Assembly (NCBI GenBank): GCA_963715195.1 | Contig: CAVQRT010000002.1 | Location: forward strand, 64,001-128,000 | Length of the DNA: 64,000 nucleotides | Source of the DNA: Thermodesulfovibrionales bacterium | Lineage (GTDB): Bacteria > Nitrospirota > Thermodesulfovibrionia > Thermodesulfovibrionales > SM23-35 | Direction: 5' to 3' | Shown: in pieces, positions 1 to 64,000 of the stretch | Layout of the letters: each line of letters opens with the position of its first letter | How positions within the stretch are numbered: the stretch's first letter is position 1 | Notes under the pieces: model-generated | The model's input: only the letters and a program-made list of their open reading frames with translations | The model's database searches: none | What the model was told of the DNA's origin: nothing | Program-made: the position numbers and the translations under genes

Positions 1-1171
1 CGACCCTCCTCAATTCATCACCCCTGAGACGGTAATCATGAAAGCTGATTTTCGCAAAGTCGAAACCGTCATACGTCCATTCTGTATCAGCAAGATACTG
101 GTCAAAAATTACCAATGCCGGTATCTGGAATTTTTCGGCGAGATCAAAAGCCTTGTTCGTCAGATAGTATGCCTGCTCGGGAGTACCCGGTGCAAAAACA
201 ACCCTCGGAAATTCTCCATGGGCAGCGTATATGGCAAACGAAAGATCCCCCTGTTCTGTCCTCGTGGGAAGACCCGTAGCGGGAGCCGGTCTCTGTCCAA
301 GGGCTATGACAACCGGTGTTTCAGTCATGCCAGCCAGAGAAAGGCCCTCTACCATGAGGGCAAACCCCCCGCCGGCGGTTCCTGTCATCGCTCTCACACC
401 CGCAAAGGATGCCCCAAGCGCCATATTGACAGCTGCGATTTCATCCTCTGCCTGTTCAACCACTATGCCGTATTCCTTTCCCTTTCCTGCAAGATAATTC
501 ATGATCCCGGTTGAAGGCGTCATAGGGTAGGCTGAGTAGAATTTGCACCCTGCTGCGATGGCGCCCAGTGCAATACCTTCGATTCCGGAAATCAGCATCC
601 TGGGGTTCCCGAACGATGAAGGGACGAATGAGCATTTCGGGCAGTTCCGAAGAGCAAAATCAAATCCGGACCTGGCAGCCTTGATATTTGCCTGTATAAT
701 ATCCTCCCCTTTTTTGCTGAAGGTATCACGTATGATTCCATCAAAAAGGTCAAGATTCATCCTGAGCATGCCGAGCACAGAACCAGTTGCCACGGTATTT
801 GTCATTATTTTGTTTCCGTGCTGCTGGGCGAGATGAACGAATGGGATATCAAGAAAATGGGGTTGCTCATGTTTTTGTTCCAGGGCGGAAGAGTCATAGA
901 TGATAAGTCCATTCTCGCGAAGCTCATTTTGATGCAGGGGAATGCTTTCTTTATCGAACGCAACCAGGATATCAACGTGCTCCCTTGATGCCGTGATTGG
1001 TTTTTCCGAGAATCTGATCTGGAAGAAATTGTGTCCACCCCTTATGCGGGATTCATAATCCTGGTGAGTGAAGACATGATACCCGGCGCGTGAAAAAACC
1101 TTCGCGAGTGTATCTCCGATGGTCTGGATGCCTTGCCCTGCCTCACCGCCTATTTTGATGGAATAGTCCAT
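1..1171 (-). CDS. 2-oxoacid:acceptor (ferredoxin) oxidoreductase subunit alpha, fused gamma-alpha type; 3' end runs off the window
   Basis: Not in the ORF track. My translation from ATG at 1171 gives MDYSIKIGGEAGQGIQTIG...ESRIRGGHNF...FYSAYPMTPST...EQAEDEIAA...TAGGGFALMVE...QRPAPATGLPTRTEQGDL, the KorA/PorA-type motifs. Confidence 0.93.
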   Translation of the reverse strand, partial: MDYSIKIGGEAGQGIQTIGDTLAKVFSRAGYHVFTHQDYESRIRGGHNFFQIRFSEKPITASREHVDILVAFDKESIPLHQNELRENGLIIYDSSALEQKHEQPHFLDIPFVHLAQQHGNKIMTNTVATGSVLGMLRMNLDLFDGIIRDTFSKKGEDIIQANIKAARSGFDFALRNCPKCSFVPSSFGNPRMLISGIEGIALGAIAAGCKFYSAYPMTPSTGIMNYLAGKGKEYGIVVEQAEDEIAAVNMALGASFAGVRAMTGTAGGGFALMVEGLSLAGMTETPVVIALGQRPAPATGLPTRTEQGDLSFAIYAAHGEFPRVVFAPGTPEQAYYLTNKAFDLAEKFQIPALVIFDQYLADTEWTYDGFDFAKISFHDYRLRGDELRRV

Positions 1172-1203
1172 TGAAAATCTCTAAATGTTTTTCATCGTCT
1201 CAG

Positions 1204-1671
1204 TTACATAAAACTCTTCTTTAGATTATTCAGCCAAATGATATGATTCTTTTCTTCCCTGATGATTGCATCAATAATCTTTTTCTCTAGTAATGCTTCA
1301 CGGAGTGTATAGTAGTAAAGGAGCGTCTCTCGCTCAAAGCACAGAGCAAAATCAATTGCTTCGGTTGCGGTTTTCACATGCTCAAGTGAGGGCAGACACT
1401 TGTCTTTCCCGAGAAAAAATTCCGAATCAACCAGCGCCCTGAGGTAAAGAGTTACCTCGCTCCACCCTTCCGGCTCTCCGTCATGTAATTGGCTCTCAAG
1501 CTTCAGGAAGCTTTCCCCGTGTCTAATCTCATGTGCGGCAAGCAGTTCGAAGAGTTTTTTTAATTCAGCCTTATCGTGGAATTTTTCCGCCATTCTGGTA
1601 TAGAACTCTTTCCCCAGTTTTTCTGTCTGAACCGCCTGTTCAACCACTTCTCTTACCGAAAACGTTATCAT
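1204..1671 (-). CDS. Ferritin-like (rubrerythrin family) di-iron protein
   Basis: AVQTEKLGKEFY...LAAHEIRH...FERETLLYY...EEKNH; probable start is MITFSVRE at 1671. Confidence 0.85.
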   Translation of the reverse strand: MITFSVREVVEQAVQTEKLGKEFYTRMAEKFHDKAELKKLFELLAAHEIRHGESFLKLESQLHDGEPEGWSEVTLYLRALVDSEFFLGKDKCLPSLEHVKTATEAIDFALCFERETLLYYYTLREALLEKKIIDAIIREEKNHIIWLNNLKKSFM

Positions 1672-1717
1672 GGCTTCTCCTTCATTTTTCCCGATGATTG
1701 GTTCTTCTCCATAAATT

Positions 1718-2083
1718 TTAGAGGATATCCCGGATATCGTCAATCGTTATGATATTACGCTCGACAAGATGCGTCAGGATGATAAATCCGCCGCAGGGAG
1801 GAGGTCTTTTTGTCCCTTGCCGATTGAGAGCTGGAGACTGTTTTGACAGGATGAAATCGCAGTCATTCTGATAAAAAGGGCACACCGTACACATATTCTG
1901 TATGAGCATCTCCTGCATACTATAGTCATATGCCCTGTCCGTCACGAAAAAATTGATGGCTTTTCCATTCTTCATCAATCTCTCAACAACCAGCAATCCC
2001 TGGCATTCAAGCTCTTCCTTCGTTGAAGGCTTGAAATAGGCACAGAAACTTCTGCACAGATTATCCCGCATTTGCTGATTCAA
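1718..2083 (-). CDS. Cys-rich hypothetical protein
   Basis: 121 aa, SD-like AAAGGA upstream, 7 Cys (CxxxC, CxxC, PPCGG). Confidence 0.7.
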   Translation of the reverse strand: MNQQMRDNLCRSFCAYFKPSTKEELECQGLLVVERLMKNGKAINFFVTDRAYDYSMQEMLIQNMCTVCPFYQNDCDFILSKQSPALNRQGTKRPPPCGGFIILTHLVERNIITIDDIRDIL

Positions 2084-2096
2084 AGGATGTTTCCTT

Positions 2097-2828
2097 TCAT
2101 AGGAGCGCTGTCAGGTTGCCCTTTCTGAGCTTCTCAAGAATCTCCTCCACAAGCATATGCATATCACCCATTTTGAACACAACATCCTCAGCCGGCAGAT
2201 AGACCATGTTTCTCAGTGATGTTTGAAGGGTGGTGAGAGACTGAATAACCCCGCCATACAATTCCTGTGCATCAGACCGTCTTTGCCGCAGGAGATTTTC
2301 TGCCTGCCTGCGCTCGATAATCTCACTTTCCAGTTCCGCAACAACCGCTTCGAGTTGCCTTGTCCGTTCCAGAACAAGGCCTTCCAGCCGTTCATTCCAC
2401 TGTTTGCTTTCTTCCTCGGTTTGTTTGCGCTTTGTGGTATCCCGAAATATGCCCATGAGACATCTCTCACCACCAATTGACAGGTGTGAACAACTGATAT
2501 CAACGTAAAGGATACCTCCCTGCTTGTTTTTCAACGGGATATCATGCACAATTGACACCTCGCCGCGGTTCATTCGTTCAAACTGATCAAGGACTTCAGC
2601 CAGGTGCTCCTGCGGATGAATATCGTAAACGGTCAAAGACGATAACTCTTCCTGACCGTATCCCAGCATGTCACAGATTGCCTGGTTTCCGGTAACGAGC
2701 ATCTTTTCTTCCGGGTCTGCCAGTAAAATTCCGTCAAAGGCACGATCAAAAATAGTCCTGAACCTCTCTTCACTTTCTTTCAGCGCATCCATGGTCTCAA
2801 TAAGGTTATGGTTGACTTGGTCACACAT
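2097..2828 (-). CDS. PAS-domain protein with a C-terminal coiled coil and no output domain
   Basis: ESEERFRTIFDRAFDGI...YDIHP...GIFRDTTKRKQTEE...LEGLVLERTRQLE. Confidence 0.8.
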   Translation of the reverse strand: MCDQVNHNLIETMDALKESEERFRTIFDRAFDGILLADPEEKMLVTGNQAICDMLGYGQEELSSLTVYDIHPQEHLAEVLDQFERMNRGEVSIVHDIPLKNKQGGILYVDISCSHLSIGGERCLMGIFRDTTKRKQTEEESKQWNERLEGLVLERTRQLEAVVAELESEIIERRQAENLLRQRRSDAQELYGGVIQSLTTLQTSLRNMVYLPAEDVVFKMGDMHMLVEEILEKLRKGNLTALL

Positions 2829-2926
2829 CGATTTTCTCTTCCCCGGTGGCAGTTCTGACAGTATATCACAAAAGGAATTTCTTCAACGTATGGTGCTGTT
2901 GATGTATTATTATTTACAATACGGAC

Positions 2927-4093
2927 ATGCACTATTTTCTCTCACCAGATGCAGTTATAAAATTACTGGAACGCCCTTCCGTCTATAAGATAAGAACGGA
3001 TGAACTGTATGAACTGGATGACGTTTCTTTTGAATTTCTCCGGCAGTGCGGGTCTGAAACTGGATGCGAAGGATCCGATAGAATTTTTCTCGATTATTGT
3101 CTGAAAGAGGGGATCCTATCCATGGAGAAAGTATCGTTGAGACGGCCCGCACTCATAAAGGCACCAGAACCTTCACTCAGGTACCTCGAACTGCAGATCA
3201 CGAAAAACTGCAATCTCAGTTGCAGGCACTGTTATATCGGCAATCAGGGAAAAGATCAAGCAAAACTCGGAGAAAACAACGAGCTTTCCTTTGAACAGAT
3301 AAAGGCTGTATTCCATGAATTTGAAGAGATGCAGGGTCTCAGGGTTCTTATCAGCGGCGGAGAGCCTCTTACGCACAGCCAATTCAACAGGATCAATGCA
3401 ATACTCCCCAATTTTTTTTTCCGGAATATATTATTAACGAACGGCCTGCTGCTCACCCCAAGAATTTTGTCTGAGCTGAATGCCCACGAGATTCAGATCA
3501 GCATTGACGGACTTGAACATGCTCACGACTCCCTGAGAGGCAACGGAACATTCAGGTCGGCCATCGGAGCGGCCAGAAGGGCGCTTGATGCAGGGTTTCC
3601 GGTTTCGGTATCAACCATGGTTCATAGAAAAAATCTCAAAGATTTTGACGGCATGGAGAAGCTTTTCAAGGGACTCGGGATTAAAGACTGGACAGTCGAT
3701 GTGCCCTGCATAACCGGTAGGCTCAAAGAAAATCCCGAATTTCATATAAGGCCGGAGGTCGGCGGAAAATATCTCAGATACGGGTACGGTGAAGGGCTCC
3801 ATGCAGGGGCACCAGGATATGCATGCGGCACGCACCTCATGGCGGTCGCGGCAGACGGGAAAACTGCGAAGTGCTCGTTCTATGCGGACAGCCCGGTTGG
3901 AAGCATTGAGGAAGGGCTCAGAGCGAACTGGCAGAGGATAAAGCCTGTCAGACTCGAATCATTAAACTGTGATTGTCATTTTCTGAGTGAATGCAGGGGT
4001 GGCTGCAGATACAGGGCACTGCTTTCGGGGAATGAACTCGGTAAAGACTTTTACAGATGCCATTCATATGATATACTGCATTCAGATGAATGA
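2927..4093 (+). CDS. Radical SAM/SPASM protein with an ~80-aa N-terminal extension (possible RiPP recognition element)
   Basis: CNLSCRHC motif, ISGGEP, ISIDG; C-terminal CG...C...CDCx5CRGGC...C. Confidence 0.9.
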   Translation: MHYFLSPDAVIKLLERPSVYKIRTDELYELDDVSFEFLRQCGSETGCEGSDRIFLDYCLKEGILSMEKVSLRRPALIKAPEPSLRYLELQITKNCNLSCRHCYIGNQGKDQAKLGENNELSFEQIKAVFHEFEEMQGLRVLISGGEPLTHSQFNRINAILPNFFFRNILLTNGLLLTPRILSELNAHEIQISIDGLEHAHDSLRGNGTFRSAIGAARRALDAGFPVSVSTMVHRKNLKDFDGMEKLFKGLGIKDWTVDVPCITGRLKENPEFHIRPEVGGKYLRYGYGEGLHAGAPGYACGTHLMAVAADGKTAKCSFYADSPVGSIEEGLRANWQRIKPVRLESLNCDCHFLSECRGGCRYRALLSGNELGKDFYRCHSYDILHSDE

Positions 4094-4142
4094 AATGTCC
4101 GGATATGAAGTCCGGGTTCCTCTATGAAAGGGGGTGTCTCAC

Positions 4143-4205
4143 GTGACAATCAGGAAGATTTCTAAAAAGGCTTCTTTAACCTGTAAGTGCAAAAGTTCTT
4201 GTTAA
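4143..4205 (+). CDS. 20-aa Cys-rich peptide MTIRKISKKASLTCKCKSSC, candidate radical SAM substrate
   Basis: GTG start preceded by a strong SD (GAAAGGGGGTG, 4126-4136), 49 nt after the rSAM stop, followed by a terminator. Confidence 0.7.
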   Translation: MTIRKISKKASLTCKCKSSC

Positions 4206-4240
4206 CAAAATGTGATTAGCTGAAAGACATGGCTACTACA

Positions 4241-4280
4241 AAAAAGAAAAGGCTGGTTTGTGCACCAGCCTTTTCTTTTT
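4241..4280. terminator. Bidirectional intrinsic terminator
   Basis: Perfect 17-bp inverted repeat AAAAAGAAAAGGCTGGT / ACCAGCCTTTTCTTTTT between convergent genes. Confidence 0.85.
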
Positions 4281-4288
4281 AACCTTCC

Positions 4289-4474
4289 TTATTCCATAGT
4301 GATGGCTTGAGTCGGGCAGGTATCAGCGGCTTCCTGGCAGTTGCAGGTGTTGCATTTGTCAGGACCTATGACTTGTGCCTTTCCATCGTCACCAACTTTG
4401 AATACCTCGGGGCACATTTCTTCACATGTACCGCATCCCTCACACGCATCTTCGTTTACTACCGGTTTTGACAT
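4289..4474 (-). CDS. Small ferredoxin
   Basis: CEGCGTCEEMCP...CNTCNC...CPTQAI. Confidence 0.92.
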   Translation of the reverse strand: MSKPVVNEDACEGCGTCEEMCPEVFKVGDDGKAQVIGPDKCNTCNCQEAADTCPTQAITME

Positions 4475-4648
4475 ATTTTTTCCTCCTTTTGCATTAATGT
4501 TTAAATTTCTCTTCTTGAGACCCCAAAAAGAGATAGGGAATAATTAATTTTTCTATTGTACCATTATTTCCCCTGCTCCTGCCTACTGTCTTGCTGTTTT
4601 ATTTTCTCTCTTTCCTGTCTGCTACCGACTACCTAAATATCTACTCCC

Positions 4649-5149
4649 TTACGCCCATGGAGTACCGCCGTCAACTATGCTGTGCTCTTCCCACATAAAC
4701 CAGTTGCCCGTATCCTTCATAAAATTATAGGTATTTGCAAAGATATCATAGTGCTGCTGCTCTTCCTGAATTAGTCTTTCAAAGAGCTGCTTCTCTTTCT
4801 GATTCCCCGCCTCCGTTTCAACCTGTCTGTAGAATGATATACCCTCCTGTTCCATCTGCATGGCTATCTGGAATGCTTCGAGCTCATCCTGCGTTGCAGC
4901 TACACGATGCATCATCGCATTCTTCATGGATTCGAAGATCGTCTGTACCTTTCTCATTGGGCTGACATCTTCCATCGTTATATCAACCTCTTTAAATATC
5001 TGGGAAAGCATCTTGAGATGCCTCTTTTCATCCTCCGTTACCGACTGAAACATTTTTTTCCCGGCAGGATGGCTTGTCTTCTCCGCAGCCTTCGAATAAA
5101 AATCTATTGCATCCTTCTCCATTTTTATTGCGATTTCTATAGCATTCAT
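4649..5149 (-). CDS. Ferritin-like (rubrerythrin family) protein
   Basis: AIKMEKDAIDFY...DEKRH...MEQEGISFY...EEQQH. Confidence 0.88.
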   Translation of the reverse strand: MNAIEIAIKMEKDAIDFYSKAAEKTSHPAGKKMFQSVTEDEKRHLKMLSQIFKEVDITMEDVSPMRKVQTIFESMKNAMMHRVAATQDELEAFQIAMQMEQEGISFYRQVETEAGNQKEKQLFERLIQEEQQHYDIFANTYNFMKDTGNWFMWEEHSIVDGGTPWA

Positions 5150-5246
5150 GGCGACCTCCTCGCTTCATCATTCAGCGTCTATTCAGTTTAATCCTTTTGT
5201 ACGATGATAATCAATTCGTTATTGCAATCGTTTATTATAAGAAACA

Positions 5247-6254
5247 ATGACACGTCCGCCTTTTCTACAGTGGTATCCAACGCTGCGGTGCAACCAGCAA
5301 TGCAGCTTCTGCTTCAATCAGAACATAACAACTGGATACGCAAACCGGGATATGTGCGAGAATGAAGCATACTCACTTGCGGAAACCCTCTTGCGCGAGG
5401 GCATCATGGAACTGGACATCCTTGGCGGGGAGCCGATGCTTATCCCCTACATGAAACATTTTCTCACCTATGCTACCAACGCCGGCCTGACGGTCAACAT
5501 CAGTACAAACGGCAGTCTTCCCGGAATGGTCCATGCGCTGGCGAAGATACCCACCCGTCTGTTAACCATAGGGTTCTCTCTCCATGGCTTTTCAGACACC
5601 CACAATGCAATCACCAGGTCTGATAATTTCAAGTCAGTCCTTGAAGGGATCAGAAGATCACTTGGGGAAGGAAAACATACAATCGTAAAGAGCGTTCTGA
5701 AAACTGCAAACAGACGGGAAATTCGAGGCCTCATCCACTATCTTAGGGAACGCGGTGTAAAAACATACTTTCTGCTGCATGAGGATATTCTCGGAAGGAA
5801 AAATCAAACAGAAAGTCTATCATTTCCCGATTTCATGACATATTTCTCTGCTCTCAGATCTGAATTGCATGATGTCATCGATATCGGATTCGTTGCAGCA
5901 TCCGGTTTTTTTAAATATGGGATGCTTGTTCACGGCCGTTGCGATGCCGGGACTGGAAAGCTTGCTGTACTTCCCGACGGTTCCACATTCCCCTGCAACC
6001 TGCTCTTTGGATTCAGGGAATTTTGCCTCGGCAATATCCTGAGGGACAACATCGAAACCATCCTGAAACATCCTGTACTTCAGAAATTCAGGACATTGCC
6101 CGGTAATATATGCAAATCCAGCAACTGTATCTATTCCGCAAACTGCAGTGGAGGATGTCCTGCTCACAGTTACGCTTTTTATCGTGATATTGGAATCAGG
6201 GACCCCCGCTGCCGCAATGATAAAAGAGACCCCAAAAAAAATGGTAATATATGA
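5247..6254 (+). CDS. Radical SAM/SPASM protein
   Basis: CNQQCSFC, LGGEP; SPASM CDAG...PDGSTFPC...Cx4Cx5CSGGC...DPRC. Confidence 0.9.
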   Translation: MTRPPFLQWYPTLRCNQQCSFCFNQNITTGYANRDMCENEAYSLAETLLREGIMELDILGGEPMLIPYMKHFLTYATNAGLTVNISTNGSLPGMVHALAKIPTRLLTIGFSLHGFSDTHNAITRSDNFKSVLEGIRRSLGEGKHTIVKSVLKTANRREIRGLIHYLRERGVKTYFLLHEDILGRKNQTESLSFPDFMTYFSALRSELHDVIDIGFVAASGFFKYGMLVHGRCDAGTGKLAVLPDGSTFPCNLLFGFREFCLGNILRDNIETILKHPVLQKFRTLPGNICKSSNCIYSANCSGGCPAHSYAFYRDIGIRDPRCRNDKRDPKKNGNI

Positions 6255-6331
6255 GAAAATTGAAGTGCGGTTTGTTACCGTGATCAATTCTTCGTGTAAC
6301 AAAGTTCATACTAAACCACAAAGGAGGTTTC

Positions 6332-7549
6332 ATGAAACCCACTGAAATAAAACCTGATATTTACTGGATTGGTGCGATCGATTGGGCGGTCAGAGATTTT
6401 CACGGTTATGTTACGCCAAATGGAACAACATACAATAATTATATTGTTCTCGACGAGCAGATAACCCTTTTTGACACGGTAAAACATGACTTTTCAGATG
6501 TGACCATACGAAATATCAAGAGCCTTATTGATCCATCAAAAATCAAAAACATCGTAATCAACCACATCGAGAACGACCATGTAAGCAGCATCGGGGATAT
6601 TATGCATCTTGCACCGGATGCAACAATTTATATTTCTGAAAGAGGGAAAAAGGGACTCGACAGGTTTTTCGATACATCGGCATGGGACATGAAGATTGTT
6701 AAGACCGGTGACACATTAAATATCGGCAAAAGAACGCTCCTTTTCCTTGAAACCCCGATGCTGCACTGGCCTGATTCCATGATGACCTATATCAAAGAAA
6801 ATAAGCTTCTGATCAGCCAGGATGCATTTGGACAGCATTATGCCTCTGCAGCGCGGTTTGACGATGAGTTCATAACCTGCTTTTCTCTGTCAGAATTAGA
6901 AGACGCCATCAAAGATTATTATGCCAATATCCTCATGCCGTTCGGTACCCTCATAAAAACCAAAATTGCAGAAATTCAGAAGTTGGGTCTTGAAATCGAC
7001 ATGATAGCCCCTGATCACGGGATTATATGGAGGAAGGACCCGTCCAAGATCATCAACATGTATCTTGATATGGCTGACGGGAAGGCAGACCTCAGAGTTG
7101 TTATCATTTATGACACCATGTGGCACAGTACAGAACATATGACTCTTCCCCTTATGCAGGGTATCAAAGATGAAGGGGTTGATGTCAAAATCGTAAAACT
7201 CAGAGCAAATCCAATCAGCCTGGCTGTAAAAGAGTTCTGGAAAGCGCGGGGATGCCTCCTCGGGTCGCCGACGCTGAATAATTCGATGTTCCCGACCATA
7301 GCTGAATTCCTGACATATCTGAAGGGTCTCAGGCCGAAAAATCGTCTGGTAGGTGCCTTCGGCAGCTATGGATGGATGGGTGGCGCGGTAAGGGATATCT
7401 GCGAAGAATTCAGAAAAATGGGGCTTGAGATGATCGAGGACGGGGTTCAGGTTGTGTACAAACCGTCTGCCGAGGACGAGAAACGGTGTTATGAGTTCGG
7501 GAGAGAATTCGCGAATAGGATCAAAGAATATCACAAGACCTACCAATAA
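6332..7549 (+). CDS. fprA: Flavodiiron protein (A-type flavoprotein, O2/NO reductase)
   Basis: GTTYNNY, NHIENDH, HWPDSM, SQDAFGQH, APDHG plus a flavodoxin domain (GSPTLN, AFGSYGW). Confidence 0.95.
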   Translation: MKPTEIKPDIYWIGAIDWAVRDFHGYVTPNGTTYNNYIVLDEQITLFDTVKHDFSDVTIRNIKSLIDPSKIKNIVINHIENDHVSSIGDIMHLAPDATIYISERGKKGLDRFFDTSAWDMKIVKTGDTLNIGKRTLLFLETPMLHWPDSMMTYIKENKLLISQDAFGQHYASAARFDDEFITCFSLSELEDAIKDYYANILMPFGTLIKTKIAEIQKLGLEIDMIAPDHGIIWRKDPSKIINMYLDMADGKADLRVVIIYDTMWHSTEHMTLPLMQGIKDEGVDVKIVKLRANPISLAVKEFWKARGCLLGSPTLNNSMFPTIAEFLTYLKGLRPKNRLVGAFGSYGWMGGAVRDICEEFRKMGLEMIEDGVQVVYKPSAEDEKRCYEFGREFANRIKEYHKTYQ

Positions 7550-7565
7550 GAAAGGAGACTCATAA

Positions 7566-7886
7566 ATGCCTAAATTTCCAGAACAATATCAAAGAATCAG
7601 AAAAAGGTTCAAGAAATTTTTTTCCGCGGTCGATAATCTCGGGAAGGCAACACGGTCTGCTGGGCCAATTAATACAAAAACTTCTCATTTGATACAGCTC
7701 GCCGCTGCTGCTGCTATCAGATCAGAGGGATCAGTTCATTCTCATACAAGAAGGGCACTGGACGAAGGAGCAAAACCGGACGAAATATATCATGCCTTAA
7801 TCCTGCTCACAAGCATCATCGGATTTCCCACCGTATCTGCAGCATTAAGCTGGGCTGATGATGTTATTCAAAAGCGTAAGGGATAG
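7566..7886 (+). CDS. Carboxymuconolactone decarboxylase (CMD/AhpD-like) family protein
   Basis: LIQLAAAAAIRSEGSVHSHTRRAL...EIYHALILLTSIIGFP. Confidence 0.85.
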   Translation: MPKFPEQYQRIRKRFKKFFSAVDNLGKATRSAGPINTKTSHLIQLAAAAAIRSEGSVHSHTRRALDEGAKPDEIYHALILLTSIIGFPTVSAALSWADDVIQKRKG

Positions 7887-7925
7887 GAATAAACCTTAAA
7901 GAAGAATTACCACTAAGGAGGCACA

Positions 7926-8420
7926 ATGTCTAAGACAGAAAAAAATCTTCAGGATGCATTTGCCGGCGAATCACAGGCGAACAGAAAATATCTTGCTTTT
8001 GCAAAAAAAGCCGATGCCGAAGGGTATAAACAGGTTGCCAAGCTCTTTAGAGCTACTGCAGAGGCCGAAACGGTTCATGCATTGAATCATCTGAGAGAAC
8101 TCGGAGGAGTGAAAACCACAAAGGAAAACCTCGAGGCTGCCGTCGGCGGGGAGACGTATGAAGTGGAGAATATGTATCCTCCGATGATTCAGGATGCCCT
8201 GACAGAGGAGAAAAAAGGTGCGCAGAACAGCTTCATGTTTGCATATGAAGTGGAAAAAATTCACGCAGCACTCTATACAAAAGCACTGGAAGCGCTCGGT
8301 AAAAACAAAGAGGTTGATTATTATGTCTGCCAGGTATGCGGCAACACCGTAGAAGGGGAGCCGCCAGACCAGTGCCCGATATGCAAAGCGATGAAAAAGA
8401 TGTTCAAGAAGATGGAGTAA
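7926..8420 (+). CDS. rbr: Rubrerythrin
   Basis: AFAGESQANRKY, AETVHA, EKIH, C-terminal CQVCG...CPIC. Confidence 0.93.
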   Translation: MSKTEKNLQDAFAGESQANRKYLAFAKKADAEGYKQVAKLFRATAEAETVHALNHLRELGGVKTTKENLEAAVGGETYEVENMYPPMIQDALTEEKKGAQNSFMFAYEVEKIHAALYTKALEALGKNKEVDYYVCQVCGNTVEGEPPDQCPICKAMKKMFKKME

Positions 8421-8483
8421 GAGATTCATATATATTCTCTATTTCATTTCTGTTCCTGTAGAATAGCTGGAAAGGGGTTTTCT

Positions 8484-9992
8484 ATGAGATTATTCAGACG
8501 CGCTATTTTTGTGCTTGCGTGCTTACTTCTCTCCTCCACACATGACTCGTCAGCTTCAGAGGAAACACACAAGCAAGCTTTGCTCAGTCAACAGACACAG
8601 GGCTGCATTGGCTGTCACAGCATGTATACGCCTGGGATTGTGCATGACTGGATGACAAGCAGGCACTCGAAGACAATTCCGGGGGACGCAATCAAAAAAT
8701 CCCCTCTTGAAAAACGAATCTCTGCCATGAGTCTTCCGCAGACTCTTCAGGACTATTCCGTCGGCTGCTATGAATGCCATAGCCTGAATCCTAATATCCA
8801 CAAGGATAACTTCAACCATATGGGGTATAACATAAATATCGTGGTCACCCCGAATGATTGCAAAACCTGTCATCCCTCAGAGGTACAACAGTTTGCGGGC
8901 TCAAAAAAGTCATACGCCTATAACAATCTCATGGGTAATCCCGTTTACTATACACTCGTGAGCACCATAACCGGTATGAGGAGATTTAAGGAGAATCAAC
9001 TTTTTGCTGAAAAGCCTTCTGACGCGACACTGCACGAGACCTGCCTTGGATGCCACGGCACCAAGGTGGAGTCGAAAGGACTGAAAACCGTTTCAACCAA
9101 AATAGGAGATCTGCAGTTCCCTGACCTGACAAACTGGCCCAACCAGGGCGTTGGCAGGATAAATCCCGATGGGAGTACCGGAGCCTGCACGGCCTGTCAC
9201 CCGAGACATGGCTTTTTAATCGAGGTCGCTCGAAAGCCCTACACCTGTTCACAGTGTCACCTTGAACCCGATGTCCCAGCGTGGAACGTTTACCGGGAGA
9301 GTAAGCACGGGAACATCTATTCCTCAAAATATCAGCAGTGGAATTTTGATTCCGTGCCGTGGGTCATCGGTAAGGATTTTAATGCGCCAACATGTGCGAC
9401 CTGTCATAACAGCCTCGTTGTTTCTCCAGACAAAACCGTTGTCGCCGAAAGGACACATAATTTTGGGGCACGGTTATGGGTCAGGCTCTTCGGGCTTATT
9501 TACAGTCATCCGCAACCAAAGTCAGGTGATACAACTATAATCAAGAACAAAGATGGACTTCCATTACCTGTGACATTTGCCGGTGAACCGGCATCAGAAT
9601 ACCTGATCGACAATTCCGAACAGGCCAACCGTATGACTGTCATGAGCGGCATCTGTAGAAATTGCCACGGGTCGAGGTGGACGAATAGCCATTTTACAAA
9701 ACTGGACAGCACCATCAAGGAGACGAATGGCATGACTGCTACAGCAACAAATCTGATGGCTGAGGCATGGGAAAAGGGAATCGAAGATAAGACTAACCCG
9801 TTCGATGAGTCTTTGGAGCAGATGTGGGCCAGTCAGTGGCTGTTTTACTGCAACTCGATACGGTATGCCTCGGCCATGACCGGCGCACCAGATTATGCTT
9901 CTTTCAAAAATGGCTGGTGGTACCTCAATAGAAATCTGCAGCATATGCAGAACTGGATGGAATTCAAAAAAGAAGTCAACGAGAAGGACTAA
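8484..9992 (+). CDS. Periplasmic octaheme cytochrome c, hydroxylamine oxidoreductase (HAO) family
   Basis: Signal peptide; eight CxxCH motifs (CIGCH, CYECH, CKTCH, CLGCH, CTACH, CSQCH, CATCH, CRNCH); GRINPDGS, ESKHG. Confidence 0.88.
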   Translation: MRLFRRAIFVLACLLLSSTHDSSASEETHKQALLSQQTQGCIGCHSMYTPGIVHDWMTSRHSKTIPGDAIKKSPLEKRISAMSLPQTLQDYSVGCYECHSLNPNIHKDNFNHMGYNINIVVTPNDCKTCHPSEVQQFAGSKKSYAYNNLMGNPVYYTLVSTITGMRRFKENQLFAEKPSDATLHETCLGCHGTKVESKGLKTVSTKIGDLQFPDLTNWPNQGVGRINPDGSTGACTACHPRHGFLIEVARKPYTCSQCHLEPDVPAWNVYRESKHGNIYSSKYQQWNFDSVPWVIGKDFNAPTCATCHNSLVVSPDKTVVAERTHNFGARLWVRLFGLIYSHPQPKSGDTTIIKNKDGLPLPVTFAGEPASEYLIDNSEQANRMTVMSGICRNCHGSRWTNSHFTKLDSTIKETNGMTATATNLMAEAWEKGIEDKTNPFDESLEQMWASQWLFYCNSIRYASAMTGAPDYASFKNGWWYLNRNLQHMQNWMEFKKEVNEKD

Positions 9993-10574
9993 ATGAAGGT
10001 TATCGCATTCCTGGGAAGTCCGCGGGAAGGCGGGAATACAGAGCTGCTCCTGAAAGAGGCTCGAAAAGGCATTGAAGAATCCGGCTTCAAAACACACGTC
10101 TTTCCTTTGAGTACGATGAACATAATGCCCTGCCAGAATTGTGGGGGGTGTGACGACACTGGCATCTGTATTTATGAAGATGATATGGGGCAGATTTATG
10201 AGGCCATCAGAACGTGCGACAGGATCATTCTGGCGTCTCCGATCTTCTTTTCCGCCCTCAGTGCACAGACAAAAATGATGGTAGACCGATGCCAGGCATT
10301 CTGGTGCGAGAAATATCTCCTGAAAAAACCGATCCCTCCGGGGATATATGGCCGGAAAGGACTCTTGCTGTTGGTCGGCGGGATGGTGAAAGAAATCGGG
10401 ACGCAGGGCATGCAGTGCGCCGAGAGATCTGCGAAGGCTTTCTTCAGAACAGTCAGCGTCCCGGGACATAAAACATTAAATTACACAGGAGTTGATGCAA
10501 AAGGTGCGATACTGAAACATCCCACGGCATTGAAGGATGCCTATGAGGCAGGAAAAGAACTGGTAAAGGGGTAA
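9993..10574 (+). CDS. Iron-sulfur flavoprotein / flavodoxin family (FMN reductase-like)
   Basis: GSPREGGNT, CQNCGGCx5C, LASPIFF, DRCQ. Confidence 0.88.
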   Translation: MKVIAFLGSPREGGNTELLLKEARKGIEESGFKTHVFPLSTMNIMPCQNCGGCDDTGICIYEDDMGQIYEAIRTCDRIILASPIFFSALSAQTKMMVDRCQAFWCEKYLLKKPIPPGIYGRKGLLLLVGGMVKEIGTQGMQCAERSAKAFFRTVSVPGHKTLNYTGVDAKGAILKHPTALKDAYEAGKELVKG

Positions 10575-10667
10575 TGGGTATCCTGTTATTTTTTCAATAA
10601 AGGCCTTTGCGGATCGGAATGTATAAAGTTAAAGTGCGGTTAAAGATTCTAAGAAATAGTGTCTTCC

Positions 10668-11087
10668 TCAAATGTTCTTTTTAGCTTCTTCTGTCAATAA
10701 CGACAATCGCTTATGCCTTGCCTCCAGGGTTTTTTGGACTAAAGTTTCTATATCCGCAGGTTTTTCCATATAATCCATGGCACCCTCTTTCATTGCATGA
10801 ACAGCATCTTCAGTTGTACCCTGACCTGTGAGAATAATAACAGGCAAATTAGGATAGTTCTTCTTAATATTCCTTAAGACTTCCATACCTCCCATTCCAG
10901 GCATAATAAGATCAAGAATAACAATATTGTAATTTTTACCCTTCACTTTTTCTAACGCTTCCTCACCGTTGTCAACAGTATCCGCTTTAAGGCCACGTGC
11001 CTCGAACCTTTGAGAGAGTATTTTAAGAAAATCTGCATCATCATCGACTAAGAGAATATCTGGTTTCATTTCATCTGATGAATCCAT
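10668..11087 (-). CDS. Single-domain response regulator (receiver)
   Basis: ILLVDDD, LDLIMPGMGG, IILTG, EKP. Confidence 0.9.
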   Translation of the reverse strand: MDSSDEMKPDILLVDDDADFLKILSQRFEARGLKADTVDNGEEALEKVKGKNYNIVILDLIMPGMGGMEVLRNIKKNYPNLPVIILTGQGTTEDAVHAMKEGAMDYMEKPADIETLVQKTLEARHKRLSLLTEEAKKNI

Positions 11088-11208
11088 ATATTACCTCCTT
11101 CATTACTATCGTCACTTTATTTATTATTGACTATTTTACTATAGATACATTTTTGAAACTACTCATGGTCTCAATGTCACTAATTTTGTCCAATCACCGC
11201 TGAAGATC

Positions 11209-11264
11209 TGCAGCCGCAGCCTTTAGGCTGTGCCAATCAGCGCAGGCTGAAGCCTGCGGCTACA
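11209..11264. repeat. REP-like palindrome doublet (GTAG type)
   Basis: TGCAGCCGCAGCCTTTAGGCTGTG and inverted CGCAGGCTGAAGCCTGCGGCTACA. Confidence 0.65.
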
Positions 11265-11285
11265 CAACACTTCACTGAATGATCC

Positions 11286-12179
11286 TCAATCTTCCACCCG
11301 TTTCCAACGCCTGTGTATCCAAAGCCATTCCGCGGGATGTTCCCGTATGTATGCCTCGATAAAACTGGAGAACCTCTCTGTATCGGCCTTGAGAGCCTTT
11401 TCCTTGTCATCATCACCGGAGAGTTCAATCTCCGGGTGCAATTTAATTTTATGCCCGTCCTTTTCTCTATGGATAAAAGCCGGGATAACAGATGCGCCGG
11501 TTTTTCGTGCGATGAGGGCCGGCATTTTTGTGGTCCAGGCCCCCCTCCCGAGGAAATCAATCACAAACCCTTCTTCAGAGATAACCGCCTGATCCATGAG
11601 GATACCTATACTGTCGTTATTCTTAAGTCCCTGCATAATAGATTTGAGAGCGTTTTTCTTGTAAATAACGCTGTTGCCATATTTTTTCCTGGTACGTTCA
11701 ACAAACTGATTTATATAAGGATTATTCAAAGGTCTTGCAACAATGGAAATAGGGGAAAACCTTACAGAAGCGGAAAGAGCGAGCAGCTCCCAGTTGCCGC
11801 AGTGCCCGGTTATCAACAGAACCCCTTTCCCCTTTGCCCGTGCTGCTTGCAGATGCTCTATGCCTTCGAAATGAACACCGTCTATAATCTTACGCCCCAA
11901 TCCGAAGTAGATTTTGATGACCTCCGCAAGAGACCTTCCGAGGTTTCTGAAGTTATCCCTGATTGCTGCTTCGACCGGTACCGGGATGGTGAGGGCATGA
12001 ACTGCCACCGTTTTTGCAAGATTCCCGATGGCGATTCTTCGCCTGCTTCCCCACAGATAAAAAAGCAAAAGGCCGAGAACTTCCCCGGCCTTCAATGCCC
12101 ATTTCAACGGCAGGACCGCCAACGGTATGGACAGGAGTATCGAAAGACCTGTCTCAATCAGCCATACCGCTCTTTTCAT
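11286..12179 (-). CDS. Lipid A biosynthesis acyltransferase (LpxL/HtrB family)
   Basis: TGHCGNWE, ILMDQ, IREHPAEWLWIHRRWK. Confidence 0.9.
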   Translation of the reverse strand: MKRAVWLIETGLSILLSIPLAVLPLKWALKAGEVLGLLLFYLWGSRRRIAIGNLAKTVAVHALTIPVPVEAAIRDNFRNLGRSLAEVIKIYFGLGRKIIDGVHFEGIEHLQAARAKGKGVLLITGHCGNWELLALSASVRFSPISIVARPLNNPYINQFVERTRKKYGNSVIYKKNALKSIMQGLKNNDSIGILMDQAVISEEGFVIDFLGRGAWTTKMPALIARKTGASVIPAFIHREKDGHKIKLHPEIELSGDDDKEKALKADTERFSSFIEAYIREHPAEWLWIHRRWKRVED

Positions 12180-14610
12180 TATCCTTTCGTTTTTCTTTGC
12201 CCTCTTCCTCTTTCTCCCCTTCTTTTTCCTTCTTCTTTTCCATCGACTGGGCGATTTCGGTAAGACGTTTTACGACAAGGTAATTAATTGTGCCTGCCGG
12301 ATAGGTTCCGTCATCAGCGGGTTCCCCGACCTTCATACCCGTGAGGAGCTCAAGCCCTTCGTCAACCTTGCGGATTGGATAAATGAAAAACTTATCTTCC
12401 TTCACGGCATCAACGACATCCTTTTTTAGCATAAGATTTTTGACATTCCGCGCAGGGATGATAACTCCATGACTTCCATCGAGTCCGGTCACCCGGCAGA
12501 GGTCGAAGAAACCTTCGATCTTCTCATTGATTCCACCAACCGGCTGGACATCTCCGTTCTGGTCCATGGACCCGGTGACAGCGATATTCTGCCTTAAGGG
12601 TACTCGTGCAATGCTGCTCAGGAGGGCATAGAGTTCGGCACAGGACGCGCTGTCACCTTCCACCATATCATAGAGCTGCTCGAACGTGATCGATGCAGTC
12701 AGGCTTATCGGTTTATGTACCGCGTATCTGCTGCCAAGATAATTCGAGATAATGAGGATGGCCTTCTCGTGGATCTTGCCGCTCATCTTTGTTTCCCGCT
12801 CGATATTCACAACCCCTGCCTTGCCTGCATATGCACTGGCTGTAATCCTCGACGGTTTCCCGAAGCGGTAATCACCCAAATCAAGCACCGCAAGCCCGTT
12901 GATTTGCCCTGTTTTCTCGCCTGATGTCTCTACAATGAGGGTCCCTTCGAGGATCATTTCCCTCAGCCGTTCCTCGATTCTGTTTGTCCTGAAAATCTTT
13001 TCCTCTACGGCCTTCTGAACATGCTCCCCATCAACAACTGCGTTCCCGGCTTTTGATGCCCAGTAACTGGCCTCCCTCAGGACGTCTGCTATGTCGCTGA
13101 ACCGTGCCGATAATTTATTCTGGTGCTCCGCGAGCCGTGAACTGAGTTCTATCACCTTCGCCGCGCCTGACCTGTCGATGGGCAGAAGATTCTCCTCCTT
13201 GCAAAGGGTAGCAATAAAATAAGCATATTTGCGAACATTCTCTTCGTTTCTGATCATCCTGCTGTCGAAATCCGCCTTCACCTTGAACAGCTCCCGGTAT
13301 TCTTCATCAAGATTGTAGAGGAGATAATAAAGATATGGATTCCCGATGAGTATCACCTTGATATCGAGCGGTATTGCCTCAGGCTTGAGCGTCGTTGTCG
13401 ATATCAGCCGGTACTGTTCCCACACGTCTTCTATCTTCACCTCCCGGTCCCTGATCGCCCGTTTCAGTGAATCGTATGCAAATATGTTGCGCAGAAGATC
13501 AAGCGCATTGATAACAAGATACCCTCCATTTGCCTTATGCAGAGAGCCGGCTTTGATCATCGAAAAATCCGTCAAAGCAAGCCCGTACTGTATTTTATGC
13601 TCTATCCTGCCGAAGAGGTCATAATACGTCGGATTAGTCTCAAAGATACAGGGAGCCCCTTTGCAGTCCTTATTGTTTACGAGAACATTGACGGTATATC
13701 TCGTGAAAGTAGGCTCAGTCTTCTGGAGTTTCATGAACGGTACTTGTTGCGGCTGTTCTTCCTGAACCTTGAAATCATCAAGATGTTCAAGGATGTCTTC
13801 CTTTGCTTCATCAAGGTATAGGGTAATCCTCTCGTGTCCCTTGTACTTGCTCTTCAGTTCATCAACGAGATGCCCGACTGCGGAGAGCGCAGCCTCTTTT
13901 TCAAGCTTTCTTATTATTTCCTTGACCAGTTTGTCTTTTTCACGAACCATGCGGACAACATCATTCAGTTTCTCCTGGAGATGTTTGCCGATCTCATCAA
14001 GCTTATTCCTCGTTTTTTCATCAAGCTGTTCGTATTCTTCCTCTGTCAGCGGCTCCCCGGTCTTTTTCACCGGGACAATGACCAGCCCGCTTACGGTCTT
14101 ACGCACCAGGAAGCCTTTTTCCTGTGCCTCTTCCTCGAGGCCGGTAAAGATTTCCTTTTGCTTCCTTTGGGCGTCTTCGATGATGGTATTCTTCTGCTTT
14201 TCGTATTCTTTTGATTCAAAGGCCTTCGGAATTTCAACCTTCAGGATTTTTACCACCTCTTCCATATCTTTTTGGAATATAACCGCCTGCCCGGGAGGAA
14301 GGGAGATGGCTAAGGGAGCATCGGGATCCTTAAAATTGTAGACATAACACCAGTCCTGAGGCACGGGTTCTTTCATGGCTTTTTGACTGAGGAATGATTT
14401 GACGGTTGTCATCTTGCCAGTGCCGCACTCCCCGAGGATGAAAATATTAAAACCCCTGCTTTCGAGGCTCAGGCCGAAATCAAGGGAATGAAGAGCACGT
14501 TCCTGGCCTATCGTTTCTTTAAAATCCGGCAGATCATTTGTTGTTGCGAAATCAAAGACAGAAGGATCACAAAACCCAGACAGCTCATCATGTCGCAGTT
14601 TTTCCGGCAT
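12154..14610 (-). CDS. Lon-like protease (LonC type, AAA-like + S16 domain)
   Basis: GECGTGKMT, KAGSLHKANGG, VEGDSAS, GGINEKIEGFF; probable start MPEKLR at 14610. Confidence 0.9.
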   Translation of the reverse strand: MPEKLRHDELSGFCDPSVFDFATTNDLPDFKETIGQERALHSLDFGLSLESRGFNIFILGECGTGKMTTVKSFLSQKAMKEPVPQDWCYVYNFKDPDAPLAISLPPGQAVIFQKDMEEVVKILKVEIPKAFESKEYEKQKNTIIEDAQRKQKEIFTGLEEEAQEKGFLVRKTVSGLVIVPVKKTGEPLTEEEYEQLDEKTRNKLDEIGKHLQEKLNDVVRMVREKDKLVKEIIRKLEKEAALSAVGHLVDELKSKYKGHERITLYLDEAKEDILEHLDDFKVQEEQPQQVPFMKLQKTEPTFTRYTVNVLVNNKDCKGAPCIFETNPTYYDLFGRIEHKIQYGLALTDFSMIKAGSLHKANGGYLVINALDLLRNIFAYDSLKRAIRDREVKIEDVWEQYRLISTTTLKPEAIPLDIKVILIGNPYLYYLLYNLDEEYRELFKVKADFDSRMIRNEENVRKYAYFIATLCKEENLLPIDRSGAAKVIELSSRLAEHQNKLSARFSDIADVLREASYWASKAGNAVVDGEHVQKAVEEKIFRTNRIEERLREMILEGTLIVETSGEKTGQINGLAVLDLGDYRFGKPSRITASAYAGKAGVVNIERETKMSGKIHEKAILIISNYLGSRYAVHKPISLTASITFEQLYDMVEGDSASCAELYALLSSIARVPLRQNIAVTGSMDQNGDVQPVGGINEKIEGFFDLCRVTGLDGSHGVIIPARNVKNLMLKKDVVDAVKEDKFFIYPIRKVDEGLELLTGMKVGEPADDGTYPAGTINYLVVKRLTEIAQSMEKKKEKEGEKEEEGKEKRKDNEKSGMAD

Positions 14611-14712
14611 ACGAAACCTCCGAATTGGAATAAACGCAGATAGCACAGTTTACACATTTTACATGCCGGATGCAACATGCCGGCACCCTCTGGGTGAAAA
14701 GATTTCTTTTTC

Positions 14713-15432
14713 CTATTTGCTTCTTTGATGGGTGAGATATGGAAGAAACATATAGCGGATTTCTTCGAGTGATTTTTCTATGACGAACGGCAGCGTTTGA
14801 GCAAAGACATCGAGGATGGTCAGAGAATTAACCGCTACATCCTTGTCGCAGGTACACTGCAGTCGTTTAAACATTGCACCATTGAGAATCTGAATGTTCT
14901 CATAGATTTTTTTCAGTCCCTCGAGGTCAAAGTCGGCTTCCTGTCCTTCTTTCCGGAGGAAATATTGGGCCAGAAGATACATTGAAGAGGCTCTGTATAT
15001 TGTCTCCTCTGCACTCGCGAGGGGCAGGTGGAAGCGGGCCATGGGCTTGAAGAATTCCATATGGGGGCAGCCGCTCGTGGCCATGATCAGGCCCATAACC
15101 GAACTCAGGCTTTTCTGGGCACTCGTCTCTTTCGAGATAGTGCGTTGTGGGGTGATAATGTCAACATGAACCGTTTCATAAGATAACAGGGTCTGAAACA
15201 TCTTCAGGAGTTTTACCAGATGAAGCGCTATCGGACAATTCGGATCACTTCGAACATCCAGGAGACAGTTTGTACACTGACAGAAATCAAGTTTTGCCCA
15301 GAAAGGGATTCTCTTTGGAATATCATTCATGAGGGCAAGGGTTACAGGATCGAGATGCAGGTCGATAATCTCCTGCTGAGCGTCAGGAAGCCTAAAAAGG
15401 TATCGAATGTCTATAGTATCCATGTTATTCAC
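14713..15432 (-). CDS. Conserved hypothetical protein (DUF6901-like, Cys-containing)
   Basis: WAKLDFCQCTNC...CPIA...MATSGCPHMEFFKPMARFHLPLA; family assignment from memory. Confidence 0.6.
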   Translation of the reverse strand: MNNMDTIDIRYLFRLPDAQQEIIDLHLDPVTLALMNDIPKRIPFWAKLDFCQCTNCLLDVRSDPNCPIALHLVKLLKMFQTLLSYETVHVDIITPQRTISKETSAQKSLSSVMGLIMATSGCPHMEFFKPMARFHLPLASAEETIYRASSMYLLAQYFLRKEGQEADFDLEGLKKIYENIQILNGAMFKRLQCTCDKDVAVNSLTILDVFAQTLPFVIEKSLEEIRYMFLPYLTHQRSK

Positions 15433-15463
15433 AAATTAACATCCAGCGGAGTTGTTTCTAATA

Positions 15464-15491
15464 AGCAGGCCGACCGAGAGGTCGGCCTGCT
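15464..15491. terminator. Strong hairpin, probable terminator or RNA stability element
   Basis: AGCAGGCCGACC-GAGA-GGTCGGCCTGCT, perfect 12-bp stem. Confidence 0.6.
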
Positions 15492-15601
15492 GTAATGCAA
15501 TCGCCTGTGATTAACCCCGAGTAAATTTTGACATAAGTCCTATTCATTTTCTCCGGTTCCGAATTAAGACTTTCAGAACAATCAGCAACTCTCTTATTCG
15601 C

Positions 15602-15898
15602 CTACCAGCAATATCTTTTTACCCCCAATTACCACGCAAGGGTCATCATCCTTTAACAGTTAGTATCGCCGACCTCACTATGTCTTGTATTGCATCTGTT
15701 ACTTCATTCTTGCCCTCAGGCACCATTTCTGTCTATTTCATCGCATCTGTCACGCCCGTAACGTTGCCTTTGTCGTCAAAATTCACATACGAAACGAAAA
15801 CTCACCTTCTTGTTTGCCCCCGCCCATGAATGGCTAACGGATCCTAACAAAATTACGACTCCCATGATGATTAGAAGAATGACTGTAAACTTTTTCAT
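15602..15898 (-). pseudogene. Small secreted protein, broken by indels and a stop
   Basis: SD AGGAGG then MKKFTVILLIIMGVVILLGSVSHSWA; continues in shifted frames as ...VNFDDKGNVTGVTDA...DDPCVVIGGK..YCW*. Confidence 0.55.
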
Positions 15899-16037
15899 TG
15901 AAACCCTCCTTTTTGCATGCTACAGGTTTTTCCAGTTTTCACAGGCTTTTTTGCTTCACCATCACCCCTCTGGTTACAGATAAAGAATTAGCTATCACCT
16001 CCTTTCTTCTGAATCTAGCAAGATATATCCCTCACCT

Positions 16038-19000
16038 TTAAAATGCCAGAGTGAATTTGGCAAATACAGCCCGTTCCGGTTGTATCGACGGGTTCGCAAG
16101 ATCTAGGTCCTGATACTGAAAAGACTGATTGAAAAGGTTTCGCGCATCAATCATGATGATACCCATTCTTTTTGGCAGACGGTAGCTGACTGAAGCATCC
16201 GTTATCCAGAAATTGTCGGTTCCGGATACAATAGCCCCAGCCGGTCTCTGAAGCTTAAATTTCCCTTCCTGGTCAATGTATGTCGTTTTCACTCTTGCAC
16301 TGAATCCCGAAGGATGTGCAAAGGTTATTGCAAACGGGAAACGGTTCGTTCTTACATGGTTCAAAGTATCTCCGGATCGTCTCTATCATTTTCCTTTTTC
16401 TCATACTGATACGCTGCGCTGAGCGCTATCCACTGAGAGGCGTCCAGTAAAGATAGCCCCTGCCAAACCATTCATTCCCCTCAAGATGCTTTACCCCTGT
16501 GCCAGCTTCGGTCGCAATAAAGTCGGGTATTCCAAATCCCTTTGTGAGTACTCTAACCCCCCGTAAATATTCTTCAAAACTTTCTGATCTATGGCAACGC
16601 CGTATCGCCATGCTTCAGTCGCACCGTCGTCGTCGTAGAACTGATTGAACCCGGCCACCTGCGTCGGCTCAAGCGTCTGTTCTGTCGGAAGAGTTCGTCT
16701 GAGCGTTCTGAAGGCAGCTGCCCTGAGCGTGGTTGCCGGTAGGGGGTTCCACATAACGCCGAATTTCGGGTTGAACTGATCGTATCTTCTACCTCACTGT
16801 CAAAGAAATCCGCACTTCCGCCGATGGTCCACTTCACCGTTTTTGGATAATTGATATACGAATATACGTAAAGATTGGTGTGTTCGGCATCAGAATCAAC
16901 AGTGTCGGTCACTTTAACGGGAAAAGGGGGTCCGCCAGGGATAAGAAATTCCAAATCAGTTTTGTCTTTCCTGTTTATGTCGAAATAGCCGATACCGCTC
17001 ACAAGTTTGATGTATTTGGTGCTCAACAGGTGTTGCAGCTCCCCGCTGTAGTCTTCTTCGCCGTCAGTCTGTACACTGAACTTTGTCTGAGTAGGATCGC
17101 CAGGTTCAGGGTTAACATGCAAACTCGCGTCCCAATGTCTGTATATAAAGGAACCAAGGAGTGCAGAACCGGGTGAGAAGGCATGACGGAAACCAAATCT
17201 CATCGTTCGCTCCTCTTCATCCTGTCTGAGCGTCGGGAGATAATTATCCCTGCCGAAAAAAAGCGTGAGATCACCGTGATCAAAATCCCTCGATCTGAAC
17301 TCAGCCTGGACACTGGTCTTCGGAGTGAGCTCTACCTGAGCGAACAGGTTGTAAATGTTCTGCTTCTGATCGTTGTTCTCACGCCATCCGTTACTCTTGT
17401 AAAAGAACTGCCCGGCACTTATGGAGGCCTTACCCTGAACCGCCGCCACAGCAATCTCTTCCCCGAAGGTACTGTTCTCACCAATAATACTGCTTACCTG
17501 CAAGGAATACCTGTTCCGGTTGAAGAGCGGGTTGAATTCGTTGAATGAAAGGTCTGCTGGGCCTGCTCCCTCCAGGATGAACAGGTTACTCTCAGCGAGA
17601 TGGGGTTGCACAGGTGTAATGTTGATTGGCTGAAGCAATTGTGACTGAAGGAGTTCACTTACCCTCGCCATCTCATGTCGCGGCAGTGCTGAATATGAAT
17701 CCGCCAAAAACCTGTGTCCCGAAAAATCTGCCGGGTCACTATTCACCGATTTCCATCCCTCGATGAGGGCAAGATCCTGGAAACCGAGATTGCTATAGAT
17801 GCGTGCAAGGCTCGCGCTCCGTGCTGCAAGGTCTGCATCGAGAAGAAACTTCGAACGATAGACTGCCCTGTTGTCGTTCAGGTCGATCGCCTTCTGCATC
17901 TCCTGCAGTGCCTCCACCGGTCGGTTCTCTGTCTGTTTCTTGATGGCTTCGTAGAAGAACGGCGTCGGGTCTTGCGGATCAAACTCCTTTGCCATCTGAT
18001 ACTGGTCATTCGCCATCTTGTCCTGTTTCTCTTCGTAGTAAGCCTTCCCAAGGTAGCTCCTGAGGAGAGAGTTGTCGGGGTCGAGGCTGACGGCGATCTC
18101 GATGTCCTTCCGTCCTTCCTCAAGGCATCCCTTGCGGATCTTTGCGAGTCCGAGCCCAAGCCTCGGTAGCGGGGCTGCCTGATCCAGCTCGATCGCCTTC
18201 TCGAAGGCTGCCATGGACTCCTTTATCTTCACCTGGGTGAGGTATGCAAATCCCAGGACGGTCTGTGTCCTTGCGATGTTGGGATTCAACTCTACAGCCT
18301 TGTTTGCCGCTCTGAGGGATTCGTCAAGTCTTCCGAACGACTGTTGTATCTCGGCAAGTCTTGCCCACGCCAGGGCATTTTCAGGTTCAACTGTCACCGC
18401 CTCTTTCATGCTGTTGAGAGCTCCCTTCAGGTCAAAGCTCGCCTGTTGGGCATACGACATGGCTATATGAGCTGCTGCTGAATTCTTGTCCGCCTGCACC
18501 GCTTTTCCTGCCAGGTCAAGGGCCTTTTCCTTATCATTCTGTGTCACCGCAATGATTGACTGGAGAGAAAATGCCAGGCTGTTCTGGGGATCGAGCCTCA
18601 GGGCCTGCTCAATCTCTGCCTTTGCCACTTCAACACGGCCTACACGCAGAAGCGATGCTGCACGGTGTGTGTAGAACCGCGGATCGGTATCCTTCAATTC
18701 TTCAGGATATTCCCAGAGAACTGGTGGATAGTAAAGTGCCCATTGCACGGCATCACGCGGTCGCACCACGGTTTGTAAAACCGGAGCCTGATCTGCCTTT
18801 GCGATTGCGGATTGTCCGCTCGTTAACGTCAGGCTGCCTGCCTTGTTCTCGGCAAGTACCTTACCTTCGAATATCGAGAGGAATGTACTGTCATCATCGA
18901 CTCTCGCCAGGAATTCCGTGCCTTCGACTGTTCCGTTTACAAATGGCGTACTCACTTTCAACGTCCGCGGCCAACGGCTGAAGAATTTCACAGCCCCTTT

Positions 19001-19330
19001 GATGAGACCTATGAGCGAAGTCTCCTCTTTTACCCCGTTGAAGACGAGATTGGTGTATTGGTCGATGCGGACTACGGGACCATTGATGAGTTGCACAGCC
19101 GCCCTGCTGTGCTCATTTGCCCTGACAAGATAGCCTGTACAGATGAGATCGCCCTGATGCGCCTGCACCCACTCCGCATCAGCAGATTTCCTTATCTCCA
19201 CGCTACCCTGTACCGATACTACCTTGGCTACCCAATCCTTGCATATCTCTGCGTGGGCTACATGATGCAATTGAAAAATGCATATGACACTAAATACGAT
19301 TATGCTGATCATCCTCTTTTTCATAGCCAT
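16038..19330 (-). CDS. FecR + TPR + TonB-receptor-like outer-membrane beta-barrel protein; several frameshifts at ~16360-16790
   Basis: Signal peptide, FecR region (VSTPFVNGTVEGTEF), many TPRs, barrel strands; fragments 16491-16754, 16426-16611 and 16038-16364 continue the protein to a terminal Phe (AKFTLAF). Confidence 0.8.
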
Positions 19331-19372
19331 TCCCCCCCTTTTCTGATTGCTTTATCTAAAAAACAACTCCTG

Positions 19373-21628
19373 CTATTTCTCTTCCATGATAACCTCGCCT
19401 TTCCAGTCCTCCGCTGGCGGGTTCTCCCTGAATTTTTCAGATAATCTGATATAGAATTGGGACGGTCCGTCTCCTCCTGACATTGTGTCGACATTGTTAA
19501 ACCTCAGGATGGCTTCGTTCCAGTCCCGTCTCTTGAAGGCATCGAGTGCCTCTTCGAAGAAAGTGCAGACTGCGACCTGTTTGTCGGTGGACTTCTCGTT
19601 CCGGCAGACCAGTTCGAATACCGTGGTCGGATTTCTTTTTCCTTTCAGCAAAAACTTCCCGATCTTTCGTTTCAGAAAATCGTGACTCCCGCTTACGGCT
19701 TCCCAGGTAGCCAGGATACGCGTGCCCAGATATTTGTTCAACCCCTCCACCCTTGTGGCTGTGTTGACGGTATCGCCCAATGGACGGTATTCATAGTGAT
19801 CAAATGCCCCGATGCTGCCCATTGATATTTCGCCCGCATGAAGTCCAATTCGGGTAGGCAGTTTCAAGTCATCAAGGGACTTATTGAAATCCTGGAGCGC
19901 CGTTTCGATATCAAATGCTGCGCTGCAGGCTCCATTGCAGAACTGGAAATCGGTTTGTTCCTGCTTCACCCAGATGGCAAGCATCGAATCTCCCACGACA
20001 TTTGAGATGCTTCCCCCGTGTCTTCTCACGGGATTAAAAATCGCCTGATAATAGGTATTCATGAATTCCTTCAGTTGCTTTGGATGCATTTTTTCTGATA
20101 GATCAGTGTAATGTTCTGCGTCAGTGGACAAACAAATTCCGTACACGAATTTTTCACTCGCCCTGATCTTTTCGATGCCTCTCACGACCTCATTGACTAT
20201 GTCAGCCGGCAGGTAATAGCCAAAGGTCTCCCTGACTTTCTGGTGTTCTTTCTTCGTGTCGAAATACCTCCAGACCGCACTACCGAAAACAGCGAGCGTG
20301 AGCTGAAAAAATACCGGGACAACAAGAGGGAACCAAATACCCCGGCTCTTGAATAGAGAGAACGCAACGAGAAGATATCCGGCACCCATTCCTATAGCTG
20401 CAAATGCGGAAACATTACCAGGCAGATACCTGCACATAAACCCCAGCGTGATGCCAAAGAGCAGTAACAGAATAGCTTGACTGAGAGCAGAAAGCGGTCG
20501 CAAAGGCATATCCTCGAGCAGGTTTGAAAAGGCCGTCGCAGCTATCTCCACCCCGCTGATATCCAGCCCTTCTTCCTGAGAGAAGACCGTATAAAAACTT
20601 TCACTCTGCTCAGTTGGTGACTCCACAGAACGTCCGACGAATACAACCTTTCCAGCCAGGTCAAACCGTCTCTTCTCACCATCACCTTTTTGAGCATTGA
20701 TAAGCTCATAGTACGGGATTGTCTTGATGGTGCGAGGGGGACCGTAAAAGTTCAGATACAGACTGTTCTGACTTTTTTGGTAAAACGAAATAAGTGATTT
20801 GATCATTCTGTACTCTTCCTGACTGTTCAAAAAAGGCCTTACTCTCTCGAGCTCTGTCGTCATCCTTTTTGCGATCTTTGCATCCTCCGAGAAAATCTCC
20901 CGTATCGTGTGCATAACCTCACCGAGTCGCCTGGTGCCGATAACGTCATCCGCACTCTGGGGTAACCGTTGAGCTTCGCGAGGGCTTACCGATCTCAGCA
21001 AGACAACGAACGTTTCGTACACCGGCATGGTAAAAAGCTGAAATGCCACTACGGGCAGGGTTGGTTTATCGCCAGCCGCGGTCTTGAAAGTCCAGTATTG
21101 GTTCAGTTTGACCGGGATCTTCGGTAAGGCAAAAGGTGCTGTTGCCACCGCAGCCCGCGCGAGTTGATCTGTGGGGGCAACCTCTTTGATGACACTGACT
21201 TCTCCCCTTCCGCCTATCAAGGGGATCTCCTTTGCTCTGAGGCACTCGCAGAGAACGACTGTCCGAGCCTTCCTGATCGACTCAGCGAAGGTATGATCCT
21301 CACGTGCCGAGCCCGGTTCCAGGAAGCTCACGTCGAAGACGATAACAGACGCCTGTGCTTTAACTAAATTCTCAACGAGCGCAGCATGAACACTCCGTGG
21401 CCATTTTTCCGGTCTGTCTGAGAGTTTAAGACGTTCTGAGGACCTCTTGTCTATTGCAGCAATGACTACTTCGCCAGGGGCCTTCCGCACTCCTCTGAGC
21501 TTAAACAAAATGTCGAGGCCGATATCTTCTTCGAGAAAGGAACCAACGGGCAGCAGGGTAAGGATAAGCCCGGACAGGGCAACAATGCAACTAAGCACTA
21601 CTGCTTTTGTGAAGCGGGAAATATGCAT
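19373..21628 (-). CDS. CHASE2-domain class III nucleotidyl cyclase with TM helices and a C-terminal TPR-like region
   Basis: IAAID...WPRSVHA, ISGVEIAA, 3 TM helices, STDAEHYT, VVGDSML, RIGLHAG, GDTVNTATRVEG. Confidence 0.9.
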   Translation of the reverse strand: MHISRFTKAVVLSCIVALSGLILTLLPVGSFLEEDIGLDILFKLRGVRKAPGEVVIAAIDKRSSERLKLSDRPEKWPRSVHAALVENLVKAQASVIVFDVSFLEPGSAREDHTFAESIRKARTVVLCECLRAKEIPLIGGRGEVSVIKEVAPTDQLARAAVATAPFALPKIPVKLNQYWTFKTAAGDKPTLPVVAFQLFTMPVYETFVVLLRSVSPREAQRLPQSADDVIGTRRLGEVMHTIREIFSEDAKIAKRMTTELERVRPFLNSQEEYRMIKSLISFYQKSQNSLYLNFYGPPRTIKTIPYYELINAQKGDGEKRRFDLAGKVVFVGRSVESPTEQSESFYTVFSQEEGLDISGVEIAATAFSNLLEDMPLRPLSALSQAILLLLFGITLGFMCRYLPGNVSAFAAIGMGAGYLLVAFSLFKSRGIWFPLVVPVFFQLTLAVFGSAVWRYFDTKKEHQKVRETFGYYLPADIVNEVVRGIEKIRASEKFVYGICLSTDAEHYTDLSEKMHPKQLKEFMNTYYQAIFNPVRRHGGSISNVVGDSMLAIWVKQEQTDFQFCNGACSAAFDIETALQDFNKSLDDLKLPTRIGLHAGEISMGSIGAFDHYEYRPLGDTVNTATRVEGLNKYLGTRILATWEAVSGSHDFLKRKIGKFLLKGKRNPTTVFELVCRNEKSTDKQVAVCTFFEEALDAFKRRDWNEAILRFNNVDTMSGGDGPSQFYIRLSEKFRENPPAEDWKGEVIMEEK

Positions 21629-21846
21629 CCCCCCCCAAGACTGCTTCTTGCAACCTAAACCGATTGCCACCGAAAGAATGTGAGCGTTTCAGGAAACTTT
21701 ACTGATTTTGATAAAACACAACAACGGACAATCAGTTCGCACGAAAAGCCTATACAAAACCCCTTTGAATTGATGTAACCATAAGCATTGAAAATTGTCA
21801 ATTCTAATTAATTAACAAAGAAATATAAAAAAGGGAAACGGTGTTA

Positions 21847-22731
21847 TCAGGCTCTTGGATGGTGCTTCGAGTACACCTGTTTCAAGCGATCTGTCGTTAC
21901 TTTGGTATAAATCTGCGTTGTCGATATGTCAGCGTGTCCAAGGAGCTTCTGCAATGATCGCAGGTCAGCACCACCTTCGAGAAGGTGCGTTGCGAAGGAG
22001 TGCCGTATGGTATGCGGTGAAATATCAAGGCCGGTTCTTCTGCCCAATTGTTTCATCGTCTGCCAGAAACGCTGTCGTGTCATCGGCCCTCCTCTCCGTG
22101 TAATAAACAGGTAAGGAGAATTCTTCTTCCGGAGTATTTCGCGTCTTTCCAGACTTACATACCGTTTCAACCTCTCAAGTGCCCTCATATGGAGCGGAAC
22201 AATCCTTTCCTTTGACCCCTTGCCCATGACCCTTAAGAAGCCGGCATCGAAGCTGATATCTTCCAGCCTGAGGGATATCAGTTCACTCACGCGCAAACCG
22301 GAAGAATAGAGAAGCTCAAACATGACAGCGTCCCTTCTTGCAATAGGTTCAGAAAGGCTACTGGAATCGCCCGATTTTAGAAATGTTTTAACGTCTTCAA
22401 TGCTGATAGCCTTCGGCAGCCTCTCCCACCTCTTGGGAGACTCGAGATTTTCTGAAGGGTCCCCTGAGATATGATTTTCCAGAAGCAGATATTTGCAGAG
22501 GTTCTTAATGGTAGAAATAAACCGGCAGATACTTGCGGTCGAGTATGTTTCATCCCTGAGCTTTTGGATAAAATCAACGATGTCCGTCTTAGAGAACGCA
22601 GGCAAATCCGTATCTTTTGATACAAGGAATGCACGAAATTTTTTCAGATCAAGATGGTATGAGGCAACCGTATTTTTCGATAGCCCCTTCTCAGCAGTAA
22701 GATATGAGAGAAAAGCCGGTATTATGTCCAT
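21847..22731 (-). CDS. xerD: Site-specific tyrosine recombinase XerD
   Basis: LYSSGLRVSEL, GKGSKERIVP, HTIRHSFATHLL, LGHADISTTQIY, HHPRA. Confidence 0.92.
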   Translation of the reverse strand: MDIIPAFLSYLTAEKGLSKNTVASYHLDLKKFRAFLVSKDTDLPAFSKTDIVDFIQKLRDETYSTASICRFISTIKNLCKYLLLENHISGDPSENLESPKRWERLPKAISIEDVKTFLKSGDSSSLSEPIARRDAVMFELLYSSGLRVSELISLRLEDISFDAGFLRVMGKGSKERIVPLHMRALERLKRYVSLERREILRKKNSPYLFITRRGGPMTRQRFWQTMKQLGRRTGLDISPHTIRHSFATHLLEGGADLRSLQKLLGHADISTTQIYTKVTTDRLKQVYSKHHPRA

Positions 22732-22791
22732 GGAATCAATAATTAAAAAAATTCATAACGCACTCTGTTCCATTGCATGCTGCTTAAATTT

Positions 22792-22945
22792 TAAAAGTCC
22801 AGATTTTGTGAGAAAAATTATTTTTCGATACCTTAGTGTACCTTTAACTGATGATTTCAAGAACATTGATATTGAGAGAGCATTGATAGATATTTGAATC
22901 AAATCATCGAGTTAAATAATTTTTTGAGCAATGTCTGGACTTTTA
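22792..22945. mobile_element. AT-rich MITE-like element with imperfect terminal inverted repeats
   Basis: TAAAAGTCCAGA...TCTGGACTTTTA; imperfect pairing extends ~35 bp; related short copy at 47454-47508. Confidence 0.55.
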
Positions 22946-22962
22946 GCTACGTATTCTTCATC

Positions 22963-23679
22963 CTATGCCTTGTAAATCCTTTCCATCTCCTCTGTATACC
23001 CGCCGTCTTCCCGGTATATATAAAATGGCGCTTCAACCTTCAGGCCCGCTCTTCCTCCGCGAACAGCCTCAAGCAAAATCATTTTGGCTTCTGACGAACG
23101 CGTCGAATGAACAAATCTCATTCTCTTTGCCTCGATGCCCCTATCCTTCATGACGTCAATGAGCTCCGAAAGTCTGCAGGGATGATAAATCAAACAGAAT
23201 CTTCCCCTGTTTCTGAGAAGAGATGAAGCTGCGTTGACACAATCACGCAATCGCAGGGTGATTTCATGCCGCGCAATCGCCCTTTCCTTTCCACTATTTA
23301 GACGGCCGCTGTTGAGACGCCTGAAGGGAGGGTTTGAGACCACAAGATCATGCCGGGGAGCCCCTGTTTGCGAGGCGTGCAACTCTCTAAGGTCGCATTT
23401 GATCACCTGAACCCTTTCTTCAACTGTGTTCAGGATAACATTTTTTTTCGCCAGCCTGACAAGATTATCCTGAATTTCGAAGAGGTCCACAGAGGCATCG
23501 GGATATTTACCGGCAAGCAAAATACCGATGATACCGGATCCTGCCCCCAGATCAGCAATGTGTTCCGCTTTTCTGAGATTTACAAAATCAAACAGCAGAA
23601 GGGAATCAACGGAAAAACGGTAGCCGTCTTTCGGCTGATACAGCCTGATATCACGAATGCTGTCGAGCGTGACGTCCAT
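22963..23679 (-). CDS. tRNA1(Val) A37 N6-methyltransferase (YfiC/TrmN6 family)
   Basis: QPKDGYRFSVDS, DLGAGSG, VSNPPF, IARHE. Confidence 0.85.
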   Translation of the reverse strand: MDVTLDSIRDIRLYQPKDGYRFSVDSLLLFDFVNLRKAEHIADLGAGSGIIGILLAGKYPDASVDLFEIQDNLVRLAKKNVILNTVEERVQVIKCDLRELHASQTGAPRHDLVVSNPPFRRLNSGRLNSGKERAIARHEITLRLRDCVNAASSLLRNRGRFCLIYHPCRLSELIDVMKDRGIEAKRMRFVHSTRSSEAKMILLEAVRGGRAGLKVEAPFYIYREDGGYTEEMERIYKA

Positions 23680-23708
23680 ATGACAGGAGCGGCAGGCAAC
23701 ATGCAGAG

Positions 23709-25169
23709 CTACTCATGATGGAGAATGCCTTTTTCGTAGAGAATTGCTATCAATATTTCAACAATTTCCGGATCAAACTGTATGCCGGAGAAGTCCCTCA
23801 ATTCCTTAACCACTTTGTCCATAGGGAGTGCTTTTCTGTATGGCCTGTTGGTTGTCATTGCGTCAAATGCATCTGCGACAGCGATAATTCTTGCACCGAG
23901 CGGGATGGCCTCTCCTTTCAGACCATCCGGATATCCTGAACCGTCATAGTATTCATGATGATGTCGTATGATGTCCCGGGCATCTTTCATCGGCTCAATA
24001 GACTCGATCATCTTTGCACCATGTGCCGGATGCTTCCTGATGATCTCCATCTCTTCCTCTGAAAGTCTTCCCGGCTTCTTCAGAATATTGTCGGGGACCG
24101 TAACCTTTCCGAGGTCGTGAAGGAGTGCAGCCATCCGGATATTTTCGACATCGGCCGCAGGAAGTCCGAGCTTCTGCGCAATATCAACAGAATATTCCGC
24201 GATATCCTTCATGTGCTTGTCGGTATAGAAGTCCTTCGATTCCGCGATTCCCGACAGGGTAACGATTGTGGACAGATACGAGTGTTCCAGTTTCTCATAG
24301 AGCCTGGCGTTCTCTATGGCGGCTGCAGCCTGCCCGCTGAGAACCGAAACCAGCTCGACATCCGGGAGAGAGAATGGGTGTTCTGTGCCAGGCCCGCTCA
24401 GGAAAAGCATGCCGATGACCTTTCCCCGAACGGTGAGGGGCATGTAAATACTGGATAACTCTCCCGTCCCCGGCATTTCCTCAAAGCCTTCGGGAATCGG
24501 CAAGCCCGGAACGATGAGGACAGGTTTCTTTTCTATTGTGAGCAGAGAGGCTAATTTTTCAAGATGTTTCTTCCTAAACTCAGCACCATGGGCAGGTAAA
24601 AATCCGTAATCCGCCTCCAGAACAATCTTTCCTGTTTGCTCATCGGTTAAAAAGAGGCACGCCCTGTCTGCCCGTGTTTCCCTCACCGCAATCTCGACAA
24701 TAAGGGTAAGGAGCTTCTTTGTGTCTGTTTCACTGATAATCTCCTTGCTCACCTCAAAAAGCGGCATCAGGGCCCGCATCCGGATATTGTCGCTGAGCAG
24801 CCGCGTCTTTTCCAGTGCATCCGCAACTGAGCTTCTGAGGTCTGTTGTTGTGAACGGTTTTAAAAGGAACCCCTGGGCACCCAGTTTGAGAGCTTTTATG
24901 GCAACATCGAGCGTGCCGTGGCCTGTGATGATAATGATGGGCATTTCCTTGTTGTGGTTACGGACCTGCTGAATAACTTCCAGCCCGCTTATATCAGGCA
25001 TTCGTATATCTGTCAACAAAAGAGAAAATGTTTCTTCCGAAAGCAATCGGATGCCCTCATGCCCATCCGAGCTGATTGTGACATCATAGCCGACATTGGT
25101 CAGTATTTCCCGTGCAATGTCCAGAATCAGCTCTTCATCATCAATAACCAGTATTTTGTCTTTTTCCAT
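23709..25169 (-). CDS. Receiver-GAF-HD-GYP phosphodiesterase
   Basis: VIDDE/TDIRMP receiver, GAF (AIENARLY), LLHDLGK, HHEYYDGSGYPDGL, NRPYRKA. Confidence 0.92.
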   Translation of the reverse strand: MEKDKILVIDDEELILDIAREILTNVGYDVTISSDGHEGIRLLSEETFSLLLTDIRMPDISGLEVIQQVRNHNKEMPIIIITGHGTLDVAIKALKLGAQGFLLKPFTTTDLRSSVADALEKTRLLSDNIRMRALMPLFEVSKEIISETDTKKLLTLIVEIAVRETRADRACLFLTDEQTGKIVLEADYGFLPAHGAEFRKKHLEKLASLLTIEKKPVLIVPGLPIPEGFEEMPGTGELSSIYMPLTVRGKVIGMLFLSGPGTEHPFSLPDVELVSVLSGQAAAAIENARLYEKLEHSYLSTIVTLSGIAESKDFYTDKHMKDIAEYSVDIAQKLGLPAADVENIRMAALLHDLGKVTVPDNILKKPGRLSEEEMEIIRKHPAHGAKMIESIEPMKDARDIIRHHHEYYDGSGYPDGLKGEAIPLGARIIAVADAFDAMTTNRPYRKALPMDKVVKELRDFSGIQFDPEIVEILIAILYEKGILHHE

Positions 25170-25255
25170 ATCGAGAGTAAATTATTACCCTATTACTTTG
25201 ACATATTCCTTATTCGCTCTGCAATTCTGCGAGACTGATCACGCGCCAGTTCAAA

Positions 25256-25289
25256 AAAAAGGCCATGCGCACAACAGCATGGCCTTTTT
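25256..25289 (-). terminator. Intrinsic terminator after atpC
   Basis: AAAAAGGCCATGC...GCATGGCCTTTTT. Confidence 0.8.
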
Positions 25290-25311
25290 CTGTTCGTTTT
25301 CTTTATAAGGA

Positions 25312-25722
25312 TTATCTGAATTTCTCTGCTATCTGTACCCTTGCCACTGCCCGCTCAAGAGAGGAGCTCGCCCGGGCAAAATCGAATTCTTCTGCTTTTT
25401 TCAACCTTTCCTCAGCCCTTTTCATAGCAGCCTTTGCCCTTTCGGGATCTATGTCTTCAGATTTCTCTGCACTGTCGGCAAGCACCATAACTCTCTCGGA
25501 CCCGACTTCAGCATAGCCCCAGTTCACAAAAACATATTTCGTGGTATTTCCTTTTTTATACGAAAGCATCCCGATCTTCAGGGTTGTAAAGAAAGGAACA
25601 TGTCCTGGTAAAACCCCGAATTCGCCTTCACTGCCGGAGCATGTCACTTCATCGACATCTTCACTCAAAATAAGGCCATACGGGGTAACAACCTCGAGTT
25701 TCAATTTACCTTCTTTTTCCAT
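25312..25722 (-). CDS. atpC: ATP synthase F1 epsilon
   Basis: LEVVTP, GEFGVLPGH, operon position. Confidence 0.96.
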   Translation of the reverse strand: MEKEGKLKLEVVTPYGLILSEDVDEVTCSGSEGEFGVLPGHVPFFTTLKIGMLSYKKGNTTKYVFVNWGYAEVGSERVMVLADSAEKSEDIDPERAKAAMKRAEERLKKAEEFDFARASSSLERAVARVQIAEKFR

Positions 25723-25761
25723 AGTTCTCCTGCCTTAATCTTCTCCTTTAGACCAATATGC

Positions 25762-27192
<1,431 letters not shown>

Positions 27193-27222
27193 CTATATTA
27201 AAAATTCCTTTTCCTGTAATCT

Positions 27223-28101
27223 CTATTCCTTCAATGCCTCAACACCGCCGACGATATCCATCAAGTCTTTGGTGATTCCGGCCTGCCTTACCTTATTCGC
27301 CAGGAGTGTCACTTTCGTGATCATCTCCGAACAGTTCTTCGTGGCATTTTCCATCGCTGTCATCCTTGAAGCTTCTTCCGCTGCCGAGGACTCAAGCAAT
27401 GCACGGTATATCTGTATTTCAATATATTTCGGCAATAACCTCTCAAATATCGCTACCCGCGTTGGCTCATAGAGGTAATCAGCCGTCGTGGCTGCCTCCT
27501 TCTGTTCGCCCTCGCCTTCTATGCTTCCTAACGGAAGCAGCTTCATGGAGGTAACTTGCTGGGCAATCATCGATTTGAACTCGTTATAAATAACAACTAC
27601 CTCATCAAACGTTTCATTGATATAATTTTCGTTGAGGTCACCTGCAATCTCCTGGGCATTTGCATACGTTATTCGTCCGGACAGGCCAAGCCATTGCTTC
27701 CTCATCGGAACGTTTCTTCTGCGGAAATAATCCCTCGCCTTCCTTCCCACAACATTGACGCTCACTTCAATACCGTCTTTTTTGAGAGTATTGATGTAAT
27801 TTGCACCTGCTTTCAAAATATTCGAATTGAAAGCTCCGCAGAGTCCCTTATCGGATGTCAGGATGATAACCTCAACGGTCTTTCTCGGCCTCAGATAGAG
27901 AAGCGGATGGATCTCTCTCTCGGATACCCGGGCAAGATCAGACAGGACTGTCTGCATCCTGGATGCATATGGCCTGAAATTCAGCATCCTGTCCTGGACC
28001 TTTCTCATCTTGGCAGCCGCAACCATCTTCATGGCAGCCGTGATCTTCTTGGTACTCTGTATTGCTTTTAGTCTTTTCCGTATATCTCTTAACGTTGGCA
28101 T
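27223..28101 (-). CDS. atpG: ATP synthase F1 gamma
   Basis: KITAAMKMVAAAK, SDKGLCGAFN, RQAGIT. Confidence 0.98.
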   Translation of the reverse strand: MPTLRDIRKRLKAIQSTKKITAAMKMVAAAKMRKVQDRMLNFRPYASRMQTVLSDLARVSEREIHPLLYLRPRKTVEVIILTSDKGLCGAFNSNILKAGANYINTLKKDGIEVSVNVVGRKARDYFRRRNVPMRKQWLGLSGRITYANAQEIAGDLNENYINETFDEVVVIYNEFKSMIAQQVTSMKLLPLGSIEGEGEQKEAATTADYLYEPTRVAIFERLLPKYIEIQIYRALLESSAAEEASRMTAMENATKNCSEMITKVTLLANKVRQAGITKDLMDIVGGVEALKE

Positions 28102-28124
28102 GTATGTTCTCCTATCCGCACATA

Positions 28125-29636
28125 TTATGCCGAGAAGGTCTTCTTGAACGTTGTAATGGCCTCGGAAATCTTTGCTTTCAGTTCATCATCCAGTGCCTTT
28201 TTTTCCATGATCTCTTTCTTGATGTCCTGCTTTTCGGCCCTGATGTATCTCATTAACCCTTCCTCAAATGACCTGATGGAATCAATAGGAACATCGTCCA
28301 TGAATCCCTGGGTGCCTGCAAAGATGACGATAATCTGATCATCAACAGACATCGGAACAAACTGGTCTTGTTTCAGGAGTTCGACCATCCTCTTCCCTCT
28401 CTCGATCTGTGCAAGGGTGGCTTTGTCGAGGTCAGAAGCAAACTGTGCGAATGCTGCCAGCTCTCTGAACTGTGCAAGGTCGAGCCTGAGCATACCGGCA
28501 ATCTGTTTCATGGCTTTGATCTGGGCTGCGCCACCGACACGGCTGACCGAGAGACCTGCGTTCACTGCCGGCCTTATACCGCCGAAGAAGAGTTCAGGCT
28601 CAAGATATATCTGACCGTCAGTAATGGAGATAACGTTTGTCGGGATATAACCGGAAACGTCACCGGCCTGTGTCTCGATAACCGGGATAGCCGTTAATGA
28701 CCCTGCTCCCATTTCATCACTCATTTTCGCAGCTCTCTCGAGGAGGCGTGAGTGGAGATAGAAGACATCACCAGGATACGCCTCACGTGCAGGCGGACGT
28801 CTCAGGATCAGGGAGAGCTGCCTGTAGGCATGTGCCTGTTTGGTAAGGTCATCGTATCCGATAAAGGCATGCTGTCCGTTATCCCTGAAATATTCTCCCA
28901 TGGTGCATCCGGTATATGGGGCTATATACTGCATTGGTGCCGGTTCACTCGCTGTCGCGACAACAACAACGGTGTGTTCCATAGCACCCATTTCTTCAAG
29001 TTTCTGGACTGTGTTAACAACAGCCGGACGCCGCTGGCCCACGGCGACATAAATACAGGTAACATCGCCGCCTTTCTGATTGATAATGGTATCAACAAGG
29101 ATTGCGGTCTTCCCGATCTGGCGGTCACCGATGCAGAGCTCTCGCTGTCCCCTGCCGATCGGTATCATGGCATCGATAGCCTTGAGTCCGGTCTGAAGGG
29201 GTTCGTGAACGGGTTTCCGTCTGATAATACCGGGGGCAATGATTTCAACTCTTCTGGTCTCCTTCGCATTGATCGGGCCTTTGCCATCAATCGGCTGACC
29301 GATAGCATTGACGACCCTGCCTCTGAGTTCCGGACCGACCGGTACTTGCATAACCTTACCGGTACGCTTAACGATATCCCCTTCCTTAACCAGCTTGTCC
29401 TCGCCAAAGAGAACGGCACCGACCGATTCCTCTTCGAGGTTCAGGGCCATACCGAAAACCCCGTTCGGGAACTCAAGCAGTTCTGCGGCCATACAGTTTT
29501 CAAGGCCGTAAACCTTTGCGACACCGTCACCGATATAGGTAACTGTACCGATTTCACTGACGTCTACCTTCTTCTCAAAATCTGTGATCTGTTTCCTTAA
29601 AAGCTCGCTTATTTCTTCTGTCTTGATTTCTGGCAT
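28125..29636 (-). CDS. atpA: ATP synthase F1 alpha
   Basis: [26 protein letters not shown]. Confidence 0.99.
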
Positions 29637-29640
29637 AATT

Positions 29641-30180
29641 TCACCCCTTTATTAACTCATCTTTTAAAAGCCTTAATTGGCTTTTTATGCTCGTATCATA
29701 CATGGTACTCCCGATCCTGACGAGGATCCCGCCGAGGAGGGAAGGGTCTATCGCATACTCTATGTCAAGCTCCCTGTCTGTCACTTTTTTCAGGGAAGCC
29801 CTGAGCTTATTTTCCTGCTCTTTTGTAATCTGAAGAGGCGTCATGACAATTGCTTTTGCCTTCTTTTTCTTTTCAAGGTAAAGACTGGTAGCCATCCTGA
29901 TGATTTCAGGGAGCGCTTTAATGACCCTAACCTCTGACAGGTGCAGGATAAATTTCACGATATAGTCGGAAAGTTTCAGCTTGCCCGTTAGTTGCCTTAT
30001 GACATTTGTCCGCTCATCATTGGTAAACAGTGGGCTGACAAGGAGACTCTGGAACTCCTTACTTGCGTTCATGAGGTCATTAATTGCAATGAGCTCCAGA
30101 AGCGCCTGAGGGATATTCTCGAGATCAATATTCCTCAGTAATGCCTTTGCGTATCTGCTTGCTTGTTTTGCCGGCTTCAA
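29641..30180 (-). CDS. atpH: ATP synthase F1 delta
   Basis: [15 protein letters not shown]...YDTSIK. Confidence 0.95.
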
Positions 30181-30793
30181 CCTTTGCCTCCTATCTTTGT
30201 CAGAGAGTCTTCAAGAAGCTTTTCCTGCTCTTCCTTGGTCAATTTTTCTTTCAGCTTTTTCTCTGCAAGTTCCATGGCTAATTCGACAGCTTCGGCTTTG
30301 ATTGCCTCTTTTGCCTGTTTCAGTTCGTACTCGATATTGGTTTTTGCCTGTTCCATGATCTTTGCTTTGAGCCTGTCACTCTCGACAATAATGCTGTCCC
30401 TTTCCTGCTCTCCGGACTTTCTGGATGCAGCGAGGATCGCCTCAATCTCTGTATCTTTGGCCTTGAGTCTTGTTTCGACCTCCTGTAACGCTTTCAATGA
30501 TGCCGCTTTGGCTTCTTTCGCTTCATTGAGGGTCTTTTCGATCAACTCGGTCCTCTTCTGGAAAAAATTCTGCATCGGCTTCTTGGCAAATTTGAAAAGG
30601 AGTATAAACAGAAGCAGGAAATTAATGATCTTCCAAATGTAATCTTTCCACCAAGGCGCTGCGTGTTCTGCGCCTTCCCCCCGCCGCTGCTGGCAAAGAC
30701 GAAAGAGGCGATGGCAAGATTGAAGAGGGCGAATGCGAGTATTTGGATAATTTTCTTTTTATGGCAAAGTATGGAGTATGGAATGTTCTTCAT
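30177..30793 (-). CDS. atpF: ATP synthase F0 subunit b; 1-bp frameshift in a G run near 30680
   Basis: Joining the frames gives ...ASSGGGEGAEHAAPWWKDYIWKIINFLLLFILLFKFAKKPMQNFFQKR... Confidence 0.88.
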
Positions 30794-31209
30794 ACGCTCA
30801 CCAGCTTTCTTACGATTTCATCAGAGAACTTGTCGACGTCAGCCCGTAATGACTGTCGCGCTTTTTCGGCGTCAGATTTGATCTCTGCTCTGGCTTTCTC
30901 AATCGTTGTAAGGGCTTCGGCCTCAGTTGCCGAGAGTACTTCTCTTTGTTTAGTCACTCCCTCAGCTTTCAGCGATTCAAATATTTCTTTTGCCTTGCTT
31001 CTTGATTCAGCCAGTTCTCTATTGAGTCTGGCGATCCCTTCCTCACTCTTTTCCTTCATATCCTTTGCAGCATCGAGGTCGCCTTTGACAGAATCCTCGC
31101 GTTCTTTGAAAATCTGGAGCAGGGGTTTAAAGAGGATTGCGTTGAGGATAAAGAGGAGGATAATAAAATTAACGAATAAGACAAAGAACCACTTATTGAA
31201 TTCTAACAT
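30790..31209 (-). CDS. ATP synthase F0 subunit b'
   Basis: FVNFIILLFILNAILFKPLLQIFKERE plus a coiled coil. Confidence 0.9.
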   Translation of the reverse strand: MLEFNKWFFVLFVNFIILLFILNAILFKPLLQIFKEREDSVKGDLDAAKDMKEKSEEGIARLNRELAESRSKAKEIFESLKAEGVTKQREVLSATEAEALTTIEKARAEIKSDAEKARQSLRADVDKFSDEIVRKLVSV

Positions 31210-31374
31210 CGTTCACCTTCCCTCAAGGAGTTTAAGAAAAGCGAAAAAAGCATATCACAGGCCAAAAAAGATTGTCAAGTGCTTTTTACCAGTAAAAAGA
31301 GGGAATTTAAATTTATAATTCAGCTGAATAAAACCTCCGGAAGCACTAAGAAATTCCTGTGCTACAATAGTTTT

Positions 31375-32505
31375 ATGTTCTCCTCGAAGCTTGCTCTGTT
31401 AAAAGAAAAAAACCTTTTCAGATACATATATGATAGGGAATCCCCCCAGGGACCGAGAATTATGTTACGGGGTAGGGAATACATCCATTTCTCATCCAAT
31501 GATTATCTCGGCCTTGCCAATCATCCTTATATTATTGATAGAGCAACAACGTCAATGAACCGCTATGGATTTGGCAGCGGAGCCTCAAGACTTTTGGGCG
31601 GTGGGAGCACTTTTCATCATCAGCTTGAAGAAAAGGTTGCACAGTTTAAAAGCACTGAAGCCGCCCTTGTTTTCAACTCCGGGTATGCAGCAAACATTGG
31701 TATGATCCCTGCACTTGCCGATGGAGATACCGTCATATTCAGCGACGAACTGAACCATGCGAGCATCATAGACGGATGCAGGCTGAGCAAGGGAGAAACA
31801 GTCGTCTTCTCTCATAAAGATATGATGCACCTTGAAGATTGTCTGAAACAAAAGGCTGCGGCAAAAAAGCTTGTTGTTACAGATACCATTTTCAGCATGG
31901 ACGGAGACATCGCGCCTCTTCCGGAGATTCTTAATCTGTGCAGAACCTATAACGCGCATCTCTATATTGATGAGGCGCATGCGACCGGAGTCATCGGGAA
32001 AGGGAAAGGGTCGCTTGTACACTTTCACCTTGATCCTGAACCTTGGATCATTCAGATGGGGACATTTTCGAAGGCGCTAGGCTCTTTCGGGGCTTTCCTT
32101 GCCGGAGGCTCCGATATCATCGAGTGGATGGTAAATGCCGCACGGAGCTTTATGTATTCAACAGCTCTGCCCTCCTGCATTATTGCCGCATCGATAGCTG
32201 CTCTGGAACTCATTGAACATGATTTGCATATTGTGAATCAATTATGGAGAAACAGGGATAAGGCAGTTCATGGCATTATCGCTGCAGGGCATGACATCAT
32301 GGGGAGTGAAACTCCTATCATCCCTGTCAGGACCGGAAGCGTGCAAAACACCCTGCGAATTGCGAAATACCTTTTGGGAAAAGGCATCTTCGCACCTGCA
32401 ATCAGGCCTCCTTCCGTAAAGGACGCGCGGATAAGAATCTGCATTACCGCAGCACACACTGATGAGGATATAGAAAGACTGATAGATGCGCTGAAAAAAA
32501 TTTAG
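31375..32505 (+). CDS. bioF: 8-amino-7-oxononanoate synthase
   Basis: SSNDYLGL, LNHASIIDG, DEAHATG, GTFSKALG, AIRPPSV; probable ATG at 31375. Confidence 0.93.
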   Translation: MFSSKLALLKEKNLFRYIYDRESPQGPRIMLRGREYIHFSSNDYLGLANHPYIIDRATTSMNRYGFGSGASRLLGGGSTFHHQLEEKVAQFKSTEAALVFNSGYAANIGMIPALADGDTVIFSDELNHASIIDGCRLSKGETVVFSHKDMMHLEDCLKQKAAAKKLVVTDTIFSMDGDIAPLPEILNLCRTYNAHLYIDEAHATGVIGKGKGSLVHFHLDPEPWIIQMGTFSKALGSFGAFLAGGSDIIEWMVNAARSFMYSTALPSCIIAASIAALELIEHDLHIVNQLWRNRDKAVHGIIAAGHDIMGSETPIIPVRTGSVQNTLRIAKYLLGKGIFAPAIRPPSVKDARIRICITAAHTDEDIERLIDALKKI

Positions 32506-32516
32506 AAACAGGATAC

Positions 32517-32588
32517 AAGGATTCGAGGGGCCAAGGGTTCGAGTGAAAAGAATGATCAACATTTGAAATACTTGACCCCTTGAAACCT
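32517..32588. repeat. Degenerate octamer (AGGGTTCG-like) repeat array with an inverted partner
   Basis: AAGGATTCGAGGGGCCAAGGGTTCGA (32517-32542) is the exact reverse complement of 47535-47560. Confidence 0.7.
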
Positions 32589-33335
32589 ATGAAAATTATG
32601 CCAAAAGGATTCTTTATAACAGGCACCGATACCGGAGTGGGCAAAACAATCGTAACCGGAGCGCTTGTGAAGTCTGCTCAGTTTCTCGGATTCATGACCG
32701 TCGGGATGAAGCCGGTAGAGACCGGATGCACAAAGACAGCAGGAAGTGGACAGGATAGAGAATTTAGGAACGACTCCCTGATTCCTTCCGACGGAAAGTT
32801 TCTCCGAGAGATATCCGGTACAGAAGCATCACTTGACCTCATAACACCAGTGCGTTTCGAAAATCCACTGGCTCCCCTGCCGGCCTCTGAAATTGAAGGG
32901 ATACCCGTTGACATACGGAAAATTACCGATGCATTTGTAACCCTGTCACAAAAATATGATGTGTTCATTATTGAAGGTGTTGGAGGAATCCTCGTGCCGA
33001 TTACAGAAGGTTATTCCGTGATCGATATGGCAAGGGATTTTGGTCTGCCGGTCATTGTTGTTGCAAGACCAGGGCTCGGAACAATCAACCATACATTGCT
33101 GACAGTACGTTATGCGCTGAAGGAAGGCCTATCTATTGCAGGGGTAATCATTAATTATACCCAACCGGCTGAAGGGACGATTGCCGAACAGACAAATCCA
33201 CCGGTTCTTGAAAAGATTTGTCCTGTCCCGGTTTTAGGGATCTTTCCTTATCTGAACAATATGGATAGCAGAGCTATCGAGAATGCCGCCCTAACAAATC
33301 TGAATCTGGAGATGATCAAAAAATATCTATACTAA
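32589..33335 (+). CDS. bioD: Dethiobiotin synthase
   Basis: TGTDTGVGKT, MKPVETG, IEGVGG, LGTINHTLL. Confidence 0.95.
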   Translation: MKIMPKGFFITGTDTGVGKTIVTGALVKSAQFLGFMTVGMKPVETGCTKTAGSGQDREFRNDSLIPSDGKFLREISGTEASLDLITPVRFENPLAPLPASEIEGIPVDIRKITDAFVTLSQKYDVFIIEGVGGILVPITEGYSVIDMARDFGLPVIVVARPGLGTINHTLLTVRYALKEGLSIAGVIINYTQPAEGTIAEQTNPPVLEKICPVPVLGIFPYLNNMDSRAIENAALTNLNLEMIKKYLY

Positions 33336-34204
33336 AGCAGCTTCAGACCGGTCAGAACCTTTTTCAGCTTTTCCCTGTTTGCCGGAGCCATTTCACAAAG
33401 AGGCATTCTGAACTCTTCCTGAATTTTACCCATCATTGCAAGTGCAGTCTTTACCGGAATCGGATTTGTTTCGATGAACATGGCTGCATTTAAAGGTTCA
33501 AGCTTGTAATGCAATGCCCGTGCCTTATCATGCTGACCCTTCATCCAGAGGGAGCACATTTGGGACACTTCCTTGGGCATAACATTCGCTGAGACTGAGA
33601 TGACGCCTTTCCCGCCAAGTGCAAGGAGCGTCAGGGTAGTGAAGTCATCCCCAGAGATAACCGTCATTCTGTCCCCGCAGAGTCTGATAACCTCGCTGAC
33701 CTGCTTCATGTCACCGGTTGCCTCTTTGATAGCAATAATATTTTTAATCTCTGCAAGACGGGCAACTGTCGGAGGCAACATATTGACTGCAGTCCGTCCG
33801 GGGACATTGTATAAAACGATCGGGATATCAACCTTATCAGCAACTTCTTTATAGTGCCTGTAAAGACCTTCCTGGGTCGGCTTATTATAGTAAGGAGTCA
33901 CCAGCAAGGCAGCGTCAGCACCTGATTTCTTGGCATGCATGGTTATCTCGACGGTTTCATCGGTAGAATTCGCACCGGTTCCGGCGATAACAGGGACCCT
34001 TCCGTTGACCGTTTTGACTGCTATATCGATTACCCTGTAGTGTTCTTTATAATCGAGCGTGGAAGCCTCACCGGTTGTGCCGCACGGGACTATAGCGTTT
34101 GTCCCTTGTGCGATATGCCACTCTATGAGATTCCCAAAGGCTTTCTCGTCTACCTTCCCCTTCTTAAAAGGTGTGACAATTGCGACTATCGATCCCTTCA
34201 GCAT
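33332..34204 (-). CDS. dapA: 4-hydroxy-tetrahydrodipicolinate synthase
   Basis: GTTGEA, PYYNKP, LYNVPGRT, IKEATG; SD GGAGG before ATG at 34204. Confidence 0.97.
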   Translation of the reverse strand: MLKGSIVAIVTPFKKGKVDEKAFGNLIEWHIAQGTNAIVPCGTTGEASTLDYKEHYRVIDIAVKTVNGRVPVIAGTGANSTDETVEITMHAKKSGADAALLVTPYYNKPTQEGLYRHYKEVADKVDIPIVLYNVPGRTAVNMLPPTVARLAEIKNIIAIKEATGDMKQVSEVIRLCGDRMTVISGDDFTTLTLLALGGKGVISVSANVMPKEVSQMCSLWMKGQHDKARALHYKLEPLNAAMFIETNPIPVKTALAMMGKIQEEFRMPLCEMAPANREKLKKVLTGLKLL

Positions 34205-34245
34205 CGCTGCCTCCTTTTTCATGGAGTTTGCAGAAACTCCTGTTG

Positions 34246-35124
34246 TTATGAAATATCAACCAGCCCCTCGAACACCTGTGCGGCGGGTCCGGTCATGTAT
34301 ATATGCTTATTCGCAGTTTGCTCAATGAGGAGGTTGCCGCCTGTTACATGCACGGTCACTGTCGTCCCGGTGAGACCTTTCAGGGCAGATGCCGCTGCTG
34401 CTGCTGATGCACCGGTGCCGCATGCCATTGTCTCACCGGAGCCCCGCTCCCATACACGCATCTTTAATTCTTCCCTGTTCAAAACCTGTATGAATTCGAC
34501 ATTGGTTCTCTTGGGAAAAATCGAATGGGTTTCGATCATCGGCCCGTAGTATGTTACCGGGAAATCCGATACATCCGCAACAAAAACGACCGCATGCGGG
34601 TTACCCATGGACACACAGGTAATCCTGAATTCCCTGTCAGCTATCCGGAGAGGATAATCAATAATCCCCCCCGTACCCCCTTTAGAAAAGGGGGGCAAGG
34701 GGGGATTTGATTCTCCTGTAAGCCTGACCGGTATTTTTTCCGGCTCGAGGATCGGCTCCCCCATATCCACTTTCACCATAGCTCCTGATCTTTCGGGCCT
34801 TATAATGCCAGCGAGCGTCTCTATTTCAAGGACATTTTTATCGGACAGTTTTCTGTCCCAGATATAACGAGCGAGGCACCGTATCCCATTGCCGCACATT
34901 TCCACTTCGCTGCCGTCTGCGTTCAGGATCCTCATCCGAAAATCCGCCTTGCCTGAGTGATCAAGGAGAAGGATTTGGTCAGCACCGATGCCAAACCTCC
35001 GGTCACATAACCGTTTGCTGAACGCATGCAGGTCTTCTGCATCCGCTGGACCTGCCTCTTTTCTGCAATCTATGAGAATAAAGTCATTCCCAAGGCCCTG
35101 CATCTTTGTGAAGTGGATTTTCAT
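34246..35124 (-). CDS. dapF: Diaminopimelate epimerase, with an in-frame palindromic insert
   Basis: QGLGNDF, EMCGNG, SMGNPH, ERGSGETMACGTG. Confidence 0.96.
   Translation of the reverse strand: MKIHFTKMQGLGNDFILIDCRKEAGPADAEDLHAFSKRLCDRRFGIGADQILLLDHSGKADFRMRILNADGSEVEMCGNGIRCLARYIWDRKLSDKNVLEIETLAGIIRPERSGAMVKVDMGEPILEPEKIPVRLTGESNPPLPPFSKGGTGGIIDYPLRIADREFRITCVSMGNPHAVVFVADVSDFPVTYYGPMIETHSIFPKRTNVEFIQVLNREELKMRVWERGSGETMACGTGASAAAAASALKGLTGTTVTVHVTGGNLLIEQTANKHIYMTGPAAQVFEGLVDIS
34663..34707. repeat. Palindromic repeat inside dapF
   Basis: AATCCCCCCCGTACCCCCTTTAGAAAAGGGGGGCAAGGGGGGATT; related copy at ~61262-61292. Confidence 0.75.
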
Positions 35125-36377
35125 TTCAAGAATGAGGGAATCCGGTCGTTTCTCACGAGATCATCATATGTCTCGCGCTTTCTGATCAAAAAATGCCGTT
35201 TTCCCCTCACGAGCACCTCGGCTACCCGCGGCCTGCTGTTATAGTTTGAACTCATGGAAAACCCGTAGGCACCCGCACTCATGACGGCAAGATATTCTCC
35301 CTGCTTGAGCTTTGAGAGCTCTCTCTCTTTCGCAAGAAAGTCACCTGATTCGCATATGGGGCCGACCACATCACAAAGGATCTTGTTTCTCCTTGTCCTG
35401 ACAACAGGCACGATATGATGATAGGCGTCGTAAAGAGAGGGCCTGATCAGATCATTCATGCCGGCATCCACAATGATAAATTCCTTTTCGATCCCTTCCT
35501 TCAGATAAAGTGTCTTTGTGACCAGAATGCCTGCATTGCCGACAATTGACCTTCCCGGTTCCATTATAAGGGTAAGATTCCGCCCTTTGAGAAGAGGGAT
35601 AAGGTTCTTTGCCAGATCTTCGGGAACCGGAGGTTCCTCATCCCTGTAAGAGATACCAAGCCCACCGCCAACATCGAGGTACTGTAACGATACGCCCTCT
35701 GCATTCAGGGCATCAATAAGGAGCAATATTCTTTTCAGGGCATCGACAAATGGTGAAACCTTGGTGATCTGTGAGCCTATGTGTTTATGGACGCCAACAA
35801 CAACCACATTGCCGAGTTTTTCAGCAAGATTATAGTATTCAAGTGCAAGGTCTATGGGGATTCCGAATTTATGTTTCTTCATCCCTGTCGTAATATACGG
35901 ATGGGTTCCGGGATCAATATCCGGATTGATACGCAAAGCGATTGGGGCCCGTGTTTTCATCGTCCCTGCAACCCTGTTAATCTCCCTCAATTCGTCTTCG
36001 GACTCCACGTTGAACATGAGAATCTTTTTTCTCAGCGCAAACTTTATCTCGTCTTCAGTCTTCCCCACACCCGCATATACGATTTTCTGAGAAGGTATAC
36101 CAGATTTTAACGCAACATGGAGCTCTCCTCCTGAGACGATATCGGCACCCCCGCCGTGCCTGGAGAACAACCTGAGGATAGCGGTATTTGGATTGGATTT
36201 CACAGCAAAGCAGGTAATGTGCGGATAGCCGTCAAAGGCACTTTCGTATGCCATAAAATGCCTGAGAAGAGTATCATAGCTGTATATGTACAGCGGCGTG
36301 CCGTAGTATCTAGCAAGTTCTTTTACCGGTACTTCTTCAGCATATAATTCACCTGACCGGTATTGGAAATAATGCAT
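35121..36377 (-). CDS. lysA: Diaminopimelate decarboxylase
   Basis: FAVKSN, HIGSQI, EPGRSIV, GPICESGD, SNYNSRP. Confidence 0.97.
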   Translation of the reverse strand: MHYFQYRSGELYAEEVPVKELARYYGTPLYIYSYDTLLRHFMAYESAFDGYPHITCFAVKSNPNTAILRLFSRHGGGADIVSGGELHVALKSGIPSQKIVYAGVGKTEDEIKFALRKKILMFNVESEDELREINRVAGTMKTRAPIALRINPDIDPGTHPYITTGMKKHKFGIPIDLALEYYNLAEKLGNVVVVGVHKHIGSQITKVSPFVDALKRILLLIDALNAEGVSLQYLDVGGGLGISYRDEEPPVPEDLAKNLIPLLKGRNLTLIMEPGRSIVGNAGILVTKTLYLKEGIEKEFIIVDAGMNDLIRPSLYDAYHHIVPVVRTRRNKILCDVVGPICESGDFLAKERELSKLKQGEYLAVMSAGAYGFSMSSNYNSRPRVAEVLVRGKRHFLIRKRETYDDLVRNDRIPSFLK

Positions 36378-36530
36378 GGAACTCTCCCGCTGTCAAGATT
36401 TGTGCTCTATTTTAAACATAATATTTCTTTTTCCACAAGGCAAAGACAGGAAGTGTCTTGGCTTTGATGCGACCATCTATGGTACATTTTTAAAGGAACT
36501 GTTCTTACATTTTGCCAGAATTTTTTTTCG

Positions 36531-36628
36531 ATGTCATTCCCGCTCGTCGGGAATCTTTCTTCAGCTGCTGTTCATTAAGTGACTTGGAGCCATGATTAAG
36601 AATGATTCTGGACAAGCCAGAATGACAT
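36531..36628. repeat. GTCATTCC-type palindromic repeat pair
   Basis: GTCATTCCCGCTCGTCGGGAATC...GATTCTGGACAAGCCAGAATGAC; other copies at 53774-53834 and 61231-61327. Confidence 0.75.
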
Positions 36629-36653
36629 ATAAGAGATATTAATTGAAGATTAA

Positions 36654-38615
36654 ATGGAGGTTCAATTGGGGAAAAACATCGTAGAGAAAATATTCGAGAC
36701 ACACAGAGTTTACGGCAATATCAGAACAGAAACCCCTGTCGGGTTAACAGTTGACCAGGTCTATACACAGGATGCAACCGGCACCATGACCTGGCTGCAG
36801 TTCGAGGCCATAGGTATCGACAGGATAAAAGTCCCGCTCGCTGTCTCCTACGTTGATCACAACATGATCCAGTCCAATTACATGAACCCGGATGATCACC
36901 TGTTTCTCCAAACAATTGCAGCGCGGTACGGTGCCCATTTTTCGAGGCCCGGCAACGGCATAAGCCACCAGGTGCACCTTGAACGGTTTGCCGCTCCCGG
37001 GAAGATAGCACTCGGCACAGACAGCCATACACCTACGGGCGGCGGCATGGGAATGATTGCTGTCGGCGTCGGCGGGCTTGATGCAGCAACTGTCATGGCC
37101 GGTGCACCGTTCGAACTCACTATGCCAAAAATTGTTCTGATGAGACTGCAGGGCAGATTGACCCGTCCTTGGGTCACTGCAATGGACGTGATCCTTGAGA
37201 TTCTGAGAAGACTTTCCGTTAAAGGCGGCGTAGGGAAGATTCTGGAGTATGGCGGTCCCGGCGTCAAAGATTTGAATGTGCCGGAAAGGGCAACAATTAC
37301 CAATATGGGTGCAGAGCTTGGAGCAACAACTTCGATATTCCCGAGTGACAGAAGGACGAAACATTTTTTAAAGGCCCAGGGAAGAGAATCCGACTGGATT
37401 GAGCTTAGTGCCGACCATGACGCCGAATATGCCGATATAATGGATATCAACTTATCTGAGATAGAGCCGATGATTGCACAGCCGCACAGCCCTGATAACG
37501 TGGTGCCGGTAAAAGATCTCACCGGGACAAAGGTTGATCAGGTCTGTATCGGAAGCTGTACGAATTCTTCATACCGGATGATGCAGTCTGTTGCCTCCAT
37601 TCTGAAAGGAAATTCTGTGGCAGAAGGCGTGAATCTACTCGTCAATCCCGGCTCAAGGCAGGTATACGAGATGCTCTCACGCAAAGGTTTTATTGCAGAC
37701 ATGATAGCCGCTGGGGCACGCATGCTCGAATCTTCATGCGGACCCTGTATCGGCATGGGAGGAGCTCCCGGCTCGGGACAGATATCCATCAGGTCGTACA
37801 ACAGGAACTTTAGGGGCAGAAGCGGAAGCAGGGATGCGTTTGTCTATCTTGCAAGTCCGATCTCCTGTGCAGTCTTCGCTCTGAGAGGCCACATTGTCGA
37901 TCCGCGGGGCGCGGGTTTGAAAAGTGAAATCCACCGCGAACCTGTTCATTTCATCACCAATGATAATATGATCATAAAACCTGCTGAGGGAGCAGCTTCG
38001 GTAAAGGTTGTAAAAGGTCCGAATATCAGGGAAGTTCCGGTGAAAGAACCCATTGGCGACACGATACAGGCAGAGGTGCTACTGAAATTAGGCGATAACA
38101 TTACGACAGACGACATCATGCCCGCGGGGTCAACAATACTTCCACTCCGTTCAAATATTCCTGCAATATCCGAGTATGTGTTTTCCAATATCGATAATAC
38201 ATTCAGCAAACGGGCGAAGGAGGCAAAATCAACGGGAGGCGGACTGATTATCGGCGGTGATAATTACGGTCAGGGCTCATCAAGAGAGCATGCTGCACTT
38301 GCCCCCATGTTCCTGGGGGTTAAGGCAGTCATGGCTAAGTCTTTTGCACGCATCCACCGGTCGAACCTGGTTAATTTTGGTATCATACCGTTCCTTTTTG
38401 AGAACGCGGAGGATTATGACAAAGTGGAGAAAGGCGACAGGTTGATGATCGAAAATGCACTGCAGACATTGAGAGGGAACCAGGCCTATACCATCCTCAA
38501 CCAGACAAAACAATACTCATTCAAAGTATCAACGAATCTGAATGAGAGGGAGAAGGAGCTTATTATCTCGGGAGGACTCCTCCCGCATACGAAGAATCTG
38601 GTCCGGGATATTTGA
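36654..38615 (+). CDS. Aconitate hydratase (short single-chain type)
   Basis: QDATG, DSHT, IGSCTN, CGPCIGMG, NRNFRGR, GSSREHAA. Confidence 0.93.
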   Translation: MEVQLGKNIVEKIFETHRVYGNIRTETPVGLTVDQVYTQDATGTMTWLQFEAIGIDRIKVPLAVSYVDHNMIQSNYMNPDDHLFLQTIAARYGAHFSRPGNGISHQVHLERFAAPGKIALGTDSHTPTGGGMGMIAVGVGGLDAATVMAGAPFELTMPKIVLMRLQGRLTRPWVTAMDVILEILRRLSVKGGVGKILEYGGPGVKDLNVPERATITNMGAELGATTSIFPSDRRTKHFLKAQGRESDWIELSADHDAEYADIMDINLSEIEPMIAQPHSPDNVVPVKDLTGTKVDQVCIGSCTNSSYRMMQSVASILKGNSVAEGVNLLVNPGSRQVYEMLSRKGFIADMIAAGARMLESSCGPCIGMGGAPGSGQISIRSYNRNFRGRSGSRDAFVYLASPISCAVFALRGHIVDPRGAGLKSEIHREPVHFITNDNMIIKPAEGAASVKVVKGPNIREVPVKEPIGDTIQAEVLLKLGDNITTDDIMPAGSTILPLRSNIPAISEYVFSNIDNTFSKRAKEAKSTGGGLIIGGDNYGQGSSREHAALAPMFLGVKAVMAKSFARIHRSNLVNFGIIPFLFENAEDYDKVEKGDRLMIENALQTLRGNQAYTILNQTKQYSFKVSTNLNEREKELIISGGLLPHTKNLVRDI

Positions 38616-38654
38616 CAAGAACCTGTTTTTTCAATTAGATTATTAGTCTACTTT

Positions 38655-38730
38655 GGGCCGCTAGCTCAGTTGGTAGAGCAACGCCCTTTTAAGGCGTGGG
38701 TCGTTGGTTCGAATCCAACGCGGCTCACCA
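38655..38730 (+). tRNA. tRNA-Lys (TTT)
   Basis: Cloverleaf; anticodon arm ACGCC-CTTTTAA-GGCGT, GGTTCGAATCC T-arm, CCA end. Confidence 0.96.
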
Positions 38731-38735
38731 GATGC

Positions 38736-38813
38736 GTCCCCATCGTCTAGCTCGGCCTAGGACATCGCCCTTTCAAGGCGGTAACACGGGTTCAAATCCC
38801 GTTGGGGACGCCA
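38736..38813 (+). tRNA. tRNA-Glu (TTC)
   Basis: GTCCCCA...TGGGGAC-G-CCA; anticodon loop CTTTCAA; GGTTCAAATCC. Confidence 0.96.
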
Positions 38814-38868
38814 ATTTTTTCATGGTGTCTATTGACTTCAGTTCCCTCCATTGCTAATTTATCTTTCT

Positions 38869-39829
38869 GTGAAAACAATAAGGACATTATGTGTATTGCT
38901 CCTGCTCTCTTTCTCTCCTGTAACCCATGCCTTTGATGGCCCTCTGCAGGTTAAGAATCAGTTCCCGCTATTCATGTATATTAATGCGCCGTATTTAGAA
39001 AAAGCCTCTCTTGACAATTCATTTTCCGCAAGTTTCTCATATGCAAGCATCTATCTCGTGAAAGAGTCGTCTGAATGGTCGGCGGGTCTTGATATGGAAG
39101 TTGCGGAGCTCAATCTCAGATTCAGGAAAACCTTCAGAGATTTCATCGAATTCGGCGTTGAACTACCGATTGTCAGTTTCAACTCAGGATTCATGGACGG
39201 ATTCCTCAAATAGTTATCACAATGCCTTTGGGTTTCCTGATTATGGAAGAAGCCAGAGACCTGATAATACGTTTCTCTACAAAGTGAGAAGAACCGGCGA
39301 TCGCGTCATCACAGGAGAAAGTGGCCGTCTTGGATTGGGTGATATGAAACTTTCAGTCAAAAAACCGATAGTAAAAGGTGACCCTGCCATCAGTATCAGG
39401 GGTGATATCGAATTCCCAACAGGTGACGCTGAATCTGGATATGGGAACGGCAGCTTTGACGCCGGAGTCAGCCTGCTGATTGAAAAAACATTGAGTGACA
39501 TATTCAAAACGTATGGGAATCTCGGGATTGGTTTCCCGGGTAATCTAAGAGGATATGAGACTATTGATCTTGAAAAATACATACACGGTGGAGTAGCTTT
39601 CGAAGGAAAAGTATGGAAGGATATTGACATCATTGGACAGGTGTTTATTCAGGGATCTCCGTTACCAAAAACCGGCATCGGCCAGTTGGACAGGACAGCG
39701 GTACTCCTCTCCCTTGGAGGAAGGTATCATTCGGGTAGCAACAGTTTTGAATTTTCATTGACCGAAGACCCGAATACTGCTGGCGCTCCTGATGTTATGT
39801 TCAATTTTACTTTAAAGAGGGGCTTCTAA
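38869..39829 (+). CDS. Outer-membrane beta-barrel-like protein (DUF3187-like); 1-bp frameshift near 39210
   Basis: Signal peptide, GPLQVKNQFP, GFMDGFL-(N)SYHNAFG, FPTGD, C-terminal Phe; an extra A in CTCAAATAG. Confidence 0.65.
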
Positions 39830-39891
39830 CTTCAAACACTGGAATGCATGAATCCTCAAAACCTTGAATCCTTTTTCGTTTGTAAGCTATC

Positions 39892-40377
39892 ATGCAGAGT
39901 ATGAAAATTCGCAAAAAAAAGCTGAGACCGGACTGGGACGAATATTTCATCGGCATTGCAAAGGCGGTTGCATCCCGGGCCACCTGTCTCCGCAGAAAAT
40001 ACGGAGCAGTCATTACGAAGAATAATATTATCGTAAGCACCGGGTATAACGGAGCGCCGGCGGGGATGAGGGACTGTCTCGAGGTCGGGAGATGCACAAG
40101 GAAAGAATTGCAAATACCTCACGGTGAGAGATATGAACTCTGCCACAGTGTTCACGCCGAGGCAAATGCAATTATCCGCGCATCCGTCGACGAACTCTGG
40201 GGAGCAACAATGTATATAGCAGGCAGTGATAATGACAAGGGTGAATGTTTGTCAGAACCATGCATGATGTGCAAGAGAATGATACTCAATTCGCGGATTG
40301 CAAAGGTTGTTTATTCTGATGGTAAGAACGGATTCGCGGTCATCGATCCGAAAAAGTGGCTCAGGAAAAGAGTGTAA
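39892..40377 (+). CDS. dCMP deaminase (ComEB-like)
   Basis: RPDWDEYF, STGYNG, HAEANA, PCMMC. Confidence 0.92.
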   Translation: MQSMKIRKKKLRPDWDEYFIGIAKAVASRATCLRRKYGAVITKNNIIVSTGYNGAPAGMRDCLEVGRCTRKELQIPHGERYELCHSVHAEANAIIRASVDELWGATMYIAGSDNDKGECLSEPCMMCKRMILNSRIAKVVYSDGKNGFAVIDPKKWLRKRV

Positions 40378-40398
40378 GACAAAAAGGGAGGCTCCATT

Positions 40399-41373
40399 TT
40401 GAAAACAGTTCTTGTGACAGGGTGTGCGGGTTTCATCGGATGGAAGGTATCGGAAAAACTGCTTGAGAAGAATATCGGCGTAGCCGGTATCGACAATATG
40501 AATGATTATTATGATACGAAATTGAAGATATGGAGACTTGATCAGTTAAAAAGGAATAAGCAATTTATTTTTCATCAGGGTGATATTGGCAGTTTTCAGG
40601 AAGTAAAAACAGTATTCGCAAATCATCAATTGGATGCGGTTATCAATCTCGCAGCCCGTGCCGGGGTAAGGGCATCGGTTGAGGACCCGTGGGCATATCT
40701 TGACACGAATACAAAAGGTACCTTGAATCTCCTCGAATGCTGCAAGGAATCCGGTGTGAAAAAATTTGTTCTCGCGTCAACATCGAGTCTCTACGGTTTC
40801 AACGAGATGCCGTTCAGAGAGACGGATAGGACAGACACTCCATTGGCACCCTATTCAGCCACAAAAAAAGGGGCCGAAGTTTTCTGCTTCAGTTACCATT
40901 ATCTTTTTGGCCTGGACGTAAGCATACCGAGATATTTCACGGTTTATGGACCCGCGGGGCGGCCCGACATGAGTATTTTTATTTTTATTAAGAATATCGA
41001 CAACGGTATTCCCATCACGGTATTCGGTGACGGCAAGCAGAAGAGGGACTTTTCCTTCATTGACGACATCGCGGACGGGACGTTACAATGCCTCCGGCCA
41101 TTTGGATATGAGATCTTCAACCTCGGAAATGACAACTCGGTAGAACTGATGTATGTAATCAATTTGATTGAAGAGGCACTCGGAAAGAAAGCGCGGATCA
41201 GATTTTCACCCCGCCATCCTGCTGATGTTGTGGCTACGTGGGCGGATATCGGAAAATCAAAGGCAAAGTTAAACTGGTCTCCAAAGACGACGATTGAAGA
41301 CGGGATAAAAAAAACCGTCCGGTGGTATACAGAAAACAGGGATTTTGTAAAGAGTTTGCGGGACCCATCCTGA
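40399..41373 (+). CDS. NAD-dependent epimerase (UDP-glucuronate 4-epimerase-like)
   Basis: TGCAGFIG, LAARAGVR, YSATKK, FTVYGPAGRPDM. Confidence 0.9.
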   Translation: MKTVLVTGCAGFIGWKVSEKLLEKNIGVAGIDNMNDYYDTKLKIWRLDQLKRNKQFIFHQGDIGSFQEVKTVFANHQLDAVINLAARAGVRASVEDPWAYLDTNTKGTLNLLECCKESGVKKFVLASTSSLYGFNEMPFRETDRTDTPLAPYSATKKGAEVFCFSYHYLFGLDVSIPRYFTVYGPAGRPDMSIFIFIKNIDNGIPITVFGDGKQKRDFSFIDDIADGTLQCLRPFGYEIFNLGNDNSVELMYVINLIEEALGKKARIRFSPRHPADVVATWADIGKSKAKLNWSPKTTIEDGIKKTVRWYTENRDFVKSLRDPS

Positions 41374-41452
41374 TGTCTCTCGTGCTGTAACAGCCGGCGT
41401 CCCCTGCCCGATTTACTTCCGCCAGCCGGTATTTGTGGTATCATTGATTTCC

Positions 41453-42178
41453 ATGGAAAAAAGACTTCAAAAAATTCTTGCGGAAATCGGGATTGCCTCG
41501 AGGAGGCGGGCAGAGGAATTGATCATTGAGGGCAGGGTGACTGTCAACGGCAAGATTGCAATGCTTGGGGTGAAGGCAGATCCTTACAGGGACCACATAA
41601 AACTCGACGGGAAACTCATCGTCAGGCCCGAACCCAAGGTTTATCTGATGCTCAACAAACCCAGAGGCGTCGTGACCTCTCTCAAAGACCCGGAGGGAAG
41701 ACCGACTGTTAAAGACTGCCTGAAGAATGTAAAATATAGAGTTTTTCCAGTTGGCAGGCTTGATTATGACTCCGAGGGGCTGCTTTTACTAACGAATGAT
41801 GGTGATTTTGCCCAGGCGATACTCCATCCGTCAAAAAAGATCCCGAAGTCATATCTTGTGAAGGTTAAAGGGACACCCGGGGAAGAGGAGATGAAAAAAT
41901 TACGGATTGGGATCAAACTCGAAGATGGAGTAACAGCGCCTGCTAGACTTCAAAAAGTCAGGTCTACAGAAAACAATACCTGGATGGAAATCACAATCCA
42001 TGAGGGCCGGAAGAGGCAGATACGAAGGATGCTGGAGCAGACAGGTCACTCCGTTCTCAAATTGAAAAGGACAAGAATAGACGGTATCGAATTGGGGAAT
42101 CTGAAACCGGGAGAATACAGATATTTAAAACCGGAAGAGATCTCTAAAATCAAAAGAGAAATTATCGGTTCTATTTAG
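41453..42178 (+). CDS. rRNA pseudouridine synthase (RluB/RsuA family)
   Basis: RLQKILA S4 domain, GRLDYDSEGLLLLTNDG, EGRKRQIRRM. Confidence 0.92.
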   Translation: MEKRLQKILAEIGIASRRRAEELIIEGRVTVNGKIAMLGVKADPYRDHIKLDGKLIVRPEPKVYLMLNKPRGVVTSLKDPEGRPTVKDCLKNVKYRVFPVGRLDYDSEGLLLLTNDGDFAQAILHPSKKIPKSYLVKVKGTPGEEEMKKLRIGIKLEDGVTAPARLQKVRSTENNTWMEITIHEGRKRQIRRMLEQTGHSVLKLKRTRIDGIELGNLKPGEYRYLKPEEISKIKREIIGSI

Positions 42179-42218
42179 TATTTAGTGCTTTGGTGTTTGA
42201 ATGTAATGTGGAGGATAC

Positions 42219-44000
42219 ATGGTTCGGGATAAAGGGTGCGGTGAAATAAGGGAATCAGATGTCGGGCAGAACATGTCGCTCTGCGGCTGGGTTTTCAGAC
42301 GGCGGGACCACGGTGGCCTGATTTTTATAGACTTGCGGGACAGAAGCGGCATTCTTCAGGTCGTCTTCAGTCCTGACGTCGCGTCCGACGCACACGAACG
42401 GGCACATACCCTCAGGAGCGAATACGTCATCTCGGTTTCCGGTACCATTCGAAACAGGCCTGTCGGCACCGAGAATCCGAACATGCCGACGGGCAGTGTT
42501 GAGCTGTATGTGAATACCCTTGAACTCATGAATGACTCCTCTGCACTACCGTTCAGTATTGAAGACGCTGCTGAGGCATCTGAAGCACTGAGGCTCAAAC
42601 ACCGGTATCTTGACCTGAGAAGACCTGAACTCCAAAGAAACTTAATACTGCGGCATAGAGTTACAAAGCTCATCAGGGATTACCTGGATGAAAAGGGTTT
42701 CCTTGAAATCGAGACACCAATGCTCACAAAATCTACACCGGAAGGCGCACGCGACTACCTTGTGCCGAGCCGTTTGAACCCCGGACAATTTTATGCACTC
42801 CCTCAATCTCCCCAGATATTTAAACAGATATTGATGGTGGCTGGTCTGGAAAAATATTTTCAGATTGTAAAGTGCTTCAGGGATGAAGATCTCCGAGCAG
42901 ACAGGCAGCCTGAATTCACCCAGATCGACCTCGAAGTGTCTTTTGTCGAGAGCGAGGATGTCATAGCACTTGTTGAAGGAATGATGAAGAACATTTTTGA
43001 AGGTATTCTCAAAGAGAAACTCCCCATACCCTTCGACCGTTTGAGCTTTCATGAATCCATGGAGCGCTTCGGGAATGATAAACCCGACCTGAGATTCGGG
43101 CTGGAACTCAAAGAAATGGCCGATCTTGCCGGAAAAGGAAAATTCAAAGTTTTCCTTGATGCCATCCAGACTGGTGGCAGGGTCAAGGCAATGAACGGTA
43201 AGGGATTGGCGAGTCTCTCCAGGAAAGAAATAGATACTTTGACTGAGGAGGCAATCTCCTTCGGGGCGAAAGGACTTGCATGGATCAGGATAAAGGACGG
43301 TTTTGAGTCACCTATTGTTAAGTTCTTCCCGGCGGACGTTCTCAGGCAGATGGCTGAGAGACTTGAGGCAGAGGAGGGAGATCTCATGCTCTTTGTCGCT
43401 GATACGGAAAAGGTAGTTCATGATGTATTGAGCAGGATGCGCCTGGAACTGGGCAGACGATTAAACCTTATACAGCCGGGCTTCAGGTTCGTCTGGATCA
43501 CGGATTTTCCTCTCCTCGAATGGAATCAGGAAGACGGCCGGTTCGAAGCAATGCACCACCCATTTACTTCACCGGCAAATGACGACATCGAAAAGATGCT
43601 CGCCAGCGACATGAACAGCAGGGACATCCTCGGAACTCTCAAGGCCAAAGCATACGATATTGTCCTGAACGGATATGAGATAGGAGGCGGGAGCATCCGT
43701 ATCCACAGGCGTGATGTTCAGCGAAAGATGTTCGGGGTCCTCGGGATATCCGATGAGGAAGCAAGGATCAAATTTGGGTTTCTCCTGGACGCTCTTGAAT
43801 ACGGTGCACCCCCGCATGGTGGTATTGCGCTCGGTCTTGACAGGCTCATCATGATCATGGTCGGAGCACAATCCATCAGGGATGTCATTGCATTTCCAAA
43901 GACTCAGAAAGCATTCTGCCTGATGAGCGGGACTCCTTCACCGGTGGAACCAGAACAATTGAAGGAGCTGTCAATCAAAGTGGATCTGCCGGAGATTTAG
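42219..44000 (+). CDS. aspS: Aspartate--tRNA ligase
   Basis: [41 protein letters not shown]. Confidence 0.98.
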
Positions 44001-44010
44001 GTTCCTTGCC

Positions 44011-45522
44011 TTATCTCTCTTCTATTGCGTTTAATGCTTCTTCTGCAGCTGCCCGCACCGTAGAATCCTTGTCATTGAGTGCATCTCGCAGAGGTTCGAT
44101 GGCCCGTGGATCTTTTATCTTGCCGAGTGAGGCCGCGGCTTCAAACCGCACAAGCCACATCGGGTCTCTCAGGGCTTCTACGAGGGGCACAACAGCCCGC
44201 GAATCCTTTAACTCTCCGAGTATGGAGGCTGCAGTAGACCTGATATGCAAGTCATCTTCTTTCAGGGCAAAAATTAACTTCTCGATCACGGAGGAACCCA
44301 TTCTTTTGAGTGCCCTGGCAGCACTTTCACGGACATTCGCATTTTTATCTCTGATGGCATCGAACAAGGGTTCAGCTGCAAGAGGATCCCGAATGTTCCC
44401 CAACGCAGTGGCTGCCTCCGAACGCACCGCCCAGGATTCATCCTTGAGAGCGTCAATGAGTGGCACCACGGCTCTGGCATCTTTTATTTCGCCGAGCACT
44501 GATGCCGTTTTCACCCTGACAGCCGTTCGATGATCTTTCAGAGGAGCCGAGAGTAATGGTTGGACTGCAGGCGCCCCAATCGCGGTTAATGCACGGGCAG
44601 CGCTGTCCCGGACACCCGAATCATCATCGTGGAGCGCATCAATAAGGGGCGCTACCGCCCGGATATCCCTCAGCTGTCCCAGGGCTTCAGCAGCGTTCTG
44701 CCGAACGGTCCTGTCTTCGTCCTTGAGGGACCCGATAAGGGGTTCAACAATCCGGGGATCCTTTGTTTCCTGCAATGCCTGAATAGCCATTTGCCTGACA
44801 ATGCATTCCTCATTTCTGGAAGCTTTCAACAGTGCTTCCACTGCATGATCGTCCCTCATTTTATCGATGATCTTTTGTAAGGCTTCCTGGGCTGACTGTT
44901 TCACCTTAAGCTTCTTGTCCCGCAAAAGAGCACAGAGAGGCTCTAATGCGCGGGAATCTCTCAAATCGCCCAGAGCCTCAACAGCACTGGTGCGGAGAGA
45001 AGCGTCTTCAACCTGGAGAGCTGCAATGATAGGCTCTACAGCACGTATGTCTTTTATTTTCCCCAATGCTTCTATCGCATTCTTTTGCATGCTTAAGTCC
45101 TTGTCCTGTAGGACTACAATCAGTGGTTCCACTGCAGGACGCCCTATCTTCACCAGTGCTGCCAATGCTTCCCTGTCAGGTGAGGTTGATCCGGCTATCT
45201 TGCCTTCACGATAAAGCAGAACGGGATGCGTATCGTGAAAAAGGCTGATCAGGAATGGAACAGCAGGGATAGCAGCTTCTCCCATGTCACCCAGTGTATT
45301 TGCTGCCGAACTCCGCTCTTCAGGGCTCCGGGAGTAAAGCGATTCGATAAGGGTTTTGACCTGAGGTGATGTATGCGGCGGGATAGTGTCTTTTGAAATT
45401 TTCGGCTGGGCATAAGAAGATACCTGCAACAATAGGATAAATGCCGGGAGACAGATTAAAAATCGGATGATGCCTGACTTGCTTCCGCATGTTCTCACTG
45501 GTACGGTTCTTTCAAGCGACAT
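44011..45522 (-). CDS. HEAT/PBS-lyase-like repeat protein with an N-terminal hydrophobic segment
   Basis: Many VRxxAAxALGxIxDxRAVxPLIxALxD repeats. Confidence 0.88.
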   Translation of the reverse strand: MSLERTVPVRTCGSKSGIIRFLICLPAFILLLQVSSYAQPKISKDTIPPHTSPQVKTLIESLYSRSPEERSSAANTLGDMGEAAIPAVPFLISLFHDTHPVLLYREGKIAGSTSPDREALAALVKIGRPAVEPLIVVLQDKDLSMQKNAIEALGKIKDIRAVEPIIAALQVEDASLRTSAVEALGDLRDSRALEPLCALLRDKKLKVKQSAQEALQKIIDKMRDDHAVEALLKASRNEECIVRQMAIQALQETKDPRIVEPLIGSLKDEDRTVRQNAAEALGQLRDIRAVAPLIDALHDDDSGVRDSAARALTAIGAPAVQPLLSAPLKDHRTAVRVKTASVLGEIKDARAVVPLIDALKDESWAVRSEAATALGNIRDPLAAEPLFDAIRDKNANVRESAARALKRMGSSVIEKLIFALKEDDLHIRSTAASILGELKDSRAVVPLVEALRDPMWLVRFEAAASLGKIKDPRAIEPLRDALNDKDSTVRAAAEEALNAIEER

Positions 45523-45533
45523 ATGTAACTCAC

Positions 45534-46757
45534 CTAAAATTGCTTGATATGACGGATGTATGAAGCATAATTCCTTTGTATTTCCTCCATGCTGTCGCCA
45601 CCGAATTTGTCAAGGAACACATCGGCTATTGTTAAGGCAACCATTGCCTCTCCGATGACGCCTGCTGCCGGTACAGCACATATATCGGACCGTTCATACA
45701 CTGCTTTTACTGGCTTTCTGGTTGTGATGTCAACAGAGCGGAGCGGCCTTCTCAATGTCGGGATCGGCTTCATGCCTGCCCTCAGAAGAATCGGCATGCC
45801 GTCAGTCATCCCTCCCTCAGTCCCTCCGGCATTGTTTGTTTTCCGATAGAAACCGGAACGATCGGAATAGAATATTTCATCCATGACCTCTGATCCTGAT
45901 CGCTTGCTCATCTCAAACCCAAGCCCTACCTCAACGCCTTTAATCGCCTGAATGCTCATCAATGCATGGGCAAGCCGACCGTCAAGCCGTTTGTCCCATT
46001 GAATATGGCTGCCCAGTCCAACGGGGGCACCGGTTACAAAAACCGCAAAGACACCGCCAACAGAATCCCCGGATTTTGCAGCCCTGTCAATCAGCTTCAT
46101 CATCCTGCCAGTGGTCTCTGCGTCCGGGCACCTGACAGGTGACTTCTCAGCTTTCTTGTATAAGGATTCAAGGGTTCGAGGGTTCGAGGGTTCAAGCAGG
46201 TGAGAACTATCAACTGATCCCTTAATCCCTTGACCCCTTGACTCCTGCATTCTGATATCCCCTATTTGTATGACAAAGCTGCCGATTACGATATGAAATG
46301 TTTGCAGGAATTTTTTTGCTACAGCACCGAGCGCAACCCTCATGGCAGTCTCACGCGCACTTGAACGTTCGAGGACATTTCTCATGTCGTCATGCCCGTA
46401 CTTCATAGCACCGGTCAGGTCCGCGTGGCCGGGCCTGGGTCTTGTTACTGCCGGAATCGACCCCTCATCCTCCGCGTATGAAGACATACCCCTGATCCAG
46501 TTCTGATAATCTTTATTTTCAATAAGGAGAGTAATCGGTGATCCGATGGTCTTTCCCCACCTCACACCCGAAAGGATTTCCGCATGATCAGATTCGATCT
46601 TCATCCTCCCTCCACGGCCATAGCCCTTCTGTCTTCTTTCCAGATCCTTGTCGACATCTCTCTCAGAAAGGGAAAGTCCGGAAGGAATCCCCTCGAGAAT
46701 ACCGATGAGGGCCTTGCCGTGTGATTCACCTGCTGTCAGGTACCTGAGATTCGCCAT
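45534..46757 (-). CDS. aroC: Chorismate synthase, with an in-frame repeat insert
   Basis: TAGESHG, RPGHAD, ERSSARET, MKPIPT, ERSDIC. Confidence 0.97.
   Translation of the reverse strand: MANLRYLTAGESHGKALIGILEGIPSGLSLSERDVDKDLERRQKGYGRGGRMKIESDHAEILSGVRWGKTIGSPITLLIENKDYQNWIRGMSSYAEDEGSIPAVTRPRPGHADLTGAMKYGHDDMRNVLERSSARETAMRVALGAVAKKFLQTFHIVIGSFVIQIGDIRMQESRGQGIKGSVDSSHLLEPSNPRTLESLYKKAEKSPVRCPDAETTGRMMKLIDRAAKSGDSVGGVFAVFVTGAPVGLGSHIQWDKRLDGRLAHALMSIQAIKGVEVGLGFEMSKRSGSEVMDEIFYSDRSGFYRKTNNAGGTEGGMTDGMPILLRAGMKPIPTLRRPLRSVDITTRKPVKAVYERSDICAVPAAGVIGEAMVALTIADVFLDKFGGDSMEEIQRNYASYIRHIKQF
46162..46247. repeat. Inverted octamer arrays inside aroC
   Basis: AGGATTCA AGGGTTCG AGGGTTCG AGGGTTCA ... 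CCCTTAAT CCCTTGAC CCCTTGAC. Confidence 0.75.
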
Positions 46758-46867
46758 AGTTCATAAAAGTATATCACAGTTCCTGTCAAACGTATTTCCG
46801 GCAGAGGACCCAAGCCGGAATTGACAAATTTCCCGCAGAGGACATATCATCAGCGTGACGAGAATCG

Positions 46868-47395
46868 ATGAATAGCAAAATCATTATCGGGTATCTTTCC
46901 GTTCTGGGTCTCTCATTCTTCCTGTACGCAGTGAAGCCAGGTGCTTCTTATTTCAGTCTTTTACCGCTGCTCATGATCATATTCCCGTTCATTGTTGGAC
47001 ACAGGGTCAAACTGACTTTTTCGCTGCAGGATTTTTCCATGGGATTCGGTGCGGCGCTTATGGTTCTCCTGCCATATTATCTCATCTTCGGAGGAACCGG
47101 CAAAACAATCACATCGTATACCTTAATTTTTCAGATCCTGAGCGTGGCTTTCCCCGAGGAATTTTTCTTCAGGGGGTTCTTGCAGGATCTGATAGGGAAA
47201 AACCTGAGAGCGGTGTTTGTGGCGAGCATGCTCTTTTCCCTTGCCCATCTTCCGAAGGCACTATTTACCGGAGAGTGGATTTTGCTTCTCAGCTTTTTCC
47301 CTTCGCTGATTATGGGATGGCTCTATATGAAAACGGATAACATCCTTCCTTGTGTACTATTCCATTTTTTGGCGAATCTGGTGTATCAATATTAG
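46868..47395 (+). CDS. CPBP (CAAX/Abi) family glutamic intramembrane protease, probable sorting enzyme
   Basis: PEEFFFRG, FSLAH, HFLAN motifs; multiple TM helices. Confidence 0.88.
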   Translation: MNSKIIIGYLSVLGLSFFLYAVKPGASYFSLLPLLMIIFPFIVGHRVKLTFSLQDFSMGFGAALMVLLPYYLIFGGTGKTITSYTLIFQILSVAFPEEFFFRGFLQDLIGKNLRAVFVASMLFSLAHLPKALFTGEWILLLSFFPSLIMGWLYMKTDNILPCVLFHFLANLVYQY

Positions 47396-47406
47396 GGGTC
47401 GAGGTT

Positions 47407-49808
47407 TCAAGAATCCAAGTTCTTGAATTTTTTATTTGATCGAATAATGCATTTAAAAGGTGCGGATGTTGTGAGAAAAATTGTTTTTCGAACAATGTCT
47501 GCACTTTTGGGATTAAATTCTTTTACATGACTCTTCGAACCCTTGGCCCCTCGAATCCTTTTTCTTGCCATTATCCAGACCACGAATGCAGGGAGGAAGA
47601 GTATTGTTAAATCCGCCGCTGCCGTTTGATTATTCGAAGTATTTCCCACTGAACACCCTCCGCCACCGCCTCCATCAGATTTTGCTCCGTTTTGTACCGT
47701 TACCGACACCTCAGTCGAATATGAAGAATAAGCTTGATCGATAAAGCCCCTTACCCTGTATGTGAAGGTTCCGGTTTGAAGACCGCTGTCGGTATATGTG
47801 GTAACACCTGAGGAAACCAATGCTATTTCCCTGAACTGATCTCCTGATCTTTGTCTTTCTATGGCAAAGCCCTCCTCAGCATTTGATGTATCCGCCCACG
47901 TTAGCAAAACCCTGCCGCCTGTCAGCGTCGTGCCGGTCAATTCAGACGGGGACAGCAAGGACGTGACTGCTTTATAAGCATTGAGCCTCCCGCCTGACAA
48001 TATTTTCCCCTGCAGTGACTGCCTGACATCAACAGAATGCAAGATCACACTCTTCAGGTGCTGAGCGCTAAAATTTCCATAATACGAAGCAACAAGGGCA
48101 GCAACACCTGAAACTACGGCCGTTGACATCGAAGTTCCATTAAACAGCGCGTAAGCATCACGATAATCAATTGAAAAGGCCGTCGCACTTCCAACGGGCA
48201 AAACAGCATCAACAAAAAACTGGTTTCCAGCGCCATCGCCGTGTCGTCAGGGAAATATCTACCAAGAGTCCATTAAAGATATCGGCACCTGTGAGGATTC
48301 TCCCGTTTGCATTATCGGAAACATACCGTGCATGGAGGTAGGTTTCGTAGAAATCGCTCCGACCGATGTCATACCCGATTTCCTGTCCAGTGATCAGGAG
48401 GGCACCACCCGAATCAAGATAGGATACGGAGATTTTCCTGATCGGCTGCAGTTAACGTATTCCTGAATTCATTACCGGTAAACCAAATAACAAGACTGTA
48501 CTGTTTGAGGATATCTGCTCCCGGGCCATCACCGTTCAAGGGGATTTGATAAGAATCTGACGAATAACCGAGGGCCCGGACAGACTCTGTATAGTACGTT
48601 TCATACGAACTGCCGCCATCGTCATCAACGATCAGGATACTCCCTCCATCGGGAATTCCGGCGAAGCTTGCTGCCCGCTGCAAAACTTCTTTGCGTGACA
48701 AAGCGCCATTGATGCCTTCAAACCCAAACGAAAGATAAATCACTTTATACAATCCGCTGTAGGTTACGCCGGTTACGAAAGACGGGATTGCACTGATTAT
48801 GTTTGTGCCCGGTGCTGCGATATCGACAGAAACAAGCCCGTAGTTCGAAAAATTCGCCAGATTATCGTTCTGATCTGTGGCAGCAACCGAGATAATATTG
48901 GAAAGATTAAAGCTTGCAGGATACAGAGGGGTTACATCACTGTTCCCTCCTATTGCGGATCTACCATCATTACCTGCAGCAGCAATGAAGAGGATGTCGG
49001 GGAAAGCCTTTATCGAGTTGTACAGGGCCTGTGAATAGTCAGACCCACTGAAACTCATGTTGATAATTTTTACATTATGATCGGCAGCAAATGCTATTGC
49101 CTCAATAACATCCGCAATCGTGCCCTCTCCGTTTTCGTCGAGTGCCCTTAAAGGCATTATCCGGGAATTCCATGCAGTCCCCGTGATTCCCCGTGCATTA
49201 TTGCTGACAGCACCGATAATGCCTGCTACATGAGTGCCATGCCCATTGAGGTCGTCAGGTTCATAATCATCATCAACGAAGTCATACCCCGTTAATAGAT
49301 TCCCTGCGAGATCAGGGTGGTCTTTATCAACACCGGAATCTATTACGCCAACTATGACAGCCGAAGTCCCTTTTGTTATATCCCACGCTTCGTCTGCATC
49401 AATGTCGGCATCAGACGTGCCAACGAAACCGCTCACAATCTGGCCGGTATTCAGCAAATACCATTGTTCGGTGAACCTGGCATCATCAGGAATTACGGCA
49501 GCCCACACCAAATAATTGGGCTCGGCATATTCTACGTCCGGACTTTCGCTGTAAAGCCTGACAGCTTCTTCGACGGAGAGATCGGCCGGTAGTTTGACCC
49601 TCTCAACCCCTTCGGTCTTAACTCGCTTCATTACATGTGCGCCGAGCATACGATGGGCTGAGCATTTTTGCATATCATGTACGCTCGGCTTGAATTTGAC
49701 AAGTATCTCACCTTCTTTATAGACAAGGCCGGTATTCCCTTTTCCGACCTCCCCCCCGCATGAAAAGATGCCCAATATAGCAATCATGAGAAAGATGTGT
49801 TTTACCAT
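47407..49808 (-). CDS. Lipoprotein S8 subtilase with inserted domain, FN3 domain and Gly-rich/Cys C-terminal sorting signal; frameshifts near 48430 and 48245
   Basis: GIFSC lipobox, prodomain, VIDSG/HGTHVAG/GTSMS triad, GGGGGGCSVG...TM...RKR. Confidence 0.85.
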
Positions 49809-49813
49809 ATTGC

Positions 49814-50593
49814 TCAGAATACAATCGGCCCTTTCACCGGGATTACATAATATCCGGGTGATACCTGATATCTTTCAACCTGCGAAATAAAAAGAGGATT
49901 TTCGAGCAATAATTTTTCAGGCATTACTTCCACCCTGAGATCCATGAGATTGCCTCTGATAACTCCTTTTAGTCTTGCGAAAATATCCTTGCCCTCCAGA
50001 TAGATGGATGCGATATCAATAGTATTCCCGTCAACATCCACAGCCCCTTTTACTGTGTGAAAAAAATTCAGAGGTACCAGGACACTTCCATGAACCGTGG
50101 GCTCAAATGCAGCGTCACCCACAAAAAAATCCACGTGCCATCTTTGATCGGTCAGGATAATGTTTCCCGAAACAGTCCCCTCCCCGCGTATGCCGGTCAT
50201 TGTGAGAAATTGCACATCCCTTAAACGGGCCTGCCTGAAATCCATATTCATCGTACTACTTTTTTTTGAAAGGCTGGCATCTCCGGAAAAACTGCCTTCA
50301 CCGAGTCTGCCATGGACAGACAGATCAATCCGTAAAGCGATAAGATTCAACGGATTTATCTTGGCATGGACAGCGTGTAACGAAATCAATTCTGTCCCCA
50401 TGCTTGTCAGAGCAATTCTGTCAGCATACAGACGATAAAATAAGCCCTTTCTCAGACCTTCAACCGTCATCGCAACGTTCTGATTACGGACAGAATCTTC
50501 AATGATTGTTTCCATCGCCGAAACAGGGAATGCCGTCCAAATACCCCAGACAACGGTTACGACGGCAACAAGTGCAAAAAAAAATTTTTTCAA
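49814..50593 (-). CDS. gspN: Type II secretion system protein N
   Basis: N-terminal TM ending WTAFP, beta-rich body, position after gspM. Confidence 0.7.
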   Translation of the reverse strand: MKKFFFALVAVVTVVWGIWTAFPVSAMETIIEDSVRNQNVAMTVEGLRKGLFYRLYADRIALTSMGTELISLHAVHAKINPLNLIALRIDLSVHGRLGEGSFSGDASLSKKSSTMNMDFRQARLRDVQFLTMTGIRGEGTVSGNIILTDQRWHVDFFVGDAAFEPTVHGSVLVPLNFFHTVKGAVDVDGNTIDIASIYLEGKDIFARLKGVIRGNLMDLRVEVMPEKLLLENPLFISQVERYQVSPGYYVIPVKGPIVF

Positions 50594-50676
50594 TGAAGAT
50601 ACCTTACCTTATTTTTGTATAAAGCAGGTCAAGAACTTTGATTCATTCGTTTTAATGTTGAAAGGCACATTGCACT

Positions 50677-51183
50677 TTACTTCGTTTTTAAAAACGAAAG
50701 CATAAGGGTAATGTTCAGGAGTTCCGGATTCTCAAACGACTGCTTAACCGTCACCTTCCTTACGGTAAGAATCATTGGCGCATGCTCGATACGGTAGAAG
50801 ATGTTCACCATTTCATTCATGGTAACTTTTTCAACCGAGACATCCGCTTCTTCTTCAATCCCGTCCTTAGTTTCCTTCTTTCCGATGCTCTTTACTGCCT
50901 TAATGTTATCCCTGAGGCCGACGGATGAAAAAACCTCGTCAATAGCCTGCAGAACTCCCTGCACATTCGCCAGATGTTTCTTATTTTCGACTGTCTGTAT
51001 TTTCTGCTGCAGGGACAAAAACTCTTGCCTGAGTGATGACATCTCTTTGTGTTTTTCCCGCAGGTGATGCAATTCCTTCGTTTGGGAGGAAAGTATTTTT
51101 AGGCCAAGGGCTGCGATAATCACAAAGGGTATCAGGACAGATACGAGATAGATAACCCGCCTGTCCTTAAAAAGATTTTTCAC
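50677..51183 (-). CDS. gspM: Type II secretion system protein M
   Basis: Single TM, coiled coil, ferredoxin-like C-terminus, position after gspL. Confidence 0.7.
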   Translation of the reverse strand: MKNLFKDRRVIYLVSVLIPFVIIAALGLKILSSQTKELHHLREKHKEMSSLRQEFLSLQQKIQTVENKKHLANVQGVLQAIDEVFSSVGLRDNIKAVKSIGKKETKDGIEEEADVSVEKVTMNEMVNIFYRIEHAPMILTVRKVTVKQSFENPELLNITLMLSFLKTK

Positions 51184-52244
51184 ATCTCCCTCTCTTTCGC
51201 AGTAATGGTAAAAAGCGTTCTCCCCTGCACAGAAACCTTTGAATCTGAAATCGATACATCCTGAAAATGTTTTTTTAGCTTCCCCTGCAGCTGCTGCACG
51301 GCGCTTAAGGAGCCTGCTTCTCCTCGAAAAGTAAGCTTTTCATTTTCAATGGTCACCTCATGAAATCTGCCATCTTCTCTTTCAATCTGAGCAAGTTCCG
51401 AAAGCACATTCAGGGGCTTGATACCGATAAAAACTCCTTCCCTACTCTTGAGTTCCTTGAAGTGAGATTTCAACTGGTGGAGTTCGTTCATAATGTTTTT
51501 CTCTTCGGGAAAGAGCTCAAGATAGGATTTCCGTATCTCGTTTCTTAATAGTATTATTTCCTGTTTTGAAGTCACTATCCTGAATAAGATATTCGCAGCC
51601 AGGACAAGGATAATCATGGCAACCAACACGGCTGTCATCTTCAGGGATTTCCTTGTTGTTTCGGCATCACGGGTATATGCAAATTCATTCCGCCGCAAAT
51701 TGATCGTCGGATTCCTGATCTCTTCAATGGCAAGGGCTATCCTTTCTTCGTTGGGTATGGATACAGGAGGTACAAGGTTTGACAACGCAAACCCCTTCAG
51801 GGCATTTTTCAGTTCAAGAGAAGTTATGCAGGCAGGGTCGATCCCGACTAAGTTCAGTTTCTCAAGGATTGCCCTGAGACGATGCTTTTCTATGTATACC
51901 GCGAGGACCTGATATGCGTTATCCGTTCTACCGACGATGACTGCATCGAAAATCACTGCTTCTGAACCACCCAGAACCATCCCGTCGAGCTCAAAAGGGA
52001 GAACCTCACGTATCCGTTCTTTATCAGAAAATGGCAGATCAAGAACCCTGAAATTAAGGCTGGTGACAGGCAGACCGACGTATGTCGTTTTCATGTTTTC
52101 AGATGCTGCATCAGCAGGCAAGTCATAGGCATGAGTTAAAGGGAATTCCTTCTGCTCCTTTATTGCAAACCTGTTTCCCTTCATTTCAAAGATGTATCTG
52201 CACAATTCCTTATCTTTGATATCAAAAAAACAGATTTCGCTCAT
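51180..52244 (-). CDS. gspL: Type II secretion system protein L
   Basis: RVLDLPF..VLPFELD, INLRRNEF, TM, PilN-like C-terminus. Confidence 0.8.
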   Translation of the reverse strand: MSEICFFDIKDKELCRYIFEMKGNRFAIKEQKEFPLTHAYDLPADAASENMKTTYVGLPVTSLNFRVLDLPFSDKERIREVLPFELDGMVLGGSEAVIFDAVIVGRTDNAYQVLAVYIEKHRLRAILEKLNLVGIDPACITSLELKNALKGFALSNLVPPVSIPNEERIALAIEEIRNPTINLRRNEFAYTRDAETTRKSLKMTAVLVAMIILVLAANILFRIVTSKQEIILLRNEIRKSYLELFPEEKNIMNELHQLKSHFKELKSREGVFIGIKPLNVLSELAQIEREDGRFHEVTIENEKLTFRGEAGSLSAVQQLQGKLKKHFQDVSISDSKVSVQGRTLFTITAKEREM

Positions 52245-53152
52245 TAATATTCCTTCCAGTATTCAATGCTGGAGTTCTCAAGATTCAGGACCGTTTCGAT
52301 AATCCGTTTCACACCTCCTGCATCGGCTGCTGATTGTATAGAAAATTCTTCACCTTTTACCGTAATCACACCGGCGGGTATATCCATACCCCCTCCGAAA
52401 CCAGCCACATTGTCTAGCTCCCCTATGGCCTGAAAGGGATTGTTCTTACGAAAATCGATCACCCTCTGCGCAAGTTCATCAGTAATTTTTTCTGAAAGAC
52501 ACCTGAGAACCGGTTTCTCAGCCCCGTTAATATTTATAGAAAGATTGTCCCTGGTACCATAGACAGTTATATGCGGCAACAGGGTATTATAATCGTCCCT
52601 GCTTATTCCCGGTATCGACAAGATTTCATCCCTGCTGGCCAGACGTCCATTTTTTGCTTCTCTCTCAGAATCAGCATCCCGTGCTTCATGGTCGGAATCA
52701 ATCCAATCCACAATCCGGTCTGCTATCCTCTCATTGAGAGAGAGAACCCTGAGAAGTCTTTTAAAACAGTTGTAAGGGCTTCCCGGTTCATCCTCACGGA
52801 TAATCTCATTTGGAGGCACGAGGGCATTGACATTAAACCTGGAACTTTCATCCTCGATTCTTATCATTATACTTCCTTTGAAGCCTTCGAAAGGGTTTTC
52901 TACCGGAAACTCCATGACCCCTGGATATGAATAATCTGCATCTTTGAGGGCATCGGTTATCATCTTTGCCGATACATGTATACCCGACCTCGCCATGAGT
53001 GAAAGTCTCTGTGAATCACGCCAGTTATAAAGATTGCCCGTACCGATATACACTCCATATGAGAATTCTACAACCAGAGACATAATAAGAATCACAGCCA
53101 GCAATGTCACAACCAATGCTATGCCGCCCTGATTTTTCAAAGGATATGTCAT
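52244..53152 (-). CDS. gspK: Minor pseudopilin K
   Basis: QGG/IALVVTL, IEDESSRFNVN, DWIDSD, ININGA. Confidence 0.9.
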   Translation of the reverse strand: MTYPLKNQGGIALVVTLLAVILIMSLVVEFSYGVYIGTGNLYNWRDSQRLSLMARSGIHVSAKMITDALKDADYSYPGVMEFPVENPFEGFKGSIMIRIEDESSRFNVNALVPPNEIIREDEPGSPYNCFKRLLRVLSLNERIADRIVDWIDSDHEARDADSEREAKNGRLASRDEILSIPGISRDDYNTLLPHITVYGTRDNLSININGAEKPVLRCLSEKITDELAQRVIDFRKNNPFQAIGELDNVAGFGGGMDIPAGVITVKGEEFSIQSAADAGGVKRIIETVLNLENSSIEYWKEY

Positions 53153-53898
53153 ATCGGTTTATTGATCCTCGGTTTTGCAGTATCTGAAAGCGTTATTGTT
53201 CTGTCTTTCAGTCTGAAAGCAAGGTTGATTCTTATTTCCTCGGGAGTATTCTTGTTGATATCTGTATCCCATGTTTTGACCCATTCGTCCTGGTATTTTG
53301 CCTCTATGCTGAACGCATCCAGATTTTCGATAAGCTCAAATCCTTCTCTTTTCTCTTGTGTCTGCTGTGGGAGTTCTATTTTCTTGAAGAGATTCAATCT
53401 GCCGCCCCTTTCTTCAATATAATAAGAAACTCTTGAGAGACCGGGTCTTAAGACAGAAAAAGTTGTAAAAGTCAGTTCGGAGGCGCTTTTTCCATAAGAA
53501 TCCCGGTCCTTTATCTGAAGAAGGGTATTTGCATCTGCTTCTTTAAAAAAGGATGACTCCAGTTCACATCTGAGAATATCAAGAGCCCTTCTGGCCTCCT
53601 GGAGCTTGACCAGAGATTCATCCATGCCATCAACAGCTCTGTGTGCCAGGAAAAACGTACTATAAATCGCTGCAAGGACGACCGACAGAATTGCAACAGA
53701 CACAAAGACCTCGATAAGAGTAAAACCGTGTTTATTGATCAAAAGATCACCAGAGCTGATATGTGTCTGGGTTGTCATTCCGGCTTGGCCGGAATCTTTC
53801 TCTCTACAAGAGGATCCCGGACAAGCGGGAATGAAAAAAGAATACCTATGATGCAAATAGTGGAAGTAAGAATTATTTTTACTTAAAAACAAATTCAT
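53149..53898 (-). CDS. gspJ: Minor pseudopilin J (start uncertain; leader region contains a palindromic repeat)
   Basis: HG/FTLIEV prepilin site. Confidence 0.8.
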   Translation of the reverse strand: MNLFLSKNNSYFHYLHHRYSFFIPACPGSSCREKDSGQAGMTTQTHISSGDLLINKHGFTLIEVFVSVAILSVVLAAIYSTFFLAHRAVDGMDESLVKLQEARRALDILRCELESSFFKEADANTLLQIKDRDSYGKSASELTFTTFSVLRPGLSRVSYYIEERGGRLNLFKKIELPQQTQEKREGFELIENLDAFSIEAKYQDEWVKTWDTDINKNTPEEIRINLAFRLKDRTITLSDTAKPRINKPI

Positions 53899-54262
53899 TC
53901 AACGTTACCTCATCATGGCCCGATCTCACAACAACAATGATCTCCGCAATTCCCGCATATGGGGAGTCTTTTACAAACGTCTCATACGAATACTTTTCAT
54001 ATGGTAAATCATAGGTACCTTCACTCTCCTCAGGACTTTTTTCTATCGCAGCCAGTTTATCTTTGGCGAGAAGCGTTGCGACTGTTATTGTTTCCTGTTT
54101 TTCGACCAGACTCAAATGATAGTTTAGCGTGTAGATGACAGTTACAAGGAGAGATCCGATAACAGCAAGAGCAATAAGGACCTCAAGAAGGGTAAAGCCG
54201 CACTTCCTTCGAAGGATGAGGGATGAATTATGAAGATTGAATGGAAAATTCTTAGTCCTCAA
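53879..54262 (-). CDS. gspI: Minor pseudopilin I
   Basis: CG/FTLLEVLIALAV. Confidence 0.82.
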   Translation of the reverse strand: MRTKNFPFNLHNSSLILRRKCGFTLLEVLIALAVIGSLLVTVIYTLNYHLSLVEKQETITVATLLAKDKLAAIEKSPEESEGTYDLPYEKYSYETFVKDSPYAGIAEIIVVVRSGHDEVTLNEFVFK

Positions 54263-54710
54263 TTCTTCCTTCGTCCTTGATCTTCACTTTCCCGCTCAGA
54301 TGGTTAAAGGTTATTGTCATATTTTTTTCCCCCGTACCCATATGTACGGAAATATCTTCCCTGAATCCAAGAGGCTCAACCAAGATTGTTACCGCGCCCC
54401 CGGAGACTGTTCCTGCGGAGTGAGTTGTTACGCCTGTTATGTCGTCGAATTTCTTCGTCTTTCCGCCCTCCGGAGTTTTCCATGAGATTAAATTTCCGTC
54501 AAGGTCGAATTTTAACCAATATGCCTCCTTTCGTGAGATTGCGCTGTCGTGTAAAAATCTCAGGATCGATGCGACTTCACGCGCTTCAGATTTGAGTCTG
54601 CGCTCACCAAATCCGGCGAACGACGGCAATACTATTGCTGTAATCAGTGAAATGATGAATAGAGCAACAATCAGTTCAAGGAAAGTAAACCCACGGGGAT
54701 TTATTTTCAT
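54252..54710 (-). CDS. gspH: Minor pseudopilin H
   Basis: RG/FTFLELIV; probable start MKINPR at 54710. Confidence 0.82.
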   Translation of the reverse strand: MKINPRGFTFLELIVALFIISLITAIVLPSFAGFGERRLKSEAREVASILRFLHDSAISRKEAYWLKFDLDGNLISWKTPEGGKTKKFDDITGVTTHSAGTVSGGAVTILVEPLGFREDISVHMGTGEKNMTITFNHLSGKVKIKDEGRIED

Positions 54711-54714
54711 TTTA

Positions 54715-55146
54715 TTATTGGATATCCCAGTTCCTGATATCGGCCTCTTTTCCTTCTCCACCCTCTCTTCCGTCAGCGCCGTAACTTATCAGATCAAAGT
54801 CACCATATATACCCGGCGATATATAGATGTACGGATTTCCCCATGGGTCAGGCGGTATTTTCCTCTGTTCAAGGTATCCGCCTTCCCTGTATCTCTCCGG
54901 TACCTGTCCCGTCGTAGGTTTTTCAATGAGGGCTGCGAGTCCCTGCTCTGTGCTCGGGTAGAAAGCATTGTCGAGCTTGAAGAGCTTGAGGGCAGTTTCG
55001 AAATTCTTTATCTGCACTTTTGCCTCTGCGATACGCGCATCGTCCGTTCTTCCTATTATCCTCGGGGCCACGATGGCGGCGAGAAGACTCAGGATAAAGA
55101 CGACTACAATGATTTCAAGCAACGTAAACCCTCTATTTTCTCCCAT
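54715..55146 (-). CDS. gspG: Major pseudopilin G
   Basis: RG/FTLLE, YPSTEQGLAAL, DPWGNPY, SYGADG. Confidence 0.96.
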   Translation of the reverse strand: MGENRGFTLLEIIVVVFILSLLAAIVAPRIIGRTDDARIAEAKVQIKNFETALKLFKLDNAFYPSTEQGLAALIEKPTTGQVPERYREGGYLEQRKIPPDPWGNPYIYISPGIYGDFDLISYGADGREGGEGKEADIRNWDIQ

Positions 55147-55270
55147 ATTTTATCCCTCCATCTCTATCTGTCCTGGTTACGATCATCAGGCACTTTCTCT
55201 ATCTCTTATTTAAAAGGTTCAAGGATTTTAGTGTAACAACCAATTCGCCCGGAGCCTCGGACCCTATTCA

Positions 55271-56446
55271 CTATTTTATCAACTGATTCAACTGGAATAT
55301 CGGCAACAGAACAGCAAGAACGATCAGTCCGACAATAACACCCATGGCGAGAATCATGGCAGGTTCCAGGAAAGCCAGTGCCTTCTGTACCCTCCGCGAA
55401 AATTCCTCCTCGTATGAGTCTGCAGCATTCTTCAGTACTCCGACAAGTTGCCCGCTCCTCTCCCCGGTCGAGATGAGCTGCAGAAGGACAGGCGGAAAGC
55501 CCTCCAGTGAGGCTGAGAGCCTCGCTCCCTCCGCGACTCTCTCAGCAGCTTCAACGACCCTTTTCTCGATCATCGCGTTGCCGACAGACTTCGCAGAAAG
55601 TTCAAGTGCCCTGAGGACAGGCAACCCTCCTTCAAGCAAAAAACTGAGGGTTCGTGTGAATCTCGCATAATACAGGCTTTGAATGATCCTCCCCGGCAAC
55701 CGGACAAGCATTTTATCAATAAGCATTCGGTTATTCTCCTTCAGTCTCCTCAGCCCGAATATGGCACATACGAGCAACCCTATCAAAAGCCACCAGTAAT
55801 GCTGAAAAATATCGCTTACCGCAATCAGCGCAATGGTAAGAAAAGGGAGGGCTGACTCTGTATCCTGAAAAATCTTTGTTATTTTCGGTACGACAAACGT
55901 AAAGAGGAACGAGAGCACAATGAAACCGACACAGATCATGAAAACCGGATAAACCATCGACGTCCGCACCTTTGCTTTAAGACCGCTCTGCGTTTCAAGA
56001 AAATCTGCCAGACGGACAAGGACTTTATCAAGGGCCCCGCTTGTCTCACCTGCAGCAACCATATTTACATAAAACTCGGGGAAGATGGTGTCATACTCTT
56101 CAAGCGCTTTTGAAAAACTCGCCCCTGCAACCACCTTTTCCTTGATGCTGATCAGAACATTCTTCCAAAAGCCTGCGTTTTCCTGAGCAATCGCATTCAG
56201 CGCTTCCATTAAGGTAACACCGGAAGAAAGAAGTGTGGATAATTGTCTCGTTACGGATGGAAGGAAATTTGCATCGGTTCTCCGGAATAACCCTGATTTC
56301 TCAAGATAAACTGTCTCCCTGACCTTTTTGGGATAGAGTCCTGACTCCTTAAGTCTGAGAACCGCATCTTTTTGACTACTTGCCTCGATAGTACCAGCGA
56401 CCTCTGAACCATCAGTCCTATACCCGCTATACTGAAATATCGGCAT
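55271..56446 (-). CDS. gspF: T2SS inner-membrane platform protein F
   Basis: RQLSTLLSSG, AGETSGAL, GERSGQL, LEPAMI. Confidence 0.95.
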   Translation of the reverse strand: MPIFQYSGYRTDGSEVAGTIEASSQKDAVLRLKESGLYPKKVRETVYLEKSGLFRRTDANFLPSVTRQLSTLLSSGVTLMEALNAIAQENAGFWKNVLISIKEKVVAGASFSKALEEYDTIFPEFYVNMVAAGETSGALDKVLVRLADFLETQSGLKAKVRTSMVYPVFMICVGFIVLSFLFTFVVPKITKIFQDTESALPFLTIALIAVSDIFQHYWWLLIGLLVCAIFGLRRLKENNRMLIDKMLVRLPGRIIQSLYYARFTRTLSFLLEGGLPVLRALELSAKSVGNAMIEKRVVEAAERVAEGARLSASLEGFPPVLLQLISTGERSGQLVGVLKNAADSYEEEFSRRVQKALAFLEPAMILAMGVIVGLIVLAVLLPIFQLNQLIK

Positions 56447-57947
56447 AGTCCTTCTGGGTCACCCGCAAGACTTCTTCGAGCGTAGTAATCCCCTGAAGAA
56501 CTTTTTCGAGACCATCCATCCTCAGGGTTTTCATGCCTCGTGAGATCGCATAATTCTTGATGCTCTGTGAATCGATCTTATCGGTAATCATGGGACGTAT
56601 TTCATTATCAATCACAAGGAGTTCGAAAATCCCCGTCCTTCCGATGTACCCCTTATTTTTACAGTGCTCACAGCCTATCCCCCGATATAAAAGTTCAGGT
56701 GGTTTCCTGAAATAGGATATTTCAATATCAGATGGCTCATATGCTGTTTTGCAACCAGGACATATCGTCCTGGCAAGTCTTTGCGCGAGAACAACCGTGA
56801 GGGAAGATACGACAAGAAATGGCTCAATCCCCATGTCGATAAGCCTCACGAGAGCGCTCGGTGCATCATTTGTATGAAGGGTGCTTAAAACTAGATGGCC
56901 TGTGAGTGATGCCTGCATCGCAATTTCTGCAGTCTCAAGATCTCTTATTTCGCCAACCATGATGACATCCGGGTCCTGTCTCAATATTGATCGCAACCCG
57001 GAGGCAAATGTCAGACCTATCCTGGGATTCACGTGTATCTGGCCGATACCCTTCAGCTGGTACTCCACGGGATCCTCTACGGTTATGATATTTTTTTCTT
57101 CGGTGTGAATCCTGTTCAGGGCAGCGTAAAGTGTTGTGGTCTTACCGCTTCCTGTTGGACCCGTCACCAGGATGATGCCGTCAGGTCTTTTGAGGTATTC
57201 GTCAAGTTTGATCTCGTCATCTCTGCCAAACCCTATTTCCCATAATCCGAGCAGCCCCTGTTTCCGGTCGAGCAGCCTCATAACTGCCCGCTCACCATGC
57301 GATGTCGGCACAACAGAAACTCGTATGTCGATATCCCGGCCTCCAAGAAGCAATCGTATCCTGCCGTCCTGGGGCAGCCTCTTCTCCGCAATATCAAGAT
57401 GAGCCATAATCTTTATCCTGCTGATCAAGGCATCCTGAATAATCTTGGGAGGGGACAAGACCCTCAGGAGAACTCCGTCTATTCGTAACCGGACATCGAG
57501 TTCTTTTTCATACGGCTCAATATGGATATCACTTGCCCTCTCCTTGACTGCCTGCAGAAGAAGTGCGTTCAGAAGGCGTATGATAGGGGCTTCCTCGGTT
57601 AATTCAAGCAGGTCCTTCGGCGCCTCAAACGCTGTTGCAACCGATGAGAGATCTTCTCCGGATATGGTATCCATGACTTCTTCAGCAGAACCCATTTGAC
57701 CATAGAACCTGTTGATAGCGTCGAGAATAACTCCGGCGGGTGCTTTGAAGGCCCTTGGCTTTAAATCGAGCATCTTTGCGGCTTCCGAGAGCGCGAGCAT
57801 TCCCCTCTCATCTGCAATAGCGCCAACAAGTTCCGCATCGTGCCTCCGGATCGGAAATATCTGGTTATTCTTTACAAAGCTGAGGGGAATATTCTTGAGA
57901 AGGGCGGTTTCAACGTCTTCATCTCTTATGACATCAATCGTGTCCAT
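56427..57947 (-). CDS. gspE: T2SS ATPase E
   Basis: ASDIHIEP, GPTGSGKTTT, LRQDPD, STLHTN, CxxC...CxxC. Confidence 0.96.
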   Translation of the reverse strand: MDTIDVIRDEDVETALLKNIPLSFVKNNQIFPIRRHDAELVGAIADERGMLALSEAAKMLDLKPRAFKAPAGVILDAINRFYGQMGSAEEVMDTISGEDLSSVATAFEAPKDLLELTEEAPIIRLLNALLLQAVKERASDIHIEPYEKELDVRLRIDGVLLRVLSPPKIIQDALISRIKIMAHLDIAEKRLPQDGRIRLLLGGRDIDIRVSVVPTSHGERAVMRLLDRKQGLLGLWEIGFGRDDEIKLDEYLKRPDGIILVTGPTGSGKTTTLYAALNRIHTEEKNIITVEDPVEYQLKGIGQIHVNPRIGLTFASGLRSILRQDPDVIMVGEIRDLETAEIAMQASLTGHLVLSTLHTNDAPSALVRLIDMGIEPFLVVSSLTVVLAQRLARTICPGCKTAYEPSDIEISYFRKPPELLYRGIGCEHCKNKGYIGRTGIFELLVIDNEIRPMITDKIDSQSIKNYAISRGMKTLRMDGLEKVLQGITTLEEVLRVTQKDYADISV

Positions 57948-60194
57948 TCAGTCTGCATTTTGCATCTTCATAATGTAATTCGGTTCCGCATACTCAACTT
58001 CCTGATAAATTTTAAAAATCTCTACCGCTTTTCCGACATCCTGCCCTTCCTTCAGCTTGATATGATGGGGCCCCCCCGGTCGTAAAAAGGATATGACGGA
58101 TGCGCCTTCAGCAGTGAGTATTTCTGTTATACGTTCCTCACTCGTTCCATCTTTAAATTTTACAAGCAGCTCCCCTTCAGCGAATGTCTGTGCTGCTTTC
58201 GCATACTCAGTTCTTTTTGAAGCCGTCAATTTTGATAAGTACTCCGCTTCCTTCACGATGTGTGGGGTGAGGAATACGAGCAAGTTCGTTTTCTTTTTCT
58301 GGACCGATTTATTCTTGAAGAGCCATCCAAGGAGCGGGATGTCTCCAAGAAGAGGGACCTTGGTGATATTTTCCTCTTCTCTCTCCTCCATGAGCCCTCC
58401 GATTACGACCGTCTGATTATCCTTCACAACAACAGAGGTCTTTGTTGAGCGCTTTGTGGTTGTGGGACCAACCGTCAATACGACTATTGTTGACTCCTGT
58501 TTCAAAGCAGATATCTCCTGATAGATATCAAGTTTTACGTAATCACCTTCTGCAATCTGCGGAGTCAGTCTCAGGGTTATGCCGACATCTTTTCTCTCGA
58601 TGCTGGTAAACACGGATTGGGGTCTTGCAGGGTCAGATTCCTTCTGCGAGATAAACGGGACATTCTCACCGACGATTATCTCCGCTTCCTTGTTGTCAGA
58701 TGTGAGAATCTGAGGTGTTGAAAGAACATTAATTGCTCCCTTAAACTCATTCAGGCTGAAGAGAGCAGCAAATCCGGGGACAGTCAGTGTTGATGTTATT
58801 ATTTCTCCATCGGCACCGATCGTTGAGACCGGGACATCAAGAAAATTGCCCATTCCCCCGGCGGTTAATCCCGTCAGGCCAAAGAGGATATTCTGCATAG
58901 TGGTAGCATCTACGGTTCCAAATCCTCCGACCGCCACCGGTTCCCCGTCTTTTTCCGCAATAATCCGCCAGCTCGAGCCAAGCTCCTGCAATCTGTCAAT
59001 GGACGCCTCAACAATCATAGCCTCTACGTAAACCTGTTTTCTCTTCCGGTCAAGCTGCTTTATAACAGCAATAAGATTCTGATAATCCGCAGGCGAGGCG
59101 ACAATAACCAGTGAATTAGTTGCCTTATCGGGTGATATAATGATTTTTCCGACCGGTTCGAACGAACTCCTGACAGGTTGTCCCGTTTGTTGAGCAGCGC
59201 TGGTCCTCACCTGTGTGGATATTCCTGTCAGCATGCCTTCCAATACTTTTGAGAGCTCAGTTGCATCAGCGTATTCAAGGAAGTAGACGTTAATCTTGCT
59301 TGTTGCCTCAGGGAGCGGGATATCTAGAAGTGCAATCATCCTCCTCAGGGATTCTTCTTCCTGTTTATCGGCAATCAGGATTACAGCATTCAGCCTGGTA
59401 TCGGCAAAAACACTGGCCTTTGCTTCCTCGCCGGAAACAGCTGTTGCAGGTTCTCCCGGTCTCAGAGGCCGGTAAGCCGGGGGTTGTGCCTGTGCATTTA
59501 ATGTTAAAGCCTCACTGATGATTTTTACGACATCTTCGGCATTTGCATACTTGAGAAGAATAAGCTCAGGTTCCTCTGTCCCCGATTTATCAATCAATTC
59601 GATGATCGTCAGAAGCTTCTCAATATTGGTGGCAGAATCAACAATCATCAGTATATTCCCCGGCCCGAAAGACGCAATATGACCGTCCCGTGAGACAAGG
59701 GGCTGCAAAAAATTCAACGCCCTCGAAGCCGAGATCGATTGAAGCGGTACAAGCCTCGTAATATAAGCATCACTGACCGGTTGCACACCTTCTTTCAGGA
59801 TTTCGGTCCCCGACTGCTTTGCCTGTGAGATAGGAACTATCTTATAGACCTTGCCAGAAGGGATAATCGTGAACCCCTTCAACTCCAGAACCGAGGTGAA
59901 CAGACTAAAGGCATCGTCCACAGACAGTTTTGAAGGGGCAATAATGGTAATAGAGCCTTTTACTCTTTCATCAAATACAAAATTCTTCCGGGTGATGTCA
60001 CTGATAAATTTGACGACTGCAGAAATATCAACGTCGACAAAATTGAACGTAACCTTTTTCTCTTTGCCCTGACTTTCCTGTGCACCGGCAAAAGCAGAAG
60101 TGTTTGAAAACGATACGGGATGCAAGATACAGGATAAAACGACAAAACAGAAAACAATGCAAAATACAGGATGTAGGAATACTTTATTTTTCAT
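57948..60194 (-). CDS. gspD: T2SS secretin D with a C-terminal subtilase-propeptide-like domain
   Basis: N0-N3 domains, QVYVEAMIVE, LSTPQI, KVPLLGDIPLLGWLF, LVFLTPHIV; tail EGELLVKFK...VEYAEPNY. Confidence 0.93.
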   Translation of the reverse strand: MKNKVFLHPVFCIVFCFVVLSCILHPVSFSNTSAFAGAQESQGKEKKVTFNFVDVDISAVVKFISDITRKNFVFDERVKGSITIIAPSKLSVDDAFSLFTSVLELKGFTIIPSGKVYKIVPISQAKQSGTEILKEGVQPVSDAYITRLVPLQSISASRALNFLQPLVSRDGHIASFGPGNILMIVDSATNIEKLLTIIELIDKSGTEEPELILLKYANAEDVVKIISEALTLNAQAQPPAYRPLRPGEPATAVSGEEAKASVFADTRLNAVILIADKQEEESLRRMIALLDIPLPEATSKINVYFLEYADATELSKVLEGMLTGISTQVRTSAAQQTGQPVRSSFEPVGKIIISPDKATNSLVIVASPADYQNLIAVIKQLDRKRKQVYVEAMIVEASIDRLQELGSSWRIIAEKDGEPVAVGGFGTVDATTMQNILFGLTGLTAGGMGNFLDVPVSTIGADGEIITSTLTVPGFAALFSLNEFKGAINVLSTPQILTSDNKEAEIIVGENVPFISQKESDPARPQSVFTSIERKDVGITLRLTPQIAEGDYVKLDIYQEISALKQESTIVVLTVGPTTTKRSTKTSVVVKDNQTVVIGGLMEEREEENITKVPLLGDIPLLGWLFKNKSVQKKKTNLLVFLTPHIVKEAEYLSKLTASKRTEYAKAAQTFAEGELLVKFKDGTSEERITEILTAEGASVISFLRPGGPHHIKLKEGQDVGKAVEIFKIYQEVEYAEPNYIMKMQNAD

Positions 60195-60298
60195 CTTTAA
60201 TAACGTGTATTGTAGCACCAATAAGAACCATTTTGTTCGCCCCTCTGCTTTTGTGTCTTTGCATATTTTTTTCTCTTTTCCTGTCGACTATCTACTGT

Positions 60299-61174
60299 CT
60301 ACCTAATTTGGTATGTCATGGTTATTCGAGACCCGGATCTCATGAGATCGACCTGAACCCTGTCCATGCCTTTCAGGGCGGTAAAGGCCTGAAGCGCCCT
60401 CTCCGGATTTGAAATATCGTACTCGTTGATTCTCAGCAGAACGTCTCCATCCTGCAACCCAAGGCTCTGATAGACACCGCCAGGTTTGACTTCACTCAAC
60501 ACAAAGCCCTCTTCCTTCCCATTGACTATATTCGGCTTGAGTCTTGCATCCGTCATCATCTGGCCGGGGTTTGCAATCGCCTGCTGGAGACGCGCCTGAT
60601 CGACCATATAGGCTGAACGCCCGATTTTCCGTGCAAATGAGGATTGAGCAGGGCCTACAGTAGATGACTGTTTCCCCACTTCTCTGACTTCTACATCTTC
60701 AAGGAGCATCTCTTCTGTCTTTCCTCCTTTCCTGATAATAACTCTGTCCCGCTCAACTCTGTAGAGTTTGCCGGTATCAAATACAGGGTCGCCAATCTTA
60801 AAGATCTCCTGAACACCTGCTGCATCCCTGAAAATGCCGTAACTGAGTTCTCTGGGACCTACCACCGTACCGATAAGTACGATATCTCCCTGATGCGTCT
60901 TAAGACCTGTTGAGGCAGATAAAGACTTGATTTCGCCGCCGGGAAACCCAAAAGGATTATTAGATAGTATGACGGCATATTCTGAAAGTTGTTTGTCTGG
61001 TCTCGGCATTGATTCATCCTGCCCTCTGTATACGCCATTCTGGACATTTTTTTTATGGTCGAAATAACGTGAAATGATATCCCGTACCACAAAAACCGTA
61101 GAAAAAATCAGAATAATACCTAGCAGGATATTCAGATAAAAGAGATTTCTTTGTGAGAGGAGGTTTGATTTCAA
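60299..61174 (-). CDS. gspC: T2SS protein C with PDZ domain
   Basis: TM, NNPFG, LIGTVVG HR domain, LGLQDGDVLLRIN PDZ. Confidence 0.88.
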   Translation of the reverse strand: MKSNLLSQRNLFYLNILLGIILIFSTVFVVRDIISRYFDHKKNVQNGVYRGQDESMPRPDKQLSEYAVILSNNPFGFPGGEIKSLSASTGLKTHQGDIVLIGTVVGPRELSYGIFRDAAGVQEIFKIGDPVFDTGKLYRVERDRVIIRKGGKTEEMLLEDVEVREVGKQSSTVGPAQSSFARKIGRSAYMVDQARLQQAIANPGQMMTDARLKPNIVNGKEEGFVLSEVKPGGVYQSLGLQDGDVLLRINEYDISNPERALQAFTALKGMDRVQVDLMRSGSRITMTYQIR

Positions 61175-61230
61175 TGGAAATCCTCTTTTAGTCTGTATGT
61201 ATTATTGAGTTCATATGTATACATTAACAT

Positions 61231-61327
61231 GTCATTCCCGCTTGTCGGGAATCCCTCTGAGTCCCCTTTAGAAAAGGGGGATAAAGGGGGTTGTTTGTAA
61301 GAAAGATTCCGGCCAGGCCGGGATGCC
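61231..61327. repeat. Composite repeat: GTCATTCC pair enclosing a CCCCTTTAGAAAAGGGG palindrome
   Basis: GTCATTCCCGCTTGTCGGGAATC..CCCCTTTAGAAAAGGGGG..GATTCCGGCCAGGCCGGGATG. Confidence 0.75.
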
Positions 61328-61496
61328 AGGAATTAAATTTCGTATAAAATATTCAACCTTCATACATTGTTACCGCCAGCGACCAACAAGAGCCTGGCAA
61401 TTTTGCCTGATAATAAAAGCACAAATAAAAAGGGACGAACTCTCATCCGTCCCCTCCTCTATTTTGTTTCCACAACGGTGTCTTGAAAAAGCTGAC

Positions 61497-63321
61497 CTAT
61501 CTCCTCCGTCTCATCACTGCTGCGAATATGAACGGTATGAGCATGACTGTCAAGTCTGCGAGTGCTGTTACTGTATTCTGTCCGGTACCGATTGAACATC
61601 CACCCCCGCCGCCGTGCCTCTTCTTAGGAACTGTAACGGATACTGGATTTGAAGGAAAAGACTCGGCAAAATCGTTGAATGCCTTTATTCTGTAAGAATA
61701 TGAAGTACCAACTGATACAGAGGAATCCTCATAAGATGATGAGCCCGGAGGCAATTGGGATATGCCCGTAAAAACACCTCCGCCCGCGCTCCTCTCAACT
61801 ACATATCCACCTTCACCAGTTGCATTATCTTCCCATGAAAGAGAAACCCTTGTTGACGAACTGCCAGTTTTTGCTGTTAAATTAGTTGGCGCCAGGAGCG
61901 AGGACAGAGCCCGGTATGCATTGATTCTCCCACCTGTATAAATCCATCCTTCCAATGTTGGCTGAACATCGACATACCGCAGGATCGTGTTACGGACTTG
62001 CTGATAGTTGAATAAAGTATTATGGACGCCATCATAATAACTGCAGAGTAATCCCGCAAGGCCTGAAACATGTGGTGCTGCCATAGAAGTGCCTGCCATG
62101 TATTCCAGAACGCCATATCCCGTTTGATTAAGCGCATAAGGCACCGTACTAAATGTATAGACTCCCGGAGCAGCCACATGAACAGTGGTGATACCATAAT
62201 TGCTGAACGGCACTCTTGTGTCATCCTGATCGGTGGCAGCGACAGATATAATGTTAAAAGGTTTGTAGCTTGCAGGATAAAAGGGCATAAGATCATTGTT
62301 ATCCCCTGCGCCGTCCTCACCACCGTTGCCTGCTGCAGCGACAAACAGGATCCCTTCAGCATTCAATGACCAAATAGCATCCTCAACCGCCTTGGAATAT
62401 TCACCGCCACCCAGACTTGCATTGATTACACGGATGTTTGCCCCTTTCTGCTTCAAGGAAACCAGATAATTAATTGCATCAATAAGCTCTGAATTTTCCC
62501 CTACTCCCTCCTCATTGAGAATCTTAATGGCCATAAGTTTCGCATGCCACATAACCCCGGCAATTCCGTTGCCGTTGTTCCCCGCAGCAGCAATAATCCC
62601 AGCAACATGTGTGCCGTGTCCATCATCATCCATTGGATTGTTATTGTCGTTAACAAAATTCCACCCGTAACAGTCATCAGTAAAACCATTACCATCTTCA
62701 TCGTACCCATCTGTGCAACTGGACTCTCCTGGATTCTGCCAAATATTATTAACTAAGTCGTCATGAGTAAATGCTATACCAGTATCGAGCACGGCAATAA
62801 GGATGTTGGAATTACCTGTGGCGATGTCCCAGGCTTCCGGGGCATCGATATCAGCATCAGCAGTTCCGCCCGCATATGTTCCATCATTATGGAGTGACCA
62901 TTGGTTTCTGAAATAAGGGTCATTTGGAAAAGTTGCTGCACGGATAATATAGTTAGGCTCTGCATATTCCACATTCGGATCCGTCATATAATTCTTTACC
63001 GCCTCTAGCACGGATACACTCTTTGGCAATTGAACAAGTTCAAGGTTAGGCACGATGTCGTACTTCCTGACAACAGAGGAACCGACTGCTTTATGAACCT
63101 GCTGAGATGACGCATTCACGACATCAGACTTAAATTTAACAAGGAGTTCCCCCTCTTTATAATTGTCCTTTCGCTGCTTGAGCGAGAATAGATTGGGCAC
63201 TGATATTTACACTCCCAACTTCGTTTGAAGATCCTGACGAGATGCTCGCCGTCTTGTCACTGCCGCAAGCAGCAAGAATCAAAACAACTAAAAGATAGGA
63301 AAAATAGAGCAATTTCCTCAT
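61497..63321 (-). CDS. Lipoprotein S8 subtilase with FN3 domain and Gly-rich/Cys C-terminal sorting signal; 1-bp frameshift near 63160
   Basis: Upstream frame MRKLLYFSYLLVVLILAAC (lipobox); VLDTG/HGTHVAG/GTSMAAP triad; GGGGGCSIG...TM...RRRR. Confidence 0.88.
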
Positions 63322-63418
63322 TTTCTCACTCCTTTATATAATGCTTTTGTTTTCATCCCAGTTCAGAGTCCTTCAAACTTCTTAGATGGTGGGTTTAAAC
63401 CCACTCTAAAATTACAAA

Positions 63419-64000
63419 TTACTGTACTGTTATCGTTGCTGACGCTGTTCCACCTACTGAATCTGAAACATCAAGAGTTGCTGTACCCACTGTGGCGGTT
63501 GCTGGAACTGAAACCGTTATAGTAGCTCCATTCCATATCCCCAGTTCCCCACCATCACGTATGCAGTTATTTGCAGTCCCGCCACCAGCACCGTTGTCAT
63601 TAAAAGCCCGATTTATGTTACTTGATGACGTTGTATATTGGGGTGTACCACCTGAAATGGTGAAGGTAAACGTTGAACATATTCCCGTTATAGTCGAAAC
63701 AGTAGGTGGGTTAATAGACAATGCTACTGGCTCTGGTTCCGGCTCTGGTTCGGGTTCAGGAGCTATTATCGTCACAGCGATACTATCCGATTTTCCAGCA
63801 GCAGAGGCTGTAATGTTTGCCGTTGCATCCAATGCTCCCGCATCAAGGGTAGGAGCATTATAAGTTGCCTCGGCTATGCCGTCTATCGTTTGGCTAAATG
63901 GATCAATACCGCCGAGATTTGTCGTAAAATTCACCGATGTCCCGTCAGGTGCCGGAGTACCTGCTGTTGTCGTCACATATGCTGTAACTGTTGAAATTTC
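63419..64000 (-). CDS. C-terminal part of an Ig-like (invasin/Big_1-type) surface protein; 5' end outside the window
   Basis: PAPDGTSVNFTT...GIAEATY...ITASA, PEPEPEPEP linker, Thr/Gly-rich beta domain. Confidence 0.65.
   Translation of the reverse strand, partial: EISTVTAYVTTTAGTPAPDGTSVNFTTNLGGIDPFSQTIDGIAEATYNAPTLDAGALDATANITASAAGKSDSIAVTIIAPEPEPEPEPEPVALSINPPTVSTITGICSTFTFTISGGTPQYTTSSSNINRAFNDNGAGGGTANNCIRDGGELGIWNGATITVSVPATATVGTATLDVSDSVGGTASATITVQ

Follow-up and report, generated by a model that had tools for sequence, protein, structure and literature searches.

A 20-codon open reading frame (ORF) immediately downstream of a radical SAM gene is, judging from the sequences of its homologues, a real but unannotated gene of the window, by which we mean the whole 64,000-nucleotide stretch of DNA analyzed here. 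Its peptide, a radical SAM enzyme, and a small Cys-motif protein recur together from Nitrospirota to Archaeoglobus. They probably form a conserved peptide-maturation module of strict anaerobes, composed of a 20-residue precursor, an RRE-radical SAM-SPASM enzyme, and a Cys-module protein. Our results thus point to a putative peptide of strict anaerobes that is modified by an enzyme and is new to the literature, as the openly accessible article texts searched contained no account of the motif or of the system. A preliminary description of the locus had reported the radical SAM ORF, the GTG-started 20-codon ORF with its Shine-Dalgarno (SD) site, a 49-nt gap, and a terminator, and all of these features lie where it had placed them (Table 1). 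The gap follows from the radical SAM stop codon at 4091-4093 and the peptide GTG at 4143. The terminator is common to the peptide gene and the convergent ferredoxin gene, and its hairpin (-29.2 kcal/mol, z -4.9) was equaled by 0 of 200 shuffles.

Table 1. Features of the peptide locus, in window coordinates
Feature	Position	Strand	Remarks
Radical SAM enzyme P0001, 388 aa	2927-4093	+	RRE-like N-terminal domain (~1-85), radical SAM core, SPASM-like C-terminal domain
Precursor-like peptide gene, 20 codons, GTG start, MTIRKISKKASLTCKCKSSC followed by stop	4143-4205	+	
Peptide-gene Shine-Dalgarno site GAAAGGGGGTG	4126-4136	+	
Bidirectional intrinsic terminator, 17-bp stem, flanking A and T tracts	4241-4279	.	
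7-Cys partner protein P0125, 121 aa	1718-2083	-	
4Fe-4S ferredoxin, 61 aa	4289-4474	-	Pfam Fer4_13, 1.2e-11
Rubrerythrin/ferritin-like protein, 166 aa	4649-5149	-	Pfam Rubrerythrin, 2.1e-18
Second radical SAM/SPASM protein, 335 aa	5247-6254	+	Pfam Radical_SAM + SPASM

A DNA pattern for the C-terminal part of the peptide was found in the genome collection at no fewer than 119 loci, against ~1 expected by chance by our own estimate, and a basic leader plus TCKCKxSC was encoded in 119 of the 119 pattern matches listed. Leader codons 2 to 12, which the search pattern did not fix, varied mainly at third positions, with entropies of 0.83, 0.85, and 1.55 at codon positions 1, 2, and 3, respectively, and 1.75 to 1.95 in the flanks. 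Among 117 distinct sequences, position 3 of the peptide was Ile in 116 and position 5 was Lys in 113. All three types of stop codon occurred, at one position, and a purine-rich A..G.GG block was kept 7 to 12 nt before the start (115 distinct loci). The codon aligned with position 4143 was ATG in 102, GTG in 6, and TTG in 2 of the 117 distinct sequences. This alignment sets the start of the peptide at 4143, and GTG 4134, the choice made in the ORF listing, was rejected. An SD-sequestering hairpin upstream of the start folds in the window (z -1.8; 10 of 200 shuffles folded as well), but we rejected it as a general feature, as the upstream sequence was not conserved across the 115 loci. Small parts of the locus were present as contigs in three RNA libraries, where DNA carry-over is possible. 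One of these contigs (X3) alone covers the peptide gene; it spans 3993-4243 with 4 differences from the window, one of them a TAA-to-TAG change, and constitutes weak evidence.

The short ORF is a conserved gene, and both adjacency and co-occurrence tie it to this radical SAM family, which supports the preliminary description. The ORF was found 3' of the radical SAM orthologue in 21 of 30 related loci (2 cut at the contig end). Of the 69 loci with enough flank, 52 have a same-strand radical SAM gene that ends <400 nt before the peptide gene, and the peptide copies of the other 17 were unlinked from the enzyme. Among 41 relatives, which are kin and hence not independent counts, the peptide was present in 31 of 32 radical SAM-positive genomes versus 1 of 9 radical SAM-negative ones; in the sole positive relative in which no peptide was found, the radical SAM locus lies 137 nt from a contig end. 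Three relaxed-pattern matches in negative genomes (L218-L220) were ruled out as peptide genes. In Archaeoglobi, the order is reversed to peptide, mini-Cys protein, and radical SAM enzyme, with a variant peptide (CKCxxSC) upstream of the enzyme, and the peptide was present in 20 of the 21 radical SAM loci examined. The 69-locus, archaeal, and genome-level counts all agree with one part of the general definition of a RiPP, a ribosomal precursor gene linked to its modifying enzyme; the other part, a modified core peptide, is a prediction here. From this genomic evidence, we infer that the peptide is the substrate of the enzyme. Homologues are present in complete single-contig genomes of Archaeoglobi and Nitrospirota, some of which may belong to cultured strains.

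The enzyme P0001 belongs to the radical SAM superfamily, since residues 90-243 matched Pfam Radical_SAM (PF04055) with 70.7 bits against a cutoff of 29.5. The three Cys of its CxxxCxxC motif (C95, C99, and C102) and seven C-terminal Cys (C300, C316, C348, C350, C356, C360, and C378) were invariant in an alignment of 60 radical SAM sequences. The SPASM subgroup is characterized by seven Cys arranged as C-x9-15-G-x4-C ... CxxCx5Cx3C ... C, two auxiliary clusters, and a fold like that of solved SPASM enzymes. P0001 has the Cys and the fold, with CxC replacing CxxC (motif CxCx5Cx3C), in support of its initial designation as a SPASM enzyme. The Pfam SPASM model (PF13186) gave no hit with P0001, and of the 60 family members only 3 had a match at E <= 1, the best of them at 0.045. 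In VIA-align, the AF2 model (pLDDT 89, pTM 0.90) aligned with SkfB (Z 24.4, rmsd 5.1, 316 aligned, model residues 7-343), SuiB (Z 24.4, rmsd 4.1, 348 aligned, 2-380), and CteB (Z 22.5, rmsd 3.1, 278 aligned), and its C-terminal region followed SuiB, CteB, and anSME up to model residues 380-386. SkfB was the best match by sequence profile (4e-24) and by Foldseek (1.2e-14), and the joint best with SuiB by VIA-align. No curated NCBIfam family fits the enzyme, the best being WgkB with 95 bits versus 650.

The N-terminal extension had been suspected to be a RiPP recognition element (RRE), and we regard it as a candidate one. Its ~85 residues are modeled as strands (3-5, 9-13, 17-21, and 26-29) and helices (32-41 and 52-60) with pLDDT >90. 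Structurally, they match the leader-binding end of SuiB, and a profile comparison places them against that of CteB. In the latter case, the family profile was compared with PDB sequences, and its position 15 fell against CteB chain residue 14. The model has 4 strands and 2 helices, versus 3 and 3 in a textbook RRE, which is a winged-helix domain that binds the leader, and was aligned within the whole chain. The Pfam PqqD model matched neither the enzyme nor the family members scanned. Altogether, the enzyme models as a leader-binding-type domain followed by a radical SAM core and a SPASM domain.

We considered it rather unlikely that the peptide is an unmodified metal-binding or redox micro-protein, with CxCxxxC thiolates for Cu, Fe, or Zn, and that the radical SAM and Cys-module proteins co-occur with it via a common pathway or regulon or via metal or cluster transfer. 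Such a function would suit several copies found away from the enzyme. One relative (G036, 93% complete) has two variant peptide genes without a radical SAM orthologue, adjoining genes for a YHS/TRASH metal-binding protein, an ICMT-like methyltransferase, and a TrxR-like protein. Likewise, a 1.5-Mb MAG (G042) has the peptide without the enzyme. Thus, the peptide can exist without this enzyme, unless those two assemblies are incomplete. One peptide copy (L179) adjoins an HMA-domain P-type ATPase, and genes for rubredoxin, glutaredoxin, SOD, and cytochrome c are neighbors of unlinked copies; the second copy in the genome of the window precedes a rubredoxin. Copies may be dispersed within a genome, with 5 in G010 and 2 in G000, and the two unlinked copies of G032 lie amid unrelated housekeeping genes. 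However, the enzyme has fused leader-binding-type and SPASM domains, like peptide maturases, and its close adjacency to the peptide is kept in two gene orders and two domains of life. In addition, the conservation of the N-terminal half of the peptide resembles that of a recognition leader, and a mere metal ligand could do without it.

The locus had been called a minimal system, a term that does not apply because the neighborhood includes the 7-Cys partner P0125 and, often, the second radical SAM/SPASM gene. P0125 is a tandem duplication of a CxxCxFYK...C..F..L module, and its seven Cys (C10, C14, C27, C65, C68, C75, and C97) were invariant in a 35-homologue alignment. A homologue was encoded divergently upstream of the radical SAM gene in 31 of 109 loci, a set in which the same species may be counted twice, and was present in 28 of the 41 relatives, namely, in 28 of 32 radical SAM-positive and 0 of 9 radical SAM-negative genomes. 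P0125 matched no Pfam or NCBIfam family, and an ESM Atlas search led to "hypothetical protein" clusters only, from Nitrospirota and Thermodesulfobacteriota. The AF2 model of P0125 is all-helical (pLDDT 85.5); fold searches found no match, with a best E of 3 with Foldseek and a best Z of 4.6 (rmsd 3.2, 77 aligned) with VIA-align, values that do not imply a novel fold. The archaeal homologue has one module, matches the C-terminal half of P0125 (hhalign probability, 96.7%), and in 21 of 21 archaeal loci has its gene placed between those for the peptide and the enzyme. One archaeal genome has an additional copy of the peptide and mini-Cys pair that lacks the enzyme (L198). A complex prediction for the radical SAM enzyme and the 7-Cys protein (score 0.00, mark 0.32) weighs neither for nor against binding.

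The constant place of this gene beside the enzyme in archaea, its divergent upstream position in 31 of 109 bacterial loci, and its restriction to radical SAM-positive relatives would also be expected if the Cys-module protein were the true substrate and the 20-residue peptide an accessory or regulator. There is a precedent in CrpC, which cross-links the Cys-rich protein CrpA in Methanococcus voltae (PMC13692751). We nevertheless regard this explanation as quite improbable. The P0125 query found no homologue in 4 of 32 radical SAM-positive relatives, and the peptide tracks the enzyme more closely (31 of 32 genomes). Moreover, the Cys-module protein is without a leader-like extension, and its Cys are invariant in a confident helical model, an arrangement that resembles a site for a metal or cluster rather than a flexible core region. 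Finally, that the short ORF is untranslated and the conserved stretch a regulatory RNA or the radical SAM terminator region is extremely improbable: the ORF is very short, its sequences were missing from a 15-billion-protein collection (9 of 9, exact look-up), and a small hairpin in the window may pair the SD with an upstream CCUCU (not significant), but the leader shows codon-position periodicity, synonymous changes leave the amino acid sequence conserved, the SD-to-ATG distance is fixed, three stop codons are used at one position, and the ORF recurs at unlinked sites and, in archaea, on the opposite side of the enzyme.

Further genes accompany the pair. The second radical SAM/SPASM protein has no N-terminal extension and fits no curated NCBIfam family. 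Its gene was present in 21 of the 41 relatives, each of which also has the first radical SAM gene; in at least 14 of these 21, both are on one contig within about 4 kb, and it lay within the flanks of 11 of 80 genome-collection loci. We view it as a candidate second tailoring enzyme and a putative member of the system. Over the same 109 loci, possible repeats of a species included, a ferredoxin homologue was convergently downstream of the peptide in 23, making the ferredoxin a candidate electron donor, and a rubrerythrin-like cluster, the commonest neighbor after the enzyme, occurred in 40. Other neighbors were SOD (20), nitroreductase (14), and peroxiredoxin (8). The window itself carries genes for a flavodiiron protein, an AhpD-like protein, and a rubrerythrin. 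The rubrerythrin/ferritin-like protein serves here as context and is at most a putative component. As the preliminary description had stated, no protease or exporter is adjacent (0 among 12 window ORFs scanned against Pfam).

In the peptide-maturation module that we favor, the precursor would combine M-x-I-[KR]-K-V-[ST]-K-K as its basic leader with C-K-C-x-x-S-C as its C-terminal core, and the small protein would contribute CxxCxFYK...C modules, one in archaea and two in bacteria. The N-terminal domain of the enzyme would dock the leader. Reductive cleavage of SAM would fall to the C95/C99/C102 cluster, to which the adjacent ferredoxin may supply electrons, and the 5'-deoxyadenosyl radical would then abstract hydrogen from one of the core residues. 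A substrate thiolate may be held by the two SPASM clusters, which would also accept the electron. The product would bear at least one intramolecular cross-link, with thioethers from Cys to the invariant Lys or to Ser/Thr as the likeliest kind. Archaeal peptides do not keep the Thr that precedes the first Cys, which is thus not an obligatory acceptor residue. If all three Cys became thioethers, metal binding would be lost, which fits poorly with the metal-related contexts of some copies. The product would probably remain inside the cell, alongside the Cys-module protein, given that no protease or exporter is nearby and that the conservation of the peptide resembles that of a housekeeping gene. 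Judging from the neighboring genes, its role may lie in the response to redox, oxygen, or metal stress.

If modified as proposed, the peptide would be among the shortest known radical SAM precursors and one of few such peptides with housekeeping-like conservation across Bacteria and Archaea. Conservation of this kind favors a cellular role (cofactor, metal handling, or redox stress) over an antibiotic one. The system also adds a family of partner proteins for which there is neither a Pfam or NCBIfam model nor a structural match. The peptide gene goes unseen by standard gene callers, yet it is widely distributed among sulfate-reducing and subsurface lineages of environmental importance. The enzyme-peptide pair is small enough for direct reconstitution.

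The system is like the SCIFF/ranthipeptide systems (CteA-CteB, Tte1186a-Tte1186, and PapA-PapB) in that a Cys-rich precursor adjoins an RRE-radical SAM-SPASM maturase (here a putative one with a candidate RRE), the precursor is kept across many species rather than being strain specific, and a protease or exporter is not obligatory; in addition, CteB is among the best structural matches of the enzyme. However, membership of that family, to which the preliminary description had compared the locus, was not upheld, since both enzyme and precursor fail the NCBIfam models. The enzyme scored 51.5 bits with the PapB model (cutoff, 340), the SCIFF maturase TIGR03974 was not among its best 25 NCBIfam matches, and the peptide matched 0 NCBIfam families at E <= 10, the SCIFF precursor TIGR03973 included. 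SCIFF precursors have about 45 residues and 6 Cys, and SCIFF systems are known from clostridia, whereas the precursor described here has 20 residues and 3 Cys and its hosts are Nitrospirota and Archaeoglobi. The SPASM motif CxCx5Cx3C and the additional Cys-module partner protein also set the system apart.

SkfB, the best match of the enzyme, is, like AlbA, a sactipeptide maturase, and such maturases form thioethers on Cys-containing peptides, a chemistry that is putative in our system. The enzyme differs from them in sequence (about 19% identity) and in being without immunity or export genes, and the peptide is far shorter than sactipeptides and conserved across phyla. CrpC, an RRE-radical SAM-SPASM enzyme of the anaerobe Methanococcus voltae, is described as a TIGR04463 member that introduces ranthionine cross-links into its Cys-rich gene neighbor CrpA (PMC13692751). 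TIGR04463 was not among the best 25 NCBIfam matches of our enzyme, and CrpA, as presented there, is a large repeat protein, unlike the candidate 20-mer.

The PqqA/PqqE-PqqD and MftA/MftC-MftB systems offer a further parallel, with a very short, highly conserved precursor that is modified near its C terminus by a radical SAM-SPASM enzyme, an intracellular product (here probable), a small accessory protein accompanying the pair, and a redox gene context. The enzyme scored 75.4 bits with the MftC model (cutoff, 265) and 57.3 with the PqqE model (cutoff, 381), far from either family. In contrast to the Glu/Tyr and Val-Tyr of those precursors, the core contains Cys, Lys, and Ser, and the accessory protein is an unmatched helical Cys protein rather than a PqqD-like one. 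Tentatively, and with considerable doubt, the module might supply strict anaerobes with a redox or metal cofactor made from a peptide, as PQQ or mycofactocin is in other organisms. The cross-linked 20-mer, bound to the previously unseen CxxCxFYK protein, would then act against oxygen or metal stress, and the module would either be of ancient origin or have been exchanged laterally between Archaeoglobi and sulfate-reducing Nitrospirota.

All the elements named in the preliminary description, a radical SAM (rSAM) ORF followed by a Shine-Dalgarno (SD) site, a GTG-started short ORF and a terminator, were recovered at the locus, with 49 nt between the enzyme stop and the peptide start codon. The terminator hairpin (-29.2 kcal/mol, z -4.9, equalled by 0 of 200 shuffles) also ends the convergent ferredoxin gene. 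The 3'-terminal part of the rSAM gene contains a promoter-like site, some 65 nt ahead of the peptide start, from which the peptide gene could be transcribed separately. The fold of the rSAM-peptide spacer was not significant relative to shuffles (z -1.8), and the sequence upstream of the peptide showed no conservation among the distant loci compared. A single contig from a sediment RNA library, spanning 3993-4243 with four differences, one of them TAA to TAG, hints at transcription of the peptide gene.

Features of the peptide locus and of additional peptide copies (window positions unless a genome or locus is named)
Feature	Position	Strand	Remarks
Rubrerythrin/ferritin-like gene	1204-1743	-	Pfam scan
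7-Cys protein, 121 aa	1718-2083	-	Separated from the enzyme gene by the PAS-domain gene
PAS-domain protein, coiled-coil tail	2097-2828	-	Between the 7-Cys and rSAM genes
Radical SAM ORF (enzyme), 388 aa	2927-4093	+	Pfam Radical_SAM, residues 90-243
Promoter-like site, TTTACA-16 nt-TATACT, TG upstream	4050-4077	+	Consensus match only, 10/12
Two small hairpins, rSAM-peptide spacer	4098-4134		Second pairs CCUCU with the SD
SD GAAAGGGGGTG	4126-4136	+	Precedes peptide GTG at 4143
Peptide ORF MTIRKISKKASLTCKCKSSC	4143-4205	+	GTG start; stop at 4203-4205
Terminator hairpin, 17 bp	4241-4279		A and T runs on either side; both genes
Ferredoxin, 61 aa	4289-4474		Convergent to peptide gene
Rubrerythrin/ferritin-like gene	4649-5149	-	Pfam scan
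Second rSAM/SPASM gene	5247-6254		No RRE-like N-terminal extension; Pfam scan
Flavodiiron protein	6332-7549		Pfam scan
CMD/AhpD-like protein	7566-7886		Pfam scan
Rubrerythrin with rubredoxin domain	7926-8420		Pfam scan
Multihaem cytochrome	8484-9992		Pfam scan
Second peptide copy of the same genome, MTIRKVPKRASLTCKCKSSC-stop	G000:C30:286335-286397 (L188:3936-3998)		Own SD
Peptide copy ..TCKCKGSC-stop	L179 (G029:C1:180819-183845)		Divergent from HMA-domain P-type ATPase; adjoins YwiC-like protein
Two variant peptide genes, ..TCKCHSSC-stop and ..SCKCHQSC-stop	L221/L222 (G036:C89:414-5164)		

In order to evaluate the short ORF, we used the enzyme as a query against 41 related genomes and inspected the 30 loci returned. 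A homologous ORF, M[TK]I[KR]KVSK..xxxTCKCK[SG]SC-stop, followed the enzyme in 21 of them, and 2 more ran into a contig edge. In the genome collection, a degenerate DNA pattern for T-C-K-C-K-x-S-C-stop (the strict pattern) matched at least 119 loci, for about one chance match expected by our own estimate, and the basic leader was in frame in all 119 loci listed. The eleven leader codons, which this pattern leaves unconstrained, had mean column entropies of 0.83 and 0.85 at the first two codon positions and 1.55 at the third, and the flanks of the gene had values of 1.75-1.95. Among the 117 distinct sequences listed, Ile3 was present in 116, via three codons, and Lys5 in 113; the start codon occupied one fixed position (ATG 102, GTG 6, TTG 2), and all three stop codons were found. 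Nine peptide sequences looked up exactly in a collection of 15 billion proteins were all absent, showing that gene callers do not report these peptides. Together, these conservation patterns identify the short ORF as a gene.

We then compared the distribution of peptide and enzyme. At a cut-off of E < 1e-100, an enzyme orthologue was present in 32 of the 41 relatives and absent from 9. The strict pattern with one mismatch detected the peptide in 30 genomes, every one enzyme-positive, and a relaxed pattern added G032, with two Ile-Cys variants, but no peptide in G018, where the enzyme locus ends 137 nt past the gene. Of the nine enzyme-negative genomes, only G036 (93% complete) yielded genuine-looking peptide genes with the relaxed pattern; matches in two others were rejected as not peptide-like. 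Combining both patterns, the peptide was present in 31/32 enzyme-positive versus 1/9 enzyme-negative genomes, plain counts being given because kin genomes are not independent. Of the 69 listed strict-pattern loci with at least 1400 nt upstream, 52 had the enzyme upstream in the same orientation, ending under 400 nt away, and its C terminus was visible in 31 of the other 50, shorter loci. As judged from genome content, the peptide goes with the enzyme.

This link holds in archaea, with a changed gene order. In the class containing the Archaeoglobaceae hits, 27 of 96 genomes encoded a full-length enzyme relative (42-100% identity to the archaeal query), and only the five closest contained the strict pattern. 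From the remaining 22, we retrieved 16 enzyme loci, 15 of which carried a variant peptide, MKVKKVERR..G[IV]CKC[NHGSA]xSC(A)-stop, located 130-200 nt upstream of the enzyme, unlike the bacterial order. This form reduces the core common to bacterial and archaeal peptides to C-K-C-x-x-[ST]-C; neither the Thr that precedes the first Cys nor the second Lys is universal. An ORF of ∼55-60 aa (IC..CDFYKP.D..LEC.AFKIL) stood between peptide and enzyme in 21/21 archaeal enzyme loci. One archaeal genome (L198) contained an additional pair of peptide and mini-protein away from the enzyme.

The enzyme-peptide pair of the preliminary description was thus present, but a third partner had been missed, the 7-Cys protein. 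An ORF of ∼110-120 aa with seven invariant Cys lay divergently upstream of the enzyme in 31/109 peptide loci (79 from the collection and 30 from relatives, so that some species may count twice); in many loci other than that of the window, the two genes are directly divergent, without the PAS-domain insert. The protein was found in 28/41 relatives, all enzyme-positive, and in 0/9 enzyme-negative genomes, and the query had no match in 4 enzyme-positive genomes. It belonged to no Pfam or NCBIfam family, and the 120 database relatives listed, of 214, were all unnamed or "hypothetical protein." Its predicted model was all-helical and confident (pLDDT 85.5), without a structural match (best Foldseek E 3; best VIA Z 4.6, rmsd 3.2, 77 aligned). 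The archaeal mini-protein profile matched its C-terminal half (hhalign probability 96.7%, E 3.8e-10), so the bacterial protein looks like a tandem duplication of an archaeal-type module. In one relative (G009), the 7-Cys gene was split in two pieces and the enzyme orthologue (L027, contig C74) had three TGA and one TAG inside the match; the peptide gene was intact.

The peptide locus is surrounded by an oxygen-detoxification island (1204-1743 and 4649-9992). Neighbours in the 109 loci included rubrerythrin-like proteins (40), TPR proteins (24), small ferredoxins (23), Fe/Mn SOD (20), nitroreductases (14) and peroxiredoxins (8). The second rSAM/SPASM gene, which matched no curated NCBIfam family, occurred in 21/41 relatives, each also carrying the first enzyme, and was within ∼4 kb of it, usually syntenic, in at least 14; one copy (G020:C34:99262-100221) had two in-frame stops. 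The lack of an adjacent protease or exporter was borne out, none being found among 12 window ORFs scanned against Pfam.

The best reading of these data is an enzyme-substrate pair plus an accessory Cys-module protein. The peptide would be the substrate, its product would be cross-linked by thioether chemistry, and this product would remain intracellular, with a possible role in redox or metal stress. The main rival, an unmodified metal-binding micro-protein, is favored by the metal contexts of enzyme-less peptide copies. Several genomes hold additional unlinked copies (G010 has five copies in all), with rubredoxin, glutaredoxin, SOD, cytochrome c and, once, an HMA-domain P-type ATPase as neighbours; the second copy in the genome studied here immediately precedes a rubredoxin gene and a nitroreductase-family gene. 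In G036, where a search found no rSAM orthologue, the variant genes cluster with a TrxR-like oxidoreductase, a DUF5676 2TM protein, an ICMT/PEMT-family methyltransferase and a YHS/TRASH metal-binding protein. That a peptide ending in Cys has an ICMT-like enzyme as a neighbour is suggestive. Another peptide locus (L095) lies on a 7.8-kb contig binned in a 0.6-Mb Candidatus Wolfebacteria genome, likely a binning error, since no rSAM orthologue is present in that genome and the peptide belongs to the Nitrospirota type. As a second rival, the Cys-module protein may itself be the true substrate, by analogy with CrpC-CrpA (PMC13692751).

We also compared the enzyme with known systems. A literature search for the motif and the system found no description, and enzyme, peptide and Cys-module partner all lack a fitting curated model: the enzyme reached no NCBIfam model (best WgkB, 95 bits versus 650), scoring far under the cut-offs for PapB, MftC and PqqE, and Radical_SAM was its sole Pfam match. 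In a 60-sequence alignment, C95/C99/C102 were invariant, as were seven C-terminal Cys (C300, C316, C348, C350, C356, C360 and C378) that form, with their CxCx5Cx3C motif, a SPASM-like set. The confident AF2 model (pLDDT 89, pTM 0.90) places four short strands and two helices ahead of the core. The family profile covers the N-terminal domain of CteB, as its alignment begins at position 15 / chain residue 14; on the opposing side, Pfam SPASM and PqqD models did not confirm the flanking domains. The closest structures to the model were RiPP maturases: SkfB (Z 24.4, rmsd 5.1, 316 aligned, model residues 7-343), SuiB (Z 24.4, rmsd 4.1, 348 aligned, residues 2-380) and CteB (Z 22.5, rmsd 3.1, 278 aligned).
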